Below are positions 1-64,000 of a stretch of 64,000 nt of DNA, one piece after another; positions within the stretch are counted from its first letter, which is position 1, and each line of letters opens with the position of its first letter. The stretch is from the human T2T-CHM13v2.0 reference genome, Homo sapiens. The stretch is from NCBI RefSeq assembly GCF_009914755.1, contig NC_060928.1, one strand, 5' to 3'. Below the pieces are notes generated by a model. The model was not told the origin of the DNA, did not search any database, and saw only the letters and a list, made by a program, of their open reading frames with translations. The translations under genes were made by a program, and so were the position numbers.

Positions 1-515
1 ATAGAAATTAAATTTGCTTTTAAATAATATATTAATTTAAATGTAATTAGACTTATAATTGCAATAAAACATTTGAGTATTCATGATACAAATAAGACCA
101 TGTTTTAGCTTTGTAAAAATCATAAATAAAAAAAATTTAGACTTTTATAATTTCAAGTGGTTAAAAGGTTTTACAACCAATCTCAATGTGTGTAACATTC
201 TATGTAGAATAGCAAGAGTTCAGTTTTCGAAACTACTTAGTAATGAGATGCAAGTATCAGAAGAATGTTTATCTAGAAACCTGTCAGGTCCCTATCAATC
301 TTTAGACTTCAAAATTTTACAATTCTCTAACAGTATTAAAAGTTTTTCATGGCCTTCTTCTGAATGTTTTAATACGATTCCACTATTTGTAATATAAAAA
401 TACTGTTAGAATATGATCACTAATAAGAAAATTATTTTAGAAAGTAATATATTCAACTTTGAGTTAGTTTAGATAACCTTAGTGATGCAAAATATTTCAT
501 TAATATAAAGCAAGA

Positions 516-1187
<672 letters not shown>

Positions 1188-1480
1188 TCATGTCACTTTA
1201 AACATACAGTCTTCTGAAAGCAGAGACTAGAATTTCACATGATAGACCAAGTTCAAAATTTTTAAGATATAAAATATGTTAATCCATAAAAACAAAAGCA
1301 AAGATTGCAAACAGAATGTCTAAAATCTCCTTATTATAAAGAAGCATAAGGTATGTGTAAAATTAACATTGTGAATATGAATATACTACACTCAATCTTA
1401 ATGCCCACCGCCCTTCAAAAAACTTGTCTCTTCATTTTCTGAACTGTTAAGGAGGAAGAGGCTCTAAAGGTGGCAGAATA

Positions 1481-2466
<986 letters not shown>

Positions 2467-2634
2467 TCATTCTACCAAAAGAAACTAATGAGGCCAGCCA
2501 TGGTCTGAAACAATGCAAAAGCAAGTATCTAGATTCACAGAGGAAGTAGGTTTGCCCTGTTCTTTTAAGAGCTATAAAATGTCCGGTTGTTTTTAAATTA
2601 AAATTCCAGTGTTCATCCATATGTTTGGCATTAG

Positions 2635-2955
<321 letters not shown>

Positions 2956-2973
2956 AGGGAGACCTAATATTAA

Positions 2974-5681
<2,708 letters not shown>

Positions 5682-5698
5682 AGAAAAATGGAATATAT

Positions 5699-6345
<647 letters not shown>

Positions 6346-6664
6346 TTAAAATAAATCACTTGAATATGTATGAAAGAAAGTGTTTAAAATTATTTAAATA
6401 ACATTCTTTTAGAGCAATCCAAATTTCAATCACTTTCCCTCCCTCATTAGTGACTTATACTTGACACCGAAATGAACAATTTAAGCCTGAAATAGAGTTG
6501 TGAGAGAAAAAAAAGATCTATCTAAGAATCTTCATCCACTTTTGGATGAAGCCACCAAAAATAACTTGGAGCACACCAAAAACAATAACCACAACAATGA
6601 AGAACAAAAAGTGCTCTTTAATGTTTGTGGTATTCATCACAATGTATACAGCAAGAATGAAAAC

Positions 6665-7385
<721 letters not shown>

Positions 7386-9734
7386 CTATGTCTGATCCAT
7401 TCCAAAAAAGAGACTAAATTATAAACCCACTATGTGCGCCATACATTAAATGTATTAAGGTAAACAAAGGTGAATACCTAAAATAAAAATGCCACCTTAG
7501 TGAATAACTTGGAACCAAATCAGCTCTTTTACTCTCATCAGAAGTGTAAGTCATGGCTGGTCCTTAGCAAGCACTTTATTCTTCTAGGATCACTTGCTCA
7601 CAATTTAGGAAGAGATGTTCTCTCCATAACCGTGATAAGCATAAAATCTTAGATTCAGGTAGACATGTAAATTTAGATACAGAAATAAAACATTTGCTAA
7701 ATGATGATGTGATTAAAATGGATTTATAAATTTGTCATCTTGGCTGAAGAGCCAGGATGGGCTCAAGCCACCCAAATCACAGGGTCTGTTTACTAGAACT
7801 ATTATGAGGGTAAATACATTTCACAGGAAACAGTCAAGTGTTGAAAAGATGCTTATGACTGTGGAAAGGATTTTATGCTTGAATTTTAAATATGTGTAAT
7901 AAAACTACTTCTGTTAAATGCGGACTCTACTTACTAGACTTGCCTCTATAAAAATAGTTTGTCCTATTCCTATAATCAAATGCACCCATTATGTCATATA
8001 ACTTCCTGTAAGAATATATACAAACTAAACACTTCGAGGTTATAGACAATCTGTTGGGATAATGTTACGATGTTGCAGGTTTCAACTATAAAATTCTAGT
8101 GCTTGTTTAACTCATAAAAATGCTCCTCAGAGAATATAAGTATGTGGTTCCCTCTGATCTTATTCTTAAGGTAGAGTACACATTATTTTTCTTTGGGCAC
8201 CTCCTCTCTGATTACAATTATGTTGTTATAGAGCTTCATTGCTAATTTAGGAAAAGTTTCTTCAACCTGTACGTAGCATTGAAAAATTATCAAAAGTAAA
8301 AGAATATCGTCTCCAAAGGGGTAGAGGATACAGCCATCTCCTTAGTAGCTTTGTGTTGAAGTTTTCCTTCCATTCTCTTTTCTAATATAAATTATGCTGC
8401 ATCAGATGAAAAAAATAAATGAGACTAAAAAAGAATCCGAAAGAGAGCAGAGATTCAATAGAAAACATCAAGGGAAGAGGTTGATCTCCTTTGTCAACTT
8501 TAAGGTGAGATTTAAAGAAAAATAACATTCCGTTGTCCTTTGCTATAATCATGAAGAAACATTGATATGTTAACTATCTTCTTTGCCTCTCATGCTGAGG
8601 TGTGATGAAATGACTAGCAAAGTATTTTCAAAATTTCAATTATTCCCATGAGATTGTCATTCTAGCATTACAACTTCCTTAAATGCATTTAAATTGGTAT
8701 TACTTTAGTGTTACATTTTACCAGGAGCAATTTTGTTGTGTGGGAATTAAATTTGCAAAACAGATCTTCCCAAAAGTAAACAAATAAAAGAAGTCATTGA
8801 AATTCCTTCACACCCAAGCTCCCTCTTTATAGCTTTCCCTTTGTCTTGCTCCCTCTAGTTCTCATTCTCTTTCTACATCTTCCCATTTTTCCTTTTTTTA
8901 CTTCCCACTCTATTCTTTTACTTTTCAAATGAGTTGATTACCATAGACATTTTTCTTCACACGCACACACAAGACACACACACACACATCATGCACCACT
9001 CACCCCACTGCATCTGCTACTGATTGGCTGCTTCTGAAAGGACAAAGGGTCAGTTAGAGAAGCCATCCTTCAGTTTGCATACAAAGATCTGGCAGACTGG
9101 CTGAAATTGGTAGAAGTAACTGTCATTAGAACGCTACAGAAAATGAAGTAATTGGATCCATATGTGCTGGTTTACACGCTTTTAAAAAGGAAGTAACTTC
9201 AACGCGTAGCTCTGATTTTAGTAAGAAAGGGTGCAGATGTAAAAGCACACACCTACAATTATTTATCTAATTTACTTCTTGGCAAGTTAGTATACCACTT
9301 TTTTTTTTCAGTTTTTTCCTAGTAACTCACAGAACAAGTACTCCAATCTTTAATGGAGATTTTGTATCCATAGATGTTTGTACTTGTGTTATAGAGTAAT
9401 TGCATGTTTTAAAGCTATTTACAAGAAAGTAGTATTCTAACCTAGATAATTTTCATTTAGTACATACATATTTTATAACTCTATAACTACTATATTCTGC
9501 AAAATAGGATTTGACTAGGAGTTCAGCCGAGTCAGAAATCCAATGTGATATGTATATTTGAAGACAAAACTACGAACACAATTTAAAATTTAAATAAAGC
9601 TTCAATAAAAATATAAAATAATTTTCACTATAAATATTAAAGGAAACGACACAAGGCTTAAAGTATAATAAGGATTGTTTTATATCTGCAGCAGCGAAGA
9701 GGTAGCAAGCAACTAACAACAAGAACTCTAGGGT

Positions 9735-9905
9735 CTCACTGGTTTCAAATCCTAGCTCTGTTGTTTCCTAGATATGTAACCTTGGATAAATCTCTCTTCT
9801 CTATACTCCAGTTTCCTAATTTGTAAAATACGCACAAGAGGATATTATGAGGATTAAATGAGATAATTCAAATAAAGTTCCTACAACAATTCCTGGTACA
9901 TAACA
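9735..9905 (+). mobile_element. MIR SINE (similar remnants at ~15600-15770, 16420-16620, 26270-26460, 44250-44410)
   Basis: ttcaaatcctagctctg...gtaaccttggataa...cagtttcct...gtaaaat...tgaggattaaatgagataa. Confidence 0.7.
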
Positions 9906-10056
9906 GGTGATATAGAGATGATCTTTCATATTAAGGTTGCTTTTAACAAAACCTATTACTGGGGCACATTTTGTTCTATCACTAACTTGCTTTGGACTTC
10001 AATAAGTCACTTAATGCCAGTTTTCTCATTTGTAAAATGGATGCGGATTGGACTTC

Positions 10057-10365
10057 ATTTTTTTTTTTTTTTTTTTTTTTTTGAGATGAAGTCTCCCTCT
10101 GTAACCCAGGCTGGAGTGCAGTGGCGTGATCTCTGCTCACTTGACCTCCACCTCCTGGGGTCAAGCTATTCTCCTGCCTCAGCCTCCCAAGTACCTGGGA
10201 TTACAGGTGCCCACCACCACACCCAGCTAACTTTTTTGTATTTTTAGTAGAGACAGGGTTTCACCATGTTGGCCAGGCTGGTTTCAAACTCCTGACCTCA
10301 AGTGATCCATCTGCCTTGTCCTCCCAAAGTGCTAGGATTACAGGCTTGAGCCACCATGCCTGGCC
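10057..10365 (-). mobile_element. AluS
   Basis: Poly(T) plus antisense Alu; TSD tggacttcattttt. Confidence 0.9.
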
Positions 10366-10393
10366 TGGACTTCATTTTTAACATTCTTCCTAG

Positions 10394-10394
<1 letters not shown>

Positions 10395-10440
<46 letters not shown>
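10395..10440 (+). repeat. (GATA)11 microsatellite
   Basis: Perfect GATA run. Confidence 0.95.
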
Positions 10441-11140
10441 ATACATGTATAATATACACACATATATAATATATACATATATATAATATATATTTTCTAT
10501 GACCTTACTGGACTTCAAAAGTACACAAGATAGTTTAAATATTGTTGTGTGTGATATGGGCTTAACAAATCTAAAATCCTCATAGTCATTGAGTAACTAA
10601 TCACAAACATTTCTTGTTTAGGTACCAAGTTTGGGGAATGCAGAGGTAATAGGATAATGAATAATAATAAAATACACCTTCTAGCCAGGTCAGGAGGCAC
10701 AACAGAGAACTGTATCCAACATTCTTATAAAATAGCCTGTGTGGGTACTCACTGTAAAAAAGGAGAGAGTTGGCAATCGTTCTTGACTAGTTATCGGGAT
10801 GAAAGTCAGGCAAAGCATGGCAGTGCTAGACAACCAGGCTGAGTATCCCAGGATAACATTAATTGGACTAGATTCTCTGGAAAAGAGAAATGATATTTTT
10901 GCAGCATCTCACTAGAGAGTGAAATCAAGGTCCAAAAAGAAAGAATGAAAGTCTCGAATACTGATCAACAAGGTTTTCTGTACTTTGTTAATCACACATT
11001 AATTGGCATGCTATTACCCTCATGTGTTTGGGACATAATGTTTTGGTATTATATTTTTCTTTTTCATAAAGTGCAACAAAATCCCTGCATATACTAAGTA
11101 TTCATTTCATTTTGATTAAATAAATTTATGAGCCCTCTTA

Positions 11141-11788
<648 letters not shown>

Positions 11789-14460
11789 TTAAATAAAGAA
11801 TCTGATAAAATAATTTGACCAAAGCCAAATGATTTAGTGACAGAAGCCAGGACTAAACACTCAAGTTGTGTTACCTGTAAAGTCAAGTCATCCTATTTCC
11901 ATTATACTAAACTACCTTCACTTTTGTTCATGAACAAAATCACCAAGCCTAATTTCAAATACAAAATTTCTGATTTATTTGTTTAATGCTAAACACTAGG
12001 CCATTCAAGCAGTGTAGTTCAAAAAAGATTCAAAATTTCATGTATTTCAAAGTCTTAAATATGCACTTAAAGAATTCCAGCCCAGAGTTTACTAGCAGTT
12101 TTATATTTTATATAATTTATCCAGTAAACAATAATTGTTGCTTAGGAATCACTTGGGTTTATTATGAAAATTCCTGAGACTGTTTTTGACTAAATAAGCA
12201 CCTAAACAATGTTGAAAGTGGGGATGGAGAGGATGAACCCAAATGTGTCTCACATTTTTTATTTAAAGAGAAGTATTACTAGATAGGATCTCTTTTATTC
12301 ACTTGAATTATTTATATATAATTTGTTCTTCATTAGAAAACCATCTAAAGATCACCATTATCTCTTTTAATTTCTCACAATACCAGAAGGTCTTCTTCAT
12401 GCCATTTGGCCAATCACTTCAGTCAAGTAGCCTGGGTAAGAATCACCACAATATAGGGATGTCTGAATATTCCGCATATGTTGCTACCTCTGTTATTTTT
12501 GTACACAATATAAAGAATCTATTACTCGTACTCCTATGTTATTTTTCTCAGGTTTGCCAGACATATGAGGGTTAGGAAGGTATTCATACTCTCAAAAGTG
12601 TATGCCTTTTTTGGACTTATGGGTTCTTGCAAAAATATATGTTTTGGCTCAGATATTAGGCTGATGCAGCATTTATGATCAGTAATGTTTTTTCAACCAG
12701 CACATGTGCCCAAGGAGATCCTGGGAAAATTTTTGAATGAGCATTGTACTGAATAAATGTTTTACCACACTCAATATTTGAATTTTATACATTTGATATG
12801 TCCGACACATCTAATCCATCATTTCCTCTAAGCAAGGAGAATGCCAATTTTGCTCACACAAGTTTTCAAAACTAACAATTTTTTGATTTACTATGATGCT
12901 ATTTTCTATAACTTTGGCTGTTAGCTTTCCACTTGGTGCTATTTCACTTCCAAGAATGGCAGTAGATTAGGTAGGCCTAGGAGAACTAATTAAGAATTAA
13001 TTAAATAATAAAATTAAGTAAATGCTTAGTTAATTAATTGGAGAATTAAGGAAGGCCTAAAAGAACTAATGTAGAGAATGAAAACTAAAAAGCATTACAT
13101 TGGTCTATACCAAGAAGTGGTCAAAATGGAACAAAGGATCAAAAGAAAAATACATACCAAAACCAGGTCAGTCCAGCAAGAGTCAGAAAGCAGAAAAACA
13201 TAGTGGTCTGAAATCCAGCGAGGGTCAGAAAGCAGAGAAATGGAAGAAATAGGAAGCCAGAAAGAAAGAAGGCCACAGGCAGATACCTGAGGTTAAAACA
13301 AAGTATTGGCAAGGGGTAGTGAACACCATCCAAACAATCAGTAATCAAATAGGAAACACACTTGAGAAGATACACTCTAAATTGAGCCACATTCTGTCTC
13401 CACCAGGATTAGCTTTAAATGCTTCCATCTGAGGGCAGGAGCTAATCCCACCACAAATAGAGACAGGTGTGCTAACCAGGAATCATGAGCTGATCCTCAT
13501 AAGATTAAGATCTTCTTTACTACACTAGCGTGGTTAGCGTGGAATTTTGCTGATTCATCAAGTACGACATTGAAAATATAGCAGTGAAGAAAGCAGTTAA
13601 AACTTCCTACCCTCATGAAGTTTACATTCTATAGAGTTAGACAAATCCCAGGTTAGAGAGTGTAGTTACAAGACACAGATTTTCAGACTTGAAAGGTAAC
13701 CTAGTTTCTACCCTTAACTTAGGTCAAGTTCCATAAATTCCATAAACGGCCATCTTAGTACTTGCTGTAATTAATTCCTGAATTCACCTCATTTTTTATC
13801 TTTTTCACTTTTCCAGGTAAATATTTTTCACATATTCTTTTTCTTCATTACAACTTTCGTTTCTGGAGCCATACTGGTTTTAAGTTCTCACCCATGCATT
13901 CTTTTTAATATCTCATGATTTTCATACTCGATTGAATATGATTCAATATTTCTAGACTCTGGAGAAGACACCAAAATGGGAAAGAACAAGTTTGTTCATT
14001 CAAGGAGTTTTTATTTCTGCAGGATTCCATACGTGCTCAAGAAACTGTCAGACCAGGATGAATGTATTATGGCCCACGAGGGACGCATTAAATGCTATGG
14101 TGATGAAAAGGCTATGATAACAGGAAAATTTCCAGATCCCTGAAACATGACTAAAATCACTTCAGTTGGTAGGAATCAGGAAATGCTTATAGAGAAAATT
14201 CAATTAATTTATAAGAAAATTTAATTAATTAAATTTAATGAATGAGCATTATATTCATCATATAGTGACATGTCTGGTTCCTGATTTTATCCCTAGTATG
14301 CACAACAAAGCCTGGGACACAAAAGTAGTTTAAGTACTCTACAAATATTTGTTGAACTGATCTGGAATGATTGATTAAACCCTGAAGAACTTGTAGGACT
14401 TCAATTAAGGAAAATTGGAACAAACCCAGCAGATTTTTTTTCTAAAGAAAAGAAACACAA

Positions 14461-15562
<1,102 letters not shown>

Positions 15563-15855
15563 TTAGGGCACAAGATCCAAATCAAAGAGATAAGAGGCCC
15601 AGGACTGAGAGACACAGGCCTCATATTAACTTTGCTATGAGCTATTTTATCTGGGGCAAATCACTTAATCCTCTGAGTTTGTTGCCTTTTCTGTAAAATG
15701 AAGATAGAGCTTACATCATAAGATTATGATGTGTAAACAAAATAACATTTGTTAAATACCTGGCATATATAGTATACTACTATAAAATAAGTATATATTT
15801 ATTGGATTATACAGAGAATATTTATATCCTTATAGAATATATGTAGGTACAGAAA

Positions 15856-16313
15856 TGTATTGATTTCCTAGGGCTGTTATAACAAAGTGCCACAGACTGG
15901 GTGGCTTAAAATAACATAAATTTGTTCTTTCAAATTCAGGAGGCTAGAAGTCCAAAATCAAAGTGTCAGTAGTGTTGATTTTTGGAAACTCAGAGAATGA
16001 TTTTGTTCCATGTCTCTCCCCTAACTTCTGGTGGTTGCTGGCTATCTTTGGCATTGGTTCCTTGGTTCACGGTAGCATAACTCTCATCTTTGCCTCTATC
16101 ATCACAGAGCTCCTCCCCACCTGTCCCTGTGTGTCTCTGTCTCTTCTTTTTGCTATAAGGACAGCCGCCATATTGGATTTAGGACCCACCCTACTCCAGT
16201 ATGACCTCAATCTTAACTGATTACATTTGCAATGACCCTATTTCAAAATAAGGCCACATTCTGGGTTCCAGATGGACATAAATTTTATGGGGCACAATAT
16301 TCAACCTCGTACA
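15856..16313 (-). mobile_element. MaLR solo LTR (MLT1, MLT1C-like)
   Basis: TG...CA ends, typical MLT1 text (cctagggctgttataacaaagtgccacagactgggtggcttaa). 5-bp TSD AGAAA at 15851-55 and 16314-18. Confidence 0.8.
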
Positions 16314-18539
16314 AGAAATATATTGCTAACTTATCTTTTGTTTTATAATAGCTTCAATAGGCTTTTTTTTTTTTTTTTTTTTTCTTTTTTAAGAACTGGG
16401 ATTGGGGCCTTAAAAGGGAGGATAGCGAAATGTTTGAGGGCTGAGATTATGGAATTTGGATCCCATCTATTCCTCTTCCGGTCATCTAGCCCTTGGAGGC
16501 TACACCTCTTTAGCTGTCAGTTTTCTCATCTGGTAAACAGGGAGTCATGATACTTCAGAGTGTTTTGGGGAGGATTATGCGAAGTAACATATGCAACACA
16601 CTTAACATAGGATTTGGCCCGGGGCACAGCCCTTGCCTCCCTCACAAAGGCTGTCTGTAGGATAGAAGTCTAGGTTTGTGTTCCTGTAAACAAAGAAGAT
16701 GCCTTGTTCTCTTATACTTGCAGGCTGAAAGTGCTGTTTGCAGAGCCAGTTGCATTGTTCTGACACTTTCCTACCAATATTTCTCCATACCTAGTTATTC
16801 AGTACTAAGATGAATGATTTATTGCTATTGTTGACTCACATTCCACAGAAATGCTGGATCACTTTTCATTGTACCTCCATGTCTAACATTTCAGTTGCTC
16901 ATTGACTGTATAATCACTTTATTACTATACTCCAAAAGTCAACTATTTAAACAACATCTTTTTGTTTGTCTTTTTGAAAGACTAATTTTAAAACATGTAA
17001 ATAAATCATGTGTAAATTTTCATGAGTTTAATACATAATCACTCTTTCAGGTAGAAAACCAGGTATTTTATCACATCTTTTTTCTTTTAATGAGAAAAAT
17101 AATGTTCTATGTGGTTAGATGACTTAAATATAACAGTTTGCTCTGTCCTGATCAGTGGAGATATGTATCTTCCACAGCACTGGTGCATATTAGTGATATT
17201 CTAGGAATTCATTGTTGATCACCTGGTAATGAAATATAAAAATTTTAGTCAATATTTGCTCTCTGTGGTAGGTCTCTATCTTATCTATAAAGACTCACTA
17301 CTAAACCTTTGAATAGACTTAAAACTTGGCCTGAAAATATAGTGCCAAAATCTATATTGATCTCTTATTGATTTAACATTCAACTTTGTTAGCATGCTGT
17401 TTTCCTGAATGCTGTACTAAGAAGACTGGGGCGGGAAATGGGGAGGGATTTAAAAATCTGAATAAACTCTTTGCCATTCTTAAGTCACTTGTATATCATG
17501 AGTTCAAACTCTATTGTATTCCATTGATTTTATGAAGCAATGGACAGCATGGTAAAGTAGGACCCTTTAACACTATGCTTGCAGTCCCCAAACAGGTCAA
17601 TATATTCTCAAGACTTCAATAAAGTGAATTTAAGAATTTTTGTATGCCATCGCCTATTATAAACTTCATGCCTAACTAGACAGGCAGGGAAATTTACAGA
17701 TTGACTTATAAAATCAAGACAAATTGTGCATTAAATTCAAACCTCAGGAAGCCCCAAGGTTATGTACCAACTACCTGAGTCTAAAGAAGCCAAATACAAC
17801 AAAATTCCTAATGGTTCAAAACAAATTACACATGCTTTAGAGCTAGTACTTTGGCTGTACTTGTGTTTCAAGGCATACCTATACTATTCTTTTGGCATTT
17901 TGCATTTTACCTAAAATATGTTCGATATGGATGTTATAAATGGAATTTATTATACTTACATAATAAGTATAGTCATTTCCATTTATAACAGCTGTATCTG
18001 ATATATAAGGGAGCACTTGAAACAAAAAGAGATCTTGGTGCATGTGTGTAAAAGACAAGGCTAGACTGTTTTTGTGTTTTCTGAATTCACTGGGAGATGA
18101 ACTAAGACTTGTTTTCTCCATCTCCAATTTCTGTGACTGTGGTATGTTAGCCTGGTATTCCACCACATATAAATTTTTAACCGAACACAGATTTCATGAG
18201 TTTGTGGCTTGCCTGAACTTCCTTTTTTAAAATCCTGGACATTTGCAGATGAAAATAATCTGTTACTTTTAAAACTGCACTTTACAAAATATTAATATAA
18301 ATGTATATGTTTTGCAGATTTATTTCAAAACATTCTAAATTCCAAAAATCTTTACTGTTACAAACCCAGTGAATTAGGCAATTTGGAGAGTTCGTGTAAA
18401 CAGGCACTACTTTGCAGTAAGTTTGGTAAAGATAAAGCATTTCAGCACATGTTCTGCCACAAAGCATTTGGGACTCTTATGTTAGAGCTTCAGAATTCCT
18501 TCTGAAAAAGACAAAAGAGAGACTTCCTGTCATTTCCAC

Positions 18540-18850
18540 TGGTTTCTGCATGTGGGACCAATATGGGCAAAGTTTAAACAGATGCAAATGGTAAGGGGAG
18601 GAGGCAGTGTCACGTCTTGTTTTACGTATTTCTTCATATCCAGATTGAATTTAAGTCATTCTCTTCTTGGAGCTTTTGGAGTACACTTCCACTAAAGTTA
18701 TAGCATGCTTGAATGGTTTATTTCACCAATATTTGCTTATGGAAATAAAGGGGAGTGGCCGAGGAGAAAGGAGAAGAGGAGTGGAGGAGGGGTTTGAGGC
18801 TGAGGGAGGCTCTGACCACAGCACAGAGCACCGGCAACTTTGTCTAATGT
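18540..18850 (+). promoter_or_regulatory. Putative APELA proximal promoter with perfect octamer
   Basis: ATGCAAAT at 18582-18589, CCAAT at 18558-62, GTCACGTC near 18608 and a GA-rich stretch at 18745-18810. Repeat-free region directly upstream of exon 1. Confidence 0.45.
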
Positions 18851-18999
18851 GATCATTAACCTTCCTGCAAAACACAGCTGGCAGTTCTCTGAGGTTTGTC
18901 ACTAGAATGTGAAGACAGCCACACAGATATTGCACAGACTATTTACAGATCGTTTGGTTTACATTGAGAGTCATTGCTCTACTTTTGTGCGGTAGGAAA

Positions 19000-19075
19000 A
19001 TGAGATTTCAGCAATTCCTTTTTGCATTTTTTATTTTTATTATGAGTCTTCTCCTTATCAGCGGACAGAGACCAG
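19000..19075 (+). CDS. APELA: APELA (Elabela/Toddler) coding exon 1: signal peptide and start of mature peptide
   Basis: ATG at 19000 with A at -3 (gaaaATGa). Translates MRFQQFLFAFFIFIMSLLLISGQRP plus 1 nt and ends at donor CAG|GTAGG (GT 19076-77, phase 1). The N-terminus is hydrophobic, and the sequence is recognised as human APELA. Confidence 0.97.
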
Positions 19076-19802
19076 GTAGGCCTTTGATACATTTGTACAA
19101 GTAACTTGTTTTGCCTGTTTGCATCCCTGGGTCTCTGAGCATGATTGTGTTTATCTGAAAACCACTTAGGTGTGCTTGCAGTTAGTAGTATTGGGGATAA
19201 ATGTGTAGGATTTTGAAAGTATGCTATCTATCCTGTTGGGTCTATTATTTCAATATTTTAAAAACATCTGGACTTTGAAATGATAAGTATTTTACCACTA
19301 TTTTTCCTAAATGCCAAGAAAATAGATCTCTAAGCTATTGCAGATTATGTTGTCTTTACAAGTAAAATGAAACAGAAGTGTTCGTCTATTCATTATAAAG
19401 GTAAATAAATGTATAGATTTTTAGGTAAAATGCAAACTCCAAAGCAGTTTATTTAAAAAGTATGTTGCTGCCCAGAGTAGGGGCTGAATTAACATACAAA
19501 AAGCATAATGCAACAAAATGCAGATTAAATCTTAAAACAGGTCAATAGCTGTCATTTCTAATTATGTAACTAGGCATGTCACTTAAAACAAATAAGTGCA
19601 GTTTTTATTATTATGCTTATACAGCTAAAAAGCATCAAAAATATGTATGATAAAGATACATAATATTAATTTACTTGACATGTTTTCAAAGATGATATCA
19701 AGTATATTGTACTTAACCAACAGAAATTTAGTACACAAAAGTATTCTAATGTACTTTTACTTCAAAACCAAACAGCTAAGATTTCAAAGAACCAGTAAGT
19801 TT

Positions 19803-19891
19803 GAAAAAAAAAAGAAAGAAAAGAGAGAAAAGAAGAGAGAAAGAAAGAAAGAAAGAAACAGAAAAAAGAAAGAAAGAAAGAAAGAAAGAAA
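19803..19891 (+). repeat. (GAAA)n purine tract in APELA intron 1
   Basis: A/G low-complexity run. Confidence 0.9.
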
Positions 19892-20587
19892 TTAGAAAGT
19901 TAAAGTTTTCTGAACCACAAACCCAACTTTAAATAAAAAGGTGGTAATATTTACATCCAAATATGTTAAATTATTCACTTGATAATATACTTCTTCAGTT
20001 AGAACAGAAAACGATGCATCACTTGTTAAAAATTCAGACTTTGCTTTTTAGTGAATTAGAAGTTTGATCACTGTGAGTTTATTTCGAATGATGTCCCCTG
20101 GTCTGTGCTTTTACATAAGTAAGAAAAAAGTTCCAATTCAGCAACTCTGAGAAAGCAGCTTGATCCCTTCTCATTGTTTACAGCAGTCACTATTCAAACC
20201 ATTTATACTTTTCAGAAATACACAGTAGCTTTGACAATGTTCTTACAAAATATTTGTGATTAATTTACTACATAAAATAAAAGGTCTAGGAGCATTTAGG
20301 AAAAAATCATTCAAAAGGAGGAGGATATTACTATTAAGATGTTGCTATGTTGCTCAACGATGGAGTTAAAAAAATAGGAGTAAAAGAAGATCTTGCTATT
20401 AACATTAACTGTTAGGAACACCCCTTGTGTATATGCATCACATTGGTTTTTAATTTTATAATCACATTTGAACAAATGGCAAATAACCACAATCTAGTTT
20501 GGCTCCAAAATATGTTTGCATTGTCTAGATTAAACAACAATTAAGCCTCTGAAAAATGCTCCTAATACTTCTCTCTTTTTCCTTCAG

Positions 20588-20676
20588 TTAATTTGACCAT
20601 GAGAAGAAAACTGCGCAAACACAATTGCCTTCAGAGGAGATGTATGCCTCTCCATTCACGAGTACCCTTTCCCTGA
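20588..20676 (+). CDS. APELA: APELA coding exon 2: mature hormone C-terminus (V)NLTMRRKLRKHNCLQRRCMPLHSRVPFP*
   Basis: Polypyrimidine tract and CAG acceptor (cttctctctttttccttcag, AG 20586-87). Phase matches exon 1 (76+89=165 nt = 54 aa + TGA at 20674-76). Donor GAG|GTATTT at 20678. The C-terminus CMPLHSRVPFP is the ELA-11 sequence. Confidence 0.97.
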
Positions 20677-20948
20677 GGTATTTCTGACAGAAAATAGATT
20701 CGCTACATTTAGGCAGTGTTCCAAATTAGATATACCAGGAAATGTTTCTTCACAGTTTGTAATATGTGATAATGGCTTATGGCAATGTCAAGACTTAAGA
20801 GATGCATACCAATAAATGAAAGAGTTAAATGAATGACATGACTTTTGAGAATTGCTTTAATAGTTAAGGAAGAAAATTAGACAGATGAGGACAATGTAGG
20901 AAAATCTTGATAACTGTTGAATCTGAGTAACAGCTATTTGGGGGCTAA

Positions 20949-21479
<531 letters not shown>

Positions 21480-23419
21480 TAAAGTAAAGTTAACACTAAT
21501 AAAATGGCAGCTTTCCAGCCTCACCAATAGTAGTGATCTTGATAGTCACATCTTAAGGATAAATTCTGGTAGAGTTTTGCTCCTCCCTTTTCTTGTTTTT
21601 ACACTTGTTAAATAATGTTAGACCACCACAATTACTGGTAATACTGCTTGAATCAGTTAACTTCAAACACTGTCCAAGTTTAAGTCACTTCATACTAAAA
21701 AATACACAGTTTGGCATTCCATTGTAAGTATTTCAAGCTCATTAATTCATTTAAGATATAGCTTCCTTAAAAAATGCCACAGAAATATCCCTCATCTGGT
21801 TAACATACACAGGCAATGGCAAAATTAGCTTATTCAGTTGGCCTGTAGAGTAGCTTTTACGGTTCCATTCATTCAGTGGAAAGAACAGTTGCTGTATCTA
21901 TTGTTTAATGCATGCTTTCCAAACCCGGGGAAAGCCCTGTAGTAGAAAATTAAATGAAGGAGGAGCAATTTCATAATAAACATTTATCAAAAGGATTGAG
22001 ACAAAAATGTCAAGTTCTCTATGTCTATATCTGTAACAAATTAATCTTTGTTATCAAAATATGAAAAATAGCTTTGGTGGAGGAATCCAGAAAGATACAG
22101 TAGGAGGTTTCTGAGAAGCCAATTAATGGTGATTGAAACATGCTTTAAAAAGATTTTCTGTGTTAAAATATCCTTTGGTGTGTGTTGATAATGCTTCCAG
22201 CAGAGCATTTCAGTGTCATGTATGAAATAATGGTAAAAATCTGTGCTTAAGAGGAATAGAGACACCCCAGATTTTTCCAGCACTCCTTCATAAATAACAA
22301 AGAGGAGAGGACACATTTCACAATAGCAAGAGAATTCCTGCATATACAAAGAAAGATACCTTGCAAAATATAAACACAAGTCTTTAGATAGCCACATATT
22401 ATCCTCAAATCACATACCATAAAAACCAGTGTTACAAGTAAGCATGAATAGTGAAATTTGAATTTTTAAAGTTGAGGGGAATTTTGACTTACAAATCAAG
22501 TTTGTAAACCAAAGGGAAATTTAATTAAAGCTATGCAAACTACTTAATAATAGCAACTCTTTACAAAAGTTGGCTGAGAGCTTATAAAACTGCTTGGGTG
22601 ACAGCATCCATTTTCTCAGTTTTAGACTCGTTCTACATTTCAGCTACTGTTCTTTGAAGAATGTTTAAAAGTCACCTGTTGGAATCTACTGTAAGAGTTA
22701 ATGTAAGATAAACATTAGAAAATTTTTCAAGACCTTGCTCAACCAGCACTATAATAACAAGTGCTACCTTCAGATCTGATAACATAATTCTCACTGTCCT
22801 AAATACTTTCCCATTTTTTATATGTTTTGCAACAAAGGCACTTTGATAACTGGGTAAATGTACTGTAAACCTAGGTAGTGGACTCTAAGGCAAAACACCC
22901 CTTTCACTTCTTCCCCTCTAATTTTTTGGATGCTTTAGATAAAATCACATGTGGTTATTTGATCAGTTAGGATCAAGTAAGACTTTGTAAAAGGATAGGT
23001 AAGGTAAACAATTGACTTTGAAAGTTTTCCAGATTAACCCTTTATTAGAGTGTTCAGACCTTTAGCTCTTTTAATAGAAATGTCATATTATCTTTACTCT
23101 GTCAATTTTTCCAGCTCCTAGGGTCATCCTCAATGATCCCAGCCTATGCAACTGAATTAATTACACAGAAAATTACATGCTGTATGCCGTTCATTTCCTT
23201 GATTTTTTTTTCTCAGAAATATTTTGGCACCACCTTCAGTCCTAAGTGATTTAGAGTGAAGGAGAGCAAGGGAAGGGGTGTCAGGAAATGCAAGTCTACA
23301 GGTTAATGTGAGGGCCCTAGAGTGGAAAATGAGGTCGCGACTTAAGGCTGGAATGACTTCTCCCTTCCAACAGTAAAATCTCAGCACATCAATGCTTTTA
23401 TTTATAAGTATGTACTCTA

Positions 23420-24071
<652 letters not shown>

Positions 24072-24252
24072 TAGCTAGCTTTTTAATAACAATTGTAATA
24101 CATCTTCATGGTGTAGAATATATTTCTAACAGTATGGAAGAATGTAAAGTCAAAAGTACAAGTTCCCCATCCTACCCTATTGCCCATATTCATGTTCCAG
24201 AGGTAATGACTATGAATATATTTTTGGAAAAAGTGTCTTTTAATACATTATT

Positions 24253-24625
24253 ATTATTATTATTAATTTCATTATTATTATACTTAAAGTTTTAGGGTAC
24301 ATGTGCACAACGTGCAGGTTTGTTACATATGTATACATGTGCTATGTTAGTGTGCTGCACCCATTAACTCATCATTTAGCATTAGGTATATCTCCTAACG
24401 CTATCCCTCCCCACTCCCCCCACCCCACAACAGTCCCTGGTGTGTGATGTTCCCCTTCCTGTGTCCATGGGTTCTCATTGTTCAATTCCCACCTGTGAGA
24501 ACATGCGGTGTTTGGTTTTTTGCCCTTGCGATAGTTTGCTGAGAATGATGGTTTCCAGCTTCATCCATGTCCCTACAAAGGACATGAACTCATCATTTTT
24601 TATGGCTGCATGGTATTCCATGGTG
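24253..24625 (-). mobile_element. Short L1PA 3' end
   Basis: L1PA 3'UTR in antisense. TSD ttaatacattatt at 24240-52 and 24626-38. Confidence 0.88.
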
Positions 24626-25584
24626 TTAATACATTATTTTTAATTGAGTCCAACTGATACTCTCTTGTCACCCTCACTTGGTATTCAAGCTTTGCTTCTA
24701 GTTTCCTATTTTCTGTCTTATTCTTACCCCCTTGCAGTCATGGGCATCTGACCCCCTTAACCAAACCTGCCCTGCTTCCCAACTCTTCCTGCAATTGTCC
24801 TAGCATCTTCATCCTTCTCACTCCATTCTCTCCACCTCTTGGGTTTAAGTGAAACCCAATTCTGCTTTCAGCATAGAATCTCTACTTTCATGGAGCACTT
24901 CATCTCCAACTTTAGCTGGGCTCTCTGGGAAGAACTCTTCTGCACTTCATATTCCTATTCAACTATTATTTCAAACTAATAACCTCTAGTTTCTTTACAC
25001 TTCTTAATCTCCTCTTCCAACTCACAGCAAAAGATAACTCCTCTTACTTCAAGTGAAATAGGAGGTCATTAAGCCTCAAAATCCAACCTCGCCCTCAAAC
25101 TACAGACATCTACATCTACAATGCTTCTTTTATGTTCCCTTTCTAGTCTTTCTTTTTCTTTTTTTTTTTTTTTGAGACAGGATCTCATTCTGTCACCCAG
25201 GCTGGGTGCCATGGCATGATCATAGTTCACTGTAGCCTCAAAGTCTCAGGCTCAAGTTATCCTCCTGCCTCAGCCTTCCAAGTATCTGACAGTACCGGTG
25301 TGTGCCAACGTGCTTGGCTAATTTTAAGATTTTTTGTAGAGACAGGGTCTAACTTTGTTTCCAGGCTGGTCTTGACCTTCTGGGCTCAAGCAATCCTCTT
25401 ACCTTGGCCTCCCAAAGTGCTGGGATTACAGGCATGAGCCACTGTGTGTGGCCCCTAGTCTTTCAATAAAAAATACCTCTCAAGTATGGGTAATCTCCCT
25501 ACACCTCAAGGACCTTGATCTAGCAATTATACTCTCTTGCTCCCCCAGAATGTTCAATATGTCAACACTGATCTATTTTGTCTT

Positions 25585-25789
25585 AAAAAAAAAAAAAAAG
25601 ACAGAAAGACGAAAGAGACAAAGACAGAAAGAAAGAGGAGGAGAAGAAATAAAAAGAAGAGAGAAAGAAGACAGAAAGAGAGGAAGAGAAGAAAGAGAAG
25701 GGAAGAAAAAAGGAAAGAAAGAAACAGGGAAAGAAGGAGAGAAAGAAAGAAGGAAAAAAAGAAAGAAAGAATGAAAGAAAGAAAGAAAG

Positions 25790-25835
<46 letters not shown>

Positions 25836-25924
25836 GAGAAGAGAAAGAAAGGAGAGAAGAAAGAAACAAAGAGAGAGGGAAAGAAGAAAGAAAAAGAGGA
25901 AGGAAGAGAAGGAAAGAAAGAAGA
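25585..25924 (+). repeat. ~340-bp GA-rich/(GAAA)n low-complexity tract
   Basis: Almost pure purine run. Confidence 0.92.
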
Positions 25925-26744
25925 GTTCCACCATTGACTCCATAGTGCTCTCTAGCGACCAGCCCATGTTCTCTTCATCTCTTCAAAGCCACACTTTTTG
26001 AAAAGGCAGCTGTTTTCTTTCCTCCCAACTATTTTCAACACATTGTTCCCCTTTTCCTTCTGCGGAAGGTCCATTATGACTTCCTTCTTCTGAATCCAGT
26101 GAATGTGTTTCAGTCCTGATCTCAGTTATCCCGCTGTAGGTCAAATGGAACACAAAATAATAACAATAATTTGACAAACAACACCTTACAATATATACCT
26201 TTCCAGTTTCATCTGTTACCTTATTCTTTCCCCCTTGCCTGTCCCAGAGGAGATAAGAGTTAAGACTGTGTTTGGACCTACTAGATTCAAGCTCTGGCCA
26301 CACAGCTCACTCTCTGGTGATCATTGTTGGTAAGTCATTTATTCTCTCTGAGCTTCCCTCCACTTCCAGATCTGTAAGATGGAAATTGTTATGGCCCTTA
26401 TCCTATCATAACAATACTTGGCACACAGTAAGTGCTAAATAAATAGTAGTTAGACTTATTATTACTTTAAAATCAGTCCATTCTTCACCTCTTAACTGTT
26501 CTTCAAGCTATGCTTTTGCCTCAAATTTTTTCACTTTTTTTCTCAGTATCATTCATCCTTTAGGAAACCTTCTCTGATTTTATTACCCCTATTAGTTACA
26601 ATAGATATACCCACTTTTGCTCTCAGAGCACTAGTTACATACTTCTGTTAAAGTCCTTAACGCCTGGCATTAGAAAGTGTTAACTGACTATAGTCTTCCC
26701 CTCTTCCCTCTGCATGCTGTAAATTCCCTGAAGGCCGAGGGTAG

Positions 26745-27307
<563 letters not shown>

Positions 27308-28432
27308 TCAGGAAGCTGAGGCAGGAGAATCACTTGAACCCAGGAGGCGGAGGTTGCAGAGAGCCAAGATCACGCCATTGCACTCCAGCCTGGGTGACAG
27401 AGTGAGACCATGTCTCAAAAAAAAAAAGATGAAATGAAATGAAGCTTTTATTCATTATCTTTCAATTTAAGATCATAAATTTAAGACTTGTTCTCACTAG
27501 ACACACACACATTTTCAGATTTATTTTCTAATATTTCTAGGATGGAACTATCATTTTCTATCTCTGTGGTGGAGATATTTCCTCTTCTAGGAATTTCTTC
27601 TCTCATCAAGTCCAAACTCTCTCCCTCCTTGAGAATTCTCATAAATCCTATTTTCCTCATGACGACCACCCTAATTCAGTTAGTTTAAAATAAACTTCAT
27701 CCTCCTAACAATCACAGCACTTTTAGTAGTAGGCTTTTAAAGCCATCTATCACATTTGACTTTGTTTCTTTAGATTTTTATCAGTATTGAAATATGAGCT
27801 CCTTGAAGACAAGATTTAGCCCCTAAAGCTTAATGTGAATGGCCCAAGAACTGCCTTAAATATGGGGCATTCCTGTGTGGGCTGAAATATCTGCAGGACA
27901 TATTGCATAAAGCTAAATGAAATATTGAAAATTACTCTTTTCTAAATTAATCACAGCCCAGTGTCCAAAAGTCATGCTTGGAGGAAATCCCTAATGTCCC
28001 TAATTTACTGATGAGATAAAACTTTTCTGTAAAGATTATGATGCCAGCCAGCCACAGTGGCTCACACTTGTAAACCCAGCACTTTGGGAGCCTGAGGTGG
28101 GAGGATCTTTTAAGACCAGGAGTTTGAGATCAGCCTGGGCAACACAGCAAGACACTGTCTCTACAAAAAATACATTAGCTGGCATGATGGTGTATACCTA
28201 TAGTTCCAGCTACTCAGGAGGCTGAGGTGGGAGGATTGCTTGAGCCGAGGGGTTGAGGCTATAGTGAGCTGTGATCATACCACTGCACTCCAGCCTGAGA
28301 GACAGAGTGAGACTCCGTCTAAAAAAAAAGAAAAAGATTATGATGCCTTAATGATGAATATATTTACTTATACACTTATATATCAATGCATAAATATAGT
28401 GATGTTTATATTATAAACATTTATTACAATAA

Positions 28433-28762
<330 letters not shown>

Positions 28763-29271
28763 TAAAGTGCTGGGATTACAGGCATGAGCCACTGCGCCCG
28801 GCCAGTTTTCTTCATTTTAAAAACTGATTTCTCCTTACAAAATGTGTAATAATTCTTTCCATAGATAGCTAAACTAGCTGCTCTCTACCATGTTGTTCAG
28901 GAATCTAAAATTTCTTTTTAGCATAAATCCCATCTAATCCATTCCCCTCCTTACCCACCCCCATCTTCCTCTTCCTTCTTGGTATTACGGAAGACATGGC
29001 CAATCCTTCATATGTGCTGTGGGTCCCCTTCTCTCCCTAAGATTTCTTAGGAATTTCAAGCTGTACTTATACCTTTACCTCTCTGGATCATCGTGTCAAC
29101 TTGAAAGTTTAAATGGTGATAAGCCTATATCCTAAAACAAAAAAAACACACATATACACATCCACATACCCCTCAGTCAATGCTCTCATGATTTTTCTGT
29201 ACTCATTGTCCCTGATTCATTATTTTGTATTCACATCTAAATCCACTTTAATCTGCTTACATCTCCATTAG

Positions 29272-29523
<252 letters not shown>

Positions 29524-29856
29524 TGATCCATCTGCCTCGGCCTCCCAAAGTACTGGGATTACAGGCTTGAGCCACCGTGCCCAGTCTGATCTTTCTAAAT
29601 TAATTGACAAATTTTAGTCTTCTTCCTGATTTCACAGCAGAATTTAGCAGCTGGCTACTTGGCCTGCAAAAGTCCCTTCCCTTCAATTCCAGGGCACCAT
29701 ACTTATTTCCACTAAGTTCTCAGCCAACCCTCTGCCTCCTAAACAGGCTGTTGTACCCTGCAAGGTATAATAAAATGTATCTCTACTCTCTCCTGCTCTG
29801 TTTTATCCATTCCTTTAGCCTCAATTACCTCTTTACCCTTAAGTATCATACTCCTG

Positions 29857-30305
29857 AGGAAAAAAAGAAAAAAAGAAGATAACCACTCAAATGAATCAAG
29901 CCAGGGCTATTTATTCAGAGTTTACATAGCAAGGGAGTCAGCCAGCATCTCTTGAGTTTGGCAGAGGACCAAGACAGGCAGAGAATCAGGAAAGCTTCAT
30001 TGTGAGAAACAGAGAAGGCTTTAGGTATGATGTGACTGGAGATTGTTGGCATGGGAAAGCTGAAGGCAGGCTATCTAGAAGCATGATATCCTATTTAATT
30101 TGGGGAGTATATGTGGTTTTCTTCAGTTAGTCCTAAGCTAGAATCAGGGGAGGAGGGATAAAAAGGAAACTGGTAGTTCTTAACCATCTGGGACCAGCTG
30201 CTGCAGAGGTTGTGATTTGGCTTCCTGGGCTGGTTGCTGCAGTTTGTGGGTCAAAGCATTAATATAGGAGCTGGCCATTGTACACTTGTACATATTCAGT
30301 CTCCC
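29857..30305 (-). mobile_element. Old ERV1-class solo LTR (family uncertain)
   Basis: Minus-strand AATAAA near 29910 and repeated ctgcagagttgtg/ggttgctgcag motifs typical of MER89/90/110-type LTRs. Confidence 0.45.
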
Positions 30306-31229
30306 AGTTCCCAATTTGTCACCAGTTCACATTACACAAGCTCAACGACTGTTTACCTTGCAGCAACCTTCACACCTCCACTTTTGCTTCTCTTTTATCC
30401 ATTCTTCGTATTATGGCTTCTATACTTCTTAAGGTCCTTTAGTGATTTCTCATTACTCTTACAATTGAAATAAAATTCTGAATGTAAACCACAAAAGCAC
30501 TTCTCTGTAAGTTTGTCAAATATGTCATGTTCCTTACCACTTCAGGGCTTTTACACATTATTTCCTCCGCCTAGACGTGCTTTTTTCCTACTCTTCACCT
30601 TTTTCCTACTCAATGAAAATTTTGATTAAATGTCACTTCTCTTGAGAGTGTGTGTGTGTATGTGTGTGTGTACCATATATAACTTCTTTTTTTTTGAGAC
30701 AGAGTTTTGCTCTTGTTGCCCAGGCTGGAGTGCAATGACGTGATCTCGCCTCACTGCTAGATCCGCCTCCCGGGTTCAAGCGATTCTCCTGCCTCAGCCC
30801 CCCAATAACTTCTTTTATTACACTGGCCAAAGTAACCTCGGTGAGGGTGGGGTGGGAGTGGGGATGAGGGTGGGGGATATGTGGGGGCTTGGAGTTCTTT
30901 AGGTATCACATTTCATTTATGTCAAAATTGTGCTGGAGTTTAGTTCAATTTTATACTTAGTCTTCACATTTTTTTCTAATAGCAACATTTTTATATATAC
31001 GAAAATTATATGTGTATAAATATGACATATATACACATTATTTAAACATATGAAATCCATTTACTGCTTTGTCTTTTACTTAGCATCTAAGTGACATTTA
31101 ATCTAATTTACTTTAATATTGTATAAATATGACATATATACACATTATTTAAACACATATGAAATCCATTTACTACGTTTATCTTTTACTTAGATGTATT
31201 TATTTGTACATATGAAAACAGTAAGTTAT

Positions 31230-31350
31230 TTTTATTTTTATTTTACTTTAAGTTTCAGAATACATGTGTAGAACGCACAGGTTTGTTACATAGGTAAACG
31301 TGTGCCATGGTGGTTTCTTGCACCTATCAACCGTCACCTAGGCATTAAGA
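31230..31350 (-). mobile_element. L1PA 3' end fragment
   Basis: ttttactttaagttt...gtttgttacataggtaaacgtgtgccatggtggttt. Confidence 0.75.
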
Positions 31351-31378
31351 GACGGTCACTTTGAATGACACTGTAGTC

Positions 31379-31719
31379 CAGTCGGCCCTCCATATCTGTG
31401 GGTTTTTCATTAAATCAGCCAATGGCAGATTGAAAATATTCAGGAAAAAAAACAGAATGGCAGTATCTGTACTGAACATGTTCAAACTTTTTTCCTTGTC
31501 TTTATTCCCTAAACAATACAGTATAACAACTATTTACATACCATTTATATTGTATTAGGTATTATAAGTAATCTGCAAACAATTTAAAGTATACGGAAGG
31601 CTAAGTGTAATTTATATGCAAATACTACACCATTTTATATAAGGGACTTCAGCATCCATGGATTTTGGTATCCAAGGGAAATCCTAGAACCAGTTCCCAG
31701 GGATACTGAGGGATGATTG
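31379..31719 (-). mobile_element. MER2 (TcMar-Tigger) non-autonomous DNA transposon
   Basis: Degenerate TIRs cagtcggccctccatatc...gatactgagggatgattg. Internal MER2 text (ccattttatataagggactt.agcatccatggattttggtatcc). Confidence 0.8.
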
Positions 31720-34700
31720 CATTTCACTGTATGGATAGCCTTAATTTATTTATCTTGACTTTATTGATCAATATTTATGTTTTGTAATATTTATTTATGC
31801 TATTTTGAACAACGCTGCAGTGAATGGCATGCATACGTATTTGAACATATGTACACTTATTTTCTTGCAAAATACTCCTAGAAGTGGAATTATGAGGATA
31901 TGCATGTTTAATTTTTTTCAGTTATCATTTATACACCCGACAATTCACCCATTTAAGGTGTACAATTTAATGGCTTTTACTATATTCCTAAGTTGTGCAA
32001 CCATCACCATGATCAATTTTAGAACATTTTCATCATCCCATAAAGAAACCCCATTCTCATTAGCAGGCACTCCCCATTTCTCCCCAGCTGTTCAGTCCTG
32101 GACAGCCACTAACCTACTTTCTGTCTCTATAGATTTCCCTATTCTAGATATTCCATATAAATGAATTCTTGTGATATGTGGTCTTTGTAATTAGCTTTTT
32201 TCACTTAATGTTTTCAGGGCCCATCCCTGTAGTAGCATGTATCAGTACTCCACTCTAATTTACGACTGAATACAATTCCATGATATGGAAAAATCACATT
32301 TTGTTTGTCCAGTCACCTATTGATGAACATTTGGGTTATTCCGGCTGTTTGGCTAATATGAATCATTCTGCTGTGAACATTAGTGTATAAGTTTTTGTTG
32401 GAACATATGTTTTCAGTTCTCTGGGAATTAAAAGAGAGGAATTGTTGGGTCATATGGTTATGCTATGTGTAACTCATTGAGGAACTGCCAAACTGTTTTT
32501 CACAGTAGTGGCATCATTTCACATTCCCACCAGCAGTATACGTGGGTTTTAATTTCTCCACATGCTTGCTAACACTTGTTGTTATAGCTGTCCTAGAGGG
32601 TGTGAAGTGACAACTTATTGTGGTTTTGATTTGCATTTCCATAATGACTAAAATGTTGAGCATCTTTTCATGTGCTTATTGGATATTTGTGTCTCTTTGG
32701 AGAAATGGCTATTCAAATCCTTTGCCCATTTTTCAGTTGGATTATTTGTCTTTATATCGTTGAGCTGTAAGATATATATATATGTGTGTGTATATATTCT
32801 GAATACAGGGCCCTTATCTGAAATATGATGTGCAAATATTTTCTTCCATTCTGTGGATGTCTTTTTTTGGTGTTGTCCTTGGAGCAAAAAAGTTTTTAAT
32901 TTTATTGACATCAAATTAGTCTATGTTTTCTTTGGTAGCTTGTTCTTTAGATATTATATATTTAAAAAATAATCGAAGGTCACAAAGATTTACATCTACT
33001 TTGTCAATTTCTGCAAAGAGCCATTTGGTATTTGGATAGGGATAGTTTTAAATCTATAGATCAATGTAACAAGTATTGCCATTTTGACAAAATTAAGTCT
33101 TCCAATACATGAAATGGAATGTATTTCTCTTTGTTCAGGTCTACTTTAATTGCTTTTGTAGTATTCAGAGTACAAGTTTGTACTTCCTTTGTTAAATTTA
33201 TTCTAAGTATTTTATTCTTTTGATGCTATTGCAAACGGAATTTTCTTAATTTCATTTTTGAATTGTCCATTGCTAATGTATAGGCATATGATTGATTTTT
33301 TATTGATCTTATATCCTGAAATCTTAATAAAATTATTGATTCATTCTCATAGGTTTTTCAGAAGGTTCCTTAGGATTTGCTGTGCACAAGCTCACGTACA
33401 AGATCACCTGCAAATTGAGATAGTTTCTTCTTCCTTTCTAATCTGGGTTTCTTTTTTCTTTTCTTGCCTAAGTGCCCTGATAAGAACCTCCAAAGTAGTT
33501 CAAGCAAACATGTTTGTCTTATTCTTGGTCCCAGATTTAGTCTTTCATCTATTAAGTATTATGTTAGTTATGGGTCTTTGTAGATGACCTTTATCAGATT
33601 GAGAAAGTTCTTTTTCTATTGCAAGATTGATGAATGTTGTTATTATGAAGGGAGGATGTTTGTTTTGGTCACCTTCTTTTTCTGTATCTAAATTATCATG
33701 TGTGGCCAGATGTGGTGGCTCATGCCTGTAATTCCAGCACTTCGGGAGGCTGAGGGGGGCAGATTGCTTGAGTCAGGGAGTTTGAGGCCAGCCTGGGCAA
33801 TATAGCAAAACCCCATCTCTGCAAAAATTACAAATAATTAGCCAAGCAGGTGTGGTGGCATGCACCTACGGTCCCAGCTACTCAGGAAGCTGAAGTGAAA
33901 GAATCGCCTGATCCCAGGCCAAGGAAGTCAAGGCTGAGTGAGCTGTGATCAAACCACTGCATTCTAGCCTGAGCAATGGAGTGTGACCCTGTCTCAAAAG
34001 AAAAAAACATACAGAAAACCAAATATATATTCACACACACATATATATGTATATATATTATCATGTGTTATGTGTTTTGTCTCTTATTCTATTGATACTA
34101 TGCATCACATTAAATGATTTTCAGATGTTAAATTAACATTGTATTTCCGAGGTAAATCCCACTAAATCATAATGTTCTTCATATGTTGCTGAATTTAGAT
34201 TGCTAGTATTTTGCTGAGGATTTTTACAGCTACATTCATAAGAAATATTGGTCTGCACTTTTCTTATGATGTCTTTTTCTGATTTTGGTATTGGGTAACC
34301 ATAAAATGACGTGGGAAGTGTTTTCTCCTCTTCTAAATTTTGGAAAAGTTTGGGGAAAATTGATACTAATTATTCTTTAATTCATTTATAGGATTCACCA
34401 GTGAAGCCATGTGGTTCTTTTTGGAAAGTTTCTTAATTGCTAATTCGATCTTTTTTCTTGCTATATATCCATTTCAGATTTTTATTTCTTTTTGAGTCAG
34501 TTTTGGTAATTTGTGTCTTTCTAGGAATTTGTCTATTTTATCTAAGTTATCAAATTTGTTGGCACACAGTTGTTTATACTATTTTCTTATAGTTATTTTT
34601 TGTTTCTGTAAGGTTAGTAGTGATGTTCCCTCTTTCATTTCAGAGTAGTAGTTTGAGTCTTTTCTCTTTTATTCTTGGTCAGTCTAAATAAAGTTCATCA

Positions 34701-35710
34701 ATTTTGTTGCTATTTCCAAAGAAACAACTTTGGTTTTGTTGATTTTTGCTATGGTTTTTCCATTCTCCAGTTCATTTGTTTCTGCTGTAATCATTATTAT
34801 TTCCTTGCTTCTGCCTGATTTAGGTTTTGTTTGCTCTTCCATGTTTAGGGTCTTAAGTGAAATGTTAGGTATTCAATTGGGATCTTTCTTCTCTTTTACT
34901 ATAGATGTTTATAGGTATAAATTTCTCTTCAAGTGCTACTTTAGCTGTATTCCCTAAATATTCATTGTCAGTCATCTCAAAATACTCTCTTATTTCCCTT
35001 CTGAGTCTTCTTTGAGTTACTGGTTGTTTAGGAGTGTGTTGTTAATTTCCATATATTTGAGAATTTCTCAAATTTCTTTTGTTATTGATTTCTAATTTGA
35101 TTCCATTGTTGAATCATCTATTTTTCCTTTCAATTCTGCCAGATTTTGCTTCATGTATTTTAGGGCTCTAAGTATATATATCTTCATAATTGTTCTATCT
35201 TCCTCAGTTGACCCTTTTAGCATTATAAATGTCATTCTTTGTCTCTAGTAATAATTTTTGTCTTAATTTTTAAAACTATGACATTATTAGTATATTCGCT
35301 TCAGCTCTCTTATACTTGCTGCTTGCATGATATCTCTTTTTCCATCCTTTGACTTTCAATCTATTTTTGGCTTTGAATCAGAAATATGCCTTTGCAAAGA
35401 ACCTATGGTTAATCATGTTTTTTGTTTGTTTGTTTTTTTACCCCGTCTGACACAATCTGCCTTTTGAATGGATTATTTAGTAAGTTCATGTTTAATTTTA
35501 TTATTTATATGGTTGAACTTACGCAATTTTATTTTTTCTTTTCTATATGTCCCATGTCTTTTTTTGTTCCTCTCTTCCTCTTCTACTGCTTTCTTTGCAT
35601 TAAATGAATATTTTCTTGGGTTTGTATTTTGGTCACCGAAAAAAAAAATAATAAAAGGAAAGAAAAAATAAGAATATTGTGCAGTATAACATTTTAATTT
35701 ATTTAACAAT
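31720..35710 (-). mobile_element. Old L1M-type LINE-1 remnants (3'UTR and ORF2 fragments), interrupted by an Alu at ~33704-34008
   Basis: T-rich antisense L1 text. Decayed ORF2-like peptide at 32648-32914 ([27 protein letters not shown]). Confidence 0.8.
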
Positions 35711-35716
35711 TTTTTG

Positions 35717-36889
<1,173 letters not shown>

Positions 36890-37090
36890 AGTTTAAATTC
36901 AGCCTTTTAAAGACACATAGGTGCTGCATTTCTATTGGAAGGTAAGAATATATAAAGTTGCTTTCAGCACTGATAAACACTGATAAACTTCCATAACTCA
37001 TTATTAAAAAAAAAATTAGGCATGTGTTTATTGGTGTGCTGGATAGTATTTCTTTGATGTATTTGTTTCTCCCTTGCCTCTCAAATATAG

Positions 37091-39200
37091 ATCTCTCTAG
37101 CTAACTTTACTGGATCTATCAGAAGAAGAAGAGGAGTGAAGGAAAGACACCCAGCCACACAAAAGAACTTCATGATGCCAACAGCGTGATTGCTTAGAAG
37201 TTCCTACACAAAAAAAGGATCATTTGAAAGCACCTGGAATGGTTTATTAGCTTCACAGGATTTTATTCTTCTTGGCTTCTATTTGGAGGGAAAATAACAT
37301 AAATTCAAAAGGATTCCAATCTGAAGCCCAAATCGTTTGCCTACATAACAAAAATATCTCATCTTTTCCTGCACATTATTATTCTTTTATGGGTTAAAAA
37401 GAAAAATACCTTTTAGTGTTTTAGAACTCTCTCATGGTAAAAAGTGCAAGAATTTAAAATGTTGCTTTCATATTCCTATAATTCTCCAAAAGTATTAAAT
37501 TCGTATATGTTTGAGTGATTTTCTAAAAACTGCTCAACCTGAAATCAATTGCATTGACCATTTGGCTTCGCACAATAGGGAGAAAATAATTGGTTCATTG
37601 ATTATATAGAGAGAAAGACTAAGAAAAGCTATTAATTGCTACCAATTTTATGATAAGCTTTAAGGTTTATGAAAGTATGTTTTTTTATTTAATGAGTAAT
37701 GTCCATTTGAAGTTGAAAGAAAACATGAAATCCTAATTGTAGTTCATTTTATGTTCAAATGAAACCATTGTTTTTGTTTTTGTTTTGAAACAGAGTCTCA
37801 CTCTGTTGCCCAAGGTGGAGAGAAGTGGCACGCTTTTGTCTCACTGCAACCTCCACCTCCCGAGTTCAAGTGATTCTCGTGCCTCAACCTCCCAATTATA
37901 GGCTGGGATTACAGGTGTGCACCACTACACCCAGCTAATTCTTGTATTTTTTGTAGAGATGAGGTTTTACCCTGTTGCCCAGGCTGGTCTTGAACTCAGG
38001 CTGGAACCATTCATTTTTTAACCTTTCTCATCATGTAATTATAGGAACCCAACGTTTGATTTCCTTTGAAGTTTTGTTATGTCCTTTATTATTTTGTATG
38101 GATAATTTCTTTAAAAGTCTTACTTAAAGTTGACATCTAAAATACAGTTATGCCAATGAAGTCCCACTCAGGGTGATATCTGTATCTAAAAGATGAGTGC
38201 TCATCATCCTATTAGGCTTTGTCTTGGTGGTGTTCATCCTGAGATGCTGAGACATGGAAATAAAAAATCAGAAGGAATTTAGGGATATGATTACTCAAAA
38301 AAGAAACTATCCTGTCTAAATTTGAATTGTGTTGATAACTAGGTGTTCCCCAGATGCTAAGATGTTCTTAATTTGTATTTATTGAAGGATTGTTAGCTTA
38401 GTGCCACAAAATTTTTCTTACTTTATGTTAATTCCAGATAAGAAATTTACAAGTTTATATCTTTTTTTTTCTTTTTTTTAAGATGAGATCTGGCTCTATC
38501 ACCCAGGCTAAAGTGCAGTGGCATGATCTAGGCTAACTCCCTGGCTCAAGCGATCCTTCCACCTCAGCCTCCCAAGTACCTGGGACTACAGGCACTCACG
38601 GCCACACCTGACTAATTTTTGTATTTTTTTGTAGAGATGGAGTATCGCCATGTTGCCCAGGTTGGTCTCAAACTCAGGCTGGTGAGCTCAAGTGATCCGC
38701 CTCCTTGGCCTCCCAAAATACTGGGATTACAGGCATGTGCCACCATGCTGGGCCACAAGTTCATATCTGGAGTAGAAGTTTTACTTTGTAAATATTATAA
38801 AGTAGAAGAAACCATAAACCATTTTGCTAAAATGAAAGGTTGGGGTTAATATAAATGTAATTTTAAATAGAAAATCTGACAACACTGTCGAGTTTGTCTT
38901 CCTGTCAAAGCTTATTAAAAGTGTCTTTGCGGATGAATGGTACTTTCCACAAGTGCATTTGAGTAGAAGCATAACCTATTCTCAGTTATATTTATGTTTA
39001 AAACATGTACTGGTTTGTATATTTTGTACTGAAAAAGAAAACACTTTATAGTCAAGATACATCTCATTCAATACAAGTCTAAACTCTTTCAAATACAAAT
39101 TCGCATATTCACAGAAAAAGTTACAAATCAGTTTTACTATTGTAAAGTAATGAAATGGTTATACATTTCTTAATTGTTCAATAAAACACTCAATGATTTG
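37091..39200 (+). other. APELA: Probable APELA last exon (3'UTR only)
   Basis: Acceptor tttgtttctcccttgcctctcaaatatAG at 37089-90, with a second AG at 37099-100. AU-rich unique sequence containing two antisense Alus. AATAAA at 38259-64 and 39180-85, the latter followed by GT-rich sequence. Confidence 0.65.
39180..39185 (+). terminator. Candidate polyadenylation signal of APELA
   Basis: AATAAA followed by CA dinucleotides and then tgtctggctgtcctt (GU-rich). Confidence 0.55.
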
Positions 39201-39590
39201 CATGTCTGGCTGTCCTTACTTTGTATAAGAAATGTTCAGTGTTGAGTATAGCATGGTAGAAATGTTCCTGATGCCCGTCTCTGTTTCCAGTGTTTGTTCC
39301 TATTAATTGAGGCATTTAAGACTGAACAGCCTCGATACAGCCCTTACCACTGCAGATCTTTTACATAATTCATGATGATCAGAGCAAGGGCAAAGATTCT
39401 CTCAAAGTCTACCAAAACACAATAACCAGTGGCACATATGCTTGTTGACCTACCAGAACAGGTCCTTGACATACAGCTATCTTTTATTCACCGGGAGGTA
39501 AATGAGACCAGAGGGGTGCCAAATCTGTGTTCTTTAAACTCAACAATTTTTATGGGTTGGTATTCTTTTAATTATCTTTCTTGGAGATAG

Positions 39591-40197
<607 letters not shown>

Positions 40198-40400
40198 TTA
40201 TTTGTAATTTCTAACATTTTCAGAACACAAAGGAAAAGACTTTACAGAGCTTGATCAAGATGGTTAAGGGGATCAGTAGTAATGGTGCCACCCCAATTTG
40301 GATCCCAGGGTTGAGTCAGTGAATAGACCAGATGGAGGGTGGTGGACCAAAGCAAATTGTAAAGGCTGATCCCTTCTTTCATGTTTTGCCCTTCTTACAG

Positions 40401-40670
40401 CTTCCTTTGAGGAATGAAAATCATTGTTTGCTGTACATTTGATCAGAAGAAAAAAGAAAAACTGAAATTAGTGAAGTCAGTGAAGTCTTCGGTCCCGTCC
40501 TGAATCATTTTTACCCTCTGTTTAGGGACAGGTCTAGAACGAGTGAGCACAAAACTGAAGAGTGTGCCGAAAATCTCAGCAATCAAGATAACATTTGAAC
40601 TCCATTTTTGAAAAAAATAAAAACTAACACCCACGAAAAATACATGATGAATAAAACATCAAAATTTTAG
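40401..40670 (+). other. Candidate alternative terminal exon of APELA
   Basis: Strong acceptor tgttttgcccttcttacAG (40399-400). AATAAA at 40616-21 and 40650-55. Unique sequence between Alus. Confidence 0.4.
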
Positions 40671-40942
40671 ATAAACACAGGATATCAGGAGTGAGTGTGG
40701 TGGCTCACTCACCCAAAGTGTAATCCCAGCACTTTGGGAATCTAAGACAGGAGGATTGCTTGAAGCAAAGAGTTACAGACCAGCCTCTGCAACATAGCAA
40801 GTCTTCGTCTCTAAAACAAAATAATTAGCCAGGCATGGTGGCGCATGCCTGTAGTCTAAGCTACCAGGGAGGTTGAAGTGGGAGAATCACTTGAGCCTAG
40901 GAGTTGAAGGCTACAGTCAGTTATGATCACCACTGCATTCTA

Positions 40943-41155
<213 letters not shown>

Positions 41156-41262
41156 TCAGGAGGCTGAGGCAGGAGAATCTCTTGAACCCAGGAGGATGAG
41201 GTTGCAGTGAGCCAAGATTGCACTACTGCACTCTGGCCTGGGCAACAAAGCAAGACTCTGTC

Positions 41263-41302
41263 AAGAAAGAGAAAGAAAGAAAGAAAGAGAGAGGGAGGGA
41301 GG

Positions 41303-41356
<54 letters not shown>

Positions 41357-41456
41357 AAGAAAGAAAGAAAAAGAAAGAAAGAAAGAAAAGAAAGAAAGAA
41401 ACAGAAAGAAAGAAAGAAAGAAAAAGAAGGAAAGGAAGAGGGAAAGAAAAGAAAAA
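41263..41456 (+). repeat. (GA)n/(GAAA)n tract from an Alu tail
   Basis: Purine repeat. Confidence 0.92.
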
Positions 41457-42011
41457 TAGTTAAACCATGTTAGAGTCTTTGGCAAAAGGAAAAATCACTA
41501 ATTTGAATCCCATCAGTAACAAGAGCCTTGTCTAGGCATATTGGGCCCGAGTTTCAGCCCTCTGTTTCCTCCCTTCATTCTCACTTCCCAAAATGACCTC
41601 ACTCCCCAAACTCCATGTCTGTAAATGATTTTCCACTCTTGGCTTCCACTTGCCAAAGTGTTCATGGAAAGAAGACCAGATTCTAGCCCTGGCTTCTTTT
41701 ATATCTAAACTCTCATTTCACTATAAATCATATTATTGGATTCCAAGGAGTAAGACAGGTCAAGTGAGGTTGATGATTTGAGGCTCTGGCCCCTGTCAAC
41801 TGCTCTGCAGAAAAGTATTATTAATCCCATCTGGAAGTCGGCCATCTGATTGTACACTAGGAATTCACAAGGACTATCCACACCATCTCCTGATTCTGAA
41901 CACTTTTAGAATTACTACAACACTCCCTATTTTTGTAAGTGTTCTCTTAATACCTCATATCAGCTTGGTTTTGTGGCACTTACCATGTAAGTAACTTTAT
42001 ACTAGTCTTCA

Positions 42012-47000
<4,989 letters not shown>

Positions 47001-47192
47001 AATAAGTGAAATTTAAAAAAAAAAAAGAGGTAACCTAAAATCACACGTTAGTATACTGGTAGAATTGGAATACTAACCCAAGTGGCTGCCAGGTTGTGGG
47101 CTTAAGCTCTAAGATATAAGAGGGAGTTTTAAATTATTTATTAAAGCCACATATTTTGTAATGAAACAAAAATAGTCTTGTGACCTGCAACT

Positions 47193-48162
47193 TGAAGGGG
47201 TGGGTTGCCCCTCCACACCTGTGGGTGTTTCTCGTAAGGTGGAACGAGAGACTTGGAAAAGAAAAGGACACAGAGACAAAGTATAGAGAAAGAAATAAGG
47301 GGACCCGGGGAACCAGCGTTCAGCATGTGGAGGATCCCGCCAGCCTCTGAGTTCCCTTAGTATTTACTGATCATTCGTGGGTGTTTCTCTGAGAGGGGGA
47401 TGTGTCAGGGTCACAAGACAATAGTAGGGAGAGGGTCAGCAGACAAACACGTGAACAAAGGTCTTTGCATCATAGACAAGGTAAAGAATGAAGTGCTGTG
47501 CTTTTAGATATGCATACACATAAACATCTCAATGCTTTACAAAGCAGTATTGCTGCCCGCATGTCCCACCTCCAGCCCTAAGGTGGTTTTTCCCTATCTC
47601 AGTAGATGGAACGTACAATCGGGTTTTATACCGAGACATTCCATTGCCCAGGGATGGGCAGGAGACAGATGCCTTCCCTTGTCTCAACTGCAAAGAGGCA
47701 TTCCTTCCTCTTTTACTAATCCTCCTCAGCACAGACCCTTTACGGGTGTCGGGCTGGGGGACGGTCAGGTCTTTCCCTTCCCACGAGGCCATATTTCAGA
47801 CTATCACATGGGGAGAAACCTTGGACAACACCTGGCTTTCCTAGGCAGAGGTCCCTGCGGCCTTCCGCAGTGTTTTGTGTCCCTGGGTACTTGAGATTAG
47901 GGAGTGGTGATGACTCTTAAGGAGCATGCTGCCTTCAAGCATCTGTTTAACAAAGCACATCTTGCACAACCCTTAATCCATTTAACCCTGAGTTTGACAC
48001 AGCACATGTTTCAGAGAGCACAGGGTTGGGGGTAAGGTCATAGATTAACAGAATCTCAAGGCAGAAGAATTTGTCTTAATACAGAACAAAATGGAGTCTC
48101 CTATGTCTACTTCTTTCTACACAGACACAGTAACAATCTGATCTCTCTTGCTTTTCCCCGCA
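47193..48162 (-). mobile_element. Solo LTR of HERV-K(HML-2), LTR5 (LTR5_Hs-like)
   Basis: The minus strand starts TGCGGGGAAAAGCAAGAGAGATCAGATTGTTACTGTGTCTG and ends GGGCAACCCACCCCTTCA. Length 970 bp. 5-bp TSD CAACT at 47188-92 and 48163-67. TATAAAA at 47624-30 (-). Confidence 0.93.
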
Positions 48163-48409
48163 CAACTAAAAAAATGGAGGCTATTTTCTGGGACACAGAC
48201 TTATAACTTCTCTACGAGGCACATCAGTGTAGTGATCACTATAGTTTAGCCAGATACCTGTGTATCTCTCTGTCTATGACTCACACTTAATTCAACAAAG
48301 TTTGGATTCAATCCCTTTCAACTTTCCTTCTCTCCCTTTTAAGGAAACGTAAACATTATTGTTTGTTTTAACAATTTTTTTCTTTTTTAAAAATTTTTTG
48401 TTTATTTAA

Positions 48410-48410
48410 A

Positions 48411-48461
<51 letters not shown>
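48410..48461. repeat. (TA)n microsatellite
   Basis: About 20 or more TA units. Confidence 0.93.
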
Positions 48462-54325
<5,864 letters not shown>

Positions 54326-54954
54326 GACAAAAGTGGAAGCAGGGAACATTATTCTAGATTGAAAAAAATTTAAAAGAACTAATAAGCAAATGCCAATACG
54401 TGGCTCTCGTTTGGATCCAGATTCCAATACATCTAACAGAAAGCTCCTTTGGCGAAGAAGAATGGGCACATATTAGCTACCATTTACATGATATTCTTAT
54501 AATAAAAAGAGGTTGTTATACTTCCCATTTTACAGGTCAAAGAAATGAGATTTAAAAAAAAACACATCAATTTTTTTTCACAAAGTAATTTTATTACAAT
54601 TGTAATAAAACACATAAAAGTGAAGTTTACAGTGAGTATGACTGACAGGTGAGTTACTTGGTTTAAATGATCAGGGAATACTTCCTCAGAAGATGACATT
54701 TCAAATAAGACCTGAAGGATAAGAAGAATTGCTTTCCTAAATGCTTTACAAAAAGTACTATAAATGCTTTATAAAATGTATTGCCCAAATGCTTTGTAAA
54801 AAGCTTAGACTCTTCTACGCCCTTATCACTTTTCCTACCTCCTATTCCTCAACTTGAAATGATTCATTTAGAGGTAAAATAGAAAAATCATGTTCATAGG
54901 TCTGAGTATATAGTTTCCTTCTTTTTTTTTTTTAATTCATAGCAGGCTATGAGG

Positions 54955-55204
54955 CGCAAAAAACCAAACACCGCATGTTCTCACCCATAGGTGGGAATTG
55001 AACAATGAGAACACTTGGACACAGGAAGGGGAACATCACACACCGGGGCCTGTTGTGGGGTGGGGGAGGGGGAGGGATAGCATTAGGAGATATACCTAAT
55101 GCTAAATGACTAGTTAATGGATGCAGCCACCAACATGGTACATGGCACATGTATACATATGTAACAAACCTGCATGTTGTGCACACGTACCCTAGAACTT
55201 AAAG

Positions 55205-55238
<34 letters not shown>
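54955..55238 (+). mobile_element. L1PA 3' end with (TAA)n tail
   Basis: caaacaccgcatgttctcac...ccctagaacttaaagtataataat. Confidence 0.85.
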
Positions 55239-55779
55239 GACAGCCATAATATGGCAGTAGTAATGACTGCGTGCCTCAAAACACATCAGTTTTCTAAAGA
55301 TACACAGCACATAGCTGAGCCAGGATTCAAACCTGGTGTCCTCTCAGTAATGTTAGTGCTTACATTGTGAAATACTGCCTCCTGTAGCATGTTGCTGTGA
55401 TAGCTTTTGCTTGTGCAGTCCTAGGACACTGAGTTAAAACTTTAAGTTTGGGAACAATGGATAAATGGTGACTTTCTAGGGCTACTGCATATTTTCCTAT
55501 TCTGCTAGTCTAAAGAGAATTTCTGTATAGTAAAAGAACTTGCTAGGTCACCAAGACAGAGCCAATTTCACATATCAAAGCCATGCGCATAGTATTACTC
55601 TCACTGTTGTTGGGTTATGAGGAAAGCGAGAGGAAGAAGAAGAGTTGAGAAAGTGTCTAGGGAAAGAAGGCGAAGGGGAAAAAATACTATATTGATGGTT
55701 AGGTGGCTTGCAAGCTTTGATGGAGGAATTTGACTTGCTTAAAATCAGGTACCTGTGGGTGTCTTGAAAGCAAGCCAGG

Positions 55780-56870
55780 AAGTTTTTCTGCCTCACTTTT
55801 GTTTTGAAAGTGTCAAACTTAAAAAAAAAGACTGAAAGGGTATGCATGATTATACCTTTTCTCTGGACTCACTCCAGTTGTTACCTTTCTGCTACGTTCA
55901 CATTTTCTCTGTTTACATTTTTTTAAATTGTTGAACCTTCTGAAAGCTTCAGGCTTCCAAATGGCTTCCCCCGTGCATCAATATATATCTCCTAAGAACA
56001 AGCACATTTTACTTACTATGATAATTTTATTGTGCCCAATTTAACACTGGTACAACAGTATGTGATATACAGTCCATACTAAGATTCTCACATTTATTTG
56101 TTGCCAACGTGTTTTTTTGTTTGTTTGTTTTTGTTTTTTTTTAAGACGGAGTTTTGCTCTGTCGAACAATCTTGGCTCACTGCAACCTCCCCCACCCGGG
56201 TTCCAGCGATTCTCCTGCCTCAGCTTCCCAAGCAGCTGGGATTACAGGCGCATGCCACCATGCCCAGATAATTTTTTATGTTTTTAGTAGAGATGGGGTT
56301 TTGCCACGTTGGCTAGGCTGGTCTCGAACTCCTGGACTCAAGGGAGCCACATGCCTTGGCCCCGCAAAGTGCTAGGATTACAGGTGTGAGCCACCACACC
56401 TAGCCTGTTCCCAGCATTTTTTAGTTTTTTTGTTTCTTTGTTTTTTAATTTCAAGATCTCAGATTCAATCAGGGATCACACATTGTATTTATCATGTTTC
56501 TTTCCTCTCCTTAAATCAAAACCTTTTTTTTATGCTTGTTTTTCCTGACATTGACATTTTTGAAGAATGCATACCAGTTGTCTTGTAAGAATGCTCCACA
56601 ATCTGAATTAGAGTAATTTTCTCTAATGGTTAGCTTGAATGGCAATATTTTTGGAAAGAATATTATATAGGCAATGTTGTATACTTGCCATAGCATCCTA
56701 TCAGGAAGCACATAAGTTTGTCCCATATTTTTTAGTTTTTTTTTTTTAAATAAGTAATGTATGGGGTGAATCGCTGCAATATGAATATCTTGTTTTTCCA
56801 AGAACTTCCACCCCGTGATTTTAGCATTCATTGATGATTCTTGTGTGAACGTTTAATACATTTGTGATTA
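55780..56870 (-). mobile_element. Old L1MC-like 3' fragments (Alu inserted at ~56113-56405)
   Basis: Motifs such as ttgacatttttgaagaat and ccagttgtcttgtaagaatg. Confidence 0.5.
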
Positions 56871-57242
56871 TGGAATTTTAACGTGGTGTCTTTTCTTACT
56901 CATAGGAAGGATTCCCTATCTTGGACCTGAGGCTGCTTTCTTGAAGAAAACTTGACTTTATTTCATTTAGTGGGAAGAGCAGCAGCCCAGCTATTAAGTT
57001 CTAATATGCAATAGGCTGCAGGCTGTGAAGTGTTCGTGGCAGTAGACTCTGAAGCTAAGGAGCTGAGGGCTTAACAAGTTTCTAGAAGCTGCCATCAACA
57101 TGCCAAGTCAGTAAAACTGATAGTTGATCAGATTTCAAGGTCTGGGGAGTATATCCACTGTGTACTGGGTCTTGAGCTCTAGAGAGCTAGGCCTTGCTAA
57201 AATAAAAGAATTACCTTACCTACCATCTTTGTTCAAGTCTCA

Positions 57243-58660
57243 GTGGAATTTGTTACGGCCCTGGCTGACCTCCGAGCAGAGGCTAGCTGTCCCATCTGTC
57301 TGGACTACTTGAAAGACCCAGTGACCATCAGCTGTGGGCATAACTTCTGTCTCTCCTGCATCATTATGTCCTGGAAGGATCTACATGATAGTTTCCCCTG
57401 CCCTTTTTGCCACTTTTGCTGTCCAGAAAGGAAATTTATAAGCAATCCCCAGCTGGGTAGTTTGACTGAAATTGCTAAGCAACTCCAGATAAGAAGCAAG
57501 AAGAGGAAGAGGCAGGAAGAGAAGCATGTGTGTAAGAAGCATAATCAGGTTTTGACTTTCTTCTGTCAGAAAGACCTAGAGCTTTTATGTCCAAGGTGCA
57601 GTTTGTCCACTGATCACCAGCATCACTGTGTTTGGCCCATAAAGAAGGCTGCCTCCTATCATAGGAAAAAACTGGAGGAATACAATGCACCGTGGAAGGA
57701 GAGAGTGGAACTAATTGAAAAAGTCATAACTATGCAAACCAGGAAATCACTGGAACTGAAGAAAAAGGTAAAACATAGGGCAGAAGAAGTCAAGTCTGAA
57801 TTTGAGCAACTTAGGTTATTTCTCCAAAATGAGCAAGAGACTGTTCTTAGGTAATTACAAGATGAAGAGATGGATATTTTAGCACAACTAAATGAAAGCC
57901 TAACAAAATTTTCAGATTATACCTCCTCATTAAAATATCTACTAAAGGAGGTAGAGAGCATGTATGTAAAGTCAGAACTGGAATCACTGGCAAATGTTAA
58001 GGATATCTGTCACAGATATAAAAATTTAAAATTCCCTGAACCTTTTTCATTCAAATTAAAAGAATATGGTTACCATCTGCCTCCACAATATTCTGGCCTA
58101 GACAAAATTATCAAGCAATTTCAAGTATAGATGTAATACTAGATCCTGAAACAGCACATCCTGAACTTATAGTCTCAGAAGATAGAAAAACTGTGCAATA
58201 TGAAAATACAACACAAAATGTACCTCATAACCCAAGAAGATTTTATCTCTTCCCAGCTGTTCTGGATTCTAAGGGATATAGTTGTGGCAGGCAGTACTGG
58301 GAAGTAGAAGTGAAAGACAAGCCTGAATGGATTCTTGGTGTCTGTAATGACTGTCTTCCCAGAAGGAGGAAGAGTCAACCAATATTAGTACAGGATGGAT
58401 TATGGGGAATTTGGAGATCTAGTCAGAATAATTATATTGTATTGGGCCACAAGGAAATTATTCTGCTGCCACAAGTAATTCCTAGTAAGATTGGCATTTT
58501 TTTAGACTATGAAATGAATGAAGTTTCCTTTTATAATTTGAATGATAGATCTCTTCTCTATACTTTTAATGATAACTTTACAGGAGCACTTTGGCCTTAT
58601 TTTTATACTGGAACTGACTCAAAACCTCTTAAAATTTCTACAGTAACAGATTCTGAATGA
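57243..58660 (+). pseudogene. TRIM60/TRIM61-family pseudogene (RING, B-box2, coiled coil, PRY/SPRY); possibly TRIM60P14
   Basis: RING (CPIC..CGHNFC..C..CPFC), B-box (CKKH..FC..D..LLC..C..H..H) and B30.2 (LDPETAH, YWEVEV, IGIFLDYE..VSFYN, LWPYF). Lesions: GTG in place of ATG at 57243, in-frame TAA at 57852-54, and a 2-nt TA insertion near 58128 causing a frameshift. Confidence 0.9.
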
Positions 58661-58975
58661 AGAACTGTTAAAAAACTGTCATTTTCTTTCAACTATTAGA
58701 CATAACTGAGCCAGTGAATATAGTTTTGATAATTCTGTAATTTGTCTAGTTTTCCCCACAAAAAAAAAGAATAGTTTATATCTCAGTTTCAGCAACTTCT
58801 AAAAAATGTGATTATAGGACCTACTTTATAATAAATTATGGGGTCAGCCAGGCATGGTGGTTCACGCCTGTAATCCCAGCACTTTGGGAGGCCGAGGCGG
58901 GTGGATCACCTGAGGTTGGGAGTTCGAGACCAGCCTGATCAATATGGAAAAAACCCGCCTCTACTAAAAATACTA

Positions 58976-59161
<186 letters not shown>

Positions 59162-60101
59162 TCAATGACAAACTACCTTAGAAATTCTAAGACAAAATAC
59201 CTGAAAAATACATTACTGAAGGAATGTATTATGTAAGAAAAGTGTATTACTCCTGTAATTGCCAATAGAAGCCCAATAATGTTTTTTCTGTGTTGCCTAT
59301 ATATTTTTCCTTTAAGAAAGATTAAGTCTTTTTTTTAAGATGGAGTCTCGCTCTGTCACCCAGCTGGAGTGCAGTGGTGCAATCTCAGCTCAATAGAACC
59401 TCTGCCCCTTGGGTTCAAGTGATTCTCCTGCCTCAGCCTCCCGAGTAGCTGGGATTATAGGCATGCACCACCATGCCTGACTAATTTTGTATTTTTAGTA
59501 GAGACGTGGTTTCTCCATGTTGGTCAGGCTGGTCTCGAACTCCCAACCTCAGGTGATCCGCCTGCCTTGGCCTCCCAAAGTGCTGGGATTACAGGCGTGA
59601 GCCACTGCACTCGGCCAAGATTAAGTCTTTATTAAAGGCATTCATCATTACTCTTGGACTACCTGGTAGGTAAAGATAGCCACTATCAATTTTTTTTTTT
59701 CTGTTTTGCCCAGGCTGGTCTTGAACTTGTGGCCTCCAGCAGTTCTCCTGCTTCAGCCTCCCAAAGCACTGGGATTACAGGCATTAACCACCATGCCCAG
59801 TGCCACTTTTCCCTTTCATCTGTTTACCTCAGTATTCCTAAGTAACTTTATTTTTTATTCTGTGCATCTTTGTCAGTACTGCCTTAGTCCTATAGAAAAT
59901 GAGATGTCGGTTGGGTGCGTTGGTTCACGCCTGTAATCCTAGCACTTTGGGAGGCCGAGGTGGGCAGATAACCTGAGGTCAGGAGTTCGAGACCAGACTG
60001 GCCAAAATGGTGAAACCTGTCTCTACTAAAAATACGAAAAAATTGTTGAGAGGCCGAGGCAGGCGGATCACGAGGTCAGGAGATCAAGACCATCCTGGCT
60101 A

Positions 60102-60335
<234 letters not shown>

Positions 60336-60338
60336 TCA

Positions 60339-60569
<231 letters not shown>

Positions 60570-60719
60570 CTACTGTCCTTCACTTCACTTTGGGAACTGA
60601 TCTCTAGGCTCAGAATCCTTATTAACTTAGTTCCATGTTTTCCTCTTTAGGTTTATTCTGTTAATTCAGAGATTAATATCGTTCAGTAGATCACAGATAT
60701 GTAACATTTGGAAAAACTT

Positions 60720-61155
60720 GTGTCAACAAAAAAGACTGGTGAGCTTTTGATGGGATTATGTTGTATCTTTTTAGATTAATGTGGAGAAAACTGACATCTT
60801 AACATGTCAGCCAGTAGACATAACTGAGACAGTGAATCTAGTCTGTTCCATCAATTTTTATGTCATTAACTTGTCGGAAATTTGTAGTTTTCAATGTACA
60901 TGTGTTTAACATCTTTTGTCAGATTTGTCCTTAAGCATTTGATATTTTTATGTTGATTATTTCAATTCTAATTCTTCATTACTAGAATATGGAAAATTGA
61001 TTTTCATGTATTAATCTTATTTCCTATAAGCTTGCTAAACTTACTTCTAGGAGCTTTTATGTAGATTCCATTGGATTTTCTGCAGAGATAGTCATGTCAT
61101 GGGCAAGTAGAGACATCGGTATTTCTTCCTGTGTAAGCTAGATCATTTTTCTATC
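60720..61155 (-). mobile_element. Old L1M ORF2 fragment
   Basis: ttttgatgggatt...gacatcttaaca...gtagttttcaatgtaca...cttgctaaacttactt. Confidence 0.6.
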
Positions 61156-61830
61156 TTCTTTTTTTTTTGAGATGGAGTCTCACTCTGTTGCCCAGGCTGG
61201 AGTACAATGGCGCAATCTTGGCTCACTGCAAACTCTGCCTCCTGGGTTGAAGCGATTCTCGTGCTTCAGCCTCCCGTGTAGCCAGGATTATAGTCTCCCA
61301 CCACCACACCTGGCTAATTTTTGTGTTTTTAGTAGAGACGGAGTTTCACCATGTTGGCCAATCTGGTCTCGAACTCCCGACCTCGGGTGTTCTGCCCACC
61401 TCGGCCTCCCAAAGTGCTGGGATTACAGATGTGAGTCACTGCACCCAGCCCAAAAGCACAATTTTTAAAAATCTAGGTTTAAAGTTTCAATTATTTGTTT
61501 ATAAAATTAATTTACAAATATTCCTTTATGACTACCCCTGCCAGCTTTTCAGAGGCAGCCACTTTGAACTTTTCAGCTCTTTTATAGTCACGAAATCACA
61601 TTCTAATAATACTTTTGGATTTTTTAGTTTGAAGTATTATCATATCCCACTTTGGAAGATAAGAATTTGGAACAGCCTTCACCCAGTGGCCCTTCTAATA
61701 GAATTTATCATTTTTGTTTTAGGATATTTTCTCACATTTATTTTGATTATTTCAATACCATTGAAATAGAATAGAATTTACCATTTTTGTTTTAGAATAT
61801 TTTCTCACATTTATTTGACTATTTCAGTAA

Positions 61831-62076
<246 letters not shown>

Positions 62077-62252
62077 TAGCCAGGATGGTCTCGATCTCCT
62101 GACCTCATGATCCGCCTGCCTTGGCCTCCCAAAGTGCTGGGATTACAGGCGTGAGCCACCGTGCCCGGCTGCCATTTTGTTTTTTCTATAAACGTTTCCT
62201 GTAGTAAATAATCTCATTTTCAATATGCTTTGTTTTCCATGTTCTTATTCTT

Positions 62253-62783
<531 letters not shown>

Positions 62784-63118
62784 TCCATGTTCTTACTCTT
62801 AATTCATTTCCAAACTGTCCCCTGCACTTGTCTGATTGCCTGAATTCATTTTAAGGCATCTGGCTTTATGCCATTTTCATCTTGCAGAATACTCTCAAGG
62901 AGCCCTCTAATCTGCAACACAGGCACATTTGTTCACTAAGCCAGCTGCTCAGGTATCTTGGAGATATTCTTAGCATCTCTTGAATTGTTTTACCTGTTTT
63001 TATGTTTTTCCATTTGGAAGTTGGTTTCTTGTTTAATTGGAGCACATCCTTCAGGAGCTTTCTAGTAAGGTTCATGGGAAATAAAGTTTTTGATACCTTT
63101 TGATACCTTTGTATCTGA

Positions 63119-63313
<195 letters not shown>

Positions 63314-64000
63314 TAGAGTCAGGGTTTCATCATGTTAGCCAGGATGGTCTCGATCTCCTGACCTTGTGATCCACCCGCCTCAGCTTCCCAAAGTGCTGGG
63401 ATTACAGGCATGAGCCACCACACCTGACCTCTGAAAATGTCTTTAGTCTATCCTGATATTTAATCAGAAGTTTTTCAGGGTCTGAAATTATAGTTTTGAA
63501 ACAATTTACTCTTACGTATTTTAACCTTTTAAATTGAGAAATATATAGTTATGATATCTACAATGTATTATGAAATACATTAACATAAACAAATGTTCTA
63601 TAAGCATGACATTTAGTCAGCTACACAAATTTGGTCAGGAACTCGTACCCAAGGTCAGCTGGCATTATAATGGATAAATTTAAGCTCCAAGTACTATTGT
63701 AATGCTTCAGTTATTTTTATTTTTTTGAGATGGAGTCTAGCTCTGTCGCCCAGGCTGGAGTGCAGTGGCGTGATCTCTGCTAACTGCAGCCTCTGCCTCC
63801 TGGGTTCAAGCAATTCTCGCACCTCAGCCTCCCAAGTAGCTGGAATTACAGACGCATGCCACCACACATGGTCAACTTTTGTATTTTTTAGTAGAGACAG
63901 GGTTTCACCATGTTGGTCAGGCTGGTCTTGAACTCCTGACCTCAAGTGATCCACCTGCCTCAGCCTCCAAATTGCTGGAATTATAGCCGTGAGCCACCAC

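What the first reader, a model, noticed from the sequence alone, without database searches (positions are those of the whole stretch)
19000..20676. Hidden spliced small ORF encoding a secreted peptide hormone (APELA/Elabela/Toddler), invisible to the ORF track
Seen in sequence: two short exons (76 and 89 nt) with canonical, phase-matched GT-AG sites join into a 54-aa ORF. It has a 22-aa hydrophobic signal peptide and a basic 32-aa mature region QRPVNLTMRRKLRKHNCLQRRCMPLHSRVPFP. That region carries dibasic convertase sites (R31R32, R42R43), a Cys39/Cys44 pair, an N-L-T sequon and a C-terminal ...PFP resembling apelin's ...PMPF. Established knowledge: this is APELA, the second ligand of the GPCR APLNR/APJ. 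It acts in gastrulation cell migration, heart and placental development and hESC self-renewal, and was long annotated as non-coding RNA. It is the real biological system in this window, but it is already described rather than new.
Basis: partly seen in the sequence, partly recalled or inferred. Interest (0 to 1): 0.9.

Follow-up and report, generated by a model that had tools for sequence, protein, structure and literature searches.

The report
Human APELA (Elabela/Toddler) hormone gene

Summary
Observation confirmed. Window 19000-19075 and 20588-20676 are joined by a canonical GT-AG intron in matching phase.

Interpretation supported.
- The exon-2 part is 28 of 28 identical to residues 5-32 of PDB chain 7W0N_D, "Apelin receptor early endogenous ligand".
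- Each exon piece alone passes the Pfam PF22050 "Toddler" cut-off of 27 bits: 59.2 bits on profile 31-58 and 28.6 bits on profile 1-28.
- A GT-AG small ORF on its own is not beyond chance. Loose rules build 605 such ORFs in the window. The family match is what decides it.

New here: the same genome holds two intronless, disabled retrocopies of the APELA mRNA, on contigs C11 and C4. Both read straight through the exon 1/2 junction, which is genomic evidence that the junction is used.

The C4 copy also carries, exactly at the exon 2/3 junction, an 82-nt piece. It maps to window 26248-26329 in intron 2, between an intact acceptor and a GTAAGT donor. This looks like a 3'UTR cassette exon and is absent from the RefSeq models supplied.

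Verdict: already known; low interest.

The parts
18846..19075 (+). APELA exon 1 (5'UTR 18846-18999; coding 19000-19075: Met1 to first base of codon 26, the signal-peptide part)
   Evidence: Gene table. ATG at 19000 in context AGGAAAATGA; donor CAG|GTAGGC. The 25-aa translation hits PF22050 profile 1-28 at 28.6 bits, cut-off 27. The 5' end of the C4 retrocopy falls within about 3 nt of 18846.
19076..20587 (+). Intron 1 (1512 nt, GT...AG, phase 1)
   Evidence: Absent from both retrocopies.
20588..20677 (+). APELA exon 2 (coding 20588-20676, stop TGA 20674-20676; one UTR base; donor GAG|GTATTT)
   Evidence: The 28-aa translation of 20590-20673 is 28/28 identical to 7W0N_D residues 5-32 and scores 59.2 bits on PF22050 profile 31-58.
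26248..26329 (+). Candidate 82-nt cassette exon in the 3'UTR, inside intron 2, not in the RefSeq models supplied
   Evidence: A 79-nt insert sits exactly at the exon 2/3 junction of the C4 retrocopy and matches window 26246-26326 at 84% (E 7e-21). A genome-wide search with 26200-26380 finds 2 places, the parent and that retrocopy, and the retrocopy match covers only query 47-127, the exon and not its flanks. The piece is flanked by a pyrimidine tract ending CCCAG| and by |GTAAGT. Both sites pass the loose splice rules.
37091..39202 (+). APELA exon 3 (all 3'UTR, 2112 nt); AATAAA at 39180, 22 nt before the annotated end; a proximal AATAAA at 38259
   Evidence: Acceptor TATAG|AT and hexamer positions. 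Both retrocopies are collinear with it from its first base. The C4 retrocopy ends about 10 nt after the hexamer at 38259.
18907..18912 (+). Minimal upstream ORF (ATG directly followed by TGA) in the 5'UTR; a second one lies at 18847-18852, 1 nt from the annotated 5' end
   Evidence: contexts ACTAGAATGTGA and TGTCTAATGTGA. Function not tested.
40401..40738 (+). Alternative last exon of the second RefSeq transcript
   Evidence: Gene table. Acceptor TTCTTACAG|CT. Its end lies in Alu-like sequence (the Alu label is from recall).

Best explanation
This is the human APELA gene. A 2.4-kb, three-exon mRNA has only 165 coding bases, split over exons 1 and 2. Translation from the ATG at 19000 gives a 54-aa prepropeptide. 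Its hydrophobic N-terminus takes it into the secretory pathway. Removal of about 22 residues leaves the basic 32-aa peptide ELA-32, and cuts at the two Arg-Arg sites can give ELA-22/21 and ELA-11. The conserved C-terminal 11 residues insert into the binding pocket of the class A GPCR APLNR and activate Gi and beta-arrestin signalling. Shown here: the exon structure, the ORF, identity with the solved ligand chain, family membership, and past use of the splice junctions. Taken from the literature: secretion, processing, receptor activation and biology.
For: Splice sites, phase and ORF. Identity of 28/28 to PDB 7W0N_D; chain residues 5-32 align to N27-P54, so the 32-residue chain starts at Q23, the expected mature N-terminus. 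PF22050 Toddler at 59.2 and 28.6 bits against a cut-off of 27, on collinear profile parts 31-58 and 1-28. In the same genome, the profile matches 1-58 in one uninterrupted stretch on C11. Both retrocopies align without a gap across the exon 1/2 junction at about 80-82% identity, so spliced mRNA with this junction was once reverse-transcribed into the germ line. The stop codon lies 1 nt before the last junction of the main isoform, and AATAAA lies 22 nt before the annotated end. The hydrophobic stretch has a best 12-residue Kyte-Doolittle mean of 3.02. Literature passages (PMC6731456; PMC13197934; PMC7485868) cover four points: the 3 exons and 54 aa; the 22-aa signal peptide; the 32/21/11 products; and cryo-EM of ELA-32 on the receptor, with the C-terminal 11 residues making the contacts.
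Against: Nothing contradicts it. Limits are as follows. No RNA-seq or ribosome profiling could be consulted. No vertebrate orthologues could be aligned, so codon-level conservation was seen only indirectly through the Pfam profile. The signal-peptide cleavage site was not predicted with a dedicated program. At position -3 of the proposed cut is Ile, which I recall to be acceptable but not typical. [quoted passage not shown] Several studies leave open a second receptor (PMC6731456).
Confidence: 0.98

Rival explanations
1. Bifunctional transcript: besides encoding the peptide, the long APELA RNA itself acts as a regulatory RNA. In mouse ESCs it is reported to bind hnRNPL and thereby free p53 for damage-induced apoptosis.
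For: Only 165 of 2432 mRNA bases are coding. A commentary (PMC4465304, passages) reports that in mouse ESCs the coding region is dispensable for this effect and that hnRNPL precipitates with Apela RNA. PMC6731456 says human and mouse ESCs express ELA but not the apelin receptor.
Against: This adds to the peptide role rather than replacing it. The evidence is from mouse. The human 3'UTR carries primate-type repeat insertions, so RNA-level conservation is doubtful. Rfam gives 0 matches in the window.
Confidence: 0.2
2. Chance ORF in a non-coding RNA: the GT-AG join and hydrophobic start are coincidental and no peptide is made.
For: Loose rules build 605 spliced 40-100-aa ORFs in this window, 13 with a signal-peptide-like start. 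The locus was once annotated as non-coding (PMC6731456).
Against: 28/28 identity to a solved receptor ligand. Both exons are above the Pfam Toddler cut-off. The literature describes knockouts and pharmacology.
Confidence: 0.01
3. The peptide acts mainly through a receptor other than APLNR in some settings (hESC self-renewal, kidney protection).
For: Passages of PMC6731456: ESCs lack APLNR yet respond to ELA; receptor knockdown did not change ELA effects in one kidney-cell study; some authors do not rule out further ELA receptors. [quoted passage not shown]
Against: No such receptor is named in what I read. Zebrafish ELA mutants phenocopy receptor mutants. Cryo-EM structures show direct ELA-32 binding to APLNR.
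Confidence: 0.15

Closest known systems
APELA / Elabela / Toddler (Pfam PF22050; PDB 7W0N, 7W0O, 7W0P ligand chain)
   Same: It is this gene. Coordinates match the supplied RefSeq coding parts. Identity over exon 2 is 28/28. Both exons match the family profile.
   Different: Nothing in the coding part differs.
Apelin (APLN), the first APLNR ligand
   Same: Works alike. It is a secreted prepropeptide with a signal peptide and basic cleavage sites, and its short C-terminal active core enters the same receptor pocket (PMC13197934 passages).
   Different: Not the same family. The reviews state little sequence similarity, about 25%. No Pfam family other than Toddler was hit. The ELA Phe sits in a different groove from apelin's C-terminal Phe.
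Micropeptide genes first annotated as lncRNA (general class)
   Same: A very short spliced ORF in a long, mostly untranslated transcript, missed by ORF-length filters.
   Different: APELA is a secreted GPCR ligand with a solved receptor complex. From recall, most members of this loose class are not.

Membership tests
APELA/Toddler (PF22050) | Sequence match to the family profile above the curated cut-off | tested here: met
   Exon 2: 59.2 bits, E 5.1e-16, profile 31-58 of 58. Exon 1: 28.6 bits, E 1.9e-06, profile 1-28. Cut-off is 27 bits.
APELA/Toddler (PF22050) | Identity with the human mature peptide used in solved receptor complexes | tested here: met
   28/28 to 7W0N_D residues 5-32 of 32. 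The first four mature residues lie across the splice junction and were not compared with the chain.
APELA/Toddler (PF22050) | N-terminal signal peptide (about 22 aa) followed by a basic mature peptide | tested here: inconclusive
   An uncharged hydrophobic run follows M1-R2, with a best 12-residue hydropathy mean of 3.02, and Gly is at -1 of the proposed cut. No signal-peptide predictor was available. The 22-aa length comes from literature passages and from the 32-residue PDB chain.
APELA/Toddler (PF22050) | Conserved cysteine pair and near-invariant C-terminal 11-13 residues | tested here: met
   C39 and C44 and the C-terminal block are present. About 2 bits per residue against the profile over this part. 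Invariance across vertebrates comes from passages, not from an alignment made here.
APELA/Toddler (PF22050) | Three-exon gene with the ORF split over exons 1 and 2 | tested here: met
   Splice sites at 19075|19076, 20587|20588, 20677|20678 and 37090|37091. 'Three exons'.
APELA/Toddler (PF22050) | The exon 1/2 junction is used in vivo | tested here: met
   Indirect but independent: 2 of 2 retrocopies in the genome align without a gap across the junction. No RNA-seq was available.
APELA/Toddler (PF22050) | Codon-level conservation in vertebrate orthologues | not testable with these tools
   No vertebrate genome or protein set was reachable. Each exon piece (25 and 28 aa) is below the 40-aa minimum of the large protein search.
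APELA/Toddler (PF22050) | Binds and activates APLNR | not testable with these tools
   Taken from the solved complexes and review passages.

The most novel reading that the evidence does not exclude
APELA has an unlisted 82-nt cassette exon in its 3'UTR (window 26248-26329). It was spliced in the ancestral germ line or early embryo, is fossilised in the C4 retrocopy, and still has intact consensus splice sites in human. Including it would move the stop codon from 1 nt to 83 nt upstream of the last exon junction. By the usual 50-55-nt rule (recalled), that isoform would be a target of nonsense-mediated decay. This would be a splicing switch that tunes hormone output. The isoform may already be in GENCODE or Ensembl, which I could not consult.
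Probability: 0.2. Interest if true: 0.3.

Novelty: already known. Interest (0 to 1): 0.1.

Why it matters
That is a good validation of the scan, but it adds nothing to biology. Two side results have modest value. First, two old processed pseudogenes serve as a genome-internal record of how the mRNA was spliced, where it started and where it was polyadenylated. Second, the candidate 3'UTR cassette exon could matter for the regulation of a peptide under study as a drug lead and biomarker.

Tried and rejected
- Orthologue search: the large protein search needs at least 40 aa, and each exon piece is shorter. No reference can name the spliced peptide, so the search was dropped. Codon-level conservation therefore stays untested.
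- Earlier scan findings were not available.
- Rfam over the whole window gave 0 matches at gathering score, so there is no known structured RNA in the gene.
- CpG island at the promoter: none. CpG observed/expected is 0.16-0.21 around 18846, against 0.25 for the window.
- Longer ORFs in the mRNA: the only other ORF of 30 aa or more is 70 aa, at mRNA 1867-2079. It overlaps the Alu-like stretch at mRNA 1700-1978, so I rejected it as meaningless.
- The loose splice rules are crude. They recover 3 of the 5 annotated APELA sites tested: the exon 1 donor, the exon 2 acceptor and the alternative last-exon acceptor. They miss the exon 2 donor and the exon 3 acceptor. They also allow 22 candidate 50-200-nt exons in intron 2. 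The rules alone therefore do not single out the cassette exon; the retrocopy does.
- Literature on APELA pseudogenes or retrocopies:
  - 'elabela' with 'processed pseudogene': 0 papers.
  - 'apela' with 'pseudogene': 27 papers, 20 listed, none on this subject by title or abstract start.
  - The three-term search listed 15 of 253 papers, and only one holds 'apela'. Its single 'pseudogene' is not in the main text.
  - I saw listings only for these, and the library omits most subscription journals.
- No structure or complex prediction was run, because the receptor complex is already solved.

Full report
**1. The observation**

- An ATG at 19000 (context AGGAAAATGA, A at -3) opens a frame that runs 76 nt to a donor CAG|GTAGGC at 19075|19076.
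- At 20587|20588 a long pyrimidine tract ends in TTCCTTCAG|. From there 89 nt run to TGA at 20674-20676.
- 76+89 = 165, so the intron splits codon 26 after its first base.
- Without splicing the frame stops after 34 aa, and exon 2 shows only a 25-aa ATG ORF. An ORF list would indeed miss the gene.

**2. Is it more than chance?**

Not by anatomy alone.
- With loose donor and acceptor rules, the window yields 357 spliced ORFs of 40-100 aa on the + strand and 248 on the - strand.
- Of these, 5 on + have a signal-peptide-like hydrophobic start, and all 5 share first exon 19000-19075. On the - strand 8 do.
- The rules are crude. They find 3 of the 5 annotated APELA splice sites I tested.

**3. What decides it**

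- The 28 residues read from 20590-20673 are 28/28 identical to residues 5-32 of PDB chain 7W0N_D. The same sequence is in 7W0O and 7W0P, named "Apelin receptor early endogenous ligand" (E 7.7e-16).
- The register puts residue 1 of that 32-residue chain at Q23 of the ORF.
- The same piece scores 59.2 bits on Pfam PF22050 "Toddler", profile 31-58 of 58 (cut-off 27).
- The 25 residues of exon 1 score 28.6 bits on profile 1-28.
- So two separate exons match consecutive halves of one 58-position profile, which is what the proposed join predicts.

**4. Rest of the gene**

- Exon 2 ends one base after the stop, at GAG|GTATTT.
- Exon 3 begins at 37091 behind TATAG| and ends at 39202, 22 nt after an AATAAA at 39180.
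- The mRNA is 2432 nt, of which 165 are coding. Introns are 1512 and 16413 nt.
- In the main isoform the stop lies 1 nt before the last junction. By the 50-55-nt rule (recalled) it should escape nonsense-mediated decay.
- There is no CpG island at the start site: observed/expected 0.16-0.21.
- Rfam finds nothing in the window.

**5. Independent evidence of splicing from the genome itself**

- Searching the window's own assembly with PF22050 gave 4 matches at 3 places.
  - The first place is exon 2 of the parent gene.
  - The second is a stretch on contig C11 (56762109-56762267, - strand). It covers profile 1-58 without interruption but holds 2 TAA stops.
  - The third is a stretch on contig C4 (56884681-56884835, - strand), matched in two frames.
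- A DNA search with the first 690 nt of exon 3 found 3 places: the parent and the same two loci, at 82% and 81% identity.
- Aligned to the spliced mRNA, both copies run straight through the exon 1/2 junction. The C11 copy also runs through the exon 2/3 junction. They are therefore processed (retrotransposed) copies.
- Both are disabled (alignments).
  - The C11 copy has a stop at codon 5 and another near the end.
  - The C4 copy keeps the ATG and the hydrophobic start. A 1-nt deletion shifts the frame before the conserved C-terminal block.
- Kimura distances over mRNA 321-972 are 0.212 (parent to C11), 0.189 (parent to C4) and 0.256 (C11 to C4).
- The copies are thus old and independent of each other. 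With a recalled neutral rate of about 2.2e-9 per site per year, this is roughly 50-60 million years. That figure is a rough inference only.
- An Alu-like insert in the parent 3'UTR (mRNA about 999-1231, window about 37769-38001) is missing from the C11 copy.
- The C4 copy carries its own Alu nearby, in the opposite orientation. I take the parent's insert to be younger than both copies.

**6. What the retrocopies add**

- The C4 copy has a 79-nt insert exactly at the exon 2/3 junction.
  - It matches window 26246-26326 in intron 2 (84%, E 7e-21).
  - In the window this piece is bounded by a pyrimidine tract ending CCCAG| at 26247|26248 and by TTG|GTAAGT at 26329|26330.
  - A genome-wide search with 26200-26380 finds 2 places, the parent and the C4 copy. 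The copy matches only query 47-127, that is, the exon without its flanks.
  - Under my loose rules the chance that both ends of a random segment fall within 3 nt of such sites is about 3e-4.
  - I read this as an 82-nt cassette exon of an alternative four-exon isoform. It is absent from the RefSeq models supplied. I could not consult GENCODE.
  - With it, the stop would lie 83 nt before the last junction (inference: NMD-prone).
- The C4 copy starts within about 3 nt of the annotated 5' end at 18846.
  - It ends about 10 nt after the proximal AATAAA at 38259, followed by a decayed A/CA-rich tract.
  - A possible 10-11-nt target-site duplication is seen. Only an 8-mer is exact, so this is weak evidence.
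- The C11 copy extends to window 18679, 167 nt upstream of the annotated start, and lacks 18821-18919. That suggests an upstream start site once used, plus a later deletion. I did not resolve this.
- Past mRNA position 1608 the C11 copy runs into sequence that I recognise from memory as LINE-1.

**7. Mechanism**

Shown here are the gene structure, the ORF, identity with the solved ligand and family membership. The following comes from passages I read.
- PMC13197934: the gene has 3 exons and gives a 54-aa peptide. Removing the signal peptide gives ELA-32. Two dibasic sites predict ELA-21, ELA-22 and ELA-11, but only ELA-11 has been seen endogenously by mass spectrometry. In the cryo-EM complex the C-terminal 11 residues govern receptor contacts.
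- PMC6731456: the locus was misclassified as non-coding. Zebrafish mutants phenocopy receptor mutants. ELA maintains ESC self-renewal although ESCs lack the receptor. Mouse knockouts show placental and cardiovascular defects. A second receptor is not excluded.
- PMC7485868: a 22-aa signal peptide, a conserved cysteine pair, and the last 13 residues nearly invariant.
- PMC4465304: in mouse ESCs the RNA itself is reported to act through hnRNPL and p53, independently of the coding region.

From the sequence alone, a cut directly after R31R32 leaves 22 residues and a cut after R42R43 leaves 11. I found nothing on use of the N-L-T sequon.

**8. Comparison and verdict**

This is not merely like APELA; it is APELA. 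Every defining feature I could test was met. Receptor binding and cross-species codon conservation could not be tested here. The novelty class is "already known" and interest is low. The retrocopies and the candidate cassette exon are minor additions. I found no paper on APELA pseudogenes (listings only), but genome annotation may already hold them.

Noticed in passing
L001/L006 (G000:C11:56759925-56763767, copy on - strand): Processed pseudogene of APELA, about 82% identical to the spliced mRNA from position 75 to 1608. It has no introns, a stop at codon 5 and a second TAA near the end. Its 5' end reaches window 18679, 167 nt upstream of the annotated start. It lacks window 18821-18919. Past mRNA 1608 it runs into LINE-1-like sequence (label from recall). 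One review passage places the receptor gene APLNR on 11q12.1; whether this copy lies near it was not tested.
   Followed up: partly
L003/L004/L007 (G000:C4:56882449-56886335, copy on - strand): Second processed pseudogene of APELA, about 80-81% identical. It is full length at the 5' end and carries the 82-nt cassette exon. It is interrupted by its own Alu insertions and ends just after the proximal AATAAA. It keeps the ATG and the hydrophobic start but is frameshifted before the conserved C-terminus. The stop-to-stop frame around the start is 137 aa. Expression is unknown.
   Followed up: partly
window 18847-18852 and 18907-18912: Two minimal upstream ORFs (ATG followed at once by TGA) in the APELA 5'UTR. 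The first is 1 nt from the annotated transcript start. The second has A at -3 and lies 93 nt before the main ATG.
   Followed up: no
window 38259-38264: A proximal AATAAA in the 3'UTR. The C4 retrocopy ends about 10 nt after it, which suggests a shorter 3'UTR isoform was once used.
   Followed up: partly
window about 37769-38001 and about 38470-38748: Two Alu-like inserts inside the APELA 3'UTR (mRNA about 999-1231 and 1700-1978). They match several Alu-like stretches in the fetched loci. The first is absent from the retrocopies and so is younger than them. The 70-aa ORF at mRNA 1867-2079 overlaps the second.
   Followed up: partly
window 19803-19891, 21083-21132, 25585-25922: Purine-rich or pyrimidine-rich microsatellites in introns 1 and 2: GAAA-type, TCTCC-type, and an (AAAG)n array of about 83 copies. 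The first produces the spurious 82-aa Lys/Glu/Arg-rich ORF at 19647..19895.
   Followed up: no
window 57201-58657: TRIM60P14. RING and B-box domains lie in one frame (57201-57851) and PRY plus SPRY in another (58040-58657). This is an intronless TRIM copy broken between the halves, consistent with the pseudogene label.
   Followed up: partly
window 62295-62800 (- strand): RPL26P16. The two halves of the Ribosomal_L26 domain (profile 1-40 and 41-81) lie in different frames, so the copy is frameshifted.
   Followed up: partly
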